NCBI GenBank assembly: GCA_005222975.1
Contig: NJBI01000014.1
Span: 1-60,636 of the forward strand
Reading direction: 5' to 3'
DNA: 60,636 bases
DNA from: Promethearchaeota archaeon Loki_b31
GTDB lineage: Archaea; Asgardarchaeota; Lokiarchaeia; Sigyniarchaeales; SOKP01
Positions 1 through 60,636 of the stretch are shown here, piece after piece. A program made the translations under genes and the position numbers. The notes beneath the pieces are model-generated. The model made no database searches. It saw only the letters and a program-made list of their open reading frames with translations, and was not told where the DNA came from. How positions within the stretch are numbered: position 1 is the stretch's first letter; each line of letters starts with the position of its first letter.

Positions 1-1
1 T

Positions 2-799
2 GATTTAGAACTTCAAGGTGTAAAATTAGAAGATATAAAACAAATTTACACTCCTAGAGCCTATTTTAAAAAGCTTAAAGATAAAAATGAATTAACAGAA
101 ACAGAAATTCAGTCAAAAAATCTATGTGAACTTTTAATACATAAGGGTGAAATTCCAGAAAACTCTATTGGGATATCAGGTTCTCCTATGATTGGATTAA
201 ATAAAAGAAGCTCAGATATTGATATAGTTATATATGGTACTCAAGTTAGTTTAGAAATTCAAGATAAATTAAAACATATTTTTCAGGCTTCAAACAATTG
301 TAGAATGTATAATTTAGAGGAATATAAAACTCATTATAAATGGAGAGTCGGAGGGTCTGATATTAGCTTCAAGGATTTTCTAAAAAGTGAAAAAAAGAAG
401 TTACACCAAGGAAAATTCCATGGAATTGATTTTTTTATAAGGTATATTAAAAGCCCTAAAGATTGGAATGGAACTTATTACGATTATAAATTCAAGAATT
501 TAGGGAGAATAAAAATTAAAGCAAAAATTACTGATTCAACCAATTCGATTTTTACTCCTTGCTCTTATAAAATTAAGTGTTTGAAAGTTATTGAAAGAAA
601 AATTAATTGCAGAGACATAGACTTAAAGATTCTTAGTGAAATTAGCTCATTTAGAGGAAGATTTTGCGAACAAGCAATCAATGGTGAAAATGTGTTAGTT
701 GAAGGCAAATTAGAACAAATAACTTTCAGAAATACCAAAAATTACTTAAGACTTTTATTAACCAATCAAATTCAAGATAAAATGGTAATTATTGACTAG
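2..799 (+). CDS. Predicted nucleotidyltransferase (COG1665-like), 5'-truncated by window edge
   Basis: Frame is open from base 2 and reads ...IGISGSPMIGLNKRSSDIDIVIYG, the pol-beta GS/DxD motif. The C-terminus is OB-fold-like. The ORF track start at 188 is internal. Confidence 0.75.
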   Translation, partial: DLELQGVKLEDIKQIYTPRAYFKKLKDKNELTETEIQSKNLCELLIHKGEIPENSIGISGSPMIGLNKRSSDIDIVIYGTQVSLEIQDKLKHIFQASNNCRMYNLEEYKTHYKWRVGGSDISFKDFLKSEKKKLHQGKFHGIDFFIRYIKSPKDWNGTYYDYKFKNLGRIKIKAKITDSTNSIFTPCSYKIKCLKVIERKINCRDIDLKILSEISSFRGRFCEQAINGENVLVEGKLEQITFRNTKNYLRLLLTNQIQDKMVIID

Positions 800-879
800 T
801 AATTAATGAACTTTTTAAATTTCCAAAAAAATAATAGGAATGAAACATTTTTTTTTCTAAGAAATATCTGAGTTATAAA

Positions 880-1953
880 ATGATTGAGCGATATAAGAAG
901 TCAGCTGAATTAGATCCTAACGACGCTGATGCGTGGATTAATTTAGCAGATGCTTATTACGACGAAAACAAATATGATTATGCAATAGAGTCATACCAAA
1001 AAGCTATTGAAATTAATCCTTATTTTTCTGAAGTTTGGAATAATCTTGGGCTCTCATTTAGTATGGTGCGCCAGTATAAAGAAGCAATAAAGTGCTACCA
1101 AAAAGCAATTGAAATAGAACCCGATGATGCAATAGCTTACTATAACTTAGGATTTGCGCACGAAGACTTAGAAGAATACGACGAAGCGTTAAAATTTTAT
1201 AAAATAGCCTTAGAATATGATCCAGGATACACTGATATTTGGAATAATATCGCTTTAATTTATAAAGAAAACGAGCAATACGATAAGGCGATAAAATGCT
1301 ATGAAAAGGCTCTAAACATTAACCCCGACGAACCTTTATTGTACAATAATCTTGCTATTATTTATTATAACATTCAAAATTATGAGGAAGCGATTAGGTA
1401 CTATAAAAAAGCGCTTGATCTCGATCCGTTAAACGCCGAATTATGGTTTGATTTAGGAGATGTTGTTTATGAACAAAATGATTACGATTTAGCAATAGAG
1501 TGCTACAAAAAGGCAATAAAACTCGACCCTTCTTTCGTAGAAGCTTGGAATAACTTAGGATTATCATACACTTTTAAAGATAACTTCAAGGAATCGGTAG
1601 AATGTTATGAACAAGCTTTGAACCTACAGTCTGAAGATGCGATATTATATGAAAATTTAGCAATTAGTTATAGCGCTTTAAAAGATTTTGATAATGCTAT
1701 AATATATTTTCAAAACACTCTCAGAGTCGATCCAGATAATGTTAATACTCATAAGAAATTAGGACAAATTTATTTTGATGTAAAGAATGATTATAAAAAG
1801 GCTTTAATACATTTTAAAAAAGGTACCTCTCTTGATCCCTCTGATTTAGATTTTGGGGAATCTATGGTTCTTTGTTATCAGAAATTAGGGCAACCCAAGA
1901 AAGCCAAAGAATGGAATGAAAGGCGTTTTAAATGGCAATTAGAAAATAAATAA
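880..1953 (+). CDS. Tetratricopeptide repeat protein
   Basis: About 10 tandem 34-aa repeats (W-N-LG...Y..AI..Y.KA..L.P). Confidence 0.95.
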   Translation: MIERYKKSAELDPNDADAWINLADAYYDENKYDYAIESYQKAIEINPYFSEVWNNLGLSFSMVRQYKEAIKCYQKAIEIEPDDAIAYYNLGFAHEDLEEYDEALKFYKIALEYDPGYTDIWNNIALIYKENEQYDKAIKCYEKALNINPDEPLLYNNLAIIYYNIQNYEEAIRYYKKALDLDPLNAELWFDLGDVVYEQNDYDLAIECYKKAIKLDPSFVEAWNNLGLSYTFKDNFKESVECYEQALNLQSEDAILYENLAISYSALKDFDNAIIYFQNTLRVDPDNVNTHKKLGQIYFDVKNDYKKALIHFKKGTSLDPSDLDFGESMVLCYQKLGQPKKAKEWNERRFKWQLENK

Positions 1954-2008
1954 TCGCTTATTCTTTTTGAATTAAACTTTTTATTTGATTAAAATTTAAG
2001 AATAACTA

Positions 2009-3319
2009 ATGGATCTTTTTAATGCAGATTTACATATACACTCTCCACATTCAATAGCAGTATCTAAAAACCTAAATTTAGATACCATGGTTGAGACTTG
2101 CAAAAATAAAGGACTCGATATCCTTGGAACTGGAGATGTGTTGCAACCTGATTGGTTGAAGTATTTAGAAAAGAATTTGAAGAAGAACAATGACGGATCG
2201 TTCTCATATAAAGACATATTCTTTATTTTACAAACTGAAATTGAAGATATTGAAAGTGTTCACGAAGTAGTATTTTTCCCTGACTTTTCAACCGTAAGGG
2301 AAGTTCAAAAAAAAATTAAACCTTATTCGAAAAATCTCCTCGATGAGTGGGGTGGACGTCCGCGAGTGAACTTACCTCCTGCTGAATTAGTTGATATAAT
2401 CACTGATTTGGGGGCAATTATCGGACCGGCACACGCCTTTACCCCCTTCAAAGCAATTTTTCGTCAAAACAAATTTAAGACTCTTAAAGATTGTTACCAA
2501 GATGCCGAAAAAAAAGTCAAATTTGTAGAATTAGGGTTATCTGCCAACACAGATTTAGCTGATAGATTAGATTGCCTTAAAAATGTAACTTTTCTTAGCA
2601 ATAGTGATGCCCATTCTGAAGGACCTCGCGCTTTAGGAAGAGAATTTAATAAATTCAAAATGGATAATCCCTCTTTTGAAGAATTAGTTTTAGCAATTGA
2701 AAGAAAAAATCAACGCAAAATTGAATTAAATGTAGGGCTTCATCCCAAATTAGGGAAATACTTTAATATGTTTTGCCATAAATGTAGAAGAAGAATTATA
2801 TTCAAAAAAACAAAAAAGCAAGGTAGTTCTTTATTTAATCAATATTCAATAACGGAAGATTTTGTAAAAATTGTCGCAAACGACCCAATAAAAGCAAAAA
2901 AGGAATATATCAGCAATATAGCTAAAGGAAAAGTTACATGCCCCGCTTGTAAGGAAAAGTTCAATAAAAACATTAAAATTAAATTAGGTGTAAGTGAAAG
3001 AATTGAAGTTATTTCTACGTCACCAGAACCAATACACCCTAGCCATAGACCGCCATACATTAATGCCGTACCCTTATTTGACATAATACGATCTGTTAAA
3101 GGTATTAAAAGCACGAATAGCAAGACAGTTTTAAATACTTACAATAAAATAATAAATGAACTTGGAAGCGAATTTGAGGTTTTAATAGAAATCCCTTTGG
3201 AAAAAATCGTAAAATTTGACGAAGGGATTGCGTCTGTCATTGAAGCAATAAGAGCGAATAAAATTGAATACACACCGGGGGGTGGCGGGACTTACGGACA
3301 AATTCAACTTAGTATCTAA
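2009..3319 (+). CDS. Endonuclease Q family (PHP-domain) DNA repair protein
   Basis: DLHIHS, GTGD, PAHAFTP, SNSDAHS and LGKY motifs, a CxxC...CxxC zinc module, GVSERI and C-terminal PGGGGTYG. Confidence 0.85.
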   Translation: MDLFNADLHIHSPHSIAVSKNLNLDTMVETCKNKGLDILGTGDVLQPDWLKYLEKNLKKNNDGSFSYKDIFFILQTEIEDIESVHEVVFFPDFSTVREVQKKIKPYSKNLLDEWGGRPRVNLPPAELVDIITDLGAIIGPAHAFTPFKAIFRQNKFKTLKDCYQDAEKKVKFVELGLSANTDLADRLDCLKNVTFLSNSDAHSEGPRALGREFNKFKMDNPSFEELVLAIERKNQRKIELNVGLHPKLGKYFNMFCHKCRRRIIFKKTKKQGSSLFNQYSITEDFVKIVANDPIKAKKEYISNIAKGKVTCPACKEKFNKNIKIKLGVSERIEVISTSPEPIHPSHRPPYINAVPLFDIIRSVKGIKSTNSKTVLNTYNKIINELGSEFEVLIEIPLEKIVKFDEGIASVIEAIRANKIEYTPGGGGTYGQIQLSI

Positions 3320-3389
3320 TTTTCTTAAAACTTAAAATTAAGTTTCTGCTAATTTTTAGAACGAGTTATAAAAAATTTTTTTATATTAG

Positions 3390-3629
3390 CTAAATTTCAA
3401 ACTCTAATCGAAGCGATAGCAACTCACCACATTTAGAGCAAGTCATGAAGTCGAATATCTTAAAAGCCACCACCATAAGCTCCAAATCTTTTCTAGGAAA
3501 TTGATTTCTGAACTTTTTTATATAATCTCCAGATGGACAACTAATTATAGCTCTCACCTTGATTAGATTCTCATTATCAGAATCATTGAAAGGCCTATCA
3601 GTTGTTTCATTATTTAATTCAATTTCCAT
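3390..3629 (-). CDS. Small zinc-ribbon-like hypothetical protein
   Basis: 79 aa with CPSG...CSKCG and an SD-like GGGGT upstream. Confidence 0.6.
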   Translation of the reverse strand: MEIELNNETTDRPFNDSDNENLIKVRAIISCPSGDYIKKFRNQFPRKDLELMVVAFKIFDFMTCSKCGELLSLRLEFEI

Positions 3630-4095
3630 ACTATTTAACCCCGAACATATATTGAATGAAAATTCAGTCTTATAAATTTATTTACTTTTAAAGTGGTTCT
3701 TTTATTCACACGAACAAGTAGAAATTCGTTGAATTATTGGATGCATTATGAAAATTTTTAATTTTAACTATTTTTTAAACAATTCTTCTTCTTTCTTATT
3801 TTACAATTAAACTTCTGTTATGAAAATTGGTGCATTATATAAATCTGTAAATTTGTCGTAAATTATGAAAATTGTGAGAAAAAAAAAGGGAGGAATAAAA
3901 ATATAAACATCACATTTCTTTAATTTTATTATATTCTCTTTGTACTATTCAAATGTTATATCAGTAATATTTGAAGAGTAATAATATAGACGTGATATCA
4001 AAACAGAATAGATTCGAATCGATTTTAAATATTACTTGCATATTACTTTCTTATATTATTTGGATATAATACTCAATATTATAAATTGCTCCTAA

Positions 4096-5244
4096 TTGTG
4101 GTTGATAATTATGAATAATGATGAATTAGATTTAAGCGATCTCGCGAGATCAAGAGCGTCAGTAAGGTCTAGATTTAATGAAATCGCCCATCAAAATGTA
4201 AATTCTAACAAATTAGATAGCGATAAATATCTTTCGGATTTACTTAAAGTTTTAAAGATAAAATCTATAGTAGTTGGAATTGGTGGTGCAGGAAACAATA
4301 CAGTGTCAAGAATGCAAGATATGGGTTCTGAATTTATTGAAACTTTAAATATTAACACAGATGCTCACGATTTATATTATTCAAATGCTAATCAGAAACT
4401 ACTAATAGGAAAGGAAACTTGTAACGGATTAGGTTCAGGCAACGACCCTAGTATTGGAACTATTGCTGCAGAAGAAGATGTCCATCGACTTTCGCAAGCT
4501 TTAAACGCAGATGTAGTTTTTTTAACGTTTGGATTGGGAGGAGGTACGGGTACAGGTGCGGCACCTATAGTTGCGAGGGAAGCAAAAAAGAACAACGCTA
4601 CGGTTGTATCGTTTTGCTCGGTGCCTTTTACATCTGAAGGAACTGAACGAAGCCTAAGAGCAAAAAAAGGTTTAGAAGAACTTCTTAAATATTCTGATAC
4701 ATTAATCCCCGTCCCAAATGATAATCTTCTACGTTTCAATCAAAAGCTCCCCATTTTAACCGGCTTTAAGATAATGGATGAGGTTTTAATTAGAAGCATT
4801 AACGAAATTATTAATTTAATAAACAATTGTGGTTTGATCAACATTGATTACGCCGATGTGAGAAAAGTAATTCAAAAAAAAGGGCAATACCCTTCTGGTT
4901 TAATAGGTATCACAGAATCTTTAGGAGACGAAGCCGATTTAATAATAAAAGCGAGGTTAGCGCTTCACAACCCCCTTTTAGAACCAGATACTAAAAAAGT
5001 TGATAATTGTATAGTTTCAGTTTCGGGAGATCACCAGCTATCTTTATCCCAAATAGATAAAATTATCTCGACAGTCTCAAGCGAAATTCCTGAAGACGCT
5101 TACCTCAAATTTGGGACTTCCATAAATCCAATGTTAGGTTCGAAAATTAGGATTATGGCTTTAGGACGAGGGCCAATCTCTCCTTACGTTCAAGCGGCAA
5201 TCGATGGTACAGAATTTCCACACTCTAACTTTAGCCAATTCTAA
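4096..5244 (+). CDS. ftsZ: FtsZ/tubulin-family GTPase (likely start ATG 4111 or 4096 TTG)
   Basis: GIGGAGNN, NTD, GLGSG, GLGGGTGTG signature, PFTSEG and T7 loop INIDYADV. Confidence 0.93.
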   Translation: MWLIIMNNDELDLSDLARSRASVRSRFNEIAHQNVNSNKLDSDKYLSDLLKVLKIKSIVVGIGGAGNNTVSRMQDMGSEFIETLNINTDAHDLYYSNANQKLLIGKETCNGLGSGNDPSIGTIAAEEDVHRLSQALNADVVFLTFGLGGGTGTGAAPIVAREAKKNNATVVSFCSVPFTSEGTERSLRAKKGLEELLKYSDTLIPVPNDNLLRFNQKLPILTGFKIMDEVLIRSINEIINLINNCGLINIDYADVRKVIQKKGQYPSGLIGITESLGDEADLIIKARLALHNPLLEPDTKKVDNCIVSVSGDHQLSLSQIDKIISTVSSEIPEDAYLKFGTSINPMLGSKIRIMALGRGPISPYVQAAIDGTEFPHSNFSQF

Positions 5245-5362
5245 ATTTGTCTTCTCTAAACTAGGTTATAAAATTCTAATTTTATTCATCATTAAGCTTT
5301 TCTTAATGATTTACTTCTAATTAATAACAATTGAAAAAGGTGAATCTATTATTGGAAAAATA

Positions 5363-5800
5363 ATGCCTGAAGAAGAGCTAAAAAAGGAAATACGGGATTT
5401 TTTAGAAAAAAGAAAAATAATTGTACTCTGCACTTGTTCGAATAATGTACCTCGCGCGACTCCAATGGATTTTTATATGGATAAGAAATCTGACGATTTT
5501 AATATTTATGTGGGACCTGCTCCGGGAAGGAAGGTAAAAAATATCGAGGAAAACCCAATTGTGAGCATTGGAATCTATACGCCTATGGATACCGGCAAAA
5601 TCCAAGGGATGCAAATTACTGCTTCCGGTAAAGAGAGATTAATTTTTTTGAGAGAAGGGGACGATGATTTTGAAAAAGCTCAAAAGATAGTACGGGGAAG
5701 GAGAAAGCTCCTCTTGAAGATTATTCCAGAAAAAATCGAGTTACTAGATTATAATTTCATTAAAAAAGGGTATTCACGCCTTCAATATTTAGAATTATAG
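5363..5800 (+). CDS. Pyridoxamine 5'-phosphate oxidase-like FMN-binding split-barrel protein
   Basis: LCT..NNVPRATPM and RKVKNIEENPIVSI motifs. Confidence 0.8.
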   Translation: MPEEELKKEIRDFLEKRKIIVLCTCSNNVPRATPMDFYMDKKSDDFNIYVGPAPGRKVKNIEENPIVSIGIYTPMDTGKIQGMQITASGKERLIFLREGDDDFEKAQKIVRGRRKLLLKIIPEKIELLDYNFIKKGYSRLQYLEL

Positions 5801-5850
5801 TTTTTATAAAATCTCGTTTAGAATTTGATACGAACGAAAGTTTCGTTATA

Positions 5851-6034
5851 TTTTTAAAACCCTTTTACTTTATTTTAAGTATAATTACGGATGTGGACGT
5901 TATGAATGAAAAATCTAAATTTTTAGTTTTAACATCAATTTTCATAGAGATCATATCCGATATTATTATTAGATAAAATTCTTTTCTTTATGAAACGAAT
6001 TTCGAAAGAAACTATTCACATCCTGTTTCATAAA
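5851..6034 (+). promoter_or_regulatory. Putative ileS promoter and structured attenuator-like leader
   Basis: TATA-like TTTTTAAA at 5851. 10-bp stem 5987-5996/6025-6034 with an inner GAAA-loop hairpin. Alternative pairing 5889-5897/6015-6023. Confidence 0.5.
5902..5976 (+). CDS. Putative Ile-rich leader peptide (uORF) of ileS: MNEKSKFLVLTSIFIEIISDIIIR
   Basis: ATG 5902 to TAA 5976, with 7 Ile codons in the last 12 sense codons. SD-like GGATGTGGA at 5889-5897; lies directly upstream of ileS. Confidence 0.6.
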   Translation: MNEKSKFLVLTSIFIEIISDIIIR

Positions 6035-6095
6035 TTAAAAACAGAACTTTAACATATTTATAAAATAATATTTCAAAAAAGTACAATAACAAAAT

Positions 6096-8963
6096 GTGGT
6101 AGGTTATATGTTATATATTGAAAAGGAAGAAGAAATAATCCAGTTTTGGAAAGAAAATAAGATATTCGAAAAGAGTGTCGAGTCTAGATCAAAAAAAAAA
6201 CCTTATGTATTTTATGATGGTCCTCCATTTGCCACAGGTTTACCCCATTACGGACATATATTAAGTTTTGTAACAAAAGACGTATTTCCAAGGTATTGGA
6301 CGATGAAAAATCATCGCTGCGAAAGAAAATGGGGGTGGGATTGTCATGGGCTTCCTATAGAAAGCATTTGCGAACGAGCATTAAATTTAAAGCAGAAGAA
6401 CGAAATATACGAGATGGGCTTAAGTGAGTTTAACGAATTCTGTAGATCAAAAGTTCTTTGGTACACTAATGAATGGAAAAACACTGTTGAACGGATGGGC
6501 AAATGGATTGAATTTGATAACGCTTATAAGACAATGGATAACTCGTATATGGAAACAATTTGGTTTATATTTAAGAAAATATACGATGAAGGATATGTGT
6601 ACAAAGGTAAAAAAGTTCTTCTTTATTGTCCAAGATGCGAAACACCTCTCTCAAATTTTGAAATATCCATGGATAACAGTTATAAGGATGTTACCGAAAA
6701 ATCTCTTATAGCGAAATTCAAATTAAAGGATAATTCGGATACTTATTTGCTTGCTTGGAGTACAACGCCATGGACATTAATTGGAAATGTAGCTTTAGCA
6801 GTAAATAGTAAACTTAATTATGTTAAAATCAGGGTTGAAGATGAATTTTTAATTTTGATCAAATCCAGATTAGATATAATAAACGAGAATTACGAGATAG
6901 TTGATGAATTTAAAGGAGAAGATTTAATAAATAAACCATATGAACCTTTATATCAAGTTTCTGTCAAGACTGACAAAGTAGGCCATTTTATCATTGATGG
7001 AGGTGAAGATGTCTTGTCAGATGAAGGTACGGGAATAGTACATATGGCTATTTATGGAGAATTTGATTACGAGATGATTAATAAATACGATATGCCGATA
7101 ATCCAACACATTGATGAACAAGGTAAATTGGCTGAAGGTCCAGAAGATTGGAAGGGTTTGTGGTTCAAAGATGTTGATAAAGAAGTCTTAGATGACTTGA
7201 ATAGTCGAAATCTTTTATATAATACAGAAGACTACAAACACTCGTATCCTTTTTGTTATAGGTGCGATACTCCTCTAATGTATAACGCCCTTGATGCCTG
7301 GTTCATAAACATTCAGAGAATAAAACCTACGCTTCTAAAAACAAATGAACGAATCAATTGGTATCCTAAAGAAATTTCTAAAAGTTATCAAAACATTATA
7401 AAAAGCGCTCCTGATTGGTGTATTTCGAGAAATCGATTTTGGGCTACTACTATGCCAATATGGGTATGCGTGAAGTGTAATACAATTAAAGTGATAGGTT
7501 CTGTGAAAGAACTACAAGACCATGCTAACGAAACGGTTCCTGATAATTTAGATCTACATAGGCACATCGTAGATGATATACATTTGAAATGCTCTGAATG
7601 TGGAAATATAATGAATCGCATACCTGAAGTGTTTGATTGTTGGCTCGAATCGGGTTCAATGCCATATGCTGCAAAACATTATCCTTTTGAGAATGTAGAC
7701 TGGTTCAAGCACAATTTCCCTAGCGATTTTGTGTCTGAATACATTGGACAGGTAAGGGCTTGGTTCTACTACATGCATGTAATCTCAATTCTGTTGTTTG
7801 ATGACATTCCGTTTAAAAATGTCGTCGTAAACGGTAATATACTTGCTGAAGATGGCACCAAAATGTCAAAATCAAAAAAAAATTACGTTGATCCGTCCCT
7901 TATAATAAGATCATACGGAGCTGACGCGTTAAGGATTTACCTATTAGCATCTCAGCTAATGCGAGCAAAAGATTTAAACTTTAAAGAAGAAATTGTTAAA
8001 CAAGTCTATCGAAGATTTAATTTGTTATTATTCAATGTTCTAAATTTCTATTCTTTATTTGAAATCAACAATTTATCTGTAGATAACTCCAATTCAGAAA
8101 ATATTTTAGATAGGTGGATTATAGACTTAGTGAATAATCTTACACGGGATGTGACTCAGCGATTAGATGATTACGATACGGGAGAAGCAAGCAAATTAAT
8201 TATCAATTTTGTTGAAGATTTGTCAACCTGGTACATCAAAAATAGTAGAAATAGGTTTAAAAGCGAAGTAATAAAAGAAAAGCTAGCAGCTATGAATACT
8301 TTGACATATGTACTTCACAATTTATCGAAAATCTTAGCTCCATTAACGCCCTTCATTTCTGAAATGATATATCAGAAATTGAGAGAAAAAAACCTCGTAA
8401 AATACGAATCCGTACATTTAGACTTATGGCCAGATTATGATCAAAGTTTATCCTTTCCCAATCTAAGTGCTAAAATGAATTTAACTAAGGAAATAGTTCA
8501 AAAATCTTTGGAATTAAGAGAAAAGATTAAGATACCTTTACGACAAGTATTAAAAAAGATAACACTAAAAGGAGTAAGTTTAGAAGATGAATTTTTAGAA
8601 TTAGTTAAAAAAGTATTAAATGTGAAAGAAGTCGTTATTAAAAATGAAGATATGTCTGAATTAACTGTAGAATTGGATACAGAAATCACGAGAGAACTGA
8701 AACTAGAAGGAATAGCTAGAAACTTAATAAGAAATATTAATAATTATAGGAAGAAAATGAAGCTATCTCCGAATAACAGAATAAAATTATATTTAAATAC
8801 TGAAGACAATGAAATTTTAGAATCAATATCTAAATACCAAAACTATATCAAAAAAATGGTACAAGCAGACGCGATTTTTAATAAGATAGATAATAACAGA
8901 GATATTAGGACATTTAAAGTAAACCAAAGCGAAGTTTCAACTTATCTCGAGGTAATAACTTAA
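6096..8963 (+). CDS. ileS: Isoleucyl-tRNA synthetase (IleRS2/eukaryote-like type; likely start ATG 6108)
   Basis: DGPPFATGLPHYGH, GWDCHGLP, WSTTPWTL, DWCISRNRFW and KMSKS motifs. Confidence 0.96.
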   Translation: MVGYMLYIEKEEEIIQFWKENKIFEKSVESRSKKKPYVFYDGPPFATGLPHYGHILSFVTKDVFPRYWTMKNHRCERKWGWDCHGLPIESICERALNLKQKNEIYEMGLSEFNEFCRSKVLWYTNEWKNTVERMGKWIEFDNAYKTMDNSYMETIWFIFKKIYDEGYVYKGKKVLLYCPRCETPLSNFEISMDNSYKDVTEKSLIAKFKLKDNSDTYLLAWSTTPWTLIGNVALAVNSKLNYVKIRVEDEFLILIKSRLDIINENYEIVDEFKGEDLINKPYEPLYQVSVKTDKVGHFIIDGGEDVLSDEGTGIVHMAIYGEFDYEMINKYDMPIIQHIDEQGKLAEGPEDWKGLWFKDVDKEVLDDLNSRNLLYNTEDYKHSYPFCYRCDTPLMYNALDAWFINIQRIKPTLLKTNERINWYPKEISKSYQNIIKSAPDWCISRNRFWATTMPIWVCVKCNTIKVIGSVKELQDHANETVPDNLDLHRHIVDDIHLKCSECGNIMNRIPEVFDCWLESGSMPYAAKHYPFENVDWFKHNFPSDFVSEYIGQVRAWFYYMHVISILLFDDIPFKNVVVNGNILAEDGTKMSKSKKNYVDPSLIIRSYGADALRIYLLASQLMRAKDLNFKEEIVKQVYRRFNLLLFNVLNFYSLFEINNLSVDNSNSENILDRWIIDLVNNLTRDVTQRLDDYDTGEASKLIINFVEDLSTWYIKNSRNRFKSEVIKEKLAAMNTLTYVLHNLSKILAPLTPFISEMIYQKLREKNLVKYESVHLDLWPDYDQSLSFPNLSAKMNLTKEIVQKSLELREKIKIPLRQVLKKITLKGVSLEDEFLELVKKVLNVKEVVIKNEDMSELTVELDTEITRELKLEGIARNLIRNINNYRKKMKLSPNNRIKLYLNTEDNEILESISKYQNYIKKMVQADAIFNKIDNNRDIRTFKVNQSEVSTYLEVIT

Positions 8964-9064
8964 TAATACATATTTATTTTTAAATTTATGAAGTAAACAT
9001 ATAGAGAGAAAAAAGAAATAATATTAGTTTTTAGATGCTATATTTTAAATGTTAATTTTTGGAA

Positions 9065-9373
9065 CTACTTTTCTAACATATATTTAATAGCTGCATCCGC
9101 TTCAGTAAGTAACTCCATTTTAAATGTGTATCCTTCTACCGAAGCATAATAGATAAATCTTTTAGAGAGCGCGGCCATACTTTCTAAAACTTTATCATCT
9201 GGACACTCATATACTGCGTAAGTTTTATGCTTATCATCAATTACTTGTGCTGCCCAATGTTCGACTTTTTTCAGGAAGTCAGGGTAAGCCGGTTTGTCAG
9301 TTGACATATAATTTTTAATTAATTCATTTAACTTATGAGGAGGGAATTTTGCAACCATCATAATTTTAACCAT
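9065..9373 (-). CDS. Hypothetical protein (small ferredoxin-like fold, uncharacterised)
   Basis: Clean 102-aa ORF with SD AGGTGA upstream. Confidence 0.7.
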   Translation of the reverse strand: MVKIMMVAKFPPHKLNELIKNYMSTDKPAYPDFLKKVEHWAAQVIDDKHKTYAVYECPDDKVLESMAALSKRFIYYASVEGYTFKMELLTEADAAIKYMLEK

Positions 9374-9640
9374 TTTATTTTCACCTTTCTATATACTTTA
9401 TACTATATACTTTTTAACTTTGGATAAGAAATGTTAAGAAATAATATGAGATTTCTCTATAAAAACTTTAACAATTTCGTCAAAAAAAATCTCAATTCTG
9501 ATTTAAAATTAACCTTAAAAATTCTAATACCCACCTTTCAAATTTGATGTTGTTTATTTAGAGCAAAAGATTTTAGGAAAACATTAATTGTATTATTTAA
9601 TGATATCAGATGTTCATCAACAACTAACCTTTGATTAAAA

Positions 9641-12595
9641 TTGTTATCCGATAAAGAGAAGAAACAGCTCAAAAGTGCTCGTAATGATAAAGAACTAAAG
9701 AAGATATTTAAAACGATCGCTTCTAAGAAACCCGATGAATTTTTTCCAACCCAAGAGCTTAGGAACTTAGGTTACATTAGAAAACATTGTGAATGTTGTA
9801 GGGCTTATTTCTGGACAACCATTAAGGACCGAAAGGTATGCGGCGATCCTGCTTGTTCTGGCGGGTTTCAAGTTGCTGGAAAGCCACTAACGCATAAATT
9901 ATCCTATATTGGTGTATGGAATAAAATTGTAGAAATTTTAGAACCAAGAGGATATAAACCAATTAAGCGATACCCTTGCGTTGCGAGATGGAACCCTACT
10001 TCAGAATTTACAATAGCATCAATCTCAGCGTTTCAACCTTATGTAATCTCAGGTGAAGTTGAGCCACCAGCGAAAAAACTAATTATACCTCAATTTTGCT
10101 TACGGTTTAACGATATTGAGAATGTAGGAATCACTGGTTCGCACAACACGGGATTCGTGATGATAGGGCAGCATTTTTTCGGCACACCTCAAGAATGGAA
10201 TCAAGGACAGCTTTTTATGGATATACACGACTTTATTACCATAGGTGTGGGACTCTCAAAAGAAGAAATAACGATTCACGAAGATTCTTGGGCTGGTGGA
10301 GGTTCTTTTGGTTGTAGCCTTGAGTTTTTTAGTAGAGGTGTAGAATTATTCAATCAAGTCTATACGATGTTCGAACAGACCCCAAATGGACCACGGGAAC
10401 TGAGTCTTAAAGTTTTGGATATGGGGCTTGGTCAAGAACGCGTGGCGTGGTTTTCACAAGGTACTCCAAACATCTATGAAGCTATATTTCCATATGTTTT
10501 ATTAAAATTAAGGGAAATAACTAAAATAAATTTGGATTTTGATTTATACGATAAATTTTCAAAATATTCCGCATACTTAAATATCGACGAAGTAGACGAT
10601 ATGGATGCGGCATGGGAGAGTGTAGCCAAGGATTTAGAAATCTCAGTAAAAAAATTGAGAGAGAAGATCATGCCCATGACTGCAATCTATTCGATTGCCG
10701 ATCACGCGAGAAGTTTATTATTTGCTATAAACGATGGAAAACTCCCTTCTAACGTAGGAGGGGGGTATAATCTTAGAGTAATTTTTAGACGGGCTATAAG
10801 TTTTATCGATAAATTTAATTGGGATATAAATATCGCTGATGTTTGCAAATGGCACGCGGAAGAATTAAAAGAATTGTTTCCGGAAGTATCTGAGCATTTG
10901 GATAAAATTAGAGAAATTTTAAACGTAGAAAAAGACAAGTATTATAAAACAAAAAGAAAAGCCAGCAAAATTTTAGAAAAATTACTTTCTGAAGGAGATA
11001 TCTCAACCGCGACTTTAATTGAAATATACGATTCCAGAGGCATTAACCCTGAAATGGTTAAAGAAACCGCGGAAAAGTTCGGTAGAACCATAAAAATCCC
11101 AGATAATTTTTATAGTTTAGTAGTAGAAAGGCACGAAAAAATAGAGCAAATTCACGCAACAGAAAAACAAATTGAGTTAGATCTAAACGGTGTTCCAGAA
11201 ACCGAGTCTCTTTACTATTACGATTATACTAATACTTCAAACAACGCAAAAGTCCTAAAAATTATTGATAACATGGTAATTCTTGATCGATCTGTTGCTT
11301 ATCCTACTTCAGGAGGCCAATTACATGATGTTGGAACTATTAACGGTCAAAAATTTGATAAAGTGTTTAAGCAAAATAGCTATATCGTTCATATTTTATC
11401 TGAAAAACCTAGTTTTAAAGAAGGAGATACCGTTAAGATCGAAGTAGATAAAGAATGGAGGACTCAACTCTCGCAACACCATACGGCTACTCATATCGTT
11501 AATGCTGCGGCCCGTTATATATTAGGAGACCATATTAATCAAGCAGGGGCGAAAAAAACGCTTAAAAGATCTCATTTAGATATAACTCACTTTGCTAAAG
11601 TTCCCTATGACAAGTTAAAGGAAATAGAAAAAGAAGCAAATGAAATAGTAAACCAAGCAATCGATCTTAAGCTTTCTTTTATGCCTCGCTCAGATGCGGA
11701 ACAAAAATATGGAATGACGATCTACCAAGGGGGAGCAGTACCTGGTAAAAATATAAGGCTCGTAGAGGTTCCAGGAGTAGATGTGGAAGCTTGTGGTGGA
11801 ACGCATTTAAATAATACATCAGAAACTGGAAGAATTAAAATAACTAAATCCCAAAAGATTCAAGATGGCATAGTGAGATTGACCTTTACAGCAGGAAATG
11901 CGACAAAAGAACTTGAGCAAGAAGAGACTCTAATTTTAAACCAATTAGAATCGCTATTTAAAATTTCACGGGCTAAAATCGTTGGGAGAGTAGCTGAATT
12001 ATTAAACAAATGGAAAAACATAAATAAAGCCTTACAAACAGGAAAGGTTAAAAAAATTGATATGTCTTTAGATTCAAACAACACCTTTCAAGGAGATATC
12101 TTGACGGAATTATCTCAAATCCTTAACACAAAAAAAGAGGATATTCCGCTAAAAGTAAATAAGTTATTTAACGAATGGAAAGAAGCTAAAACCAAATTGC
12201 AGGATGTAGAAAACTTATTAAAAGAAAGTTACGTGGAAGAACTTATAAATTCAGCGTTCTCATTTGAAAATTCTAAAATGATTCTTAGATCCTTTGAAAA
12301 TCTTTCCCAAACCGATCTTAAAAATTTAAGCGTGAAAATTTTACAGAAATCCGAGAAATTAATTACACTTTTCATCAATAAGACCGAAAAAGGAATTACT
12401 CTAATGGGAATGATAGGGAAAAATCTTTTAGAAGAGATGGATTTCGAGATGGGAAAAGTAGTTCAGGAAATCGTTTCTAATTACGGTGGTAAGGGTGGTG
12501 GCAAGAAGGATTATGGTCAAGGATTTATCGATAATAAAGATTTAAGCGTCGAAGATCTGATTAAACGCATAAAAGAGAAATTAGATATAAAATAA
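9641..12595 (+). CDS. alaS: Alanyl-tRNA synthetase, archaeal type
   Basis: N-terminal CxxC...CGDPAC zinc motif, YPCVARW, QFCLRFNDI, editing HHTATH and EACGGTH, C-Ala GGKGGG. Confidence 0.96.
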   Translation: MLSDKEKKQLKSARNDKELKKIFKTIASKKPDEFFPTQELRNLGYIRKHCECCRAYFWTTIKDRKVCGDPACSGGFQVAGKPLTHKLSYIGVWNKIVEILEPRGYKPIKRYPCVARWNPTSEFTIASISAFQPYVISGEVEPPAKKLIIPQFCLRFNDIENVGITGSHNTGFVMIGQHFFGTPQEWNQGQLFMDIHDFITIGVGLSKEEITIHEDSWAGGGSFGCSLEFFSRGVELFNQVYTMFEQTPNGPRELSLKVLDMGLGQERVAWFSQGTPNIYEAIFPYVLLKLREITKINLDFDLYDKFSKYSAYLNIDEVDDMDAAWESVAKDLEISVKKLREKIMPMTAIYSIADHARSLLFAINDGKLPSNVGGGYNLRVIFRRAISFIDKFNWDINIADVCKWHAEELKELFPEVSEHLDKIREILNVEKDKYYKTKRKASKILEKLLSEGDISTATLIEIYDSRGINPEMVKETAEKFGRTIKIPDNFYSLVVERHEKIEQIHATEKQIELDLNGVPETESLYYYDYTNTSNNAKVLKIIDNMVILDRSVAYPTSGGQLHDVGTINGQKFDKVFKQNSYIVHILSEKPSFKEGDTVKIEVDKEWRTQLSQHHTATHIVNAAARYILGDHINQAGAKKTLKRSHLDITHFAKVPYDKLKEIEKEANEIVNQAIDLKLSFMPRSDAEQKYGMTIYQGGAVPGKNIRLVEVPGVDVEACGGTHLNNTSETGRIKITKSQKIQDGIVRLTFTAGNATKELEQEETLILNQLESLFKISRAKIVGRVAELLNKWKNINKALQTGKVKKIDMSLDSNNTFQGDILTELSQILNTKKEDIPLKVNKLFNEWKEAKTKLQDVENLLKESYVEELINSAFSFENSKMILRSFENLSQTDLKNLSVKILQKSEKLITLFINKTEKGITLMGMIGKNLLEEMDFEMGKVVQEIVSNYGGKGGGKKDYGQGFIDNKDLSVEDLIKRIKEKLDIK

Positions 12596-12719
12596 ATTGG
12601 ATACAGAATAAAACTATATTTTTTTAACGATCAAATATATAGGCAAACATCAAATTTTACAAAATACGCTTTTTTCTAACTTAAGCTTATATCCTTTATC
12701 TATATAGAATCTATATACT

Positions 12720-12944
12720 ATGTCGAAATCGCTTATAATTGATTATATCCTTATTCTATTTAAGTTGAAGAAAATAATTAATAATAAAATGTTTGAAGAG
12801 ATTTTAATAGATTTTAAAGAAGAAAAAGATAATAATGTAAGACATAAAAGCGATTCATCACAACCTCTTGAGAAATCTATTGATTACATTCTTGATCTGA
12901 TTAATCTAGATGTAGTTAAAATCTTAAAATATAATAGAATTTAA
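12720..12944 (+). CDS. Hypothetical small protein (possible start ATG 12789)
   Basis: ORF only; sits in tandem with the following zinc-finger sORF. Confidence 0.3.
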   Translation: MSKSLIIDYILILFKLKKIINNKMFEEILIDFKEEKDNNVRHKSDSSQPLEKSIDYILDLINLDVVKILKYNRI

Positions 12945-12958
12945 AGGTGAAATTTAAT

Positions 12959-13120
12959 ATGAAAATAATTTTTCAAGAATTTTCTTGTCCAGAATGTGGA
13001 AAGATTAGATGGCTTAAAATTAAAAATATATGTGTTGATTGTAGAGATAAACAAATACTTAACGAGATATCTCAAATTCGAAAAGTCAATAATATTTTTA
13101 ATAGAGAAGTATATGTGTAA
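12959..13120 (+). CDS. Small zinc-finger protein (53 aa; not in ORF track)
   Basis: MKIIFQEFSCPECGKIRWLKIKNICVDCRDKQ... with CxxC-x11-CxxC and SD AGGTGA at 12945-12950. Confidence 0.7.
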   Translation: MKIIFQEFSCPECGKIRWLKIKNICVDCRDKQILNEISQIRKVNNIFNREVYV

Positions 13121-13249
13121 AAATAGTACAAAAATATGGACTTTTTTTATATTCAAAATTTAGTACAAAAATTTCTTTAATATAATTTAAAATTTAATGT
13201 GCATTAAGATTATATAAAAATAATCTAAAGTAAGAGTTGTTATGTTAAT

Positions 13250-14056
13250 ATGGTGAATCTCATACACATTAGCGATTTGCACTATGGTTCCGAGTTTGTA
13301 CCCGAATATATGGAAAATATAATTAAATACATTGAAGATGAATCGCCTGATGCTGTTATTTGTACTGGAGATATTATTCATAAAGGAAGAATTTCTCAAT
13401 TTAAAGGAATATTACCTTATCTGAAAAGAATTCGAGAATGCACAAGATTCCTAGCAGTACCTGGAAACCACGATGTAAAGAATAGCGGAATAATCTTTTT
13501 TGAAAAACTTATTGGTCCTAGAAGATCAAGATTAATTATTGATGATAAGGACACTTTAATTGTTGGAATCTGCACTGCCAGAGACGATATCGCTCATGGA
13601 GAATGTGGAGATGAGCAGTTGGATTGGTGTGGCAGACAATTCGATAAAAATTTAGAGAATAGAATATTAGCACTTCATCATCATCTAATCCCTGTTCCTT
13701 TATCTGGGCAAAAATTCACAACTGTGAGAGATGCGGGAGAATTACTTGAATTTACTCAACTATTTGAGATTGATTTAGTATTAATGGGGCATAGGCACGT
13801 TCCGCACGCTTATGTAATTGGTCCAACGACTTTTCTTTATTGTGGTACTTCCACTTCTAAAAAAATCCGAGCTGACGATAGTCCTAGCTTTAACCATATT
13901 ATATTGAATGAAGGCGATATAGAAGTTCATATGGTAAATTCTACAAATCTCGAAAGAGCTCTACTTCTGGAACGAAAATTAAGTCGGACAACATTTGTTA
14001 GACCACGTCGAACGCGTATCGAACACTTATTAAGCTCTTCCGTGTGGGATGATTAA
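13250..14056 (+). CDS. Calcineurin-like metallophosphoesterase (Icc/CpdA-like)
   Basis: DLH, GD, GNHD, HHH and GHRH motifs. Confidence 0.92.
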   Translation: MVNLIHISDLHYGSEFVPEYMENIIKYIEDESPDAVICTGDIIHKGRISQFKGILPYLKRIRECTRFLAVPGNHDVKNSGIIFFEKLIGPRRSRLIIDDKDTLIVGICTARDDIAHGECGDEQLDWCGRQFDKNLENRILALHHHLIPVPLSGQKFTTVRDAGELLEFTQLFEIDLVLMGHRHVPHAYVIGPTTFLYCGTSTSKKIRADDSPSFNHIILNEGDIEVHMVNSTNLERALLLERKLSRTTFVRPRRTRIEHLLSSSVWDD

Positions 14057-14058
14057 TT

Positions 14059-14478
14059 ATGCCAAAACCCTTAACTCCATTACTAACAGTTGACGCCGTT
14101 ATATTATTTCAGCAAAATTCTATTGTTCTAATTCGTAGAAAAAATCCACCTTTTAAAGGTGAATTGGCTTTGCCGGGAGGGTTTGTAGACATAGGCGAGA
14201 CTATAGAAAATGCGTGCATTAGAGAAGCTTATGAAGAAACAAACATTAACGTAAAATTAATTAAACTTATAGGTGTTTTTTCAGATCCTAATCGCGATCC
14301 GAGAGGCCACACTGTTTCAATAGCTTTTTTATGTGAACCTTTATCCAAAACTGAAAAACCATTTGCAAAAGACGATGCTCAATCTTTAGAAATTGTTCCG
14401 ATATCAAAATTGGCATCCTTAAAACTAGCGTTTGATCACTTAGACATAATAAAAACATCTGGAATTTTAAAAAAGTAG
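14059..14478 (+). CDS. NUDIX hydrolase (ADP-ribose pyrophosphatase-like)
   Basis: GGFVDIGETIENACIREAYEET Nudix box, RDPR and LAFDH. Confidence 0.92.
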   Translation: MPKPLTPLLTVDAVILFQQNSIVLIRRKNPPFKGELALPGGFVDIGETIENACIREAYEETNINVKLIKLIGVFSDPNRDPRGHTVSIAFLCEPLSKTEKPFAKDDAQSLEIVPISKLASLKLAFDHLDIIKTSGILKK

Positions 14479-14482
14479 AGAA

Positions 14483-15277
14483 TTATACCTGTTGTTCTTC
14501 AAAAAAATTTTTGAAACAGGTGCAACAAGGAATTCTAATCGAAATTTTATTAGAATATTCGATATTCTCTAAATTATCAATTAGCCTTAGTAAGTTCTCT
14601 CTCAATCTCATTGTCTCGGGGTTACGTTTGTTATAATAGACATTTTTCAAATCTCTGCTACTATGATTTATCTTCTTACAAATAGGACATCGTTCAAACA
14701 ATTTTTCTATCAATTTAAACTTTTCATCATCGAACTCTTTGGGAATATAAAAATCATTAAGAGGATAATTTAAATCTATTTTTTGAACTATTTCTCTGAA
14801 AATTTCATCTTTTTTTTCATCATTATTAGAAGTAGATGTAAAAAAAGCGCACTCAAGACCTTCTCTCGCAACTAGATCGTTAATTTCTTCATTTGAAACT
14901 TCTGTTTTTTCTAAGTCTGCTTTTGTTCCAATTAAAATTATGGGAATCTCTCCCGCACTCTCTCGAAAAAGAGTGATCCACCTATTTAAATCTAAAAAAG
15001 AATTTTTATCAGATAAATCAAAACATATTAATCCCGCACACGCACCTCGACAAAACATTGGGAAAAGGAATCTGAATCTTTCTCGATCTTTTAAATCCCA
15101 GACAAGAAATTTATATAAATCCCCATCGTTGGCGTAACAATTTACAGACTCAAATGAAACACCAATCGGAGTGTCTTCTTTTCGATGCCAATTTATGAAC
15201 GAGCTCTTGCCTGAATTTTGAGCCCCTCCTAAAATTAATTTTAACTTATACAACTTTGGCATTAAAAGTTCCCTCAC
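14483..15277 (-). CDS. Divergent Rab/Ras-like small GTPase with C-terminal Cys-rich domain
   Basis: G1 GAQNSGKSS, G3 region WDLKDRERFR, G4 GTKAD, and C-terminal CPIC...CCTC. Confidence 0.8.
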   Translation of the reverse strand: MRELLMPKLYKLKLILGGAQNSGKSSFINWHRKEDTPIGVSFESVNCYANDGDLYKFLVWDLKDRERFRFLFPMFCRGACAGLICFDLSDKNSFLDLNRWITLFRESAGEIPIILIGTKADLEKTEVSNEEINDLVAREGLECAFFTSTSNNDEKKDEIFREIVQKIDLNYPLNDFYIPKEFDDEKFKLIEKLFERCPICKKINHSSRDLKNVYYNKRNPETMRLRENLLRLIDNLENIEYSNKISIRIPCCTCFKNFFEEQQV

Positions 15278-15344
15278 TCATTATATTAGAATGTTAAAAA
15301 CACTCCTTGTTTTAAATACCAATCTACTCTAAAAAGCTTTGTTA

Positions 15345-15725
15345 CTATTTAATTTCATATAAATTGCCAAATTTATCTTTTAAAAATAAGTAAAAAACAT
15401 CGCTGTTTTTTCTCGGCACTTTAATTACTTCGTAATTCATTTGCCTTGCAATATCTATTAGTTTAGCTCTATCCTCTATTACTAAACACATATGGGTGAA
15501 TTTATCTAAAGCTTTACTTTTATCGTCAGTAATAAATACTTCAACACTTACCCCCTCGTTGCCGTACCTGATTACCTTGTTTTCATTTTTAACTTTGAAA
15601 AATTGTTCCATTAGGTCGCTTGATACTACGAAAGATCTCAACTTTTTCAATCCCAATAATTTGATAAAAAAATTATCGCTATCTTCTTCGGAATTTGAAG
15701 AAACAGCCAAGTGTTCAATTTTCAA
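15345..15725 (-). CDS. VOC/glyoxalase family protein
   Basis: IEHLAV, FTHMCL and FLKDKFGNLYEI motifs. Confidence 0.85.
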   Translation of the reverse strand: MKIEHLAVSSNSEEDSDNFFIKLLGLKKLRSFVVSSDLMEQFFKVKNENKVIRYGNEGVSVEVFITDDKSKALDKFTHMCLVIEDRAKLIDIARQMNYEVIKVPRKNSDVFYLFLKDKFGNLYEIK

Positions 15726-15976
15726 CCTATAAATCGCCTTTACTCTTTTAATTTTTCTGAATTATCTTCAATATATAATAAATAAGATAAATATAATTAA
15801 AAAAAATTAGATTTTTTTCAAATAACAATCAATTCCTACTAATTAGAGAAAATTATACTTTAACACTTTCAATTATTAACATATTACTTTTTTTAGATGA
15901 AACTTTAATAATTTTTAGAGTTTAATACTTATTAATTTTAAAAAAATTTGATGCTCTAAAGTTAAGGGATTCTTGA

Positions 15977-16840
15977 ATGACTAATGTAAACGAAGAAGTT
16001 TTCTTAAATAAGTTGTATGATGTTGTATATAAACTCTCCACTATAGCGAAAACCCAATCTTATCGATTTAAAAAAGAATGGGACGAAAACCTTGATTCCT
16101 TAAAAGAAAAACCTCATTTAGTTCGCCAGATTCCCGTAAAGAAAGAAAAGTTCTTAACTGATATTGAATATAGGATTAAGATTTTAAATACAGTAAAACT
16201 AACATTTGAAGACGGGGTTCACTCGATAAAATCATTGCTAAACGCGTTATATAGTTCTTATTTTAACGACTCTGATATTTTCACAAGTAGTTTTACTGAG
16301 CAGGATCAAATTACTCTCAAATACTTAGTTGCAAAAGAAATTTTAGGTAATTTAATTCAATATAACCAATTAGATCATAAATCTGTACCATTAAAATATA
16401 ACATCTTAGCTAGAACTTATTTATTAATAAAATTTAAAGGTCAGAGAGACACAGAAATTCTCGAAAATCTCAAAAAAATTAATATAAAACTAAAACTTTC
16501 TAAATTGAAAAAGATTATGGAAGAAATAATATCAGATGGGTTTATTAATAAAACTAAGAAAGGTAGATATCTTTATTATCACTTACAACAAGAATTGGAC
16601 TTATCTGAAGAAGGTAAAAAAACTTTTAATCAAACTATTCGACCTTTAGTAGATTGGCCAACATTATTTTATCGTAGCTATTATAACGTAAGAGAATTAA
16701 ATGTTACAGTGGATGGCGATTGTAAGTATCCAGATTACTTGAATAAAGTTTTATTAAAAGCGGCTACACAAGGTTATTTAGCATGTCACTATATTTTTAA
16801 TAATTTAGTAAGATATTACGAGAAATTAAAGGAAGTATAG
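15977..16840 (+). CDS. Hypothetical protein, possible winged-helix region
   Basis: Long clean ORF with a wHTH-like segment (KIMEEIISDGFINKTKKGRYLYY). Confidence 0.65.
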   Translation: MTNVNEEVFLNKLYDVVYKLSTIAKTQSYRFKKEWDENLDSLKEKPHLVRQIPVKKEKFLTDIEYRIKILNTVKLTFEDGVHSIKSLLNALYSSYFNDSDIFTSSFTEQDQITLKYLVAKEILGNLIQYNQLDHKSVPLKYNILARTYLLIKFKGQRDTEILENLKKINIKLKLSKLKKIMEEIISDGFINKTKKGRYLYYHLQQELDLSEEGKKTFNQTIRPLVDWPTLFYRSYYNVRELNVTVDGDCKYPDYLNKVLLKAATQGYLACHYIFNNLVRYYEKLKEV

Positions 16841-16869
16841 TACTATTCTCTGATTTTATTATAATTTTT

Positions 16870-17781
16870 TTAAAATGTTGAGAAATTTTTAGATTTTTTA
16901 ATTGGAATTTCGAACTTCTCCAATAAAGGAATTAAGTGTTTTTTATCGTCTGAATTCGTGCCTTTCCAGTCTATTATGAAATAATCAACTTTTTCTAATG
17001 TGTTAGAGATCATCAATTCGATTAATTTTTCGTCTAATTCTTGAATGTAATATTTTGGACAAATAAATGACATTGCTACATCGTTGTTAGTAATTAACCT
17101 ATTAAAATTTGGAGCGTAGTGAGTCCCACCAAACCCAAGACCTACTTGTTGGTTTTTATCTTCTTTAAAGATAAGATATTTAAATATAGAATTAATTATA
17201 GCGTTCGCTACGAGCACACCGACTTCATCAATTATCCATTCCTTTTTGCTACTTCCTAGTTCTATAAAAATTAATGGTATGTCTAAAATTGTCGGACCGT
17301 GGTGAGTTACCTCAATATCCAAAGAATAATTTGGATTATCTAGAAGGGTGATCTGTTCTTTTAAAGAAACAAAGCCAGCTTTATGAAATAAAGCACTTGT
17401 TTTGGATAAATCGCGAGGTTTGCCTCCAAAATCCGCGTTATTACTCCAATTTCCCGTACTATGAATTAATAGTGCTGGACGCGCGGTTCTTGAGGTATGC
17501 CTGCTTGCAAAAATTAAAATATCTGGTTTAAGTTTAGTATCAATAAAATTCAAATTTTCTAAGAAAATCAATGGTTTCTCTGTCAAACCTAAATAGATTT
17601 GGTTATTATTAAGGAATTCATCCTTTTTGTTTTCAAAAGCAACATCTTCTAATATAAATAAAGGATTCTCATGCCATATAGTAGTAGTTTCTTTAAACGA
17701 GTATGTTATAGAATTTAAAAACTTATTTCGCATATTCATGGAAGCTTTGTCTTCTTTCGAAGTAATAATAAAGAATTGAAT
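16870..17781 (-). CDS. dtdA: D-aminoacyl-tRNA deacylase (archaeal DtdA/GEK1); 5' extended to ATT 17781
   Basis: FASRH, HSTGN, EVTHHGP, FIELGS and GFGGTHY motifs. The in-frame upstream IQFFIITSKEDKASMN matches the family N-terminus. Confidence 0.9.
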   Translation of the reverse strand: MQFFIITSKEDKASMNMRNKFLNSITYSFKETTTIWHENPLFILEDVAFENKKDEFLNNNQIYLGLTEKPLIFLENLNFIDTKLKPDILIFASRHTSRTARPALLIHSTGNWSNNADFGGKPRDLSKTSALFHKAGFVSLKEQITLLDNPNYSLDIEVTHHGPTILDIPLIFIELGSSKKEWIIDEVGVLVANAIINSIFKYLIFKEDKNQQVGLGFGGTHYAPNFNRLITNNDVAMSFICPKYYIQELDEKLIELMISNTLEKVDYFIIDWKGTNSDDKKHLIPLLEKFEIPIKKSKNFSTF

Positions 17782-17899
17782 TGATAATCAACATGGAAAT
17801 ATAAATTTCTTTAATTAATAAACAAAATTCACAAGAAATAAATAATTTTATAATTTAATTCTAAAAACTTTAAAAATTGTAACTATATTAAAATATGTA

Positions 17900-18862
17900 A
17901 TGACGATTAGTTTTGCATTTTTAGCAGTTATTTCGATAATTTTTGGAGTTCTTTTTTTCATAATCGAGTTTTATCAACGTACACATCCTAAACTCAATAT
18001 TTCCTTAATTGCAGGTATATCTATCTCTTATTTCTTCTTAATTCTCCTTCCCGAAATCGCAGAAAATATTCCTCAATTTCCTTTAGGGCTCAAACTTTTT
18101 GAGTACCTATTTGTGCTAATTGGTTTTGTATTCGTTCATGTTTCTGAAAAATTAATTTTACAAAAAGTGGAATCTAAATCGCAAAAAAGGATGCGAAAAT
18201 TAATCGTAAAAGAAAAGACCTTAGAAGAAGTGGAAAGAAATATCGAAAAAATATTAACAAAAGAATTAGAACACGATGATCTAGATACTATAGCTCTGAA
18301 AGACATCTCTCAAACTATATCTGCCCTAAATGAACAGGAACAAGAATTCAAAACCGAGATCAATCGTTATAAATCAAAGATTCAGAATCATATTAACGAA
18401 GAATTAGCCAAACTTCGATTTTTTACCAACTTCACTTATCATTTTCTCGTAGGGATTATTGTAGTTGGTCTATTAGCTATTGATTTAATTACGGGGATAT
18501 TATTTTTCCTATTTGCTTGGTTTAGAGCAATTATTACAAATAGATCTGAAAGTCATCTCATATTTACTGATTTGGAAATTTATGAAACTTTTAGTTATGA
18601 AGATAATATTACAAAAAAATATATCCTAGCTTTTGCAAATTTAATAGGCATTTTAATTGGAATAGGTTTAGATTTAATATATTTTGAATATACAGAGATG
18701 TTTTATATCTTATTTTCATTTATTTCGGGAGTAATTTTATATACTATTGTACGAGAAGTTATTCCTGAAAAAGAAAAAGGAAAGCCTTTATACTTTTTAA
18801 TTGGATTTGTTGGCTTCACTGTGGTTATTTTTATTTTAAATATTTTCACAAGTTTATTATAA
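17900..18862 (+). CDS. ZIP-like membrane protein with coiled-coil insertion
   Basis: LIAGISISYFFLILLPE and ISGVILYTIVREVIPE ZIP-like segments flanking a ~90-aa charged helical loop. Confidence 0.6.
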   Translation: MTISFAFLAVISIIFGVLFFIIEFYQRTHPKLNISLIAGISISYFFLILLPEIAENIPQFPLGLKLFEYLFVLIGFVFVHVSEKLILQKVESKSQKRMRKLIVKEKTLEEVERNIEKILTKELEHDDLDTIALKDISQTISALNEQEQEFKTEINRYKSKIQNHINEELAKLRFFTNFTYHFLVGIIVVGLLAIDLITGILFFLFAWFRAIITNRSESHLIFTDLEIYETFSYEDNITKKYILAFANLIGILIGIGLDLIYFEYTEMFYILFSFISGVILYTIVREVIPEKEKGKPLYFLIGFVGFTVVIFILNIFTSLL

Positions 18863-19049
18863 AAATTTAATAAAACGATATCTTCCCAAAATTATATTCT
18901 AATCATATTCTAAATATTCTAAGGAAAATGATTTATAAAATAAAATAACTTGATCATAACAATTCATATTGTTTAAGCTAAAATTTAAATAAATTTTAAT
19001 TTCATAGAAACAAAATTTAAATTAAAATAGCTTCTCTAGGAATAAGACT

Positions 19050-19619
19050 ATGATAAAAAAAACTTTTAAAGAAATTTTAGGTATTGATGATGACGATTAT
19101 AAAATCATAGAAATGATTGAGAAACAACCAGATATAACCCATTCTAAAATTGCTCAAGAAATAGAAAAATCCCAACCCGCAGTAGGGGCTCGAATTATTA
19201 AGTTAGAACGAAAGGGGTTACTTACAAAACAAGTTGGCTTCAACATTAAAAAAGTAGATATCAAGGTTGCTATTGTTTTTGTCTCAACTAAAGATGTGGA
19301 ATCTATTGTAAACAAAATTGAAAACTGCCCTTTTGTCAATCATGCCTTCAAAATCTCGGGTGAATTTAATTTATTATGCTTTGTTGCTGCTTCCGATCTC
19401 CAAACCATCGAAAAGGTAGTTGATCTATGTTTTAGAAAAGATCCAAATGTTATCAATGTAAAAACCAATATTTTAATAGATTCTATACATGATTTTGTAA
19501 TTCCAATTGATTTTCAAATAGAAAAGTTTGATTACTATTCAAATATTTGTGGTCCTGATTGTAATTTAAACGTAAATCTTCCTAAATATAAATTTACAAA
19601 AGTAGAAGAAGAAGATTAA
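19050..19619 (+). CDS. Lrp/AsnC family transcriptional regulator
   Basis: N-terminal HTH (SQPAVGARIIKLERKG) and a RAM domain (ISGEFNL). Confidence 0.9.
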   Translation: MIKKTFKEILGIDDDDYKIIEMIEKQPDITHSKIAQEIEKSQPAVGARIIKLERKGLLTKQVGFNIKKVDIKVAIVFVSTKDVESIVNKIENCPFVNHAFKISGEFNLLCFVAASDLQTIEKVVDLCFRKDPNVINVKTNILIDSIHDFVIPIDFQIEKFDYYSNICGPDCNLNVNLPKYKFTKVEEED

Positions 19620-19640
19620 TTAGTAATTCAAAACGAATTT

Positions 19641-20192
19641 TTACTCTATTTTATCTGCTAATCCGTTTAATTGTGCTATCTTATATTTGCATTTGTCACC
19701 GCACCCTTCTTCTAGCGTTGGAGAATGTTCTTCGCTGTCGAAATCGATTGGTAATATAAAATCTTTAGCAATCTCAATAACTAATTCCATCGAGACTGAC
19801 TGGACATCGGGATTACTTCTAAAATGGTAATTTACAATACTATCTAATTTATCCAATTTAGAACTCGCAAGTAAAATCATAATGTTGTGATCCCCGCTTA
19901 ATCTAAAGGCGTTCAACATGAAAGGACAAAATTTCGCCATATCAAGTATTACATTTGGGCGCTTTGTATTTATTTCTACAGTAGCTAAGAATAAATCCAC
20001 CTTTTTGAAATTAATTCCCGGCTGAAATTGAAGAATTCCTTCTCTCTCGAGCTTTTTTATTCTCATCCCAACAGTTGGTTGAGACCGATTTATTTTTTCA
20101 GCAATTTGAGTGTGCGTAAGGTTTGGATCTTCCTGTACTAATGTTATGATTTGACGATCGATGTCATCAAGCTTTAATTTTTCTGATATCAT
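19641..20192 (-). CDS. Lrp/AsnC family transcriptional regulator (paralog)
   Basis: LDDIDRQII, SQPTVGMRIKKLEREG and LSGDHNI. Confidence 0.9.
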   Translation of the reverse strand: MISEKLKLDDIDRQIITLVQEDPNLTHTQIAEKINRSQPTVGMRIKKLEREGILQFQPGINFKKVDLFLATVEINTKRPNVILDMAKFCPFMLNAFRLSGDHNIMILLASSKLDKLDSIVNYHFRSNPDVQSVSMELVIEIAKDFILPIDFDSEEHSPTLEEGCGDKCKYKIAQLNGLADKIE

Positions 20193-20370
20193 GTCTTTTC
20201 ACTAAAAACATTTTTTATTCTTATATTTTAATATATTTAATAATAATTTTTCAAATTAAAAAGATACTTATATTTTATAAATTGTGCGAAAAATTCAGAA
20301 GTCATAACTTGAAATGCCAATTTAAAAAAAACAAAATTCCCAAAAAAATGGTAACTAAATTTATGATCAG

Positions 20371-20613
20371 TTAATCAATCGTTATCGCTCTTAATTTACA
20401 TGCAGTTGTGCAAATATGGCATTTAATGCAGTTATCTTCTCGATCTTCAATAACGATACATTGAGGCTCAGAATTTTTGTTAACAACTTCATAAATTCCT
20501 CTAAAACATGCCTCCTCACAAGAAAATTCTTTACAAATCTTACATTTGTTAATATCAATATGATGGAACTTATAACTAACAATTTTACTATGATCTTGTG
20601 CGTCGTTCATCAT
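20371..20613 (-). CDS. 4Fe-4S dicluster ferredoxin
   Basis: CKIC...CEEAC and CIKCHICTTAC motifs. Confidence 0.85.
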   Translation of the reverse strand: MMNDAQDHSKIVSYKFHHIDINKCKICKEFSCEEACFRGIYEVVNKNSEPQCIVIEDREDNCIKCHICTTACKLRAITID

Positions 20614-20728
20614 GATAATTTAAAATAAAACTCCTTTTATCTCTATAGTTTATATTATATAATGGTATTATTTTAAGTTAAATTAAAATAAATCTAATTA
20701 GGTTAACGCAATAGCGTGTGGTTTTAGT

Positions 20729-21397
20729 ATGAATAATGTAAAAATACCGCTTTTTGAAATCCTCAATCTCAGCAAAGGAATCTTTTTAACTCGACCTAAT
20801 CGCTATGTAAGTGAAATCAAATACAAAAATGAAATAAAATTGGGTCATATCCACGATCCTGGGCGGCTAACAGAGTTGCTAATTAAGGGAAAAGAAGTTT
20901 TGTTCACTGATTCTCGTGGTAAATTAGATTACTATGTAAAAGCTGTAAAGCACAAAAACGAATGGATCTTAATTGATACTGCACTTCATTCTAAAATCGC
21001 ATTGAAAGTTTTTCCACACTTACTAGAAATTTCAAAAGTAAAAGAAATAAGTAAAGAAGTTCAGATTGGTAAAAGCAGGATAGATTTCGTTTTAGATGGA
21101 GTACCGTTAGAAGTAAAGGGAGTTACCTTAGTAAAAGAAGATCTAGCCTTGTTCCCAGACGCTCCTACCGAACGCGGAACTAGACATGTACAAGAAATTA
21201 TCGACAATAAGGGGATGCTTCTTTTTTTAGTGTTTCGTAAAGCGTCTAAATTCAAACCGAATTTTGAAACTGATCCAAAATTTTTCAATAAATTATCTGA
21301 AGCGAGAAAGAAAAAAGTACCAATTTATGTAGTACAACTCAGTTTTGATGGTAAAACAATTTATTACCAAAACAAAATACCATTAGCAGAGTTTTAA
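20729..21397 (+). CDS. sfsA: Sugar fermentation stimulation protein SfsA (PD-(D/E)xK nuclease-like)
   Basis: RPNRY, HIHDPGRL, SRIDF, EVKGVTL and FPDAPTERG. Confidence 0.92.
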   Translation: MNNVKIPLFEILNLSKGIFLTRPNRYVSEIKYKNEIKLGHIHDPGRLTELLIKGKEVLFTDSRGKLDYYVKAVKHKNEWILIDTALHSKIALKVFPHLLEISKVKEISKEVQIGKSRIDFVLDGVPLEVKGVTLVKEDLALFPDAPTERGTRHVQEIIDNKGMLLFLVFRKASKFKPNFETDPKFFNKLSEARKKKVPIYVVQLSFDGKTIYYQNKIPLAEF

Positions 21398-21750
21398 ACA
21401 GTTCCAAAATTAAAAGATAATAAATTAGTATTTAAAAATATATCATTTGCTCTTTTTCTTTTTTTTTTCTTTCGTTTTTTTCTTTTTTCATCAGGTTCTG
21501 GAGTAATGTCTACATCAACTTCCGCTATAATGAATGCAAGCAAAATTGGACCCGCTCCAGAATATCGGGGATCAGAAAAAGCACTAAATTTAATATCTTT
21601 TACTTTACAGTTTTTATCACTCTGATGCAAAATCATTAGATTTCTATTTACCTTACGAGTGAATTCTGAAGGATCTTCATAAGTCCCTCCAACGGCAAAA
21701 ACTTGGTCTATCCTAACTATATTTCGCTCTATTGGATTTATATTTTCCAT
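21394..21750 (-). CDS. Hypothetical protein with basic Lys/Arg tail
   Basis: ORF with a globular N-terminal part; the 3' end lies in A-rich homopolymers and is uncertain. Confidence 0.6.
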   Translation of the reverse strand: MENINPIERNIVRIDQVFAVGGTYEDPSEFTRKVNRNLMILHQSDKNCKVKDIKFSAFSDPRYSGAGPILLAFIIAEVDVDITPEPDEKRKKRKKKKRKRANDIFLNTNLLSFNFGTV

Positions 21751-21916
21751 ATTTTTTTACCAATAATTTACTTTTTAATAAACATAAAATTTCTTTATTT
21801 TAAATTTATTAGCCTTTTTGATTTGATTGATAAAACCAACAGTCTTTTGAATAATAAGCAATTGATTTTAAAAATAATAATATTAATAAAATTAAAATTA
21901 GAAAGAAATGCTTGAA

Positions 21917-22861
21917 TTAATATTCGATATTCATTTTTTTGACATAGTCGAAAGCTGAATACGCCGCTATAACTCCTTCAGCTACTCCTGTAATTGCTTG
22001 CTTAAACGGGGCGTCTGCGACATCTCCAGCAGCGAAAATACCGGGTATATTCGTCTCAGATTTTCTATTGATAATTATTTCGTTTTTCTCATCTGTTTTA
22101 ACGCTTATTCGTTTGGCTAAGTCTGAATTGGGAATAGAACCCACTTCGATAAATACACCATCTATATCAAATTCCTTTCCGTTGTCGAAAATAACTGACT
22201 TGACAGAAGTGTCTCCTTTAATTTCTACGATGTTAGTTTTGTATATAATTTCAATTTTTTCGTTTTCATAAACTCGTTTTTTATTTATCGGTTCCGCTCG
22301 GATTTCTTCTCCTCGATAAATGATATAAACCTTTTTCACATTCTGTGATAAAAACAACGCTTCCTTAGCGGCAGAATCACTTCCTCCAATCACAATTACG
22401 ACTTTATCTTTGTAAAACGGGCCATCGCATGTAGCGCAATAAGAAACGCCCCTTCCAGCAAACTCATCTTCGCCAGGGATTCCTAACTTCTTCCTTTCAG
22501 ATCCCGTAGCTATGCAAACCGTATAAGCTTTAAATTTTTGAAAAAATGAGTGTAAAATAAAGTGATCGTCCGCTTTTTCTATGCTTCTTATCTCGTCTGA
22601 TATGTAAGGAATGCTCAAGGAATTCATGTGTTCTTTAAACATATCCATTAACCCTTGACCGCTTGTTGAGGCGATTCCAGGGTAATTTTCAACAAGGTGA
22701 GTTGTAGCAATTAATCCACCAAATGTTTTCCCTACAATTAAAACGTTCAACGCGAACCTGGCGGCATAGATGGCACATCCAATAGCAGTCGGTCCACCAC
22801 CTAAAACAATTAGGTCGTAAGTTTTTTCAAAATCAACGCCTTCCATATCAATATTGAACAT
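21917..22861 (-). CDS. trxB: Thioredoxin-disulfide reductase (NTR-type)
   Basis: GGGPTA, VENYPG, GVSYCATCDG active site, GGSDSA and GIFAAGD. Confidence 0.93.
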   Translation of the reverse strand: MFNIDMEGVDFEKTYDLIVLGGGPTAIGCAIYAARFALNVLIVGKTFGGLIATTHLVENYPGIASTSGQGLMDMFKEHMNSLSIPYISDEIRSIEKADDHFILHSFFQKFKAYTVCIATGSERKKLGIPGEDEFAGRGVSYCATCDGPFYKDKVVIVIGGSDSAAKEALFLSQNVKKVYIIYRGEEIRAEPINKKRVYENEKIEIIYKTNIVEIKGDTSVKSVIFDNGKEFDIDGVFIEVGSIPNSDLAKRISVKTDEKNEIIINRKSETNIPGIFAAGDVADAPFKQAITGVAEGVIAAYSAFDYVKKMNIEY

Positions 22862-23531
22862 TGATGTTTCCTCCTATTAATGCTTTAAAAATTTCGTTTG
22901 CACCAACCATCCCAACTAAAGTCTTATTATCGTTAACGATCGTGTACGGAACGCCAGAAGCGTCATAGTATTGCCCTATATCTGGATTAGTCATGATGTC
23001 AACTATAATCGTCCGAATCTTTCCATCTGAAGCCAAAGCGAACATATTTGCCACTGTAGCAACGCTAGGACAGTAAGGGCACGCGTTAGTTAACATTACT
23101 CTAATCGTTGAAGGAGGAATGCGATCCAAGTTCTGTTTTATTGTCGCTTTGTAATAATTCGGAGCACCTGCGAAAACGAACAACGCTTGAATAAACGGTT
23201 GGATTTCTCCTCCTTGAGGAGCAGCTAGATAACGAATTATTTCGTGACCATCGTTGTCAATAAATAGAATAGTAGGAACGCGTTCCACATCGTATTTTTT
23301 GGCGAACTCAGGGTCATCATAAATTGATAATTCTTCGATTGTCAGCATACCGTTAGAGTTCGCTTCATACACTTTTAAGAGCGTCATAAATGTGTTGCAT
23401 TCTTGACATTCTCTAATAAAACTCCCATTAGGCTGACTCTTTTTGCTTGTAAATACTTTAAGTTTAACGGGCTTAGTTAATTTAGCCATTTCTTTTTGAA
23501 TAATTTCTTTATATATATCGTCTTGAGACAT
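22848..23531 (-). CDS. Protein disulfide oxidoreductase (PDO/AhpF-N-like, two Trx folds)
   Basis: CQEC and CPYC motifs; ERVP and GVP cis-Pro motifs. Confidence 0.88.
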   Translation of the reverse strand: MSQDDIYKEIIQKEMAKLTKPVKLKVFTSKKSQPNGSFIRECQECNTFMTLLKVYEANSNGMLTIEELSIYDDPEFAKKYDVERVPTILFIDNDGHEIIRYLAAPQGGEIQPFIQALFVFAGAPNYYKATIKQNLDRIPPSTIRVMLTNACPYCPSVATVANMFALASDGKIRTIIVDIMTNPDIGQYYDASGVPYTIVNDNKTLVGMVGANEIFKALIGGNINVQY

Positions 23532-23556
23532 TTTCTAATATCACCTTATTTAATCT

Positions 23557-24249
23557 TTAACTATACATACCCCCTAAATCTCGTTTACCTTTAGTTAGTT
23601 TCTCCAATAATTCTTGCGGAGTAAACATGCCATAAATGTGATCTTTATCGTTAATAATAGTGTGTGGTACTCCTTGTACTTGATATTTCATGGCAATGTC
23701 AGGATTGGCATCGACATCGATTATTTCTACAGAAACCTTTCCTTTTGAAACAATTGAGAATAAATTCGCCACTGGAACTGTAGCAGGACAATATGGACAA
23801 GTCTTAGTGATAAACATTTTCATTTTTGACTTTGGTATTTTCTTAAGGTGGGATACTATTTGATCTTTGTAGTATGGACTCACTCCCGAGAAGTATTGAA
23901 GGCTTTTAAGAAAAGGCGCTAACTCCGCTCCGGCAGGTGTCGCTGAGTACTTAATGACTACCTTTCCTTCTTTGTCAACAAATAAAATAGCTGGAATTCT
24001 GACAATATCATATTTCTTTGCGTCTTCCTCGTTTTCTTCCGTTGAATATTCTTCTATTTTTAATCTTCCACCGGATACTTCTTCTAATGTTTTTAATAAT
24101 TTGTAAGTGCCTTCACAAGCCATACATTTTCTAAGTTTACTTCCATCCTCTTGAATTTTGAAATCAGTAAACAGTTTTAACGATATGTTATCTTTTAATT
24201 TTGTCATTTCTCTCTTAATATTATCAAGTTCATTTTGAGAAAATAGCAT
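23557..24249 (-). CDS. Protein disulfide oxidoreductase (PDO) paralog
   Basis: CMAC and CPYC motifs; RIP and GVP. Confidence 0.88.
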   Translation of the reverse strand: MLFSQNELDNIKREMTKLKDNISLKLFTDFKIQEDGSKLRKCMACEGTYKLLKTLEEVSGGRLKIEEYSTEENEEDAKKYDIVRIPAILFVDKEGKVVIKYSATPAGAELAPFLKSLQYFSGVSPYYKDQIVSHLKKIPKSKMKMFITKTCPYCPATVPVANLFSIVSKGKVSVEIIDVDANPDIAMKYQVQGVPHTIINDKDHIYGMFTPQELLEKLTKGKRDLGGMYS

Positions 24250-24420
24250 AAAATCACCAATTATATTTCAATCTATTGTGAATATTTGAAATTACTCTTA
24301 AAATTTTTATTCGTTTAAATTATAAAAATTCTTATTAATTATCGATTTCACGATAAGTACTTTTAAAAATATCCTTTATAATAATTCAAATTTGTTTTTT
24401 CAATTAAGGAAGTATAATTT

Positions 24421-25415
24421 TTACATTAATAGGTCACAAGGATCTTTAAGTTGGTATTTAATTATTTGTTTTTTCCCATAGAATTTTAAAATCCAAAACG
24501 CATCGGGACAATAGGTAGTAATAAAACTTGAATTTTCTTTTATTTTTGAAATTTGATCCCCGATTTCTTTGAAATCTTCCATTCTTTTACGCGCAATCAT
24601 CTCAGCGACATCTACTCTTAATTGATGTCCAACGCCACCGCCACAACAATAATGGGGTACATTTACAACATTATAACCGCTATCCTCATATATTTTTTTG
24701 AGCTTTTCTTCAATGCCAGGAAATTCTATATACTTTAGTGGGCAAGCGTGTTGAAATATTATATCTCCCGATTTTTTTTCTTCTGAAAGTGTTAAATATT
24801 CTGTAAAGTATTCTATTTTAATACCTAAATCGGCATAATGTTTTTTAAATACCATATAACAACTTGGGCATACGGTTATAATTTTTTCAAAGCCTTTTTC
24901 TTTAAACAGCTCCTTATTTCTGTCAACCATTAGGTTATATGTATCAATTTCCCCCGTACACAAGATAGGATAACCACAGCATATTTCTTGGTCTAAGATA
25001 CAAAAATCTACATTTTTACTTAGAAGATATCTTGCGGTGTTTTCGCCATATATTGGAGTTTTCACGGTCGTAAAGCACCAAAGTATAATAATGTCTTACT
25101 GTTTTCATTAGTGCCCTTTAAAGGTTTAATTCTACTTTTATTATACTTGAATGGAGTTCCAAACTTTTCTAGAGTCTCAATTTGTTCGCTCAAGCCTTCA
25201 ATCTTATTTCCATCTTTTAAAATTTTCTGCTTTAAAAGAAACCGCTCATAATGCGTGCCGCAAGCGCCACAATGAACGCAATTATACACCCTAAGATAAT
25301 CTTCTTGCTTGAATTTGTAATTATCCTTAGTTTTTAATAACTCTATTACTTCTTCATTCGTTATAAAATTATCTGGGTCGACATCTCTGCAGGGACAACT
25401 ATAATCTTCATTCAT
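24421..25415 (-). pseudogene. CCG-domain Fe-S oxidoreductase split by a single-base frameshift near 25077-25080 (pseudogene or sequencing error)
   Basis: ORFs 25062-25415 and 24421-25065 align consecutively to the paralog at 25425-26417. The minus strand reads TAC TTT GG TGC TTT ACG ACC GTG, so one added base restores YFGCFTTVKTP. Confidence 0.8.
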
Positions 25416-25424
25416 TTTAGTATT

Positions 25425-26417
25425 TTATAGTAGTAGTTCGAATACATCTTTAGCTTTAGGTTTTATTTTGCATAATTTACTATATCTTGCTAAGATCCAC
25501 CAGCAGCTCGGACAATATGTCGTACAATAATCGCCACCTGCTTCATCAAAGTCGCCCAATCTTTTGCGTGCTATTTTGTCAATGACATCAGTACGATGCA
25601 TATAACCAAGACCACCACCACAACACCAGTGAGGTATGTCTACTACTTCGTATCCGCTTTTTTCTAATGTGTTATTTACTAATTTATCGATACCCTTCGT
25701 GCCGCGATTCATTAGTTGACAAAGGTGTTGCACCCCTACTTTTCCTGCCTTTTTTGTATCAGAAGGTTTTAAGTACTCTGAGATATACTTAAATTCTATT
25801 TCTGATTTCATTGAAGGCTTGTAATATTTATTAAAAAGAAAGTAACAAGCAGGACATAAACAAATAACTTTTTTAAATTTTTCAAAAATTTCTATATTTT
25901 CTTCTTTACATGTTTCAAACTCTTGAAAACAACCAGATGCGAACCAAGGCCACCCACAACATATTTCCTTATCTAAGGTTGTAAAATCGACTTTTTGTTT
26001 TAGCAAATATTTAAGTGAATGCTCAGTATATCTTGGAATCCGTATTGTCGAAAGACAACCCATATAAAAAAGAGTGTCAGATTCTTTAGAGATTCCTTCT
26101 GGTGTTCTAATACGCATTTTATTCGAAGGATATGGCGTGCGATATTTGCGGAAACATTCTATCATATCATCAAGACCTTCAACGCTATTACCATCTTCGA
26201 GAAATCTTTGTTTTAAAAGAAGGCGCTCTTCTTCTGTGTCGCATTCACCGCAATGAACGCAGTTATAAAGTTTGTAGTAATCTTCTTGTACAAATTTTAA
26301 GGTTTTTTTGTTTTTTGTTAAATTTCTAACCTCATCATCGCTCAAATAATTATCGGGGTCAACTTCCTCGGTAGGAAAATTTTTTCTCCCTTTAATTCTT
26401 TCTTTTAATGTATTCAC
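25425..26417 (-). CDS. CCG-domain (HdrB/GlpC-like) Fe-S oxidoreductase
   Basis: CVHCGEC, then two CCG domains (MGC..CCG..CPAC; HLC..CCGGG..CPSC). Confidence 0.85.
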   Translation of the reverse strand: MNTLKERIKGRKNFPTEEVDPDNYLSDDEVRNLTKNKKTLKFVQEDYYKLYNCVHCGECDTEEERLLLKQRFLEDGNSVEGLDDMIECFRKYRTPYPSNKMRIRTPEGISKESDTLFYMGCLSTIRIPRYTEHSLKYLLKQKVDFTTLDKEICCGWPWFASGCFQEFETCKEENIEIFEKFKKVICLCPACYFLFNKYYKPSMKSEIEFKYISEYLKPSDTKKAGKVGVQHLCQLMNRGTKGIDKLVNNTLEKSGYEVVDIPHWCCGGGLGYMHRTDVIDKIARKRLGDFDEAGGDYCTTYCPSCWWILARYSKLCKIKPKAKDVFELLL

Positions 26418-26496
26418 CTAAAAATTGAAATTGAGAATCTTTATTAAAAATGTGGTTTAAAGTTAGTAAGCTTTGTATGAGTATTTTGCTGTTGAA

Positions 26497-26652
26497 CTAT
26501 TCTTTTTTAACTTTAACATTAGTTCTTTGGATTCCTACTTCTTTATTTCCTGGAATCGCCGTTCCGCAGTTGTCTTTTTTAGGTTCGCTTTCTTTAAAGG
26601 CTTTATCTAATTCGTCTTCTAATTCATCATCTGTCATTTCTTTATCTGGCAT
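26497..26652 (-). CDS. Small acidic hypothetical protein (51 aa; not in ORF track)
   Basis: MPDKEMTDDELEDELDKAFKESEPKKDNCGTAIPGNKEVGIQRTNVKVKKE. Co-oriented with the redox genes, with a TATA-like element upstream. Confidence 0.6.
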   Translation of the reverse strand: MPDKEMTDDELEDELDKAFKESEPKKDNCGTAIPGNKEVGIQRTNVKVKKE

Positions 26653-26833
26653 ATAATATAAAGAGAACCCGAATTATTTAAGGATTTTATTTATAAAAAA
26701 TTGATTTGTTAAATATTAACAAAGCAAACGATTTATTTACAGAATATTTTATTATAATATAGAAATTAAAAAGAAAGAAACTTGACATTATTACTTTTTT
26801 AATAAGTAATAGAAGTTTATTCTTTTTAAAATT

Positions 26834-26920
26834 TTAACGACTTATATAAGAATTTGTTAAAGCTTGGGAATATATCTTACATTTAACATCTTTTATTGCT
26901 GGTTTTTTATTATAGCTCAT
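26834..26920 (-). CDS. Putative 28-aa small protein (not in ORF track)
   Basis: MSYNKKPAIKDVKCKIYSQALTNSYISR, preceded by GGAGG and a TATA-like TTTATATA. Confidence 0.45.
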   Translation of the reverse strand: MSYNKKPAIKDVKCKIYSQALTNSYISR

Positions 26921-27005
26921 TTTTCTTTCCTCCAAATTGTTTTTTTATTATTTTTTTTTATTATTTTTTTTCTAATTAGTATATTATTTTTTTCATATAT
27001 AAATG

Positions 27006-27046
27006 TTGTGTATTTTTTGTGTATCGATGATCAATAAATTGTGTAT
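27006..27046. promoter_or_regulatory. Phased direct-repeat operator candidate (TTGTGTAT x3)
   Basis: Exact copies at 27006, 27017 and 27039 (offsets 11 and 33 bp), next to a minus-strand TATA-like box. Confidence 0.45.
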
Positions 27047-27288
27047 TAATCAATAAAAGAAAAAGTGAAAATGAGGAGTACTCATTCTATATCCTTCATA
27101 TTTTAAGTATTTGTATCAAATTAATCAAAAACCATCTTGATTTAATAAAGGGTTCGTTTCAAAACCTAATTTTGATTCCGTTTAGTAAAACAAGAATCTG
27201 AAATTTTTTTATAGGAATTTTAGGGGTAATCTTATTATTTTTGTGGTTTAACACAAAAAGAAAGAAAAAAAGTTAAAACTAGTATATT

Positions 27289-27654
27289 TTATTTATTAAA
27301 GTATTCTAAAACTGCGTTCTCTTTTTCAAGAGGTCTCCTTTCCGGAACGATCACAAACTCTGTATTTATTGTTTCGTAAAAATCTGAACATAGATACAAG
27401 TTGCAATAACAAGCACCAAAATCCTTCACATCGTCAGGAGCGTAATCACATGGGCAAATTATATCTCTATCCAAATCTCTATTACCTGAAGCAAGACGAC
27501 AGGGACAAGATTGATAGCCGTGTTTCTTCTTATTTTCTACTAAACCATCAATTAAATCATCAAATGTAACTTGATCTTTATTTAAAATCCAATCATTTTT
27601 TTGACTGACAGTCTCTACGTACTCTTTCATTCCTTCTTTAGTTTCCATATCCAT
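27289..27654 (-). CDS. Ferredoxin:thioredoxin reductase catalytic subunit-like
   Basis: CPCR...CPC...CYCNLY and VPERR. Confidence 0.92.
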   Translation of the reverse strand: MDMETKEGMKEYVETVSQKNDWILNKDQVTFDDLIDGLVENKKKHGYQSCPCRLASGNRDLDRDIICPCDYAPDDVKDFGACYCNLYLCSDFYETINTEFVIVPERRPLEKENAVLEYFNK

Positions 27655-27655
27655 C

Positions 27656-27973
27656 TTAATTTCCTCCGGGTTTCAATAATTCTTCGTATTTATTTAGATC
27701 ATATCCGATAACAAATTTATCGTCGCAAACGAGAAATGGATAGGCGATTCTGTCTGGTTTGTAATTCTCTCTTACGTATTTTAATAACTTTATTTTTTCG
27801 CCTGAATCGATTTGATCAAGATCGACATATCGATACTTCACATTCTTGTCTTTTAAATATTTTTTGCATTTCTTGCACCACATACAAGTTGAGAGTGTAA
27901 AAATCATTACATCGTGAGCATTGTCTGCTCCATCAACTTCTTGGGTAAGTTTTTCTATAAATTCTGGGAACAT
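27656..27973 (-). CDS. Glutaredoxin-like protein
   Basis: TLSTCMWCKK, AYP and IGYD; adjacent to FTR. Confidence 0.88.
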   Translation of the reverse strand: MFPEFIEKLTQEVDGADNAHDVMIFTLSTCMWCKKCKKYLKDKNVKYRYVDLDQIDSGEKIKLLKYVRENYKPDRIAYPFLVCDDKFVIGYDLNKYEELLKPGGN

Positions 27974-28018
27974 TTTTTTCGCCTTATATGTTTGATTAAT
28001 AATTATGAATTATTTTAA

Positions 28019-28504
28019 TTAGATTTTATTACTTTTTGCTAAGTTTACTTTCCAATTTGGGTCTATACACTCGTAAGCACTTTCTGTAAGCTTTCTAATA
28101 TCGCTATCACACGAAGATAAAAGGATACCTAAATGTTCTAAAGCCCTCTTATCTCCGATCTTCATCAAACTTTCAATAATTAAAAATAAACGAGTTTTAT
28201 CCTGCTCGTCTTCCGGTTTTTCGAGTTCTTTTTTTAACAGCTCTACAATTCGCAAAGTAGCTTTCGCGTTTTTAATTTCACCCATCGCTTCTATTATTCT
28301 GTTTATGACAATAGGGTCTTTCTCTAATCTTAAAGCTCTCGCCAATAAATTTGTGGCTCTTCCCTCTTTAAAACGCCCAATCCGTCTAGCCGCAGAAGCG
28401 CGCTCCATTATCTCTCCATGAAATAAGTTTTTCAGAGCGAGATCGTACTCATTATCTCTATCCTTAGAAGTATTAGAATTCATTAAGTAAGAAAGATGGT
28501 ACAT
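28019..28504 (-). CDS. HEAT-repeat protein
   Basis: Repeating ERASAARRIG / IIEAMGEI / IIESLMKIG...LL pattern. Confidence 0.8.
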   Translation of the reverse strand: MYHLSYLMNSNTSKDRDNEYDLALKNLFHGEIMERASAARRIGRFKEGRATNLLARALRLEKDPIVINRIIEAMGEIKNAKATLRIVELLKKELEKPEDEQDKTRLFLIIESLMKIGDKRALEHLGILLSSCDSDIRKLTESAYECIDPNWKVNLAKSNKI

Positions 28505-28655
28505 ACATTAAAATTTGATTTTTATAAATTATTAAATTTGCTCATAAAAATAGTTATTTTATTTGAATTTTTAGATTAAAATCATTTGATATAAATATAA
28601 AACTAATTGTGTCTTTAATATATTTTAAGTAAGAAATAATTACTTTTTAATTGCC

Positions 28656-29699
28656 ATGTCTAGAGATTCCATCCTTTGCGTGTCGTATTTTGATAGTATT
28701 CTCGGACCAAATACGCTTTATTGTAATTACACGTTAAATACTAAAGAACATCCGGATTTAGGAAGAATTCTGGAATTTTCTGATGAAGAGGGAAGTTTTG
28801 TATTTACGTTCCGGAAATATCAAACGATAAATCACATTTTTTATATCGATTCAGAATACGCTCGAGGTGGAAAAGAGATGCTAATGATAACATATTTAAT
28901 TAGAGCTGCTTATTTTAAAGATGAAATTACTGATGTTTATAATTATTTGTTATCTAAAACTCCAGATCTCGAAATGTTTGCTTCTGAGCTTAAAGATTTT
29001 AATGGTCTTACAGAACTTCTTCACAGTCACAAAAATCGAACAAATCAAAAAAATACACTAAGCTTAGCTTCGAAAAAATTTAAAAAAGATTTCCTAAACA
29101 TTTTTAATGGGTATCTTGAAAAAATGACTCCACAAATAGGTATAACTTCTCATTTATTAGCTAAAGAAGATTTAAAGAAAGTTTACGTTTTTGGCCCCGA
29201 AAATGCAGGAAAGACCACTTTCGTAAAGAATTTAGAGGTTGTGCAATTCCTTCAATATAAGAACAACGCAATGAAAAGAGATTTAGCCAATAAAATTTAT
29301 GACTTTTTAATTGATAACATCGAGATCTTAACGTACGAATGTATTGAAGATGATATAAATGGAAAAATTGTAAAGCTATATGAAGATTGTTTTGATAATG
29401 CTCAAGGCTTCATTTTAATCTTTAACGCGTCCAATAAAGACTCGATCAAAGAAACTATCGAAATGTTTAGATTAGTCTTAAACAGATGCTTGGATAAGGG
29501 AGAATTTATGCCTGTACTCCTTATTGGTAACAAATTTCACGATAAAGAAGAAATAACTCCCGATTTGATTTATGAGAATTTTGACATGGATGAATTGGCG
29601 GAGTGTGGACTTCTTATCCAGTATTTCTCTATAAATGTTCTTAGCGAGAATGAAAAAATTATCGAAGCAATTCGCTGGTTGCTGAAAAAAATAATTTAG
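28656..29699 (+). CDS. Longin/uDENN-like domain fused to small GTPase domain
   Basis: N-terminal CVSYFDSILGP and ARGGKEMLMI; C-terminal GPENAGKTT, GFILIF and LIGNK. Confidence 0.75.
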   Translation: MSRDSILCVSYFDSILGPNTLYCNYTLNTKEHPDLGRILEFSDEEGSFVFTFRKYQTINHIFYIDSEYARGGKEMLMITYLIRAAYFKDEITDVYNYLLSKTPDLEMFASELKDFNGLTELLHSHKNRTNQKNTLSLASKKFKKDFLNIFNGYLEKMTPQIGITSHLLAKEDLKKVYVFGPENAGKTTFVKNLEVVQFLQYKNNAMKRDLANKIYDFLIDNIEILTYECIEDDINGKIVKLYEDCFDNAQGFILIFNASNKDSIKETIEMFRLVLNRCLDKGEFMPVLLIGNKFHDKEEITPDLIYENFDMDELAECGLLIQYFSINVLSENEKIIEAIRWLLKKII

Positions 29700-29757
29700 A
29701 TCTTCACTCGTTTTTAATACTTCAATAATATTAAAATTACCAATCTCTTAGCTTTTC

Positions 29758-30204
29758 TTATTTATAGGGTGATTTCCACTTTCTTAAATAAAGATCATAC
29801 TTTTTTAATAATCCTTTGGGATCCAATTGGCTCTCTTCCTGGATAGCCTTTAACGCTTCAAGAACGATCTCCGTTTGTAAAAGTTGAAATTCTTGGCTCT
29901 TTATGTCGCTCGTAGTAAGATATCGATTAGCTATTTCATTAGCTTTTAGTTTATCCATAGTGTTAATGTTATATATATCCATAAAATAACCAATTATGAA
30001 TGTGCTAAGCAATAGAATTGGAAACGCTAATATTAACATCCAAATTGTTATCTCAAAAGCTAAAGATATTAATGAAATCGCACTCACGCTGGATACAACA
30101 ATCGCGTAATAAGATTGACCTAATTTTAATCGAGATAATTGTCTACCGATAAAATGCGCACTCTTCACTCTTTTTACTACATTTGATTTTTTCAATCTTA
30201 ACAT
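29758..30204 (-). CDS. Hypothetical membrane protein (2 TM)
   Basis: Two hydrophobic segments in a 148-aa ORF. Confidence 0.65.
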   Translation of the reverse strand: MLRLKKSNVVKRVKSAHFIGRQLSRLKLGQSYYAIVVSSVSAISLISLAFEITIWMLILAFPILLLSTFIIGYFMDIYNINTMDKLKANEIANRYLTTSDIKSQEFQLLQTEIVLEALKAIQEESQLDPKGLLKKYDLYLRKWKSPYK

Positions 30205-30371
30205 ATAATCACATCCAAATACATTTTATTTGATATTATTTTACATTTTGATAATATAATATGATTTATAAAAAATCTTTAAGGGATTTTATCATTTCAA
30301 TATATTGAAAATTCTCAGAAATTTACCAAAATCTTTTTTTCCTTTAAATAGATACATACTAATATTTTCTT

Positions 30372-31028
30372 ATGAATGAAGATTGGTTTGATTATTATGA
30401 CCCCTTAAATGAGTCTTCCCTACTTGAGATTGAGGATGACTCTATATTTCTTGAATGGACTTTAATGGAAGGTTCTGAGAGAATAAATGAATTATCAAGA
30501 CAATTACATACATTTCTCAATTATAAATTTGCTTTAATTCGTCAAAGATATTCAAAGTCGCCGGCAAATAATAAAAAAACTAAAAATGATATGTATATAA
30601 AGTATAGTAAAGATCTTTCAGATTTAATCTCCGAATATTTACTTTTAATAAAAATAATTGGAGCAAGTGAGGATAATCTAGCACAAAAAATTCAAGATAT
30701 TATGCAGAAAGCGAAATTACATGCTAGTGATTTCGAAATTGAGATCTTAAAAAAGATTAAACTTCTAGGCGGTAGTATTTGGAAGGAAATCCATATACTT
30801 TCGGAAATTGAATATGATAATTCAATATTATTAAAAGTGGTATTTAAGACTGCAAAACTATTATGTAATGCTGAAAGTGCATTCTATTTCCCTTTTTCAA
30901 ATTTTTATAGGGAATTAGAAAAAAATTATTTAGAATTGGATTATGAGATTTCCAGTTTACTCTATACAAATATAGAAGAGCAATATGATGTAAAAAGTAG
31001 TCAACCAAAGGTGAAAATTCTAGAATGA
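30372..31028 (+). CDS. Hypothetical helical protein, translationally coupled to next gene
   Basis: 218-aa ORF with an ATGA overlap at 31025-31028. Confidence 0.65.
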   Translation: MNEDWFDYYDPLNESSLLEIEDDSIFLEWTLMEGSERINELSRQLHTFLNYKFALIRQRYSKSPANNKKTKNDMYIKYSKDLSDLISEYLLLIKIIGASEDNLAQKIQDIMQKAKLHASDFEIEILKKIKLLGGSIWKEIHILSEIEYDNSILLKVVFKTAKLLCNAESAFYFPFSNFYRELEKNYLELDYEISSLLYTNIEEQYDVKSSQPKVKILE

Positions 31029-33298
31029 CAATATATGGAAAACAAGATGCAAATAGAATAACGGTAAAAGAACGTCGAATCGCAATATGTCCTCATTTTG
31101 GATGTTCATATCTTAAAAAGGTAAAGCCCTTAAAATTTGGCATACTAGGACTTCATAAATATCCAAAATGCTCAAAACATGGATTACCACTTGTTTTTAT
31201 TGATGAATTTATTGGAAATTTTATCACCGCTGTAAACGCTTGTTTATATGATAAAGGAGGGCTTCCTCCAGAAAAATTAACAAGCATAATTAAGATTGTT
31301 TCACCAGATGATTTAAAATCCTTCATTAATGGTTGGATGCATTGTAACCCTATAGGAAGAGGTGCTCAACTTGTCTCTCAATATCTAGATGGTTTATCTA
31401 AAGCATATATGAAATTATTGAGCAGAAAACAAAAAAAGTCTCTTCAAAATAAACCTACTAATAAAAATAATCGTTATAAAATGCTACGCAAAGGTTTAAA
31501 TAGTATTTCAATCGAATATGCTAACTTTTTAAAAGAACTTCGCACTAAATCCAATACTTTTTATGAATTAAAAGAACTTCGCTCACTTTCTGGTATAACA
31601 AATGAATTTCTCAAAGCTTGGCTAAAAGATCAATTAAAAGATATTAAAAATCCAAAATTTGTAATGACTGAAGAATCTCTTAGGCTAAATGAATCACTTA
31701 CATTAGTTAAGCAGCATTACGATATGATTCTCCAATCTGGAACTTGTTTAACTCTGATGGGAAAACTTCCAAAGATAGTCAACAAAGTCATTCCTGCATT
31801 CGAATTATTTTCAGCCTATTACGAATTTTTGGAGTCAGGGTTATGTTCAGAAACAACCAATATTGATATTCAAAAAATTTTTGAAAAACAACAAGAGTCT
31901 TCAAATTTATTTAAAGCAGATTCTTTAGATCATAAACAAACTGACATTATATCACCCAAAATGTTTGGATTAGACAATAACAATTGTGAGAAAAGGTATA
32001 CTGCAAAGAACTTTATGGATGAAATTATGGAAGAATTAAATAATTATCCTAAAGAAATGTATGTTTTAAATCCTAGTAGGGTTAGAAGAGAACATAGTGG
32101 ATGCACATTAAAAGATATTTCAAAAATATGGGGACACTATGACGGATACATTTCAGAAAAACTAAGATATCATGAAGAAAACCCAAATTTTATACTTCCT
32201 AATAAGAACCTTAAGGAACTTAAGACAAACCTAAAAGAATGTTTTGGTAATAAAGCAAACCATTGTTATGGGTTAATTGATTCTCATGGTAGCGGGCATA
32301 TTTCATTTAATACACTTATTAAAAATCTTCAAATTGAAATAGGAAAATTTTCTAAAAATGTGAATACTACACTTGAGGATTTAGCTCTGATATTTGGTTA
32401 TGGATACGGAATGATGAGCTACATACGTCAGCATGATAAATACGTTTTATCAAAAGAAAGAATTAGTTTAATTAAAACTAACATTAAATTACTATTAGGA
32501 CCCAAAGCTAATAATTTTTTAAAGATTTGTGAAAAATATGTAAAAAAAAATCCAGATTTACCTGATTACGCGAATCAAAAATATACAATAACAAATCCAA
32601 ATTTATTCCATAATATCTATGAAAATAATGAAATAATGTACTGGTTTGGTTGGTTATGTTCAGATGGATGGGTTTCTCAGGCTGGCAATACTCACTATCA
32701 AATTCAACTTAAATTAAAAAGAGAAGATCGTATAATTGTAGAAAGATTCGCTAATGCGATAGGCTATGACCAAGAAAGGATTTTTGATGAAATTTATTTA
32801 GCAGAAAATGATAATGGAGAAATTAAACCGACTTATAGTTCAAGAGTCATGTTTGGTTGTAAACCAATGTGGTATGATTTAAAAAAACTTGGAATATTTG
32901 ATTTTAAAAATTCTGAAAAAGTTCCACGCATAATCAAACAACTTATAAATAAGGCAAAACTCAAGAGTCCTTTTGGTCAATTAATTTCTTCTAAAGAAGG
33001 TCGTTTGGCGTTAAATTTTCTTATGGGGTTTTATGATGGAGATGGAAATTATCGTGGAGGGATGTCTGCGAGAATTTTAAATACAAAGAAAACATTTCTC
33101 GAGGAAATTGTTGATTTATTTGATATCCCAAATAAAGTAAATATAAATTCTAAATATTCCATTGATAAAAAAACTTATAAAATTATCTGGAAAACAGGAT
33201 ACCAATTGCACCTAGGTACAGATTTATTTAATCAAATGTTACTTTCATATGAAAACAGTCTACAAAGAAAAAGACCAGAGAATTATAAAAAATTTTAA
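31025..33298 (+). CDS. Large multidomain protein: N-terminal Zn-finger, internal repeats, C-terminal double-motif LAGLIDADG endonuclease-like domain
   Basis: CPHFGC...CSKH at the N-terminus; YWFGWLCSDG and FLMGFYDGDG LAGLIDADG helices. Confidence 0.8.
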   Translation: MTIYGKQDANRITVKERRIAICPHFGCSYLKKVKPLKFGILGLHKYPKCSKHGLPLVFIDEFIGNFITAVNACLYDKGGLPPEKLTSIIKIVSPDDLKSFINGWMHCNPIGRGAQLVSQYLDGLSKAYMKLLSRKQKKSLQNKPTNKNNRYKMLRKGLNSISIEYANFLKELRTKSNTFYELKELRSLSGITNEFLKAWLKDQLKDIKNPKFVMTEESLRLNESLTLVKQHYDMILQSGTCLTLMGKLPKIVNKVIPAFELFSAYYEFLESGLCSETTNIDIQKIFEKQQESSNLFKADSLDHKQTDIISPKMFGLDNNNCEKRYTAKNFMDEIMEELNNYPKEMYVLNPSRVRREHSGCTLKDISKIWGHYDGYISEKLRYHEENPNFILPNKNLKELKTNLKECFGNKANHCYGLIDSHGSGHISFNTLIKNLQIEIGKFSKNVNTTLEDLALIFGYGYGMMSYIRQHDKYVLSKERISLIKTNIKLLLGPKANNFLKICEKYVKKNPDLPDYANQKYTITNPNLFHNIYENNEIMYWFGWLCSDGWVSQAGNTHYQIQLKLKREDRIIVERFANAIGYDQERIFDEIYLAENDNGEIKPTYSSRVMFGCKPMWYDLKKLGIFDFKNSEKVPRIIKQLINKAKLKSPFGQLISSKEGRLALNFLMGFYDGDGNYRGGMSARILNTKKTFLEEIVDLFDIPNKVNINSKYSIDKKTYKIIWKTGYQLHLGTDLFNQMLLSYENSLQRKRPENYKKF

Positions 33299-33418
33299 AA
33301 TTTCTTTATTATTTTCTTGATAAGGATTAAAATTATTTATAATTTAGAAATGAAAGTTTTTTTACTCTGTGTTTTTATAATAAAATTACTAACCAGTATA
33401 ATTATAAGGTAGATTAAT

Positions 33419-33715
33419 ATGTCAAAAATGCAAGTTCCAATAGTAATATCAAAAACTGATTGTCATAGATGTACAGAATTGAAAGAATGGCTTCACACGC
33501 ATGATGTTAATTATATAGAGCGTGATATAGACGACGAAGAATTCGTTCACAATCTACTACACGACGATAATTTTCTAAAAACTTTCTGTGACGCCGATGG
33601 GTGCATTGTAAATACGCCTGTTGTAATAATGAATGGAAAATATTGGTTCAAAGAACTCTGGGGCATTTCTGGTCTCAGAGAAAAAGAAGCTAAGAAATTA
33701 TTTGGAGTTAAATAA
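33419..33715 (+). CDS. Glutaredoxin-like protein
   Basis: SKTDCHRC and TPVVIMNG. Confidence 0.8.
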   Translation: MSKMQVPIVISKTDCHRCTELKEWLHTHDVNYIERDIDDEEFVHNLLHDDNFLKTFCDADGCIVNTPVVIMNGKYWFKELWGISGLREKEAKKLFGVK

Positions 33716-33762
33716 GTGTTTATTTTTTTAATTTTATTTTTTTAAATCCATAGCAGACTTTT

Positions 33763-34362
33763 TTATTTCTTAAGCTCTGCTAATCTTTTTATAACTTTTC
33801 TAATTGTCCTTAACCCTTCTTCATCGAGTTGAACGCCTTCCTTACCTTTATCTTTACTCCATAATGAAGCGCCCAAATTCGCTCCGAACGCGCCACCTGA
33901 TACGGAAACCATGTGATTTTGTTGGTAGAAATCTAGAATACTTCTTATCGCAATTTCTTGCCCCCCGCTTCGATCACCACCTACTGCGAGAGCTATACCA
34001 TATTTTCCTTTAAAAACATTCGGATTTTTGGCGACCAATCCACGACAACGATCTAATATTGTTTTTAATTGCCCTGAAAGATTTCCTTGAAATACGGGAG
34101 TGCCAAAAATTAAGTATTTTGCTTCTTCTAATTTAGGATAAAGGTCTTGAACGTCATCTTTATGAATGCATCCTTTTTTTTCTCTAACGCAATAATTGCA
34201 ATGTATACAAAATTTGATTTCTTTTCCCCTTACTGTCCAATACTCAGTGTCAAAACTAAATTTTTCTGCAGCATACTTTAGTGCGTACTGAACGGCAAAA
34301 TCTGTTCCTTGTTTTCTTGGGCTTCCACAGATTCCCAACAGTAGGTTCTTATTCTCCACCAT
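33763..34362 (-). CDS. Iron-sulfur flavoprotein (Isf)/flavodoxin family
   Basis: GSPRK, CIHCNYC-x6-C, GTPVF and GGQE. Confidence 0.9.
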   Translation of the reverse strand: MVENKNLLLGICGSPRKQGTDFAVQYALKYAAEKFSFDTEYWTVRGKEIKFCIHCNYCVREKKGCIHKDDVQDLYPKLEEAKYLIFGTPVFQGNLSGQLKTILDRCRGLVAKNPNVFKGKYGIALAVGGDRSGGQEIAIRSILDFYQQNHMVSVSGGAFGANLGASLWSKDKGKEGVQLDEEGLRTIRKVIKRLAELKK

Positions 34363-34444
34363 AATTAATATTACAAATTTCTTCCTTTATTTATTGTTAA
34401 TCATTTTTTTTCTAACAAATGTTTTAAATTCTACTTAACTACTA

Positions 34445-35104
34445 ATGACGATGGATTCACATAAATCGTGCTTAGCAAGAATCAAAATTAAATTTCCAGA
34501 TCAGATATGGATTTCGCACATTTTCAAGAAATTCCGTGAAATTCGAATGGAAATCGAATATTTTCTTCCATACGATTTTGAAAATTCGATTGGGAATTCT
34601 ATTATTGAAATTTTTCATTATAATATAGACTTATTAATAGATGAGGTTAAAAACCATAAATCTGTTTTTGATTTTAGCATTTTGGAAAAGGAAGAGAATC
34701 GAGTTAAGTTTAATGTAAAAACAAAGGATCCATTTTTATTAGATGCTATAATTAAATGTGGAGTGTTAGTTAATTTCCCCGTGCGAGTAAGAGACGGATA
34801 CGCCTTCTGGAGGCTTATATCGACTAGAGAAAGGATAGATGAGCTGTTAACTCTTTTTGAACAGAAATCGGTAAATTTTACTCTCCTTAAAATTGGTAAT
34901 TCTCCATATATTCTTGACGACAATAAAAATAAGTTAACTTTTAACGAATCCAATGTGTTGGACAAGGCAATATCCTCAGGATTTTTTGAAATACCTAGAA
35001 AAATATCTTTAGAACAGTTAGCTAACGAACTAGGAAAATCAAAGTCAGCTTTATCTGTTATGTTAAGAAAGATAATTAAAAAGAAAGTAATATTTGAAAC
35101 TTAA
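34445..35104 (+). CDS. Bacterio-opsin-activator-type (HTH_10) transcriptional regulator
   Basis: C-terminal LT..E..VL..A...GFFEIPRKISLEQLANELG. Confidence 0.88.
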   Translation: MTMDSHKSCLARIKIKFPDQIWISHIFKKFREIRMEIEYFLPYDFENSIGNSIIEIFHYNIDLLIDEVKNHKSVFDFSILEKEENRVKFNVKTKDPFLLDAIIKCGVLVNFPVRVRDGYAFWRLISTRERIDELLTLFEQKSVNFTLLKIGNSPYILDDNKNKLTFNESNVLDKAISSGFFEIPRKISLEQLANELGKSKSALSVMLRKIIKKKVIFET

Positions 35105-35154
35105 ACGAGAAACTCAATATTAGCAAAAAAAAGTTAAAAAAATAATAAATATAT

Positions 35155-35991
35155 TTATAACCATTCTTCCTTAAAAATGTCTCCTTCAACACTTACTATT
35201 ATATACTTTATCGGCACTTTTCTATTTGCTCTTTTTGCAGCCTCTTGAGCTAGCCCCAACAAACCACCACAACAAGGGATTTGCATTCTCATGATTGTTA
35301 GGGTGTTTATTTTTGCTTCATCAAACCAAGATCTAATCTTTTCGATGTAAATTTCTCTGCCTTGGTCGAGTTTAGGACAAGCTATCGCTATAGAACATCC
35401 CTTTAAATATTTGTTATGGTATTCACCAAGAGCATAAGCAACGCAGTCAGCCGTAAGTATCACATCTGCTCCTTGAAAGTAGGGGGCTGCTGGATTTATT
35501 AAATGCATTTGAATGGGCCACTGTCTTAATGCGGAGGGGGCTTTTCCGGTGATAACGGTCTGTTCCTCAAGATCGTTAAATACCATTGTTTCTCCAGAAG
35601 CACAACTGCATACATGATTTTCAAGTGTTATTTCGGAATCTTCTTGAGTAGAAGCGCAGCCGCATTGGTGGGAATGTTCAGCAACAATTTGCTTCGCTTG
35701 ATTTAATTTTTCCTCCTCTTTTTCTGACAAAGATTCTAAATGTCTGTCAACTTCTTCTTCGTCGAATTCTAACGCTTCTCTTTCAATAATCTCAAGAGCC
35801 CCTTCAGGGCAGTCTCTTATGCAAGCACCCAAGCCATCGCAAAAAACCTCGTTTACAACTTTAGCTTTTCCGTCTATTATTTCTAAGGCACCCTCTGCGC
35901 AACCTATAACACATTGTCCACATCCAGTACACAAGTCCTCATCAATTTTAATTATTTTTCTTAAAATTCTTTGATGTTCTGTTTCAGTCAT
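35155..35991 (-). CDS. 4Fe-4S binding protein (ferredoxin + Cys-rich C-terminal domain)
   Basis: CTGCGQCVIGC, CDGLGAC..CP, LRQWPIQ, ADC, ACPKLD and PCC. Confidence 0.88.
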   Translation of the reverse strand: MTETEHQRILRKIIKIDEDLCTGCGQCVIGCAEGALEIIDGKAKVVNEVFCDGLGACIRDCPEGALEIIEREALEFDEEEVDRHLESLSEKEEEKLNQAKQIVAEHSHQCGCASTQEDSEITLENHVCSCASGETMVFNDLEEQTVITGKAPSALRQWPIQMHLINPAAPYFQGADVILTADCVAYALGEYHNKYLKGCSIAIACPKLDQGREIYIEKIRSWFDEAKINTLTIMRMQIPCCGGLLGLAQEAAKRANRKVPIKYIIVSVEGDIFKEEWL

Positions 35992-36110
35992 AATTAGCTA
36001 AAATGTAAAATGAAATATAATTTTGAATTCGAACATGTTCATTAATGGTAATTCTGCTGTTAATATTCATAATAAAAACTTTAAAATAAGATCACAAAAC
36101 TAGTTAACTT

Positions 36111-37454
36111 ATGAAAGTTGTCATATTGGGAAATAATGTTGCTGGAACTTTTTCTGCTCAAAACATTAGATTTCTCAACAATGAAGTAGAAATTGAGATT
36201 TTTACTCAAGAAACTTACCCTTATTATTCGAGAGTACATCTTCCAGAATTAATTCCCGGGAATATTAAAACCGAAGATTTAATTGTTTTCGACGAAGAAT
36301 GGTACAAAAACAAAGATTTGAAGTTATATTTGAATAAAAAAGCAGTGAACATCGATCCAAAGAATAAAACTATCCTTTTTGAGAAGGATGGTGAACCAGT
36401 ACTATATGATAAACTGATCCTTGCTTTAGGAAGCACTCCAAATATTCCACCTATTAAAAATGCAAGAGAAATGAAGGATGATAATAAAGGAGTTTTCACT
36501 TTACGGACTATAGACGACGCATTAAAGATCAGAGATTATATTGAAAAATTTGCTGTAAAGAAAGCTATTGTAATTGGAGGGGGTCTTTTAGGTTTAGAAT
36601 TAGCAAGTCAGATCAACGATTGTAACTTAGATACGACCGTTGTCGAATTTTTCCCCCGACTGTTACCAAGACAACTAGATGAAGAATGCGGTACAATGCT
36701 AAAAGGTGAGATTGAAAGCAGAGGAATTAAAGTAATATTAAACGCCACAACTGAAGAAATTTTAGGAGATGGAATGGTGAATAGCATAAAATTAAAAGAT
36801 GGAAGAAGGTTTGATTCTGATATAGTGTTAATTCAAGCGGGGATTCGACCTATTATAGATTTGGCAAAAAAAGCTGATATTAAAACGGATCGAGGGATAA
36901 TTATTAACGAATTTTTAGAAACAAGCGAAAAAGATATTTACGCCGTTGGAGATTGCGTGCAATATAAAGACCAAATCTGGGGAATAATACCCGCTTGTAT
37001 GGAACAATCGAAAATTGTAGCCGCTTCAGTTCTTGAATTGAAAAAAGTTGAATACGAAGGAACTACGCCTAAAAATACTCTTAAAATTGTAGGGTTAGAA
37101 TTAACTTCGATTGGCACTATTGACCCTAAGAAAGAAGAAGGGGCTGGGTGGGAAATCTTAAAAAAATCTGATAAAAAAGATTGTTGCTATCAAAAATTTG
37201 TGCTGAAAGATAATAAACTCAAAGGAGCAATTCTGTTTGGCGATAATAAAGCAATTTCTTACGTTTACAAAAAGATGGAACAAGATGTAGATAAGGAAGA
37301 ACTCCGAAAGTTGCTTGAATTATATATTTACGAGTGCTCTAACTGCGGCGCAGAATACGACGAATCTAAAATGGATGTTCTTTTTAAAAATTTGCCAAAA
37401 GATTGGAGATGTCCAAACTGTAAAAACCCAAAAGAAGGGTTTAAAAAGATATAA
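36111..37454 (+). CDS. NAD(P)H:rubredoxin oxidoreductase-like flavoprotein with C-terminal rubredoxin domain
   Basis: GGGLLGLE and YAVGDC, with C-terminal YECSNCG...LPKDWRCPNC. Confidence 0.9.
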   Translation: MKVVILGNNVAGTFSAQNIRFLNNEVEIEIFTQETYPYYSRVHLPELIPGNIKTEDLIVFDEEWYKNKDLKLYLNKKAVNIDPKNKTILFEKDGEPVLYDKLILALGSTPNIPPIKNAREMKDDNKGVFTLRTIDDALKIRDYIEKFAVKKAIVIGGGLLGLELASQINDCNLDTTVVEFFPRLLPRQLDEECGTMLKGEIESRGIKVILNATTEEILGDGMVNSIKLKDGRRFDSDIVLIQAGIRPIIDLAKKADIKTDRGIIINEFLETSEKDIYAVGDCVQYKDQIWGIIPACMEQSKIVAASVLELKKVEYEGTTPKNTLKIVGLELTSIGTIDPKKEEGAGWEILKKSDKKDCCYQKFVLKDNKLKGAILFGDNKAISYVYKKMEQDVDKEELRKLLELYIYECSNCGAEYDESKMDVLFKNLPKDWRCPNCKNPKEGFKKI

Positions 37455-37472
37455 ATCGCTTAGGGTGAGAAA

Positions 37473-37619
37473 ATGTCAATTTATCGATGTCCAAAATGCA
37501 ATTTTTTATATGTAGACGACGAACAAAATGTGTACTTCGAAGAATTAGATGATGATTACAGTTGTCCTCGTTGTAGTTGTTCAAAAAAAATGTTTATCAA
37601 AAAAGACCTTCCAAAATAA
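37473..37619 (+). CDS. Rubredoxin (48 aa; not in ORF track)
   Basis: MSIYRCPKCNFLY...FEELDDDYSCPRC, with SD GGGTGA. Confidence 0.88.
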   Translation: MSIYRCPKCNFLYVDDEQNVYFEELDDDYSCPRCSCSKKMFIKKDLPK

Positions 37620-37703
37620 ATTTTAATAGAATCTGCTTTTACTAAAATTTATAAATAAAAAATTAAAAATAAGATACAAAAAAATATATAAAATATCTGA
37701 GTT

Positions 37704-39335
37704 TTGAAAAAAATGAGTTATGATATAGTTATTAAGAATGGAAGGATTATTAATGGGGCTGGTAATCCCTGGTTTTACGGAGAAATTGGGATTAAGGATG
37801 GAAAAATTGCCAGAATAAGACCAAAAATTAACGAAGACGCTAAAAAAGTAATCGACGCTAGCGGAATGATCGTCTGTCCTGGATTTATAGATATTCACTC
37901 TCATACGGATTATATCTTACCCGTTAGTAGGAGTCAAGAGTCCACTTTATGTCAAGGAGTTACTACTGCTGTTGTGGGCATGTGTGGATCTGGGATGGCT
38001 CCCATTCCAGAAGGAAAGGAAGACGAATTTAAAAGGAGGATGAATACCCTGGATCCTGTTCTTGAACAATTTGAATACCCATATCATACATTTAAAGAAT
38101 ATCTGGATTATAACGAGCGGAAAAGAAATCCCGCCAATTTAATCTTTTTTGTAGGATATGAAAACCTGCGATGGGCGGGTGGTCAAGGAGGTGAAGATCG
38201 GTCCGCTACACCTGAAGAGCTTGAAAATATGAAAGGTTATTTAAGAGAAGCAATGGAAGCGGGGGCATTCGGTATGAGTACTGGATTAATATATGCCCCT
38301 CAAATGTTTGGTACTACAATTGAAATCATCAAATTAGCTAAGGTCGTTGCTGAATATAACGGATTGTATTTTTCTCACATTCGTGGCGAAGGGGAGACTG
38401 TTATAAAAGCCGTAAAGGAAGTAATTGAGATAGTTGAGAAATCGGGTTGTGCTGGTGGCCAAATAGCACATCATAAAGTTGCTGGTGAAGAATTTTGGGG
38501 CAGGAGCAAGGATACTATTCGCCTAATTGAAGAAGCAAATGAACGAGGCCTAAGTATTACTTGCGATCAATACCCTTATAATCGTGGGATGGCTGACCTT
38601 GCAACAGCGCTCCCTCCTTGGGCACGTAAAGGAAGTAATGATGACATATTAGAACGCATAAAAGATCCTAAGATCCAAGAAAGAATCAAAAAGGATGTTG
38701 AAAAAGGCATTGAGGGATGGGAAAACTGGATCCGAGACGAAGGCATGAAAAACTTGTATATTGCAACAGTTAATTCTGATAAATGGAAAGATGTTGTCGG
38801 TAAAAATTTAACAGAAATCACTCAGATAAAAGGGAACTCTGATGATTGGGAAACATTCTTTCAATTACTAATCGATAATGCGTTAGGTGTATTGTTAACG
38901 ATTGAATGCATGGGTGAAGAAGATATTCGCAGAATTATGACTAGCCGCTATCAAATGGTAGGCACAGATGGATTTGGATTCCCCGCCTCCTTTAGTGCGG
39001 GAGCATACCACCCTCGATGCTTTGGGACATACCCCCGAGTTCTTGGTAAGTATGTGAGAGAAGAAAAAATTATGACTTTAGAACAAGCTATTCGTAAAAT
39101 GACATCCTTTCCAGCTCAACGACTCAGACTTCAAGATAGAGGCCTTGTTCTAGAAGGGAATTGGGCTGACATAGTTATCTTTAATCCCGACAAAATTATT
39201 GATAAAGGAACTTATGAGCAACCTTACCAGCTTCCTGAAGGAATCCCACATGTTATTGTCAATGGTGTGATCGTCGTCCAAAACGGAAAAAAAAATAAAA
39301 AATCACCGGGAATTGTGATACGACGTCCCACTTAA
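37704..39335 (+). CDS. N-acyl-D-amino-acid deacylase (D-aminoacylase; likely start 37713)
   Basis: PGFIDIHSH, GMCG, STGLIY, SHIRGE, HPRCFGTYPRVLG and ADIVIF. Confidence 0.92.
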   Translation: MKKMSYDIVIKNGRIINGAGNPWFYGEIGIKDGKIARIRPKINEDAKKVIDASGMIVCPGFIDIHSHTDYILPVSRSQESTLCQGVTTAVVGMCGSGMAPIPEGKEDEFKRRMNTLDPVLEQFEYPYHTFKEYLDYNERKRNPANLIFFVGYENLRWAGGQGGEDRSATPEELENMKGYLREAMEAGAFGMSTGLIYAPQMFGTTIEIIKLAKVVAEYNGLYFSHIRGEGETVIKAVKEVIEIVEKSGCAGGQIAHHKVAGEEFWGRSKDTIRLIEEANERGLSITCDQYPYNRGMADLATALPPWARKGSNDDILERIKDPKIQERIKKDVEKGIEGWENWIRDEGMKNLYIATVNSDKWKDVVGKNLTEITQIKGNSDDWETFFQLLIDNALGVLLTIECMGEEDIRRIMTSRYQMVGTDGFGFPASFSAGAYHPRCFGTYPRVLGKYVREEKIMTLEQAIRKMTSFPAQRLRLQDRGLVLEGNWADIVIFNPDKIIDKGTYEQPYQLPEGIPHVIVNGVIVVQNGKKNKKSPGIVIRRPT

Positions 39336-39540
39336 AATATATGGAAAAAAATAATTCATTAAAAATTTTTTTCTCTCTTCCATAAAAACTGTTTATATTT
39401 AATCAACATCAATCTTTATACTCAAAGGCAACGATTTAACTAGATTAATTTATAAAATATTAAATTAATATTTTTAATATATATTCAATTAACACATCCA
39501 TAGATTATTAAAAATCAAAATAAAATAATGGTTGTTTATT

Positions 39541-39681
39541 GTGGCTAAATGGGAATGTAGTGCGTGTGGTTACATTTACGATGAGGAGAAAGAAGGAACA
39601 AGATTTGCAGATTTACCTGATGATTGGGTTTGCCCAGTCTGCGGCGTAGACAAATCTTTCTTCTCGATAATATCCGATTAG
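39541..39681 (+). CDS. Rubredoxin (46 aa, GTG start; not in ORF track)
   Basis: [32 protein letters not shown]. Confidence 0.93.
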
Positions 39682-39760
39682 TTCATTTTAATAATTTTTA
39701 TTTTTTTTTTCTTAGCATTTTTTTAAATCGAAATCTTTTTAAGGTTATGGTTTATTATAG

Positions 39761-40124
39761 GTGTTAGTTATTCAAAGTCATTCAAGCTAACAATTAATTT
39801 TGGTACGTCCAATGTGTGGCAGATACCTTTAAAAAACATTAGCAGGACGGCGACAGAATGGACACCCTCCCATATCTTAAAACACTAGGCCATCGCTTTA
39901 GCGAGGAGCTTATAAATAAAAATTAGGGCACGACCCAGAGAGGCCGTCTAATGGCTTTATAGCTGATTCCATTTATATAATGGAATTTTTCGAAACATTG
40001 GCTCATGAGGGTAAGGATAAGGTAGGGCTCTACCACTTATAGCTTGAGCTATCAATTTTTGAGGTTACTTGCTCGTTCTGTTTAAGAAAAAAAGTTTAGT
40101 GATTAGAAGCGAACTTTAGTTCGC
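39761..40124 (+). ncRNA. Unclassified structured non-coding RNA candidate
   Basis: About 42% GC over 39801-40080 (hand count) versus about 13% in 39681-39740. More than 10 nested helices with G-U pairs on the + strand, no convincing ORF, and an upstream TATA-like TTTTTAAG. Confidence 0.6.
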
Positions 40125-40147
40125 AAGGATTTTTTTTTATTTTTTTT
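40109..40147 (+). terminator. Hairpin plus oligo-T terminator
   Basis: GCGAAC-TTTA-GTTCGC followed by long T runs at 40130-40147. Confidence 0.6.
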
Positions 40148-40165
40148 ATTTAATCATCTTAAAAT

Positions 40166-42760
40166 TCATTCTAGAACGTCGTAACGGTAAAATAGCTTTA
40201 TAACTATTTTTAAAACCCAATATAACTTTCCTGGAATCCGACCAATTAAAGCGTTAAAAATAGTCATCATATCGCTTTCTAACGAATGAATATTATGCTC
40301 AAAATCGGGATAACATAATCCTCCAGTAACTTTAGGTGGACTACCAAAACTTTTAACAATTTCCCATGGACCATCGTGATTTCTTGCCCCTAACCATGTC
40401 TTATCAGATTTAATTAGACCTATTTGACCTGATTTCAGTTTAATTTCGCCATAAATGTTAATTGGACCAATTCCTCCGCTACAATCATTATTTTCGATAA
40501 AGATTAGATTTTCACCACTTTCTAGATCCTTTTTAATATCAAATATTTGAATATTATTTTCTAAAACCACATAATTTAACGAACGTTTGGTTATTACATG
40601 GCCGATATGATTATTATTTAGACTGATTTTTGCGAAAGTCCCTCCTATTACTTGTAAGTAAGCACTTTCAATTTCTTCGTCGATTTCAATCGTTTTTTTA
40701 AAGTAAGTAGTGTGAGTTTGGTGCTTTTTCTTAGCGTCAAGGTAAATTAATTCACTAGGAATATTTGGGTTCCGCCATTTGCTTCTGTTTCGAGTTTCTT
40801 CGACTTTTTCATCGTAAAATTTCAGTAACCACATATATTTCCTCTTTATTGATTCAAAACCATCTTCTTTTGCAACGCTCAACCACAAGATTTCGTATTC
40901 CTTTAGGAGTTCGTTTAAATCCCTTTTTAAAGCCTCAATTTCTTTTACTATTAGTAATAAATATTCGTCTTTTACTCTTTTAGACCGAAAATCAACTAAT
41001 TTTTTAGAGTTAATTCTCTTCTTGCAGTAAAATTTAATATGCTTCGCAATAAAGGCTAAAACTCTAATATTTTCCTTATTCTTTGGCGCAATTTTCTCTA
41101 AATCTTTACATATGACAATAATTTCATCCATATTTTTGATTAAAGAATCGAATTTAGAGGTTTTTAGATTTTTTCTATATAACGAACTTTTCTTGTTATA
41201 TGGGTGACTGAAAAAGTGATTATAATAAAAAGTAGGTCTTATATGTAAACGCTTTTTATCTTCAACAGCTCTTAAGGTTCTTATAACTTTAAATAACCTA
41301 GGATCGTTAATTCCAAAAAAATTTAGTAAAAGGCTTTTCCAAAATTTAATTGGATTTACATTTTTCGAAGGATTCCAGCCAACTTGTGAAGAGTAAATAA
41401 AGCCGTAAAATCTATTTTCTCTAATTTCCTTATTTGAATAGTCTCCCCAACTTGAAGTTATTTCTCCTATAGCTCCGTTTTCATAACCGTTTTTAATTAG
41501 GTTTGATATGTTTTTTTCAGAGCGGGTGAACGATGGAAACAATCGATTGTAATCTATAATAGAAGGACTAACAATTATAGGTAATTTAAATTCTTTTATT
41601 TTTTTTAAAATTGGATGGTTTTCTTTCGTATTATATTTCCAATACATTACAATCATATCCTTGGGTAAACCCTCTAAAACTTCTCGATACTTGTAGAGGA
41701 TATCATGGTATATAATGATTTTTTTATATCCATGACTTTTAACGATCTCGTAAATCTTTTTGTAATGTTTTAAGTACGCATTACCAATTCCTATCTTGTC
41801 TACATATTCTTTTGAAGCTCCTTTCCCTACATCCCAACTTTCATCGGCTCCTATATGGAAGTATTCAGATTTGAACACTTCACTTAAATCCTTTATCATA
41901 CCATCTAATATCTCATAGATTTTGTCGTTTGCGATGTTCAAACTATTTGAGCCTGGAAATTCCCCATATTGCCAATATTTTTTTTTGTGTAATATGTTAT
42001 CCCAATGACCAATCGTTTGAAAAATAGGTATTAATTCTACAAAATGTTTTTTCGCATAAGCGAATAAATCTTTTATTTCTGCTTTAGAATAAGCTCCTCT
42101 GCCTTTGCCGATATCTGGATATTTTTCAAATTTAAACATATCCTGCATATAAACTAAATAATAATGGTTAATTTTGAAGTGGCTTAGCGTTTTAATGAAT
42201 TTCTTTAAATTTTCAACTGTTGCTGCTTGACCTCTAGATATATCATCCGACACTCCTCTAATTTTTAATAGGGGGAAATCAATAATGACTACTTGACTTA
42301 TCAATTTCTTGGTCGAAGTCGAATTCATTAGTTGAATTAAAGTTTGAATCCCATAGAATATTCCTTGTGAAGAATCCGCTTCTATGTATATTTTTGACTT
42401 ATTTGAAATTAGAATATATCCCTGTTCAATTTTGTTTTTATTATGCAAAAAATCATCAAAATTTAATTCAGGAAAGTTTTTCTTACAAATCTCTATAACT
42501 GATTCACTTTGAGGGAGCTTTAGATTTTCTTGGACATATTTAATTTCTAATTCTCTTTCAAATCCTAAAATTTCTATTTGTTTTTGAAACTGATCAATAA
42601 TAAAGGAATCTTTTCTAGGTAAATTAGATATAATTGATGATTTTTCACTGAATTTTAATAATTGAAGATTTATTAACTTGAAATAATTTGGTTCTGGAAT
42701 TAGTAAAACTTCTTCATGATTTAATTCAGTTCGAATTAAGTTATCAAGACAAATGAACAT
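40166..42760 (-). CDS. Glycoside hydrolase family 20 (beta-N-acetylhexosaminidase-like)
   Basis: [21 protein letters not shown] and FHIGADE catalytic DE pair. Confidence 0.9.
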
Positions 42761-42866
42761 AAATATAATGTATTATTAACAAATAATAAGATTTTTCAAT
42801 TATATTTTCTTCTTGCCCTAATTAAAAAAACCTTATCATTATTTGAGAATAAAAAGATTGTCCCTT

Positions 42867-43142
42867 TTATACAGCTCCAATTGTAATTAAAGATTGATTT
42901 TTAGTAAGTTTATCTAATAGTAAATCAATTATCTCACTCGTAGAAGAAATTTCTAGTTGCTCTAATCTCATCTTCAAAGAATTTGCTATTGAATTCTTAA
43001 AATCAATAAATTCAAGTTGATTCAGGGGCTTAAAAGGTCCCACCTCATCTTTAATGGCTAATTTTATTAAACCTCTACCTGCGGGGGAACTTATATTGAT
43101 TTTTTCAGCTAAGTTGTTTCCTAAGATTTTAATTATTTCCAT
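42867..43142 (-). CDS. Hypothetical small helical protein
   Basis: 91-aa ORF overlapping the upstream membrane-protein gene. Confidence 0.65.
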   Translation of the reverse strand: MEIIKILGNNLAEKINISSPAGRGLIKLAIKDEVGPFKPLNQLEFIDFKNSIANSLKMRLEQLEISSTSEIIDLLLDKLTKNQSLITIGAV

Positions 43143-43944
43143 TATTTCGCCTTTTAGATAATTGGTTTCTTATCAAAGTCATTAATTCTTCTTCAGTAAA
43201 TTCTCTATCCTTTACAGGTTGATAGTTTCTATTTATATACTTTTTTAACCAATTTGGCATAATCCAAGCTAAAAAGAATCCAACCGAAAAAATTACTGCT
43301 AATACTGCCGTTGTGCCAAAAACAGCTACACTTATTAAATTACTTGGAGGCCCCCATAAAATATCGTATGGTTGGAAAAATTCAGGTATACCGTGAAAAC
43401 TCATAATAAATGAGAGGATTGAGATTAATCTATATCTAACTTTTATCCATGGTTCAATATCTTGGTTTTTAACAATTTTATATGCTGAATAAGATGACCA
43501 TGCCATCCAATTAAAAACTAAAAGATTATAGGGAAGATCAAAAGAGACCTTTAAAAAGTAAATAAGAGGAGTACGCTCAATAGCCATCATTCCATGAAAA
43601 ATTAGCTGAATAATAGCTAACACTATTACTACAATAAGTATTAGTTTAGCAGGAGATTTACGATTTTTATGAAATGTTAAATTAGTAAATATTACCGCAA
43701 GAATAAAACCGATAGTAATAAAAATCTCTTGGAAAAAATAACCTGGTTCAATATTCAAAACAAAATTACTAACAAATCCAATCGGTAATACTGTAAATCC
43801 TATCCCTAAGCATGAAAGACCTACCATTTTCCTTTGGATTCCCTTAATCAATAAGAAAATACCCACAATGAATAAAGTACTAAGAAATAACATTAAAAGA
43901 GCTATGAAAATCCAGAATAAAATTACCAAATACATCCTAATCAA
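43129..43944 (-). CDS. Multi-pass (~7 TM) membrane protein
   Basis: About seven hydrophobic segments and a polar C-terminal tail. Confidence 0.75.
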   Translation of the reverse strand: MIRMYLVILFWIFIALLMLFLSTLFIVGIFLLIKGIQRKMVGLSCLGIGFTVLPIGFVSNFVLNIEPGYFFQEIFITIGFILAVIFTNLTFHKNRKSPAKLILIVVIVLAIIQLIFHGMMAIERTPLIYFLKVSFDLPYNLLVFNWMAWSSYSAYKIVKNQDIEPWIKVRYRLISILSFIMSFHGIPEFFQPYDILWGPPSNLISVAVFGTTAVLAVIFSVGFFLAWIMPNWLKKYINRNYQPVKDREFTEEELMTLIRNQLSKRRNNGNN

Positions 43945-44049
43945 ATTTTAAGAAAGTTTTAATTATTTAGATAGAAAAGAGATTTTTAATTTAAATCTAG
44001 TGAAAAAAAAGATCATATTATTATCACGAATAATATTTTTTCGAAAACA

Positions 44050-45594
44050 TTACACTTCTTTTATCATTAAAATAAATTTACTACCTTTCGAATGGTCTCC
44101 CTTAACTTTATCTTCGACCCATATCTTTCCTTGATAACTCTCAACCAATTTTTTTACTAATGACAAGCCTAAACCTAGCCTATTAAAACTACTGGATTCC
44201 AAAGCTCCTTTTTGAAAAATGGTGAGTTTCTGAGCATCTGGTATTCCTAATCCGTTATCTATGAATTCTAATCTGATATAATTAATATTATCTTGAACTT
44301 CTTTTAAAACATTTACTTGGATTTCAATCATAGAGTTTCTATTGTGTTTCACCGCATTATGTAAGATATTTTCGAGGACATCTTGTAAGAGACTATTTGC
44401 TTTAACATTAGTTTCATCGTATTCTGTATTGCATTGCGAGACAATTTGTTTTTTTGGAAACATCTTACGAATATTATCTAAAGAGATATCAATTAGGTTA
44501 AAAACATTAATCGGAGTAATTGTATTTTCAATATCACTAATCGAAGATATTTTTCTAATATTTGAGACGAGTTTTGCTCCACGATGAACTTGATCTTCAA
44601 TCATGTCATATAAATTTTCTAAACTTAATTGGGTTTGAGCATTTTTTAAACTTAATTTACACAACTCAATTGAAGAGAGTATCCCTTGTAAGATGTTGCT
44701 TACATCGTGAGCAAACACATCTTTATAAAATTCTGCTCTATTATATGCGTCCTTATATTTCTTTTCTGATTTTTTAAGAATTTTTTCTGTTTTAATTCTT
44801 TCTGTGATATCTTCGTAAGTGCTTAGCAATCCAACAACTTTTTTATTTATGTCATGTAAAGGAATCTTATTAGCATCAAGCCAAGCTCCTTTCCCATCTG
44901 CTTGAAGTTGAGGTAAAATTATGTGATATTCTGGCTTGTTAGTGTCCATGACTAATTGATCGATTTCAAAAAATGACTCTGCTTCCGAAACTTTCCAAGG
45001 TAATTCGTAATCCGTTTTATTTGTTATCTCATCGGGTGTACTAAGACCTGCAACTCTAGCAAAATTACTATTGCAACCCAAATATGTAGATTTTCGGTCC
45101 TTCCAAGAAATAAGTTGTGGAATATTATCAATTACTAACTGGAACATTTGTTTGTTTTCTCTTAATTCGCTTTCTATACCTTTTTGATTCGTAATATCCC
45201 GTATTATCCCAATAAAGAAATTTGGTTCGTTTTTTTTATTTTTAATTAAACTTAAACTTAATTCTCCTATAAATCTCGAATCATTCGCTCCAGAGAAGTT
45301 ATATTCTACCATTTTTAAAAATCCTTGATTTATGGCTTTTTCAAGATCTTCTTTAAATGGCTCTCGGTCTTCTGATACTACGAAATCTATTATATTTTTT
45401 CCAATAAAATCTTCTATACTTTTTGTAGCATAAAAATTTTGGATGTTTCGTGAAATATTTATGATATTTCCTTCTAAATCTAGAATTACGACTAAATCTG
45501 GGAACGTTTTCATTAAAGCATTGTATAAATCGATAATCATTTCGAATAGATTGTCAATTTCCATTCCATCCTTATTATCGTTGGAAAAAACCAT
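44050..45594 (-). CDS. PAS-PAS sensor histidine kinase
   Basis: Two PAS/PAC units (RDIT, EDITE), H-box FAHDVSN, N-box NILHNAVKH, and DNGLGI/GLGLSL G-boxes. Confidence 0.93.
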
Positions 45595-45811
45595 AGACAG
45601 TAATACCTCTTCGAGTAAATTTTTTTTTTAATAATTTTACTTTGATATTAAGAAATTATCTAAAAAATAATAGAAATTGTTTAATTTATATGTTTCTTAG
45701 TGTCATTTTGTTTTCTTTTTATTAAGAAATTCTATGAATTATTCTCTTTGGATAATTAGTTTTATAAAAGATGAAAGTTAAATATAAGTTGAAACTTATA
45801 AATTTAAATAA

Positions 45812-46441
45812 GTGCTTAAAATAATGGAGAGTAAAAGATCAAAAAAGAATCGGGATTTTCTTGGATATTATCTACCAAAAAATCCTTTTTCAATTGCTAT
45901 CACTAGTATTTTTGCTGCTCTTACATGTGTATTAACAATGCTCATCTCGATTCCTGTTCCAGCTACAGGAGGTTATATAAATATTGGAGATGTCGGAGTG
46001 ATGTTAACAGCTTTAATATTTGGGCCAGTTATTGGTTCATTAGGTGGAGGAATTGGTTCCGCTTTAGCGGATATTTTTCTAGGATATCCAATTTGGGCAC
46101 CTGCCACATTTATCGTGAAAGGCTTAGAAGGTTTAATAGTTGGTTTAATTGCGAACCCAAGAAAAGTTCGTACTTACTTTAATTTCTATGATATCATTGC
46201 TGTTATTATTGGGGGTCTAACAATGGTTTTTGGTTATTTTATTGTTGAAGCGTTTGTATTCAATTTTGGAATAGCACCAGCTCTAGTTGAGCTCCCTGGA
46301 AACTTATTTCAATCCATAATAGGGGCAATTATTTCAATAAGTTTCGTAGTAGTATTGAGAATCGTAATTAAAATAAGCAATCCTCAAGTTTTTGATCTAA
46401 TTTTCATCCCTATTGAGATTGATGAATTAGGATCCTCTTAA
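45812..46441 (+). CDS. ECF transporter S component
   Basis: IPVPATGGYINIGD, GIGSALAD and APATFIVKG. Confidence 0.9.
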   Translation: MLKIMESKRSKKNRDFLGYYLPKNPFSIAITSIFAALTCVLTMLISIPVPATGGYINIGDVGVMLTALIFGPVIGSLGGGIGSALADIFLGYPIWAPATFIVKGLEGLIVGLIANPRKVRTYFNFYDIIAVIIGGLTMVFGYFIVEAFVFNFGIAPALVELPGNLFQSIIGAIISISFVVVLRIVIKISNPQVFDLIFIPIEIDELGSS

Positions 46442-46442
46442 G

Positions 46443-47876
46443 TTAAAGGAGCGTAATAAGGATATCCAAAGCATCTAAAACTTTTTTACCTTTATTGGTG
46501 ATAAAATACAAAACGATTTTTCCTTCTTTCTTACGAGAAATTAAACTATTCTCTTCTAACTTTTTTAAATGCTGATAAATTGCAGCTAAACTTATGTTTC
46601 CTATTAGTTCTTGAATTTTAGTACCACTTATTCCCTTAATGCTTGTTAAGGAAATCTGTGATAAAATTTTTAACTTAGTAATTATAATTGAACCCTTTCC
46701 AGTAGTTTTGGTTTGAGATGATATCGCTTCGAAGACATAGGGTGCTTTTAATCCGCTTCCTGTGATTAAACATATTATTTTATCGTCAGAGTCGAATTTC
46801 TCTTCCTTATTCAAAATATGAACTGCTGCTAGTGTTAAAGCCGATGAAGGTTCCGCGAATATGCCCTCATTTCTGATAAGTTCATCAATCGAATTTAAAA
46901 TCATACTTTCAGGAATAGCAATCACAGTACCTTTACTTTCTTTTACAAATCTGATAGCAAGCTCTTTATATAAAGGTTCTTTTACTAAAACTCCTAATGC
47001 GTGCGATTTAGAATTCTTTTGTTTTGCCAATTTTTCTTGCTTTTTTCCAAAAAAGTCGTTTACTATTGGTGAGGAGAATTCTGATTGCACTCCAACTAAT
47101 TTTGGTATTTGTTCAATTATATCACTCTCCTTGAGTTCATTAAAACCCTTCCATAAGCTAACTAATAGCTCACCACTCCCCATTGGAATTAAAACCCAAT
47201 CGGGAGGACCCTTTTGCAAATAAATCTCAAATGCTATAGTTTTTTGAGCTTCTATCGTAAGAGGATTATATTCTGGAGTGCTTTGATAATAAATATTATA
47301 TTTTGGCTCTAAAGCGTGTATAATCGTATCATCAACTAAATCCCCCCATATTTCAATTTCTGAGTTGTATGCTATCATCTGTGCCCTTTTTCCAGTATCA
47401 ATTTCATTTGGAATAATATTTAGGCATTCAATTCCTTCTAATGAGGCATAAGCGGCGATAGAGGCGCCTTGATTGCCGTTTGAAGCGCAAACAACCCTTT
47501 GATATTCCCAACTTCGAGCATGTGAAATTAATAACGCACCAACGCGATCTTTAAAGGAGTTTGTTGGATTTATTGTTTCATTTTTAAAGCTCAAAACGTT
47601 TAGTTCTAAAGTTTCGCCAATTCTTTCAGAAGCTTTACATGGCGTTCCACCCTCTCCCAAAGTTACAAGAAATTTTTTATCAATTTTAGGCAAGGCGAAA
47701 TAAAAATCCCAAAAATTATGAATTTGTTTAATTTTAAGAAAAGAGTTCTTGTAGTCACTAATATTTGATTTAACCCAAAGTAAACCATTACAATCTGGAC
47801 ATCTGTATTCTATCGAGTCAAGATTATATTCCTTTTCACAATCAGTACAAATTAATGGAAGTGGTTCGCGAATAAT
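46443..47876 (-). CDS. Threonine synthase-like PLP enzyme with N-terminal Zn ribbon and C-terminal winged-HTH; 5' extended to ATT 47876/47873
   Basis: TLGEGGTP, NPTNSFKDR (PLP Lys), ASNGN and TGSGLK. In-frame upstream CTDC...CPDC; C-terminal IYQHLKKLEENSLI...YFITNKG. Confidence 0.85.
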   Translation of the reverse strand: MIREPLPLICTDCEKEYNLDSIEYRCPDCNGLLWVKSNISDYKNSFLKIKQIHNFWDFYFALPKIDKKFLVTLGEGGTPCKASERIGETLELNVLSFKNETINPTNSFKDRVGALLISHARSWEYQRVVCASNGNQGASIAAYASLEGIECLNIIPNEIDTGKRAQMIAYNSEIEIWGDLVDDTIIHALEPKYNIYYQSTPEYNPLTIEAQKTIAFEIYLQKGPPDWVLIPMGSGELLVSLWKGFNELKESDIIEQIPKLVGVQSEFSSPIVNDFFGKKQEKLAKQKNSKSHALGVLVKEPLYKELAIRFVKESKGTVIAIPESMILNSIDELIRNEGIFAEPSSALTLAAVHILNKEEKFDSDDKIICLITGSGLKAPYVFEAISSQTKTTGKGSIIITKLKILSQISLTSIKGISGTKIQELIGNISLAAIYQHLKKLEENSLISRKKEGKIVLYFITNKGKKVLDALDILITLL

Positions 47877-48049
47877 AAATTACCCTTAAGGATTTATGAT
47901 AATTCCAAAATAATGGCAATATAAGTAATAATTGTTAATATGAGTTATTATATTTTTTTTTATTTCTTAAATTTACGATTGATCGTAAAATTTATATTCA
48001 AGAAATCATCATTTTAATAATTAATTTGGAATTATTTGGTGAATAGAAA

Positions 48050-48805
48050 ATTTTTATATGGATAATTTTATTTAGTCTTTTAAGTAGTCTTGGAGCAATT
48101 TCAGCTGCCGCTATTTTTGTATTGTTAGGGGAAAAATTCCAGAAATCATTAATTTCAATGTTGATCTCCTTTGCGACTGGAACTCTTCTCACAGCTGCAT
48201 TGTTTGGGTTAATTCCGGAGGCAATAGAGAGCGCTGGTGGGGAATCACATACTGTAATGCTCTTTATTTTAGGTGGAATTCTTTCGTTCTTTTTTCTTGA
48301 AAAATTAATTATCTGGCGAAATTGTACTGATGAGGACTGCGATGTTCATTCAGCAGCGGGACCTATTGTACTGATAGGGGACGCTTTACATAACTTTATA
48401 GATGGAATTGTCATTGCAGCGGCTTTCCTTACAAGTTTTTCCGTAGGTGTAGCTGTAGGTCTTGCAATAATTGCCCATGAAGTTCCTCAAGAGACAGGAG
48501 ATTTTGGGATACTTTTGCACGGGGGGTTTTCAAAAAAGAAAGCATTCACCTATAACGCTCTATCAAGTGTAACGACCATTCCTGCAGCAATTATTAGTTA
48601 TTTTCTTTTAGGAGAAATCTCGTTTATCATACCATTCGCCCTTGCAATTTCAGCAGCAAGCTTTTTATACATCGCTTTATCAGATTTAACACCCGAGCTA
48701 CATCAAAAGTGGGGATTTAAACACACATTAAAACAACTAATCCTAATTCTGGCTGGAGTGACAGTGATGATTCTTATCATGGCTTCTATGAACCATAATC
48801 ACTAA
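48050..48805 (+). CDS. ZIP family metal transporter; 5' extended to ATT 48050
   Basis: GDALHNFIDG, HEVPQETGD and SDLTPE. An in-frame upstream TM1 (IFIWIILFSLLSSLG) follows SD GGTGA. Confidence 0.9.
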   Translation: MFIWIILFSLLSSLGAISAAAIFVLLGEKFQKSLISMLISFATGTLLTAALFGLIPEAIESAGGESHTVMLFILGGILSFFFLEKLIIWRNCTDEDCDVHSAAGPIVLIGDALHNFIDGIVIAAAFLTSFSVGVAVGLAIIAHEVPQETGDFGILLHGGFSKKKAFTYNALSSVTTIPAAIISYFLLGEISFIIPFALAISAASFLYIALSDLTPELHQKWGFKHTLKQLILILAGVTVMILIMASMNHNH

Positions 48806-48834
48806 CATATTGAAATAATAGCTAAAATTCTAAT

Positions 48835-49263
48835 ATGCAAGATTTAGATTATATTGTAGTTAAACTTTTATATCGACAGAGTACTCCCTTAAAAATCGGA
48901 AAGATAGCAAAAGAACTTAGAGTTCCTCATTCTACTTTGGGGAGTTGCATCACAAGATTAAAAAGAAAGGAAATCGTTAATTACGAAGCTTATCACGAAG
49001 TAGAGTTGACCTCTAAAGGAAGAGATTTAGCAATAGAATTAGTTAGGCACGCAAGACTCATAGAAACGCTATTACATTACGAATTAGGGGTAAAACCAGA
49101 ACTTGCACATAGAGAAAGCGAAAAGTTAAATCTACTTTTCTCATGTGAAACTATAAATAAAATTTGTAAGAAGTATGGACATCCCAAAAAGTGCCCTTGT
49201 GGTGAAGAGATCTTAAGTTCAAGTCATTGTATATGTGAAACTGAGATGAGAAATAAAGGTTAA
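48835..49263 (+). CDS. DtxR/MntR family metal-dependent regulator
   Basis: HTH, LTSKG...RHARLIE and HPKKCPCG; adjacent to the ZIP gene. Confidence 0.88.
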   Translation: MQDLDYIVVKLLYRQSTPLKIGKIAKELRVPHSTLGSCITRLKRKEIVNYEAYHEVELTSKGRDLAIELVRHARLIETLLHYELGVKPELAHRESEKLNLLFSCETINKICKKYGHPKKCPCGEEILSSSHCICETEMRNKG

Positions 49264-49272
49264 AAAGCTGAA

Positions 49273-49752
49273 TTATTTTATTATTTCGTTTGAAGCGTAA
49301 GCGGTTAATATTTGGCCAAAAAATAAGTGATGGGATGCCATACTTCCAGATTTACACGAATGAACAATTTTGCACTCGTAGGTTAATATACAATCCTTAA
49401 GAGTAGGAACTTTTGTTCGTTTCCCTTCGATGATTTCTAATCCCGTTTCCTTAAATTTATCAATATCCCTACCTGATAATGAACCGGTAATGTCTATTGT
49501 ATCGGCTATTTTAGATGAAGGGATGTTAATCGTAAATTCTTGCACGCCTTCAGTTAGTAACTTGAAAGTATAACGGTAAGGTGATACTGCTATTGTTATG
49601 ACGGGGAGCATCCAGAGTTCTCCAATTGTCTTCCATAGGAGTGCCATTACATTTATTTTTCCATTGGTGTCCATAGAAACTACATGTGCGGCCCGAGACA
49701 TAAAAGCTTCCATATATTCATATGATCCAATTTCTTTCCTATTGTCGGTCAT
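49273..49752 (-). CDS. Flavin reductase-like protein
   Basis: NVMAL, EFTINIP, SGRDIDKF, ECK and HHLFFG. Confidence 0.88.
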   Translation of the reverse strand: MTDNRKEIGSYEYMEAFMSRAAHVVSMDTNGKINVMALLWKTIGELWMLPVITIAVSPYRYTFKLLTEGVQEFTINIPSSKIADTIDITGSLSGRDIDKFKETGLEIIEGKRTKVPTLKDCILTYECKIVHSCKSGSMASHHLFFGQILTAYASNEIIK

Positions 49753-49793
49753 TTCACTCAGATTTTAATATAATTAAAGTAAATACATAAGGT

Positions 49794-50045
49794 TTAAGGC
49801 TCAAAGGGGCTATCATGAATAATCTTATCTATTGCATCTAAGCACACTTCTTCCCAATCATCGTCAGGGTCAACATTTTTGCAACAGTCAGGACACCAAT
49901 CGGCAGAATAGCCATCGTCAAAATCATCAGCCTCCAAATCACCATTTAGAGTTGCTCCACAGTAAAAGCATGTACCCTCGTCATACCTATCTATAATTTT
50001 ATTAATTAGCTCGATTTTTTTCCTTGATTTCATTTTAACACCCAT
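49794..50045 (-). CDS. Small acidic zinc-binding hypothetical protein
   Basis: CFYC...WCPDC. Confidence 0.65.
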   Translation of the reverse strand: MGVKMKSRKKIELINKIIDRYDEGTCFYCGATLNGDLEADDFDDGYSADWCPDCCKNVDPDDDWEEVCLDAIDKIIHDSPFEP

Positions 50046-50129
50046 TTTTAATAAATCTATATTATATTATGGATTGATATCTTAAAAAAAAGTTTGGTTA
50101 AATAAAAAAAATTTCTTTTTTTAAAAAAT

Positions 50130-51164
50130 TTAAATTACTATTTTTGAAGCTTTGATCAAAGATTTTTCAGCGTTCTTTATGATGTTCTCCATAATATCTT
50201 TAACGCTTTCAATAGAGTGAATAATACCAATGCTTTGGCCTAATAAAACTGCACCATCATCTATATTTCCTTCATAAGTCATTTCGTAATGTTTTTGATC
50301 TTCTAGAGCCTTTTGTGGGGTAAGTTGAGCTTCGAGTGCCATTTTTTCTTCTTTACTTGAAACAACACCATGGTGCATCGAATAATTATTTCTCCAAAGC
50401 CTTATCGGACCTAAAACGCCAGTAACCCATGTAGTATCGCTTGCTTTGGCAGAAGGTAGGATATTTTTATAATTTTCGTGAAATTCACTCTCTTTTGAGG
50501 CAATAAATCTAGAACCCATAGCAACTCCTCCAGCTCCTAGGGTCAATGCTGCTGCTACGCCCTCTCCCGTAGCAAAGCCACCACAAGCTATTAATGGGAA
50601 ATCAGGATGCTTTTGTTTAACTTGCTGAAGAAGTACTAAAGAACTTATTTTTTCATACGATTGATGCCCGCCTCCTTCCCAACCTGTAATAGCCATACCA
50701 TCGCATCCTGCAGCAACGCATTTATCAGCTAGCCATAACGCAGGTGCCACATGAAAATGCTTAATATTTGACCCACCATCTTTAAGCTTCTTAAACGCAT
50801 TATTTTGAATCATTTTAGGCGTTCCAGCGCTAGTGATTACGTAAAGACATTGTTCTCTTAATTTAGGTTTATCTCGAATGAACCTAGGAATTGCCCGACA
50901 GAGCCCTGGTGCATCAATCTGCATTCTTGAAGTTCTTATGTTAAAGCCAAAAGGTTTATCAGTATGCTCAACGACATATTCCATATTTTTCTTCATTTCA
51001 GATAAACTACTTTTTCCAAATAAATTAGTATGGCTTAATACTCCTAAACCTCCCGCTTCTGAAACTGCCACAGTTAAGTCTGTAGTATAAAACGGACCCA
51101 TTGGAGCGGCTATAATGGGATATTTAATCCCAAACATTTCTGTTATATTAGTCTTTAAACCCAC
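50130..51164 (-). CDS. Nitronate monooxygenase/FabK-like FMN oxidoreductase
   Basis: PIIAAPM, VSEAGGLG, EGGGH, ACGG, MGSRF and GQSIG. Confidence 0.9.
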   Translation of the reverse strand: MGLKTNITEMFGIKYPIIAAPMGPFYTTDLTVAVSEAGGLGVLSHTNLFGKSSLSEMKKNMEYVVEHTDKPFGFNIRTSRMQIDAPGLCRAIPRFIRDKPKLREQCLYVITSAGTPKMIQNNAFKKLKDGGSNIKHFHVAPALWLADKCVAAGCDGMAITGWEGGGHQSYEKISSLVLLQQVKQKHPDFPLIACGGFATGEGVAAALTLGAGGVAMGSRFIASKESEFHENYKNILPSAKASDTTWVTGVLGPIRLWRNNYSMHHGVVSSKEEKMALEAQLTPQKALEDQKHYEMTYEGNIDDGAVLLGQSIGIIHSIESVKDIMENIIKNAEKSLIKASKIVI

Positions 51165-51678
51165 TGTTTTTCCCTATTATTTAATTTAAATTCTTGTTAT
51201 TATAATGAAAGTATTATGAAAAGTAATAAATAATCTTTTTGAACGTTTAAATACGAAATAATGGATATTATAAAGAGCAAGTAAAAATTTTTATACACAA
51301 AATATTCTCTTTTCAAAAATATTTTATGTTTTACGCAAAAAATCCGAATATGCTGTTGAAATAAAGAATAACATAACAGCAGTAGCTACAAAAACAATAG
51401 CCAAAACATATGATTTCTTTTTAACCTTTCTACTCATCTTTACTTGACAACTAGGGCAATCTATTGTTGGAGCATTGGTTGTTAACGAGATTCCGTGTTC
51501 AATATGTTCTCTTTTTAGCTTTAGGACCTTTAATAGGAATTTTACCTTTGTTCTTACTCCGCAAAGAACCTGATTCTACTAAAATAGGTCAAGGTAAAAA
51601 ATAATTTATAGCTTCTAAAATATTAAATTCTATTACATACTCTGATAAATTAATGTATTTTAATGGTATAAATAGAAA

Positions 51679-52647
51679 TTGACGAAAATGAGTCCTAATA
51701 TCATTTGTTTGGGAGAGCTATTAGTCGAGATAATGCGTACGGAAGTTGATACCCCTCATGGAATAATTGGGGCTTCTTATAAGGGGCCATTTCCAAGTGG
51801 AGCTCCTGCTATATTTATAGACTCGGCTACTCGAATGTCTAAATCATTTAATTTATCTACAGGTTTTATTGGTGTTGTTGGAAACGATGAATTTGGAGAA
51901 GGAGTTCTTAAAAAATTAAAATCTGATGGGGTTGATATTTCTAAAATACGGATTGATAATTCAAGAACTACTGGAATAGCTTTTAATCAATATAATTCAG
52001 ATGGCACTCGAAAATTTATTTTTGCTGCTGGAGCGGCAGGACAAACATCTCCAGATGATATTAATGAGGAATACTTTTCAAATGTAAAATCCCTTCATAT
52101 TATGGGTAGTGCTCTTTCTATAAGTGAATCTTCAAGAGATGCTTGTTATAAAGCGATTGAAATTGCTAAAAATCAGAATCCAAAAGTAATTATCTCATTT
52201 GATCCAAATCTACGACCCGAAATGCTTGAAATTAAGACAATTATTACTATCTCTAAACCTGTCCTTGAAAATTCGACTATATTACTACCAAGTGGTGAAG
52301 AAGCAGAAATGCTAGCTGGTATTAAAGGTGCTGAAAAAGCTTGTAAAAAATTGCTTGAAATGGGACCCAAATTAGTAGTCTTAAAACAAGGAAAAGCTGG
52401 TTGCACCATATATTCTTCAGAAGAAACGAATGGAATAAAAATAGAAGGTTTTGAAGTAGAAGAAATTGATCCTACTGGAGCAGGAGACTCATTTGATGGT
52501 GCCTTTATAGTTGGATATTTAGCAGGGTGGAATTTAAAGATGATAGGTAAATTTGCTAACGCTGTTGGTGCCTTAAAAGTGAAATGCTTCGGACCAATGG
52601 CTAATAATACATATGAAGAAGTATTGAAATTAATGGAAAGAGCTTAA
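51679..52647 (+). CDS. PfkB family carbohydrate kinase
   Basis: GELLVE, SGAPA, FDPNLR and DPTGAGDSF. Confidence 0.93.
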   Translation: MTKMSPNIICLGELLVEIMRTEVDTPHGIIGASYKGPFPSGAPAIFIDSATRMSKSFNLSTGFIGVVGNDEFGEGVLKKLKSDGVDISKIRIDNSRTTGIAFNQYNSDGTRKFIFAAGAAGQTSPDDINEEYFSNVKSLHIMGSALSISESSRDACYKAIEIAKNQNPKVIISFDPNLRPEMLEIKTIITISKPVLENSTILLPSGEEAEMLAGIKGAEKACKKLLEMGPKLVVLKQGKAGCTIYSSEETNGIKIEGFEVEEIDPTGAGDSFDGAFIVGYLAGWNLKMIGKFANAVGALKVKCFGPMANNTYEEVLKLMERA

Positions 52648-52649
52648 AA

Positions 52650-54635
52650 TCATTTTAAATGTAATGAAAAGACCTTAGCTCTAACCATTTGATTATTTTT
52701 AATAATATAATATCTAAAACCTGGTGGCTTAAATTTGAACTTTGCTGAAAGCGGGCCGAGTGCTTGGGTTTGAAATACAAAGGGTTTATTTACATCAAAC
52801 CAAGCCTTTAGTTCAAAAGGATCTTTAATTTCTTTAAATTTATCTCGATATCTGGAAGTGTAAATTTCACATGGTGCTTCGATATAAATTGGGAAAAACC
52901 AAAAACCAAAATTTATTCGATCGGTTTCTTTAGCTTCTTTTAACCGATACTCTTTTAAAGTATGTGTGTGGCCACACATAACGAAATCTACTTTCCTCCT
53001 AATGATTTTATCTGATCCCGTAAAGATTCTCAAAAGCGTAGCCCAATTATACATTATTGTTTGATACTTTAAGTTTAAAACCATATCTAACCTTCCAGTA
53101 TCATTGTATTTTCTTAAATTACTTTCGTAAAAATCTGACCAACTTAGCGGTCTACCTTTAATTTTTAATTTTTTTCTATATTTTCTCTTTTTAAGATAAC
53201 TAAGATTGGGAGAAACTGGAGGTGTATGCATGACAACAATAATTTTCTCATTATGAGCCAATCTTATATATGCCCGTAATAAGTCAACTTGATATTCTTT
53301 AATTCCCTTGGTACTTGGTCCACCTTTTAATAGGTCATGCATATCTGCGAGCGAGTCCTGACCTGTGTCAAGAAATATGAAATTATATTGATCTCCAATT
53401 TTAAGCTTAAAATTAAGATTAGGGTTTATATACCTAAAATAATCTTTTAAAAATTTATCATTAGACCGAAGGGCAGTTAAATAATTAAAAAATTTGATGT
53501 CGTAATATCCTTTCACATCTGAATGAGTCAAACCAAATATTTTATGAATCTGGCCAAATTTAATACCGTAATGCGATTTACGATAGTCGTGATTTCCAAT
53601 AGTGGTAAAAATGGGAACCATAATTTCTTGTTTATTAACGAACTCCTCATCGTTTCCTAAATAGGGAGGTTCTTTTAAACCCTTATTCAATCCAAGTAAT
53701 ATATCAATAAAAACATGAAAATTATTCTTGTAATGATAATTTCCTCTCGCGATGTTAAGATAATCTATTAAATCACCTGTCATTAGAACAAAATCTAAAC
53801 TTTTCTGCGAAACTTTATTATTGGCAAAACTAATTAATTTTCTCAGATTATAATTAAAGTTATATTTTGCTGTTCTTAAATCCTCGTATCTATCTTCTTG
53901 GAATTCTTCCTTGAGTTCAAAATCTCGCGTTAGAATAAATTTGTTTATTTTTGATATTTTTTTTTCGTTACCATCACAATTTTTTACTTTAGCTTTTACA
54001 TTTTGTTTTAGATAATTTAAAATAAAGTCATTTCTCCTAGCAATATGAAAATCTGTAGCGTGAATAAAGCAAAAATCTTTCCAATCTTTATCGTAAATAG
54101 CGATACTATGGTAATTAACTTTATTTTCGCTCATGTTTGGGACATCATGAACGATATCAAACAATAAACAATCTCTTTTAGAAGCTTTTAACAAATTTTC
54201 AATGATTTTAATATCTTGTATTTGAAACCTTACTCTATAAAGCTTACTTCTTTTTCCAAAAACATCGTCAAATTGAAAAACACAATTATTAATATCCCAT
54301 ACTACGCAATTTAACTCCTCTAAAACGGGCTGATCTCTAAAATCTAACTTTTTAATTTTTTCGATTTCAACCATATGTAAAGCTATTAGATCGCCTCGTC
54401 TTTCCGAAAAATTGCCGTTATCTTTTAAAATTGGCTGGATATAGATGTTCAAATGGAAGTGTTCCAAAACTTTTTTCGTTGAATGAGATGGAGATGCTAT
54501 TACTAGAGCTTCGAACGACAAGTTCTTAAATGGAACTTTGTCTCGGTTTTTGTAATCTCTTAAATTCAATAAAATTGGATTTCCTAAATTTGGTTTAATA
54601 ATAATTGGATAATTTCCAAGTTGTATATCAATCAT
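52650..54635 (-). CDS. Large calcineurin-like metallophosphoesterase
   Basis: DFH, TGDLID, GNHD, MHTP and GHTH motifs. Confidence 0.85.
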   Translation of the reverse strand: MIDIQLGNYPIIIKPNLGNPILLNLRDYKNRDKVPFKNLSFEALVIASPSHSTKKVLEHFHLNIYIQPILKDNGNFSERRGDLIALHMVEIEKIKKLDFRDQPVLEELNCVVWDINNCVFQFDDVFGKRSKLYRVRFQIQDIKIIENLLKASKRDCLLFDIVHDVPNMSENKVNYHSIAIYDKDWKDFCFIHATDFHIARRNDFILNYLKQNVKAKVKNCDGNEKKISKINKFILTRDFELKEEFQEDRYEDLRTAKYNFNYNLRKLISFANNKVSQKSLDFVLMTGDLIDYLNIARGNYHYKNNFHVFIDILLGLNKGLKEPPYLGNDEEFVNKQEIMVPIFTTIGNHDYRKSHYGIKFGQIHKIFGLTHSDVKGYYDIKFFNYLTALRSNDKFLKDYFRYINPNLNFKLKIGDQYNFIFLDTGQDSLADMHDLLKGGPSTKGIKEYQVDLLRAYIRLAHNEKIIVVMHTPPVSPNLSYLKKRKYRKKLKIKGRPLSWSDFYESNLRKYNDTGRLDMVLNLKYQTIMYNWATLLRIFTGSDKIIRRKVDFVMCGHTHTLKEYRLKEAKETDRINFGFWFFPIYIEAPCEIYTSRYRDKFKEIKDPFELKAWFDVNKPFVFQTQALGPLSAKFKFKPPGFRYYIIKNNQMVRAKVFSLHLK

Positions 54636-54757
54636 AGTTTAGTCGTAAAAAATTAGGTGAAATTAACCTAATAATTATTATTTGATTTCCTATATTAAAA
54701 TTATATATTTACAGAATTTAATAATAATACATCGACTATTAAAGAAAGGATTTTAAA

Positions 54758-56227
54758 ATGGAAAGATTATACCAACCGGATTTTAGTTCTATTTTTGGAG
54801 CAAGATACGCAAACGCGTTTATCTACGGTCAAATAGACTCCTTAATTTGGCCAATTTTTAGTGATATCGGGCGTTCAGACGCTTTAAAAAAACTATTAGA
54901 ACTTAAGAGTAAGGATGGGCACAATTACTTCTATCACAGACAAATTAGTTTAGAAGACGAAAAAGTAGAACTATTTAGCTCAGATATAACATATGGATTA
55001 GTTCAAGCTATGAATTTACAAAGATCTTACGGTATTACTAATGAAGATGTAATCTCCGTAGTAAAAAAAGAACCAGATTTATTTAAAGCAATACTATCTT
55101 TTGATCTTAACAGTAATGTGATTTCAGAGATAAAAACTATCGAAAATCAAATTCCAGTTGTCGGTGTAGTTATTTATCCTTCTTTTATTAAATTAGATAT
55201 TAATAACCCAAATAATCAAAACTTAAACGCCTTAATCAATTATTGCAAAGACAAAGATTATTTCGTAAAAATTGATATCGGAAATATGAATTTTCAGGAA
55301 AATCATCCAGAATACACTACATATGACAAAATAAAGGCGTTTTTATCAAATAATACTGATATTATTATAATTTTGAGTGGGCTAGATTTTTCTGGAGATT
55401 TTATGTTATACTATCAGCTTTTAAAACTATACAATAACTTATGGATTGAAATCGAACCACGATGTTTTGGAGGTATGACACCAACTGGTTGTTTTAAACA
55501 AATTTTTTCGCTTAAAAATTTTATTCAAAACACCTGGCATAGAATTACAATAGGAAGCGCAACTCCAACTTTGGAAATTGCTCAAATGAAAAAAGGATTA
55601 TTAGAAGCTACTGAAGTTTTAAATTTTTCTCAAAAGAATATATTAAGAACATGGGCTTTTAGAAATGTAAACAGATTAAATCATATTAGGTTTAAAAGTG
55701 AAATTGATCCTAATTTATTTAAACCAATTAAAGAAATCAATCAAATTAACAGAATTGAAAACAATAATGAATTGATAATTGAATATAAATTAAAATTGAG
55801 AAGCTATGCGATAACTCAATTATTGTTTTTAACTGATATTATAAAGGAAATTTTTAAAAGAAGTTTAGAGGAAAATCCAGATTTAAAAAGCGGAGATTTC
55901 TTAATTAGATCTTACCATACTACCACCAGTTTAATTATTAATGAACATGAATATGGAAATTATCTTGATTTACATTATATGTTTGCTGAAATTTCTTCCA
56001 GAGATAGCACCCCATTTCTGCATACCGTAAGAGCGCTCGAAAATCGTGCGGATTTTAATCACTACGATCATGAATTGGCAAGTACTTATGGAAGCCGACA
56101 ATTGACATTACCAATAGTCGATGGAAGGTTGGAAATTGGAAGACGTGAAAATTTTTATATCTTAGTAACATTTGGTCCTCGAACATTTAACATTTACATT
56201 AAGATAAAATTAATTAAGGAAAATTAG
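54758..56227 (+). CDS. Degenerate amidohydrolase-like barrel fused to YjbQ/UPF0047 domain
   Basis: C-terminal HTTTSLIINE...H..A...GPR (YjbQ-like); N-terminal GVVIYP and ITIGSATP (amidohydrolase-like). Confidence 0.6.
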   Translation: MERLYQPDFSSIFGARYANAFIYGQIDSLIWPIFSDIGRSDALKKLLELKSKDGHNYFYHRQISLEDEKVELFSSDITYGLVQAMNLQRSYGITNEDVISVVKKEPDLFKAILSFDLNSNVISEIKTIENQIPVVGVVIYPSFIKLDINNPNNQNLNALINYCKDKDYFVKIDIGNMNFQENHPEYTTYDKIKAFLSNNTDIIIILSGLDFSGDFMLYYQLLKLYNNLWIEIEPRCFGGMTPTGCFKQIFSLKNFIQNTWHRITIGSATPTLEIAQMKKGLLEATEVLNFSQKNILRTWAFRNVNRLNHIRFKSEIDPNLFKPIKEINQINRIENNNELIIEYKLKLRSYAITQLLFLTDIIKEIFKRSLEENPDLKSGDFLIRSYHTTTSLIINEHEYGNYLDLHYMFAEISSRDSTPFLHTVRALENRADFNHYDHELASTYGSRQLTLPIVDGRLEIGRRENFYILVTFGPRTFNIYIKIKLIKEN

Positions 56228-56755
56228 ATGTCATACCTTAAATTAGCTCTGCTACGCTTTTAATAGAGCGAACTCTTGAGTTTTGTAAAAAAATTGAAAA
56301 TTGGGAATTAAAAGCAAATAATTCTCCAATACTGGCTAAAGTAAATGAATTTTTTCAAATTCGCCGAAAATTGATTGAAGATATAGCTAATTAATCCCCC
56401 TATTTTGCTTTTATCGTAATTTAAGCTAAATAAAAAGTATTTTATAATAATTGGGGCTACAAATTCTGAGTTTAACGATGAAAAAAATCAGAAAAAATTT
56501 ATCTTTCTAAAGACACTCATATTTAAATTTATTGCTCGAAATTGAGACTAACAACACGAAAAAAAGTTAGAAGAGAATAGTTTAAAAAGGTGAATTGAGT
56601 ATATTTTATAAAGAAGTTAAGTTTGAGGTAGAAAATGATTATCTATTTATATCAACATTTATTTGAACAAAATTTTCTATATTTAAACAATTAAAAAATT
56701 TAATTTCAAATTCTACTTTTCATTAAATGAAAATAAAAATCATAAAAATTCTAGT

Positions 56756-58216
56756 ATGACTGACGAAATCAAAGAAGAACCGGAAAAAACAGAAGAAAAA
56801 TCCGAAAAAGATATTGAAAAAGTTGATAAAGAGTATTTATCAAAGGCTAAAGATTCAAGAGATTTAATAGATAAGAAACTTAGAACGTTTGAAAATAGTA
56901 TTGAAGATATTTCTGAAACAATTAAAAATGGTGAAGCTGAAAAGGATAAAAAAGAAATAGAAAAAAAAGATTATGAAGAGATTGGCGAAGAAATTCGAGA
57001 AGCGCTAGAAAAACTAGACTCAACTAAAAAAAAAATAGATGATAAGGAAGAATATTTAACTGCAATTGAAGAAACTATTAAGGCACTTGAAGAGAGATAT
57101 AATCGTAAGAACGAAGAAATGAAAAATTTAGAAGACCGTTTAGAGATAATTACAGAGAGTAAAGATAATTTAGAGGAAGAATATAAAGAACTATTAAAAA
57201 TTAACGAACAGTTAGTCAAAACCTACGAAACGAGACAAGTAGATTTGATTGTTTTGACTGATAGTGTAAAAGAAAAAGTAACTAAACAAGATGAACTACG
57301 AACAATAACTTCAAAACTCAATCATGAAAATCGAGAAAAAGAAAACCTACTCAAAAAACAAGAAGAAAATGCTGAGGCTTTAGGAAAAAAAATCAAAAGC
57401 CTAACAGCTGAAAATGAAACGCTAAAAGTTTCAATAGGAAAAAACAAATTTGAATTAGACCATACAAACAAAGAAATTGAAGTAAAAGAAGAAGAAAAAA
57501 AGTTATTATCAGAACAAATTGAGAAAAAAGAAATTCGAATTAAAACTATTGAACAAGAAATTCAGGATTTTCGAGATGGATTTCCTGAGATGGAAAAACA
57601 AAGAGAAACATATGAAGAACTTCTAGCGAAATATAAAATACAGCTAACAGAAAAGCAACAACAGTTAATTGAGGTTGAATCAAGAATACAGCAATTAAAT
57701 GATAATTTACAATCAATAGATGAGCAAATTACAAGTAAAGAGAGTTTGTTTAAGGTTAATGATAAGAGATTAGAAGACATTAAACAAGATATTAAAACTT
57801 CCAATCTTGAATATGTTGAAAGAGAAGGGCGCCTAAACTCTCTTACAGAAAAAGTAGAATATTTGCAAACAGAACACGATAAACTTATTAAATCAAAAGA
57901 AATAATAGACCAAAGTACAAATGATGCTAGGATTATCCTTCAAAAACTAAAGTTAGATCTCGATACTCAAGAAGAAGAAATTAGAGATAAAGAAAGTAGA
58001 ATACAAAGATTAGAATTTTTATCGTTAGTTTATAGATTATCAAAATTTTTTGGTGGAATCCTAATAGGTGTTGGTATTCTCATAATAATTTTAGCACTAC
58101 TCGGTCTTTTGGGAATTTTGAATCTTGGTGATATGGATATCGTACTTTTTCTCATCCTTACAATCTCGGGAGGTTTCTCAATAGTAAGTGGAATTTTCCA
58201 CCTAGAAAAATCTTAA
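56756..58216 (+). CDS. Long coiled-coil protein with two C-terminal TM helices
   Basis: About 420 aa of E/K-rich heptads followed by two hydrophobic segments. Confidence 0.85.
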   Translation: MTDEIKEEPEKTEEKSEKDIEKVDKEYLSKAKDSRDLIDKKLRTFENSIEDISETIKNGEAEKDKKEIEKKDYEEIGEEIREALEKLDSTKKKIDDKEEYLTAIEETIKALEERYNRKNEEMKNLEDRLEIITESKDNLEEEYKELLKINEQLVKTYETRQVDLIVLTDSVKEKVTKQDELRTITSKLNHENREKENLLKKQEENAEALGKKIKSLTAENETLKVSIGKNKFELDHTNKEIEVKEEEKKLLSEQIEKKEIRIKTIEQEIQDFRDGFPEMEKQRETYEELLAKYKIQLTEKQQQLIEVESRIQQLNDNLQSIDEQITSKESLFKVNDKRLEDIKQDIKTSNLEYVEREGRLNSLTEKVEYLQTEHDKLIKSKEIIDQSTNDARIILQKLKLDLDTQEEEIRDKESRIQRLEFLSLVYRLSKFFGGILIGVGILIIILALLGLLGILNLGDMDIVLFLILTISGGFSIVSGIFHLEKS

Positions 58217-58287
58217 GCAAATTAATTTTTAATCCGTAAAATTTTCTTATTATGAAATTATGAAATTACAAACTATAAGGAAAAAAA

Positions 58288-60159
58288 TTGAATGAGACTA
58301 AACCTAAGGAAGTTCTGCCAAAAAGAACATTAAAATTATCTCAAGGGATAATATATGGTGTTGGATGTGGAATAGGGGGCTCTATATTCGTATTATTAGG
58401 TTTAGGAATCGAATACGCAGGGTCCGGTATATTACTGAGTTTAATTTTGGGAGGAATTTTAATATTTTTTACTGGATTAAATTACGCTGAACTTTCAACT
58501 AGTTTACCTATTGCTGGAGGCGCTTACAACTTCGGTAAGGAAGGTATTGGGGGATTCTTAGCGTTTATAATTGGCTTTTTTTTATGGATTGCTAATGTCG
58601 CTATGTGTTCCTTTTCAGCGCAAATATTTGCTTCAGTATTTAAAGAAGTTTTCATTAAATTAAATATTCCAATTTCCAATACTTTTATTACGGTAATTGC
58701 AATTTTACCTATTATATTAACAAGTTTAGTAATTTTTAGAACTCAAAAAGTTGCTATTAAAGCGTTATTAATATTTACGATGGTATTAATTGGGATGTTC
58801 GCGTTTTTTATAATATTTGGATTGATAATAACGCCATTCACGAATCCAAATATTATTCTTACTCAAATAAAGTTTGAAGGTATAATACCCGCTTTTTTAT
58901 TGTTATTTATTTTATTTACTTCTATAACTTCAAATTTAGCGTATTTAAATCCCGATTTAAAAAATCCTTCTAAAAATATTCCAAAAACTATTATTTATGC
59001 TATTTTATTGACAATAATTATATATTTATCGATTACTTTCATTGCATTGATAAACTTAGGAGAAAATCCAACCGGATTAACTGAAAACCCCGTTTTATTA
59101 GCTGATGTGTTTGAAAGTGTCCTTGGACCATTTGGGTTTTATTTTATGGTTCTTGCTGCTATTATTTCGACGTTAATAGCAATAAATGCCGCTTTAGGTT
59201 CAGCAGTCAGCGTTATTACTGCTTTAGCGAGAGATCGTTTTATTCCTAAAAAAATTCAGGAAACGAAAAAAAGGCCAGATATGCCTGCTTTAGGTTTATT
59301 AATCACTATTATTTTGGTCGTTTTATTTGTACTTTTCACTGGTATTAGGTTTACTGCAGAAATTACTAATTTTATTTACTTCGTAGGTTTAGCATTTGTA
59401 AATTTTGCTGCCGTTAAATTAAGACGAACGAGAAAAGAGTTAGATCGTCCATTCAAAGCGCCTTTTTTTCCGTTTTTACCAATTTTTATTTCCATTTGTT
59501 TTTTGGCCTTTGCCGTAATATTGGGTGTTATCATTTCAATAGAAGCCCTAATTCTAGGGTTAGTTATTTTTATTATTGGAATTGCATTTCATTTATTAAC
59601 GATTGCAGATAGATCGTCAATTAATTTAACGTTAACTGGCATTAAATTCTTCTTTTTAACCGTATTAGGAATGTTTATTTGGGTGATAAATAACTTTTCA
59701 TATAGGAACCCAATTTTGATACTAATAAATAGAATTTTGATTGGCGTGTGTGTATTTACTATTGTGACAGTAATTCTCGACTTAACGCCCCTTAGAGAAT
59801 TAGCCTATTTTTATGTTAGAAAAATGGATAAAGAAAAGGTCGCAATTAATATAGGCAACGCTCAGATCATTGATTTAGGAAAAAAAAGATCCAAAATAAT
59901 TCATTTTACAAATTTAGTTATCACAATTATGCAATTTATAGCATGCGGTATTATTTTTAGTATAGTATATTTTCTATTCAATAATTTATTATCAATCCAA
60001 GATATCATTCTAATTATCGGTACTTCCGTTACCTATATTCCCAGTACATCCGGCACTGCTCTTTTTATTTCGATACTAATAATTTTTGGATTATCTCTCT
60101 TCTTTTGCGGGATTTTGTCGTGGCAACGAAACAGGGAATTTAAATCTCTAGGGATTTAA
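58288..60159 (+). CDS. APC family amino acid permease with extra C-terminal TM region
   Basis: GIGGSIF, YAELST.LP.AGG, KNPSKNIP and RPFKAP. Confidence 0.9.
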   Translation: MNETKPKEVLPKRTLKLSQGIIYGVGCGIGGSIFVLLGLGIEYAGSGILLSLILGGILIFFTGLNYAELSTSLPIAGGAYNFGKEGIGGFLAFIIGFFLWIANVAMCSFSAQIFASVFKEVFIKLNIPISNTFITVIAILPIILTSLVIFRTQKVAIKALLIFTMVLIGMFAFFIIFGLIITPFTNPNIILTQIKFEGIIPAFLLLFILFTSITSNLAYLNPDLKNPSKNIPKTIIYAILLTIIIYLSITFIALINLGENPTGLTENPVLLADVFESVLGPFGFYFMVLAAIISTLIAINAALGSAVSVITALARDRFIPKKIQETKKRPDMPALGLLITIILVVLFVLFTGIRFTAEITNFIYFVGLAFVNFAAVKLRRTRKELDRPFKAPFFPFLPIFISICFLAFAVILGVIISIEALILGLVIFIIGIAFHLLTIADRSSINLTLTGIKFFFLTVLGMFIWVINNFSYRNPILILINRILIGVCVFTIVTVILDLTPLRELAYFYVRKMDKEKVAINIGNAQIIDLGKKRSKIIHFTNLVITIMQFIACGIIFSIVYFLFNNLLSIQDIILIIGTSVTYIPSTSGTALFISILIIFGLSLFFCGILSWQRNREFKSLGI

Positions 60160-60197
60160 TTTTCCAAGAATTAATTAATAACATTTTTTTCGAGAAA

Positions 60198-60636
60198 ATG
60201 AGCTTACCAAAATTAAATTTACATATACATACCACTTATTCAGATGGTAAAAATACTATTAATCAAATTGTAAAAACAGCTATTAAATTAGGTTTAGATT
60301 ATATTTGTATTACTGACCATTTTTCAAATTCGTGGAAATCCAAAATCATATCCACACTTAATAATTTAGATAAAATTGAAAGGTATTTAGAAGAAATTTC
60401 TCACTGTCAGGCTTACATTTTAAAAAAAAATAGGAAATTAAATCTTTTTAAGGGAGTCGAGATTGATATAAGCAGTTCCGAGAACTATATAATACATAAT
60501 ATCCATCCCAATAAATTCGATTTAATATTATTTGAATACCTTGAAAACCTTGAAGGAATCGCTTTTATTAAAAACTTAATTGAAACTTGGAAGAGAGATC
60601 GGCGTAATAGTAATAAATTTCCTCTATTGGGGCTTG
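60198..60636 (+). CDS. PHP-domain protein, 3'-truncated by window edge
   Basis: NLHIHTTYSDG, ITDH and GVEI. Confidence 0.85.
   Translation, partial: MSLPKLNLHIHTTYSDGKNTINQIVKTAIKLGLDYICITDHFSNSWKSKIISTLNNLDKIERYLEEISHCQAYILKKNRKLNLFKGVEIDISSSENYIIHNIHPNKFDLILFEYLENLEGIAFIKNLIETWKRDRRNSNKFPLLGL

Follow-up and report, generated by a model that had tools for sequence, protein, structure and literature searches.

Upstream of ileS in a lokiarchaeal genome lies a short uORF rich in isoleucine codons, together with RNA segments that can pair in more than one way. Does a ribosome translating this uORF sense the supply of Ile-tRNA and thereby set ileS expression? The original prediction proposed as much from a 60,636-nucleotide stretch of Promethearchaeota archaeon Loki_b31 DNA (the window), and every TATA-like box, SD, uORF, stem, TTCACATCC element and hairpin that it listed was found where it had placed them. 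The features of the locus are as follows.

5851..5859, + strand: TATA-like box TTTTTAAAA of the leader promoter, 35-39 nt upstream of strand 1 in 36/36 leaders
5887..5897, + strand: strand 1, the SD-like GGATGTGGA (5889-5897) plus a 2-nt extension, pairing with strand 2 or with strand 4a/4b
5902 (ATG)..5976 (TAA), + strand: leader uORF of 24 codons, with seven Ile in the last 12
5951..5958, + strand: strand 2, TCATATCC, within the Ile cluster, with 98.3% of cells paired with strand 1
5962..5970, + strand: terminal control codons ATT-ATT-ATT, ATTATTATT, nucleotide-invariant in 36/36
5976..5985, + strand: strand X, U-rich, directly 3' of the uORF stop, with 5993-6002 as alternative-fold partner
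5987..5996, + strand: strand 3, 5' arm of the 10-bp stem, 96.4% paired, with both-sided changes in 4/10 pairs
6000..6011, + strand: inner TTTC/GAAA hairpin, seen in 5/36 leaders
6015..6023, + strand: strand 4a, TTCACATCC, complement of strand 1, within the 3:4b loop, core pairs conserved
6025..6034, + strand: strand 4b, 3' arm of the 10-bp stem, its first bases alternatively pairing with the strand 1 extension
6035..6107, + strand: AU-rich spacer and candidate termination zone, containing an SD-like sequence for ileS at about 6095-6103
6057..6064, + strand: second TATA-like TTTATAAA, an exact copy in 5/36 leaders
6108 (or GTG 6096)..8963, + strand: ileS, encoding a DPANN-related IleRS of 951 aa

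The window uORF uses all three Ile codons and is the only one among 2065 intergenic uORFs of the whole genome with at least seven Ile in its last 12 codons. With Ile at a frequency of 0.123 in intergenic sequence, the binomial p of such a run is 1.9e-4 per uORF, and about 0.4 uORFs of this kind are expected genome-wide by chance; the significance lies in the location of the lone match, upstream of ileS. Genome-wide, Ile accounts for 10% of codons and ATT for 51% of Ile codons. Two checks that the original prediction had called for support it: the enrichment exceeds chance, and the uORF and its Ile run are kept in 35/35 assessable orthologous loci of the same DPANN-like IleRS clade. These loci (66-95% protein identity) and the window make up the 36 leaders compared here. 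Their uORFs are 20-25 codons long, start with ATG in 35 cases and GTG in one, preserve start codon, stop codon and frame in 36/36 and carry 4-8 Ile within the last 12 codons. Pooled over the 36 leaders, these last 12 codons account for 238 Ile, 2 Leu and 6 Val, and all 30 leaders of 24 codons have Ile at codons 21-23. The first half of the peptide varies freely, and non-Ile residues are unconstrained across the clade. The invariant ATT run reflects either codon selection or an extra RNA constraint, two possibilities that cannot be separated. A uORF with RBS, start, stop and enrichment in one amino acid is a criterion of the classical leader-peptide attenuator, as is identity of that amino acid with the substrate of the downstream gene product, here IleRS; both are satisfied. 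The TATA-like box, also part of the original prediction, recurs at near-constant distance from strand 1, and we infer that leader transcription begins near 5880-5885, a position that has not been mapped. The leader is a real, conserved regulatory element.

Three conserved helices with compensatory changes were found on the RNA side, namely 1:2, 1:4a and 3:4b, and the RNAalifold consensus fold combines 1:2 with 3:4b. The helix with strand X is weaker than the others (85.8% of cells paired, one double-sided change). Strand 1 matches the ideal SD for the 3' end of the genome's own 16S rRNA, GGATCACCTCC, at 6/7 positions, and its GATGTGG is invariant in the 36 leaders. Most strand 1 pairs are likewise invariant, a fixation for which SD function alone could account. 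Leader L075 has A in place of G at one position of strand 1, and strand 2 and strand 4a both compensate with U in place of C. Column 193, a base of 4b, shows covariation with strand 3 (GC 29, AU 7) and also with the strand 1 extension (GC 23, AU 7, 6 unpaired), the latter pair being AU in all seven members of the window subclade and GC in most others. This double covariation indicates that 1:4a invades its competitor stem. Since the leader sequences are mutually related, however, the covariation counts represent few independent events. Much of the anatomy first proposed thus withstood comparison: the 10-bp stem, pairing of the SD region with the Ile cluster (1:2) and its alternative pairing with TTCACATCC (1:4a) are conserved. 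The inner TTTC/GAAA hairpin (5/36 leaders) and the ATGAAAA/TTTTCAT stem (3/36) are local to the window subclade and were dropped as conserved parts, as was the exact second TTTATAAA (5/36, same subclade). A further attenuator criterion, mutually exclusive conserved helices with one strand within the control codons, is satisfied by computation only. So far as sequence comparison can show it, then, the element consists of the uORF, its cognate codon run and the three helices.

A switch between the 1:2 + 3:4b fold and 1:4a was obtained by modelling. The ribosome was represented as a 27-nt stretch forced to remain unpaired in RNA folding, and pseudoknotted coexistence of 1:4a and 3:4b lies outside this model. 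For the window leader without a ribosome, the predicted probabilities were 0.85 for 1:2 and 0.76 for 3:4b; with a ribosome at the stop codon, 3:4b reached 0.98, and with a ribosome stalled on the Ile codons 1:4a formed with a probability of 0.98-1.00. Stalling on Ile was predicted to give 1:4a in 36/36 leaders. At equilibrium without a ribosome, 28/36 homologues favour 1:4a (median gap -5 kcal/mol), so the OFF state needs 1:2 to persist as a folding intermediate. In transcripts cut upstream of 4a, 1:2 is dominant in 30/36. Taken together, these two observations mean that the switch must be kinetic in most homologues.

The mechanism we favour would run as follows. Transcription would begin shortly before strand 1, and the uORF would receive a ribosome before strand 2 is synthesized. 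With ample Ile-tRNA, or if the uORF is not translated, strand 2 would be free to capture strand 1; the 3:4b stem would then form, U-rich RNA would stay unpaired with no ribosome on it, and transcription would stop in or past the leader (OFF), most likely by aCPSF1/FttA. The factor aCPSF1 is the homologue of eukaryotic CPSF73. With scarce Ile-tRNA, the ribosome would stall in the Ile cluster and mask strand 2, strand 1 would capture 4a and invade the base of 4b, 3:4b would be blocked, and RNA polymerase would proceed into ileS (ON). We consider it very likely that the element upstream of ileS is an Ile-tRNA sensor read by the ribosome, although no RNA or ribosome data underlie this and stalling is inferred. 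Given a sensor, its polarity is also inferred: 1:4a was assigned to ON because IleRS is expected to rise under Ile-tRNA shortage, and we regard this assignment as very probable. If both are right, transcription termination is the probable output, again by inference. For the full mechanism, an Ile attenuator setting the number of transcripts that reach ileS via aCPSF1/U-tract termination, we estimate a probability of roughly 0.55, in the absence of expression or 3'-end data.

The evidence on termination, an output step that the original prediction left unnamed, is uneven across the clade. The window has no hairpin-U intrinsic terminator, and the caveat raised at the outset, that no U-tract follows the stem, stands; for lack of one, the leader is not a classical intrinsic-terminator attenuator. 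The homologues have an A-rich stretch 3' of the stem, and the window spacer (6035-6107) contains no U4 run. A run of at least five U beginning 36-58 nt past the stem occurs in 27 of 29 long-spacer homologues versus none of the seven members of the window subclade. A U-run at a similar distance from the gene start was found for 22% of control genes, and the distal run of the long-spacer homologues may instead be a TATA box. Between the stop codon and 4a, the 1:2 fold leaves more U unpaired than the stalled fold in 32-35 of the 36 leaders. Free U4 tracts average 0.88 in the 1:2 fold and 0.45-0.50 in the stalled one; four leaders have none, and the window subclade also lacks the distal U-run. The drop on stalling is partly a model artefact, since the ribosome footprint itself covers some U. 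The window genome encodes an aCPSF1 orthologue, a protein that exceeds the cut-off of the aCPSF1 family TIGR03675. A lokiarchaeal aCPSF1 recognizes U4-tracts in vivo in M. maripaludis (PMC8716108). With the factor encoded and this specificity on record, factor-dependent termination is our best guess, not a result.

The missing terminator signature in the window subclade leaves room for the same sensor and switch to act after transcription, on mRNA cleavage or stability, or on ileS translation initiation via an undetected contact. RNA-level control exists in archaea, as a validated natural riboswitch and synthetic ones demonstrate (PMC11549558), and 4a is anti-SD-like and unpaired in the 1:2 + 3:4b fold. 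Against this, pairing of 4a with the ileS start region is no better than in shuffles (mean -4.4 kcal/mol, shuffles -3.5; with strand 1, -16.0) and shows no covariation with the ileS start, which argues against simple SD occlusion. The spacer between the 3:4b stem and ileS is 73-116 nt long and unconserved, making reinitiation or direct occlusion unlikely. We consider a post-transcriptional output possible, if unlikely. The polarity could also be reversed, with 1:4a shutting off the leader after ribosome departure (OFF) and 3:4b forming under stalled and queued ribosomes on strands 1, 2 and X (ON). The greater stability of 1:4a in most homologues would suit this arrangement, as would its reach over the uORF start codon in 20/36 leaders (not in the window's) and the absence of a U-tract on 3:4b; the E. 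coli trp leader, in which a shut-off pairing is known, offers a precedent. This would leave strand 2 without a function, although 1:2 shows conservation and covariation, is the first helix to form and recurs in an unrelated leader (G055, below). Moreover, 1:2 would re-form after ribosome release and lead to 3:4b, a fold identical to that under starvation. A reversed polarity is therefore improbable in our judgement.

Two further explanations dispense with the ribosome as sensor. The RNA could be a binding site for IleRS or another factor, with a codon run that has no part in the regulation; this has been suggested for the actinobacterial LEU element, where Leu codon mutations are reported to have had no effect on regulation (PMC1262725). 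The lack of any synonymous variation in ATTATTATT across 36 sequences is compatible with such a site, and the Leu leaders described below finish in the same trinucleotide repeat in a different frame. However, the repeat is always read so as to encode the cognate amino acid, the Leu runs vary synonymously (TTA, TTG, CTA), the Trp leader has no such repeat, and start, stop and frame are preserved in 36/36; we think a protein site quite improbable. It is scarcely credible that the uORF encodes a small hydrophobic protein with a function in trans, or that AT-rich DNA produced it by chance. Averaged over 19 residues, hydropathy reaches 1.6 in 11/36 peptides, and Ile does make up a tenth of genome codons. 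But the other 25/36 remain below membrane-helix level, non-Ile positions vary freely, and Leu or Val, which a membrane peptide would tolerate, hardly ever stand in for Ile; chance is countered by the single qualifying uORF in 2065 lying in front of ileS. The membrane peptide and the chance product were both rejected. The ribosome-read attenuator remains the reading we prefer.

The product of the window ileS scores above the TIGR00392 cut-off (819 bits versus 621), the best-matching loci belong to Promethearchaeota assemblies, which places the window among the Asgard archaea (Lokiarchaeia), and no second IleRS was detected in the window genome, which is 92% complete. We do not claim it as a mupirocin-resistance gene, MupA and MupB scores being far below cut-off. 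Its distribution is patchy, with a full-length copy in 7/36 other genomes of the genus; other members have an IleRS of about 1056 aa with about 34% identity to the window type, and G008 and G024 have both. Calls of IleRS absence are unreliable, because several near-complete genomes gave no IleRS match to the query used. A quick ML tree places the leader-bearing proteins in a single group (SH-aLRT 100) whose sister consists mostly of DPANN proteins, with Patescibacteria more distant and the usual Asgard IleRS far off. Horizontal transfer of the leader-bearing ileS, in one direction or the other, is likely. The canonical ileS of about 1056 aa in the same genus lacks such a leader, and just 1/33 DPANN-type and bacterial relatives has an Ile-rich uORF.

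Leaders of this kind are not restricted to Ile. The original prediction had called for a search at other aminoacyl-tRNA synthetase and amino-acid genes; Leu/leuS and Trp/trpB2 now join Ile/ileS as pairs in which the leader is enriched in the amino acid that matches the gene behind it. The top match of an unbiased uORF scan of the genome was a Leu-rich uORF upstream of archaeal-type leuS. Within the genus sample, 26/26 genomes that could be assessed have this Leu leader, the window genome among them. Judged by eye, the codon cluster and a distal segment are both complementary to the 5' end of the Leu leader, as in the Ile leader. The leuS genes of G050 and G055 have no Leu leader. A Trp-rich uORF precedes trpB2 in the window genome, and Trp-containing uORFs were found upstream of trpB2 at 17 loci and in five more distant genomes. 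At 15 other synthetase candidates of the window genome, no cognate leader was seen by eye (identities rest on Pfam only, the start of the ArgRS ORF is uncertain and PheRS was not found). Three genomes of another family bear Ile-rich uORFs, unrelated in sequence, upstream of the usual Asgard ileS; in the folding model, that of G055 shows the same switch as the window leader, while those of G037 and G044 adopt 1:4a in every state. That Promethearchaeia (Lokiarchaeia) harbour a family of ribosome-coupled Ile, Leu and Trp attenuators, arisen several times on different genes and terminating via aCPSF1, is a proposal that could at present fall either way.

We found no archaeal leader-peptide attenuator in the full-text literature, a search that left out most subscription journals and is not proof of absence. 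The term 'attenuat' does not occur in a 2021 review of archaeal coupling (PMC8116511), and uORFs of Haloferax and Methanosarcina have been called only possibly regulatory (PMC10117724, PMC11549558). If true, our proposal would be the first case of leader-peptide attenuation from Archaea and would have a helix order of its own; it would also be functional evidence that transcription and translation are coupled in archaea related to the ancestor of eukaryotes. If real, the element would carry a textbook bacterial control into the third domain, where the helices are ordered differently and the terminator is probably different too, and provide a natural reporter for ribosome coupling to archaeal RNA polymerase and aCPSF1, which has been listed as an open question (PMC13681488).

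Bacteria have counterparts at synthetase genes: leader-peptide attenuators have been predicted upstream of Streptomyces leuS and trpS (PMC1262725), and in bacilli His leaders precede hisS paralogues (PMC2965389). With the classical attenuators (E. coli trpL, thrL, ilvL, leuL and hisL; pheM before pheST) the Asgard leader shares a short uORF of cognate codons, mutually exclusive helices, a strand within the control codons and a default fold of 1:2 + 3:4. It differs in its archaeal host and TATA promoter, in using its own SD as strand 1, and in control codons that adjoin the stop. Its alternative helix is the long-range 1:4a enclosing the stalled ribosome instead of a 2:3 hairpin, and no U-tract follows the 3:4 stem. 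The Asgard leader has no 2:3 antiterminator, strand 2 pairing only with strand 1; for want of it and of an intrinsic terminator, both defining for the classical class, we do not count the leader as a member, although its inferred mode of action is that of a bacterial leader-peptide attenuator. E. coli tnaC stalls ribosomes via its nascent peptide, whereas the Asgard leader peptide is unconserved beyond Ile. Leaders that lack an intrinsic terminator and presumably act via Rho (tnaC and the actinobacterial cys leaders, PMC1262725) resemble it in that no hairpin-U terminator takes part in reading the ribosome position, a task that probably falls to a termination factor, but the Asgard factor would be aCPSF1/FttA, cleaving at U-rich RNA. 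The T-box before ileS in Firmicutes and Actinobacteria (PMC1262725) serves the same gene and the same inferred signal, uncharged tRNA-Ile; the Asgard codons, by contrast, belong to an open reading frame that has an SD, a start and a stop, and an Rfam scan to E = 10 gave no T-box or other RNA family, only three unrelated sub-threshold matches. The actinobacterial LEU element upstream of leuA (PMC1262725) likewise places a uORF with a cognate run in an alternative pairing, in which crossing helices could give a pseudoknot. No pairing to the ileS SD of the LEU type was found in the Asgard leader: the codon run of the LEU element pairs with the SD of the structural gene, whereas the Asgard run pairs with the SD of the leader itself.

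Leaders rich in the cognate amino acid also precede other genes in G000, the genome of the window (C-numbers are its contigs, L-numbers the compared loci):

G000:C78, + strand, ending about 142 nt before 16962: Leu-rich uORF before the archaeal-type leuS (L124, L224-L252)
G000:C75, - strand, with its end some 169 nt upstream of the 37972-39372 gene: Trp-rich uORF before trpB2 (L125, L207-L223, L255-L259)

Leucine accounts for 9 of the 12 final codons of the C78 uORF. In the genus sample, all 26 genomes that could be assessed keep this uORF; no Leu-rich uORF precedes the bacterial-type leuS of contig C1 (L126). The peptide on C75 ends in WQWPWRS, and trpB2 is likewise preceded by a uORF with Trp near its end in five more distant genomes, G055 and G050 among them. 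Two further synthetase genes of G000 were considered:

Window 9641-12595: alaS, two genes downstream of ileS
G000:C5:8531-13657, - strand: open frame of 1708 codons with an ArgRS domain (PF00750)

No Ala-rich uORF was seen upstream of alaS. The ArgRS domain occupies the 3' part of its frame, which is either a fusion or a single frame spanning two genes.

The usual Asgard ileS, which encodes a separate and distant IleRS type, has Ile-rich leaders of its own in three other genomes:

About 290-380 nt upstream of the gene: Ile-rich uORFs (L037 in G055, L038 in G044, L036 in G037)

These are unrelated in sequence to the window leader and share its pairing logic, with GCGTCTG able to pair with the Ile cluster or with a distal CAGACGC. 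No Ile-rich uORF precedes this gene in G050 or the rest of its genus.

Many ileS homologues carry ATT, ATA or TTA where the presumed ATG start would stand (L058-L060, L063-L065, L070-L075, L093, L096 and others), and most of those without ATG have an in-frame GTG three codons upstream, within an SD-like GGTG. Many Iainarchaeum-type relatives have no leader and, judged only by eye, an apparent tRNA gene immediately 5' of ileS:

L082, L086, L088, L090, L091, L100, L109, L110: apparent tRNA-Ile gene, anticodon TAT

Two Nanoarchaeia, whose IleRS proteins are 84% identical, have a uORF in common:

About 135 nt upstream of ileS (L104/L261 and L260): uORF of 10-11 codons

Five of its codons are Ile, it ends ATT-ATT-ATT-x-stop, and two alternative helices apparently follow, as judged by eye. 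This uORF is possibly a DPANN counterpart of the window leader, relevant to the leader's origin, on the strength of two related genomes only.

Follow-up and report, generated by a model that had tools for sequence, protein, structure and literature searches.

Between two convergent genes of the Asgard archaeon Promethearchaeota archaeon Loki_b31, a 49-aa rubredoxin-like ORF on the + strand and an 864-aa ORF (the GH20 side) on the - strand, lies an ORF-free gap of 484 bp (39682-40165 in the window, which here means the whole stretch of 60,636 nucleotides that was analysed). The question raised by this locus is what kind of RNA the gap encodes, and how that RNA came to lie there. The G+C content of the gap rises to 0.45-0.48 at 39800-39949, compared to only 0.20-0.26 in the flanks and at the gap edges, and a reading made from the sequence alone had proposed an unclassified, structured non-coding RNA on the + strand. 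Unclassified it is, as no Rfam family reaches its gathering score anywhere in the window, and a search of a 551-nt region in which hits up to E = 10 were admitted returns unrelated sRNAs as its best matches (E = 1.2-6.5). The interval 39695-40131 can be interpreted with good confidence as a non-autonomous, ORF-less derivative of an IS110-group IS from Lokiarchaeial Asgard archaea, bearing a bridge-RNA gene that works as a guide.

The RNA and its conserved fold

The TATA-like motif and the hairpin with oligo-T end named in the sequence-only reading are both present. The former (39736-39743, + strand) is conserved and lies in a promoter-like region within the left end (LE) of the unit (39720-39760, + strand), which is itself conserved among copies of the window's sub-family and plausibly acts as a promoter, with a putative transcription start near 39760-65. 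The latter is a hairpin with a TTTA loop (40109-14 / 40119-24) followed by T9. The conserved motif and the terminal hairpin with its T9 together suggest that the RNA is transcribed.

The minimum free energy of the whole molecule is no better than that of shuffled sequences (z = -1.45 on the + strand and -1.79 on the - strand), so the excess folding stability that had been anticipated is not found, and the structural support is therefore drawn from covariation and not from energy. An alignment of 26 distinct copies yields a consensus fold of 12 helices, including one pseudoknot, in which 87% of the cells are paired, compared to 32-46% after a shift of the partners by 1-3 columns. Compensatory pairs, with both sides changed, number 42 against 26.5 in column shuffles, and cells changed on both sides number 199 against 69, with 0 of 500 shuffles reaching the observed value for either measure. 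The + strand reading is further backed by homologues whose downstream gene has the same orientation, and with this covariation they bear out the proposal of a structured, G+C-enriched non-coding RNA on that strand.

All features of the fold are given for the + strand. A long-range helix, H1 (39767-39782 with 39950-39966; 14 pairs, 9 of them changed on both sides in the alignment, and 91% of cells paired), encloses two sub-domains. The first is closed by a stem of 4-5 bp (39786-39789 with 39840-39843; 94% paired, with compensatory changes in two lineages) that opens into an 11 x 11-nt internal loop and is capped by the hairpin H2 (39802-39827). The cap is hypervariable in sequence and always paired, each of its 7 pairs being changed on both sides, and the window sequence adopts this stem, loop and cap in isolation. 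The second sub-domain (39845-39949; z = -2.3 when folded alone) is closed by H3 (39845-51 / 39943-49; 98% paired, 4 pairs changed on both sides) and contains a hairpin at 39854-78, the helix H4 (39887-90 / 39908-11; 96% paired) with its inner TCGC/GCGA hairpin, one of the candidate guide segments described below (RDG) and the GGG/CCC helix H5 (39926-28 / 39934-36). The loop of the 39854-78 hairpin (39864-39870) reaches out of this domain and pairs with 40006-40012 as a pseudoknot, paired in 87% of cells, whose strands are nearly invariant such that covariation is sparse (2 pairs). Beyond H1 lie the hairpin H6 (39966-39986), with 6 of 6 pairs changed on both sides, and a 3' domain (40006-40055) comprised of the 3' strand of the pseudoknot (40006-12), a tentative guide segment (40012-22, discussed below) and the hairpins H7 (40021-25 / 40030-34) and H8 (40040-43 / 40048-51), which the alignment fold provides along with H5 and the 39854-78 hairpin.

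The helices that had been paired by eye fare unevenly against this fold. The TCGC/GCGA and GGG/CCC helices, the helix ATTCCATT/AATGGAAT and two 3' hairpins near 40021-40051 recur with covariation or conservation in the 26 homologues, and ACCCTC/GAGGGT does pair, as the pseudoknot and not as the nested helix that had been drawn. Six further helices fall away because, in the covariation of the 26 copies, their strands lack conservation or pair elsewhere: 39762-69 / 39785-92; CGTCC.../...GGACG; the long-range GACAGAATG/CGTTCTGTT, which the sister copy on contig C78 lacks; GGCCA/TGGCT, which had been thought to close a junction; GGCCGT/ATGGCT; and the AGCT.ATAA/TTATAGCT arm. The real long-range helices are 39767-82 / 39950-66 and 39845-51 / 39943-49. 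The view that the RNA is not a riboswitch is shared here.

A dispersed element in the terminators of host genes

The RNA had been viewed as the product of a single host gene between rubredoxin and GH20, a view that overlooked the repeat nature of the unit; it is instead carried by a mobile, multi-copy element and is homologous to an IS110 5' leader. The element spans about 440 bp (limits ~39695-40131), and its copies are dispersed among unrelated flanks, with homology between copies that starts and stops sharply at 39689-40150 (left limit 39689-39695). In this genome, BLAST recovers 2 complete copies (contigs C38 and C78; 91% identity) and 2 that are cut by contig ends 127-131 bp into the unit, along with further copies in two sister genomes. 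Three of the copies of this genome are identical over the first 127-131 bp, the part of them that is assembled, and this identity suggests a recent spread within the genome.

With the window copy alone as the query, BLAST returns only close copies and T-tract noise, and the wider family was opened by using a copy from a sister genome (G005) and a class-B leader as queries. Homologous RNA is found in 18 of the 135 genomes of the taxonomic family, representing 10 of its 13 genera, often in several copies and often at contig ends. Distinct copies from genomes number 33, and metagenome contigs add 23, found by a motif scan whose pattern was checked on known loci; two motif scans of viral contigs gave chance matches in coding DNA only. 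Distribution within the genus of the window organism is patchy, with the RNA present in about 4 of 42 genomes, the present one among them, as RNA-only or truncated copies, and both copy number and location vary among genomes with no conserved neighbour. One sister genome (G005, contig C82; L010:1500-1545) bears a solo LE fragment, made up of the T-tract and promoter-like part and 98% identical to the first ~45 bp, which then gives way to unrelated DNA as a truncated remnant.

The sites themselves share a setting. Four relatives display empty sites, in which the GH20-type gene adjoins another gene across a T-rich terminator only, and in the present genome that other gene lies at the end of contig C93, where it passes directly into the element's initial 127 bp. 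Set against the empty sites, the occupied ones place insertion at the 5' edge of the terminator T-tract. The element carries its own T-tract at the LE (T3-A-T10-C), where the left junction and LE start (39695-39711, + strand) are complementary to the RNA at 39914-24, and the host T-tract follows the right end (RE) at 40132-47. A second insertion site of this kind is the rubredoxin terminator, and all other copies likewise reside in T-rich DNA 3' of stop codons. The empty sites, together with the overlapping footprints of two guide segments described below (LTG and RDG), point to a probable TT core at ~39695-96 of the left junction, in a T-rich context that blocks exact placement.

The assembly around these sites calls for some caution. 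Three left flanks, those of the rubredoxin gene, the C93 gene and a gene on contig C40, enter identical first 127-131 bp of the element (window 39689-39822, C93:8921-9047 and C40:1-131), only one assembled path leads through the element, and no contig begins with its 3' part. Synteny in the four relatives pairs the GH20-side copy with the C93 gene, and the rubredoxin-GH20 join may therefore be suspect; it may represent a collapsed or chimeric repeat assembly, or recombination between copies. The gene that follows rubredoxin in two relatives has a different context in this genome, and the right flank of the rubredoxin-side copy is ambiguous.

The identity of the element is revealed by its full-length form, found in related Lokiarchaeial genomes and metagenomes (6 genome and 11 metagenome copies), in which the ~300-nt RNA lies directly upstream of an IS110-family recombinase gene, 26-29 nt 5' of an ORF of 475-477 aa that is preceded by a ribosome-binding site. 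The ORF matches PF01548 (E = 1.6e-16) and PF02371 (E = 7.2e-18), and the homologues thus display a left-end RNA co-oriented 5' of a DEDD_Tnp_IS110 and Transposase_20 gene; the window copy is without the ORF. An A-run, a short hairpin and AAGGA follow the recombinase stop codon before T-rich host DNA begins, and in four genomes the very sequence of the window copy's 3' module is found immediately past the stop codon of the gene for the 477-aa recombinase. The RE of the window copy is 96-98% identical over 48 nt to those of the full-length metagenome elements L147, L152, L164 and L173, and its LE and RNA are ~73-76% identical to those of L147, L152 and L164. In this mini form, the RNA is joined to the same RE module (40085-40131, + strand: A-run, the hairpin 40109-14 / 40119-24 that folds with z = -2.0, AAGGA and the probable core TT) by a linker of 29 nt (40056-40084, + strand). 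The linker replaces the recombinase ORF in the alignment of mini and full-length forms, as a deletion scar, and has a motif common to other mini-elements. With its 3' module recognized as the right end of an IS, the window copy therefore consists of LE, bridge-RNA gene and RE with the ORF cleanly deleted, and one copy that retains ~40 codons of the ORF represents an intermediate state.

A protein query and both Pfam models detect no IS110-family recombinase in this 92%-complete assembly. The cognate enzyme turned up in 10 of the 135 genomes of the taxonomic family, and in none of the 41 other genomes searched in the window's genus, so the window copy may be stranded. The enzyme may be encoded on DNA that escaped assembly or binning, it may have been present for a time on a virus, a plasmid or a copy since lost, or the copies may indeed be stranded. 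Elsewhere in the family, the recombinase genes of several full-length copies (L063:1776-2264, L075:1170-1280 and contig C192 of genome G068) are broken by stops or frameshifts with the upstream RNA intact, and the RNA thus outlives the enzyme gene by more than one route.

Guide segments and the flanks of each copy

The RNA-flank relationship was assessed by asking how far the loops of each copy match its own flanks in preference to those of other copies, with the 23 metagenome copies serving as a hold-out set. A candidate left-target guide (LTG; 39791-39801, + strand) occupies the 5' strand of the internal loop of the first sub-domain and reads in the sense of the left flank. The LTG of the window copy matches the C93 flank at 11 of 11 nt, compared to a run of only 7 nt against its assembled left flank. 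Permutation of own against other flanks gives p ~1e-4 to 3e-4 in the first set and ~2e-5 over 45 copies, and p = 0.005 in the hold-out set, or 0.046 once one nested copy is removed. The candidate right-target guide, with its handshake portion (RTG; 39828-39839, + strand), occupies the 3' strand of the same loop and is antisense to the right flank; its reverse complement matches the right flank from the last bases of the RE onward, with a run of 7 nt against 40133-39 in the window, and the permutation gives p ~5e-5 in the first set, ~2e-5 over 34 copies and ~2e-5 in the hold-out set. The sub-domain thus presents an internal loop with a 5' strand sense to the left target and a 3' strand antisense to the right target.

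A third segment reads the element itself. The candidate right-donor guide, again with a handshake portion (RDG; 39914-39924, + strand), is antisense to the left junction and, in the window copy, pairs with 12 nt of its top strand at 39693-39704. Six RNA variants of the RDG each match their own DNA variant, the true assignment being the single best of 720, and the hold-out set gives p ~2e-5. All three associations persist in the mini-elements alone (LTG p = 2e-4, RTG 2e-5, RDG 2e-5), and none of the wrong-strand controls is significant. The targets and guides are A/T-rich and of low complexity, so that single matches carry little weight, and individual guide matches include informative G/C positions in runs of 9-12 nt.

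A left-donor guide is placed only tentatively at 40012-22, which resembles the end of the RE in sense (p = 0.0015 for 8-mers and 0.01 for 10-mers) in a comparison limited by an RE that barely varies. It lies in a different domain from the RDG, not opposite it in a shared loop. Another candidate for this role, at 39852-61 just 3' of H3, has the more canonical position and matches at 9 of 10 nt by eye in some full-length copies; it gives no own-versus-other signal and was rejected. The locus L145:1-600 (- strand) carries a complete mini-element directly after a partial copy of itself, and the partial copy breaks off precisely with the final base of its own LTG sequence. This looks like an insertion, or half-site recombination, into the guide-encoding DNA, which mimics the left half of the target.

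The RNA loops carry the sequences that flank each copy on either side, and it therefore appears to be the RNA that directs these elements to the T-rich ends of host genes. A mechanism can be proposed in which the element retains what such steering would require: an LE with internal promoter, the ~300-nt bridge-RNA gene and an RE of ~45 bp, with the gene for the 475-477-aa DEDD/Tnp recombinase deleted. The loop at 39791-39801 and 39828-39839 would read both halves of the target, in sense on the left and in antisense on the right, the single-stranded 39914-24 would pair with the element's own left end, and the tentative fourth segment at 40012-22 would mirror the right end. A recombinase that binds this RNA and is provided in trans would release the element in circular form, and the circle would then insert at the probable TT core in oligo-T terminators just past host stop codons; on this model the window copy itself may still be active or may be stranded. 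A bolder extension is offered tentatively, with the balance tipping slightly towards doubt. The ORF-less copies would then form a self-programmed transposon lineage of guide RNA only, in which each RNA names its own ends and landing site, a full-length element, a neighbouring cell or a virus lends the recombinase, the guides have changed independently across genera, and the lineage persists or spreads without a recombinase gene.

Alternative explanations and relation to known systems

It is improbable that the RNA is a structured 5' leader and nothing else, serving promoter or translation control of the IS110 recombinase, with the mini-element a passive relic, or one moved by recognition of its ends by protein, and the guide matches by-products of T-rich DNA of low complexity. 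A role of IS110 leaders in regulating recombinase expression is known, as in ISPpu9 (PMC12288879), the flanks and loops here are indeed A/T-rich, no recombinase was found in this assembly and the MFE z-score is weak. Such by-products would nevertheless be hard put to explain why own-copy matches exceed other-copy matches on the expected strand only, at G/C positions and in the hold-out set as well, why each of the six RDG variants pairs with its own DNA variant, or why the matches persist when mini-elements are taken alone. The patchy occurrence of the element (~4 of 42 genomes of the genus), its variable copy number and location with no conserved neighbour, its truncated remnants and its absence from the syntenic position of this site in close relatives bear on another reading, that an ex-transposon RNA gene has been domesticated as a host small RNA and kept, in genomes without the recombinase, for regulation or to guide another protein. 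These features, and guide loops that still match the flanks of their own copies as would suit a parasite and not a host gene, make domestication very improbable, despite promoter-like and terminator-like signals of the RNA's own, a fold that is intact in a genus without detected cognate recombinase, and near-identical copies within the genome.

A reading as a housekeeping RNA, RNase P/MRP-like and very divergent or of another kind, draws on the size of ~370 nt, the multi-helix junction and a loose resemblance to CR-II, and is now scarcely conceivable. The sequence that resembles CR-II falls in a hairpin specific to the present family, and the archaeal RNase P model finds no match in the window, nor any in the 551-nt region when hits up to E = 10 are admitted. 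The same model (RF00373) scores 125 bits, against a cut-off of 84, at C91:31620-31943, and this canonical RNase P RNA on another contig removes the RNase P/MRP reading; mobility, multiple copies, absence from most relatives and homology to an IS leader likewise speak against it. The lack of an SRP signature had been noted correctly, as the archaeal SRP RNA model (RF01857) has no match in the window. Its best match in the genome, at C65:10873-11177, reaches 45.6 bits, below the cut-off of 96.5, so that this lineage seems to have an SRP RNA that departs unusually far from the Rfam model. The proposal of a novel Asgard ncRNA holds only in the sense that the RNA is an undescribed variant of the bridge-RNA class.

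The preferred reading, a bridge-RNA element bereft of its recombinase gene, finds its closest parallel in IS621. In published bridge RNAs, the 5' strand of the loop is the sense of the left half-site and the 3' strand is antisense to the right half-site, and the guides extend over the core as handshake guides (Durrant et al. 2024, PMC11208160; Hiraizumi et al. 2024, PMC11208158). The present RNA resembles that of IS621 in these strand rules, in a segment antisense to its own left end and in guides that cross the junction (PMC11208160, PMC11208158). As with the bridge RNAs of IS621 and IS110 elements, the RNA of the full-length relatives is encoded in the LE and co-oriented upstream of a DEDD and Tnp recombinase gene, and site-specific insertion without terminal inverted repeats is shared with the IS110 group. 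The differences are considerable. Compared to the IS621 RNA of ~177 nt, the present RNA extends to ~300 nt and has three domains, a long-range enclosing helix, a pseudoknot and loop strands of 11 nt, and its RDG and candidate left-donor guide occupy separate domains whereas the donor guides of IS621 share one loop. Insertion is into oligo-T terminators of an archaeal host, at a core that is probably TT where IS621 has CT, and the window copy is without any recombinase gene.

MITEPpu9 of Pseudomonas putida offers a second parallel (PMC12288879), being a short non-autonomous module bounded by IS110-family ends that carries an RNA gene, is unlinked to a recombinase gene and is proposed to move in trans. 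The RNA gene it carries is that of the sRNA Ssr9 (ssr9), which is not the bridge RNA and is dispensable for transposition (PMC12288879), whereas the cargo here is the guide RNA itself, with loops that match the flanks of each copy; and P. putida possesses the recombinase, whereas the window genome and genus apparently do not. The present element is MITE-like only in being short and ORF-less and in having the same ends as an autonomous element from which it derives, since its aligned copies have no inverted termini and both ends are T-rich on the same strand. The seekRNA of the IS1111 group likewise guides a recombinase from the same family by means of donor and target patches, but it lies downstream of the gene, in elements whose ends bear subterminal inverted repeats, whereas the present RNA lies upstream and no inverted repeats are seen at the ends. 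A 2026 survey was restricted to loci adjacent to a recombinase (10.64898/2026.10.21.760802). The literature that could be covered, outside of which most subscription journals lie, holds no description of ORF-less elements with a bridge RNA as cargo, nor of the present Asgard family, and no archaeal bridge recombinase was tested in the papers found.

The most notable trait of the window element is that the RNA fits the flanks of its copy even though the recombinase gene is gone. Among known enzymes in which a single RNA programmes both DNA partners of a recombination, bridge recombinases are the smallest, and they are being engineered intensively. The present family adds an archaeal (Asgard) branch to them, with a much larger, pseudoknotted RNA and loop strands of 11 nt, and shows a natural use of gene terminators as safe landing sites. 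Elements that consist of a guide RNA only, with guides that match their own flanks, imply mobilization in trans, in which the spreading unit would be the RNA and not the enzyme gene; surveys confined to recombinase-adjacent loci would overlook them. For annotation, the family accounts for a recurrent orphan structured RNA in the intergenic gaps of Lokiarchaeial genomes and flags a repeat that breaks assemblies. The lineages within it may also have exchanged parts, as a mini-element from a metagenome (L149) bears the RNA and LE of one sub-family and an RE typical of another, a mixture that suggests recombination between element lineages.
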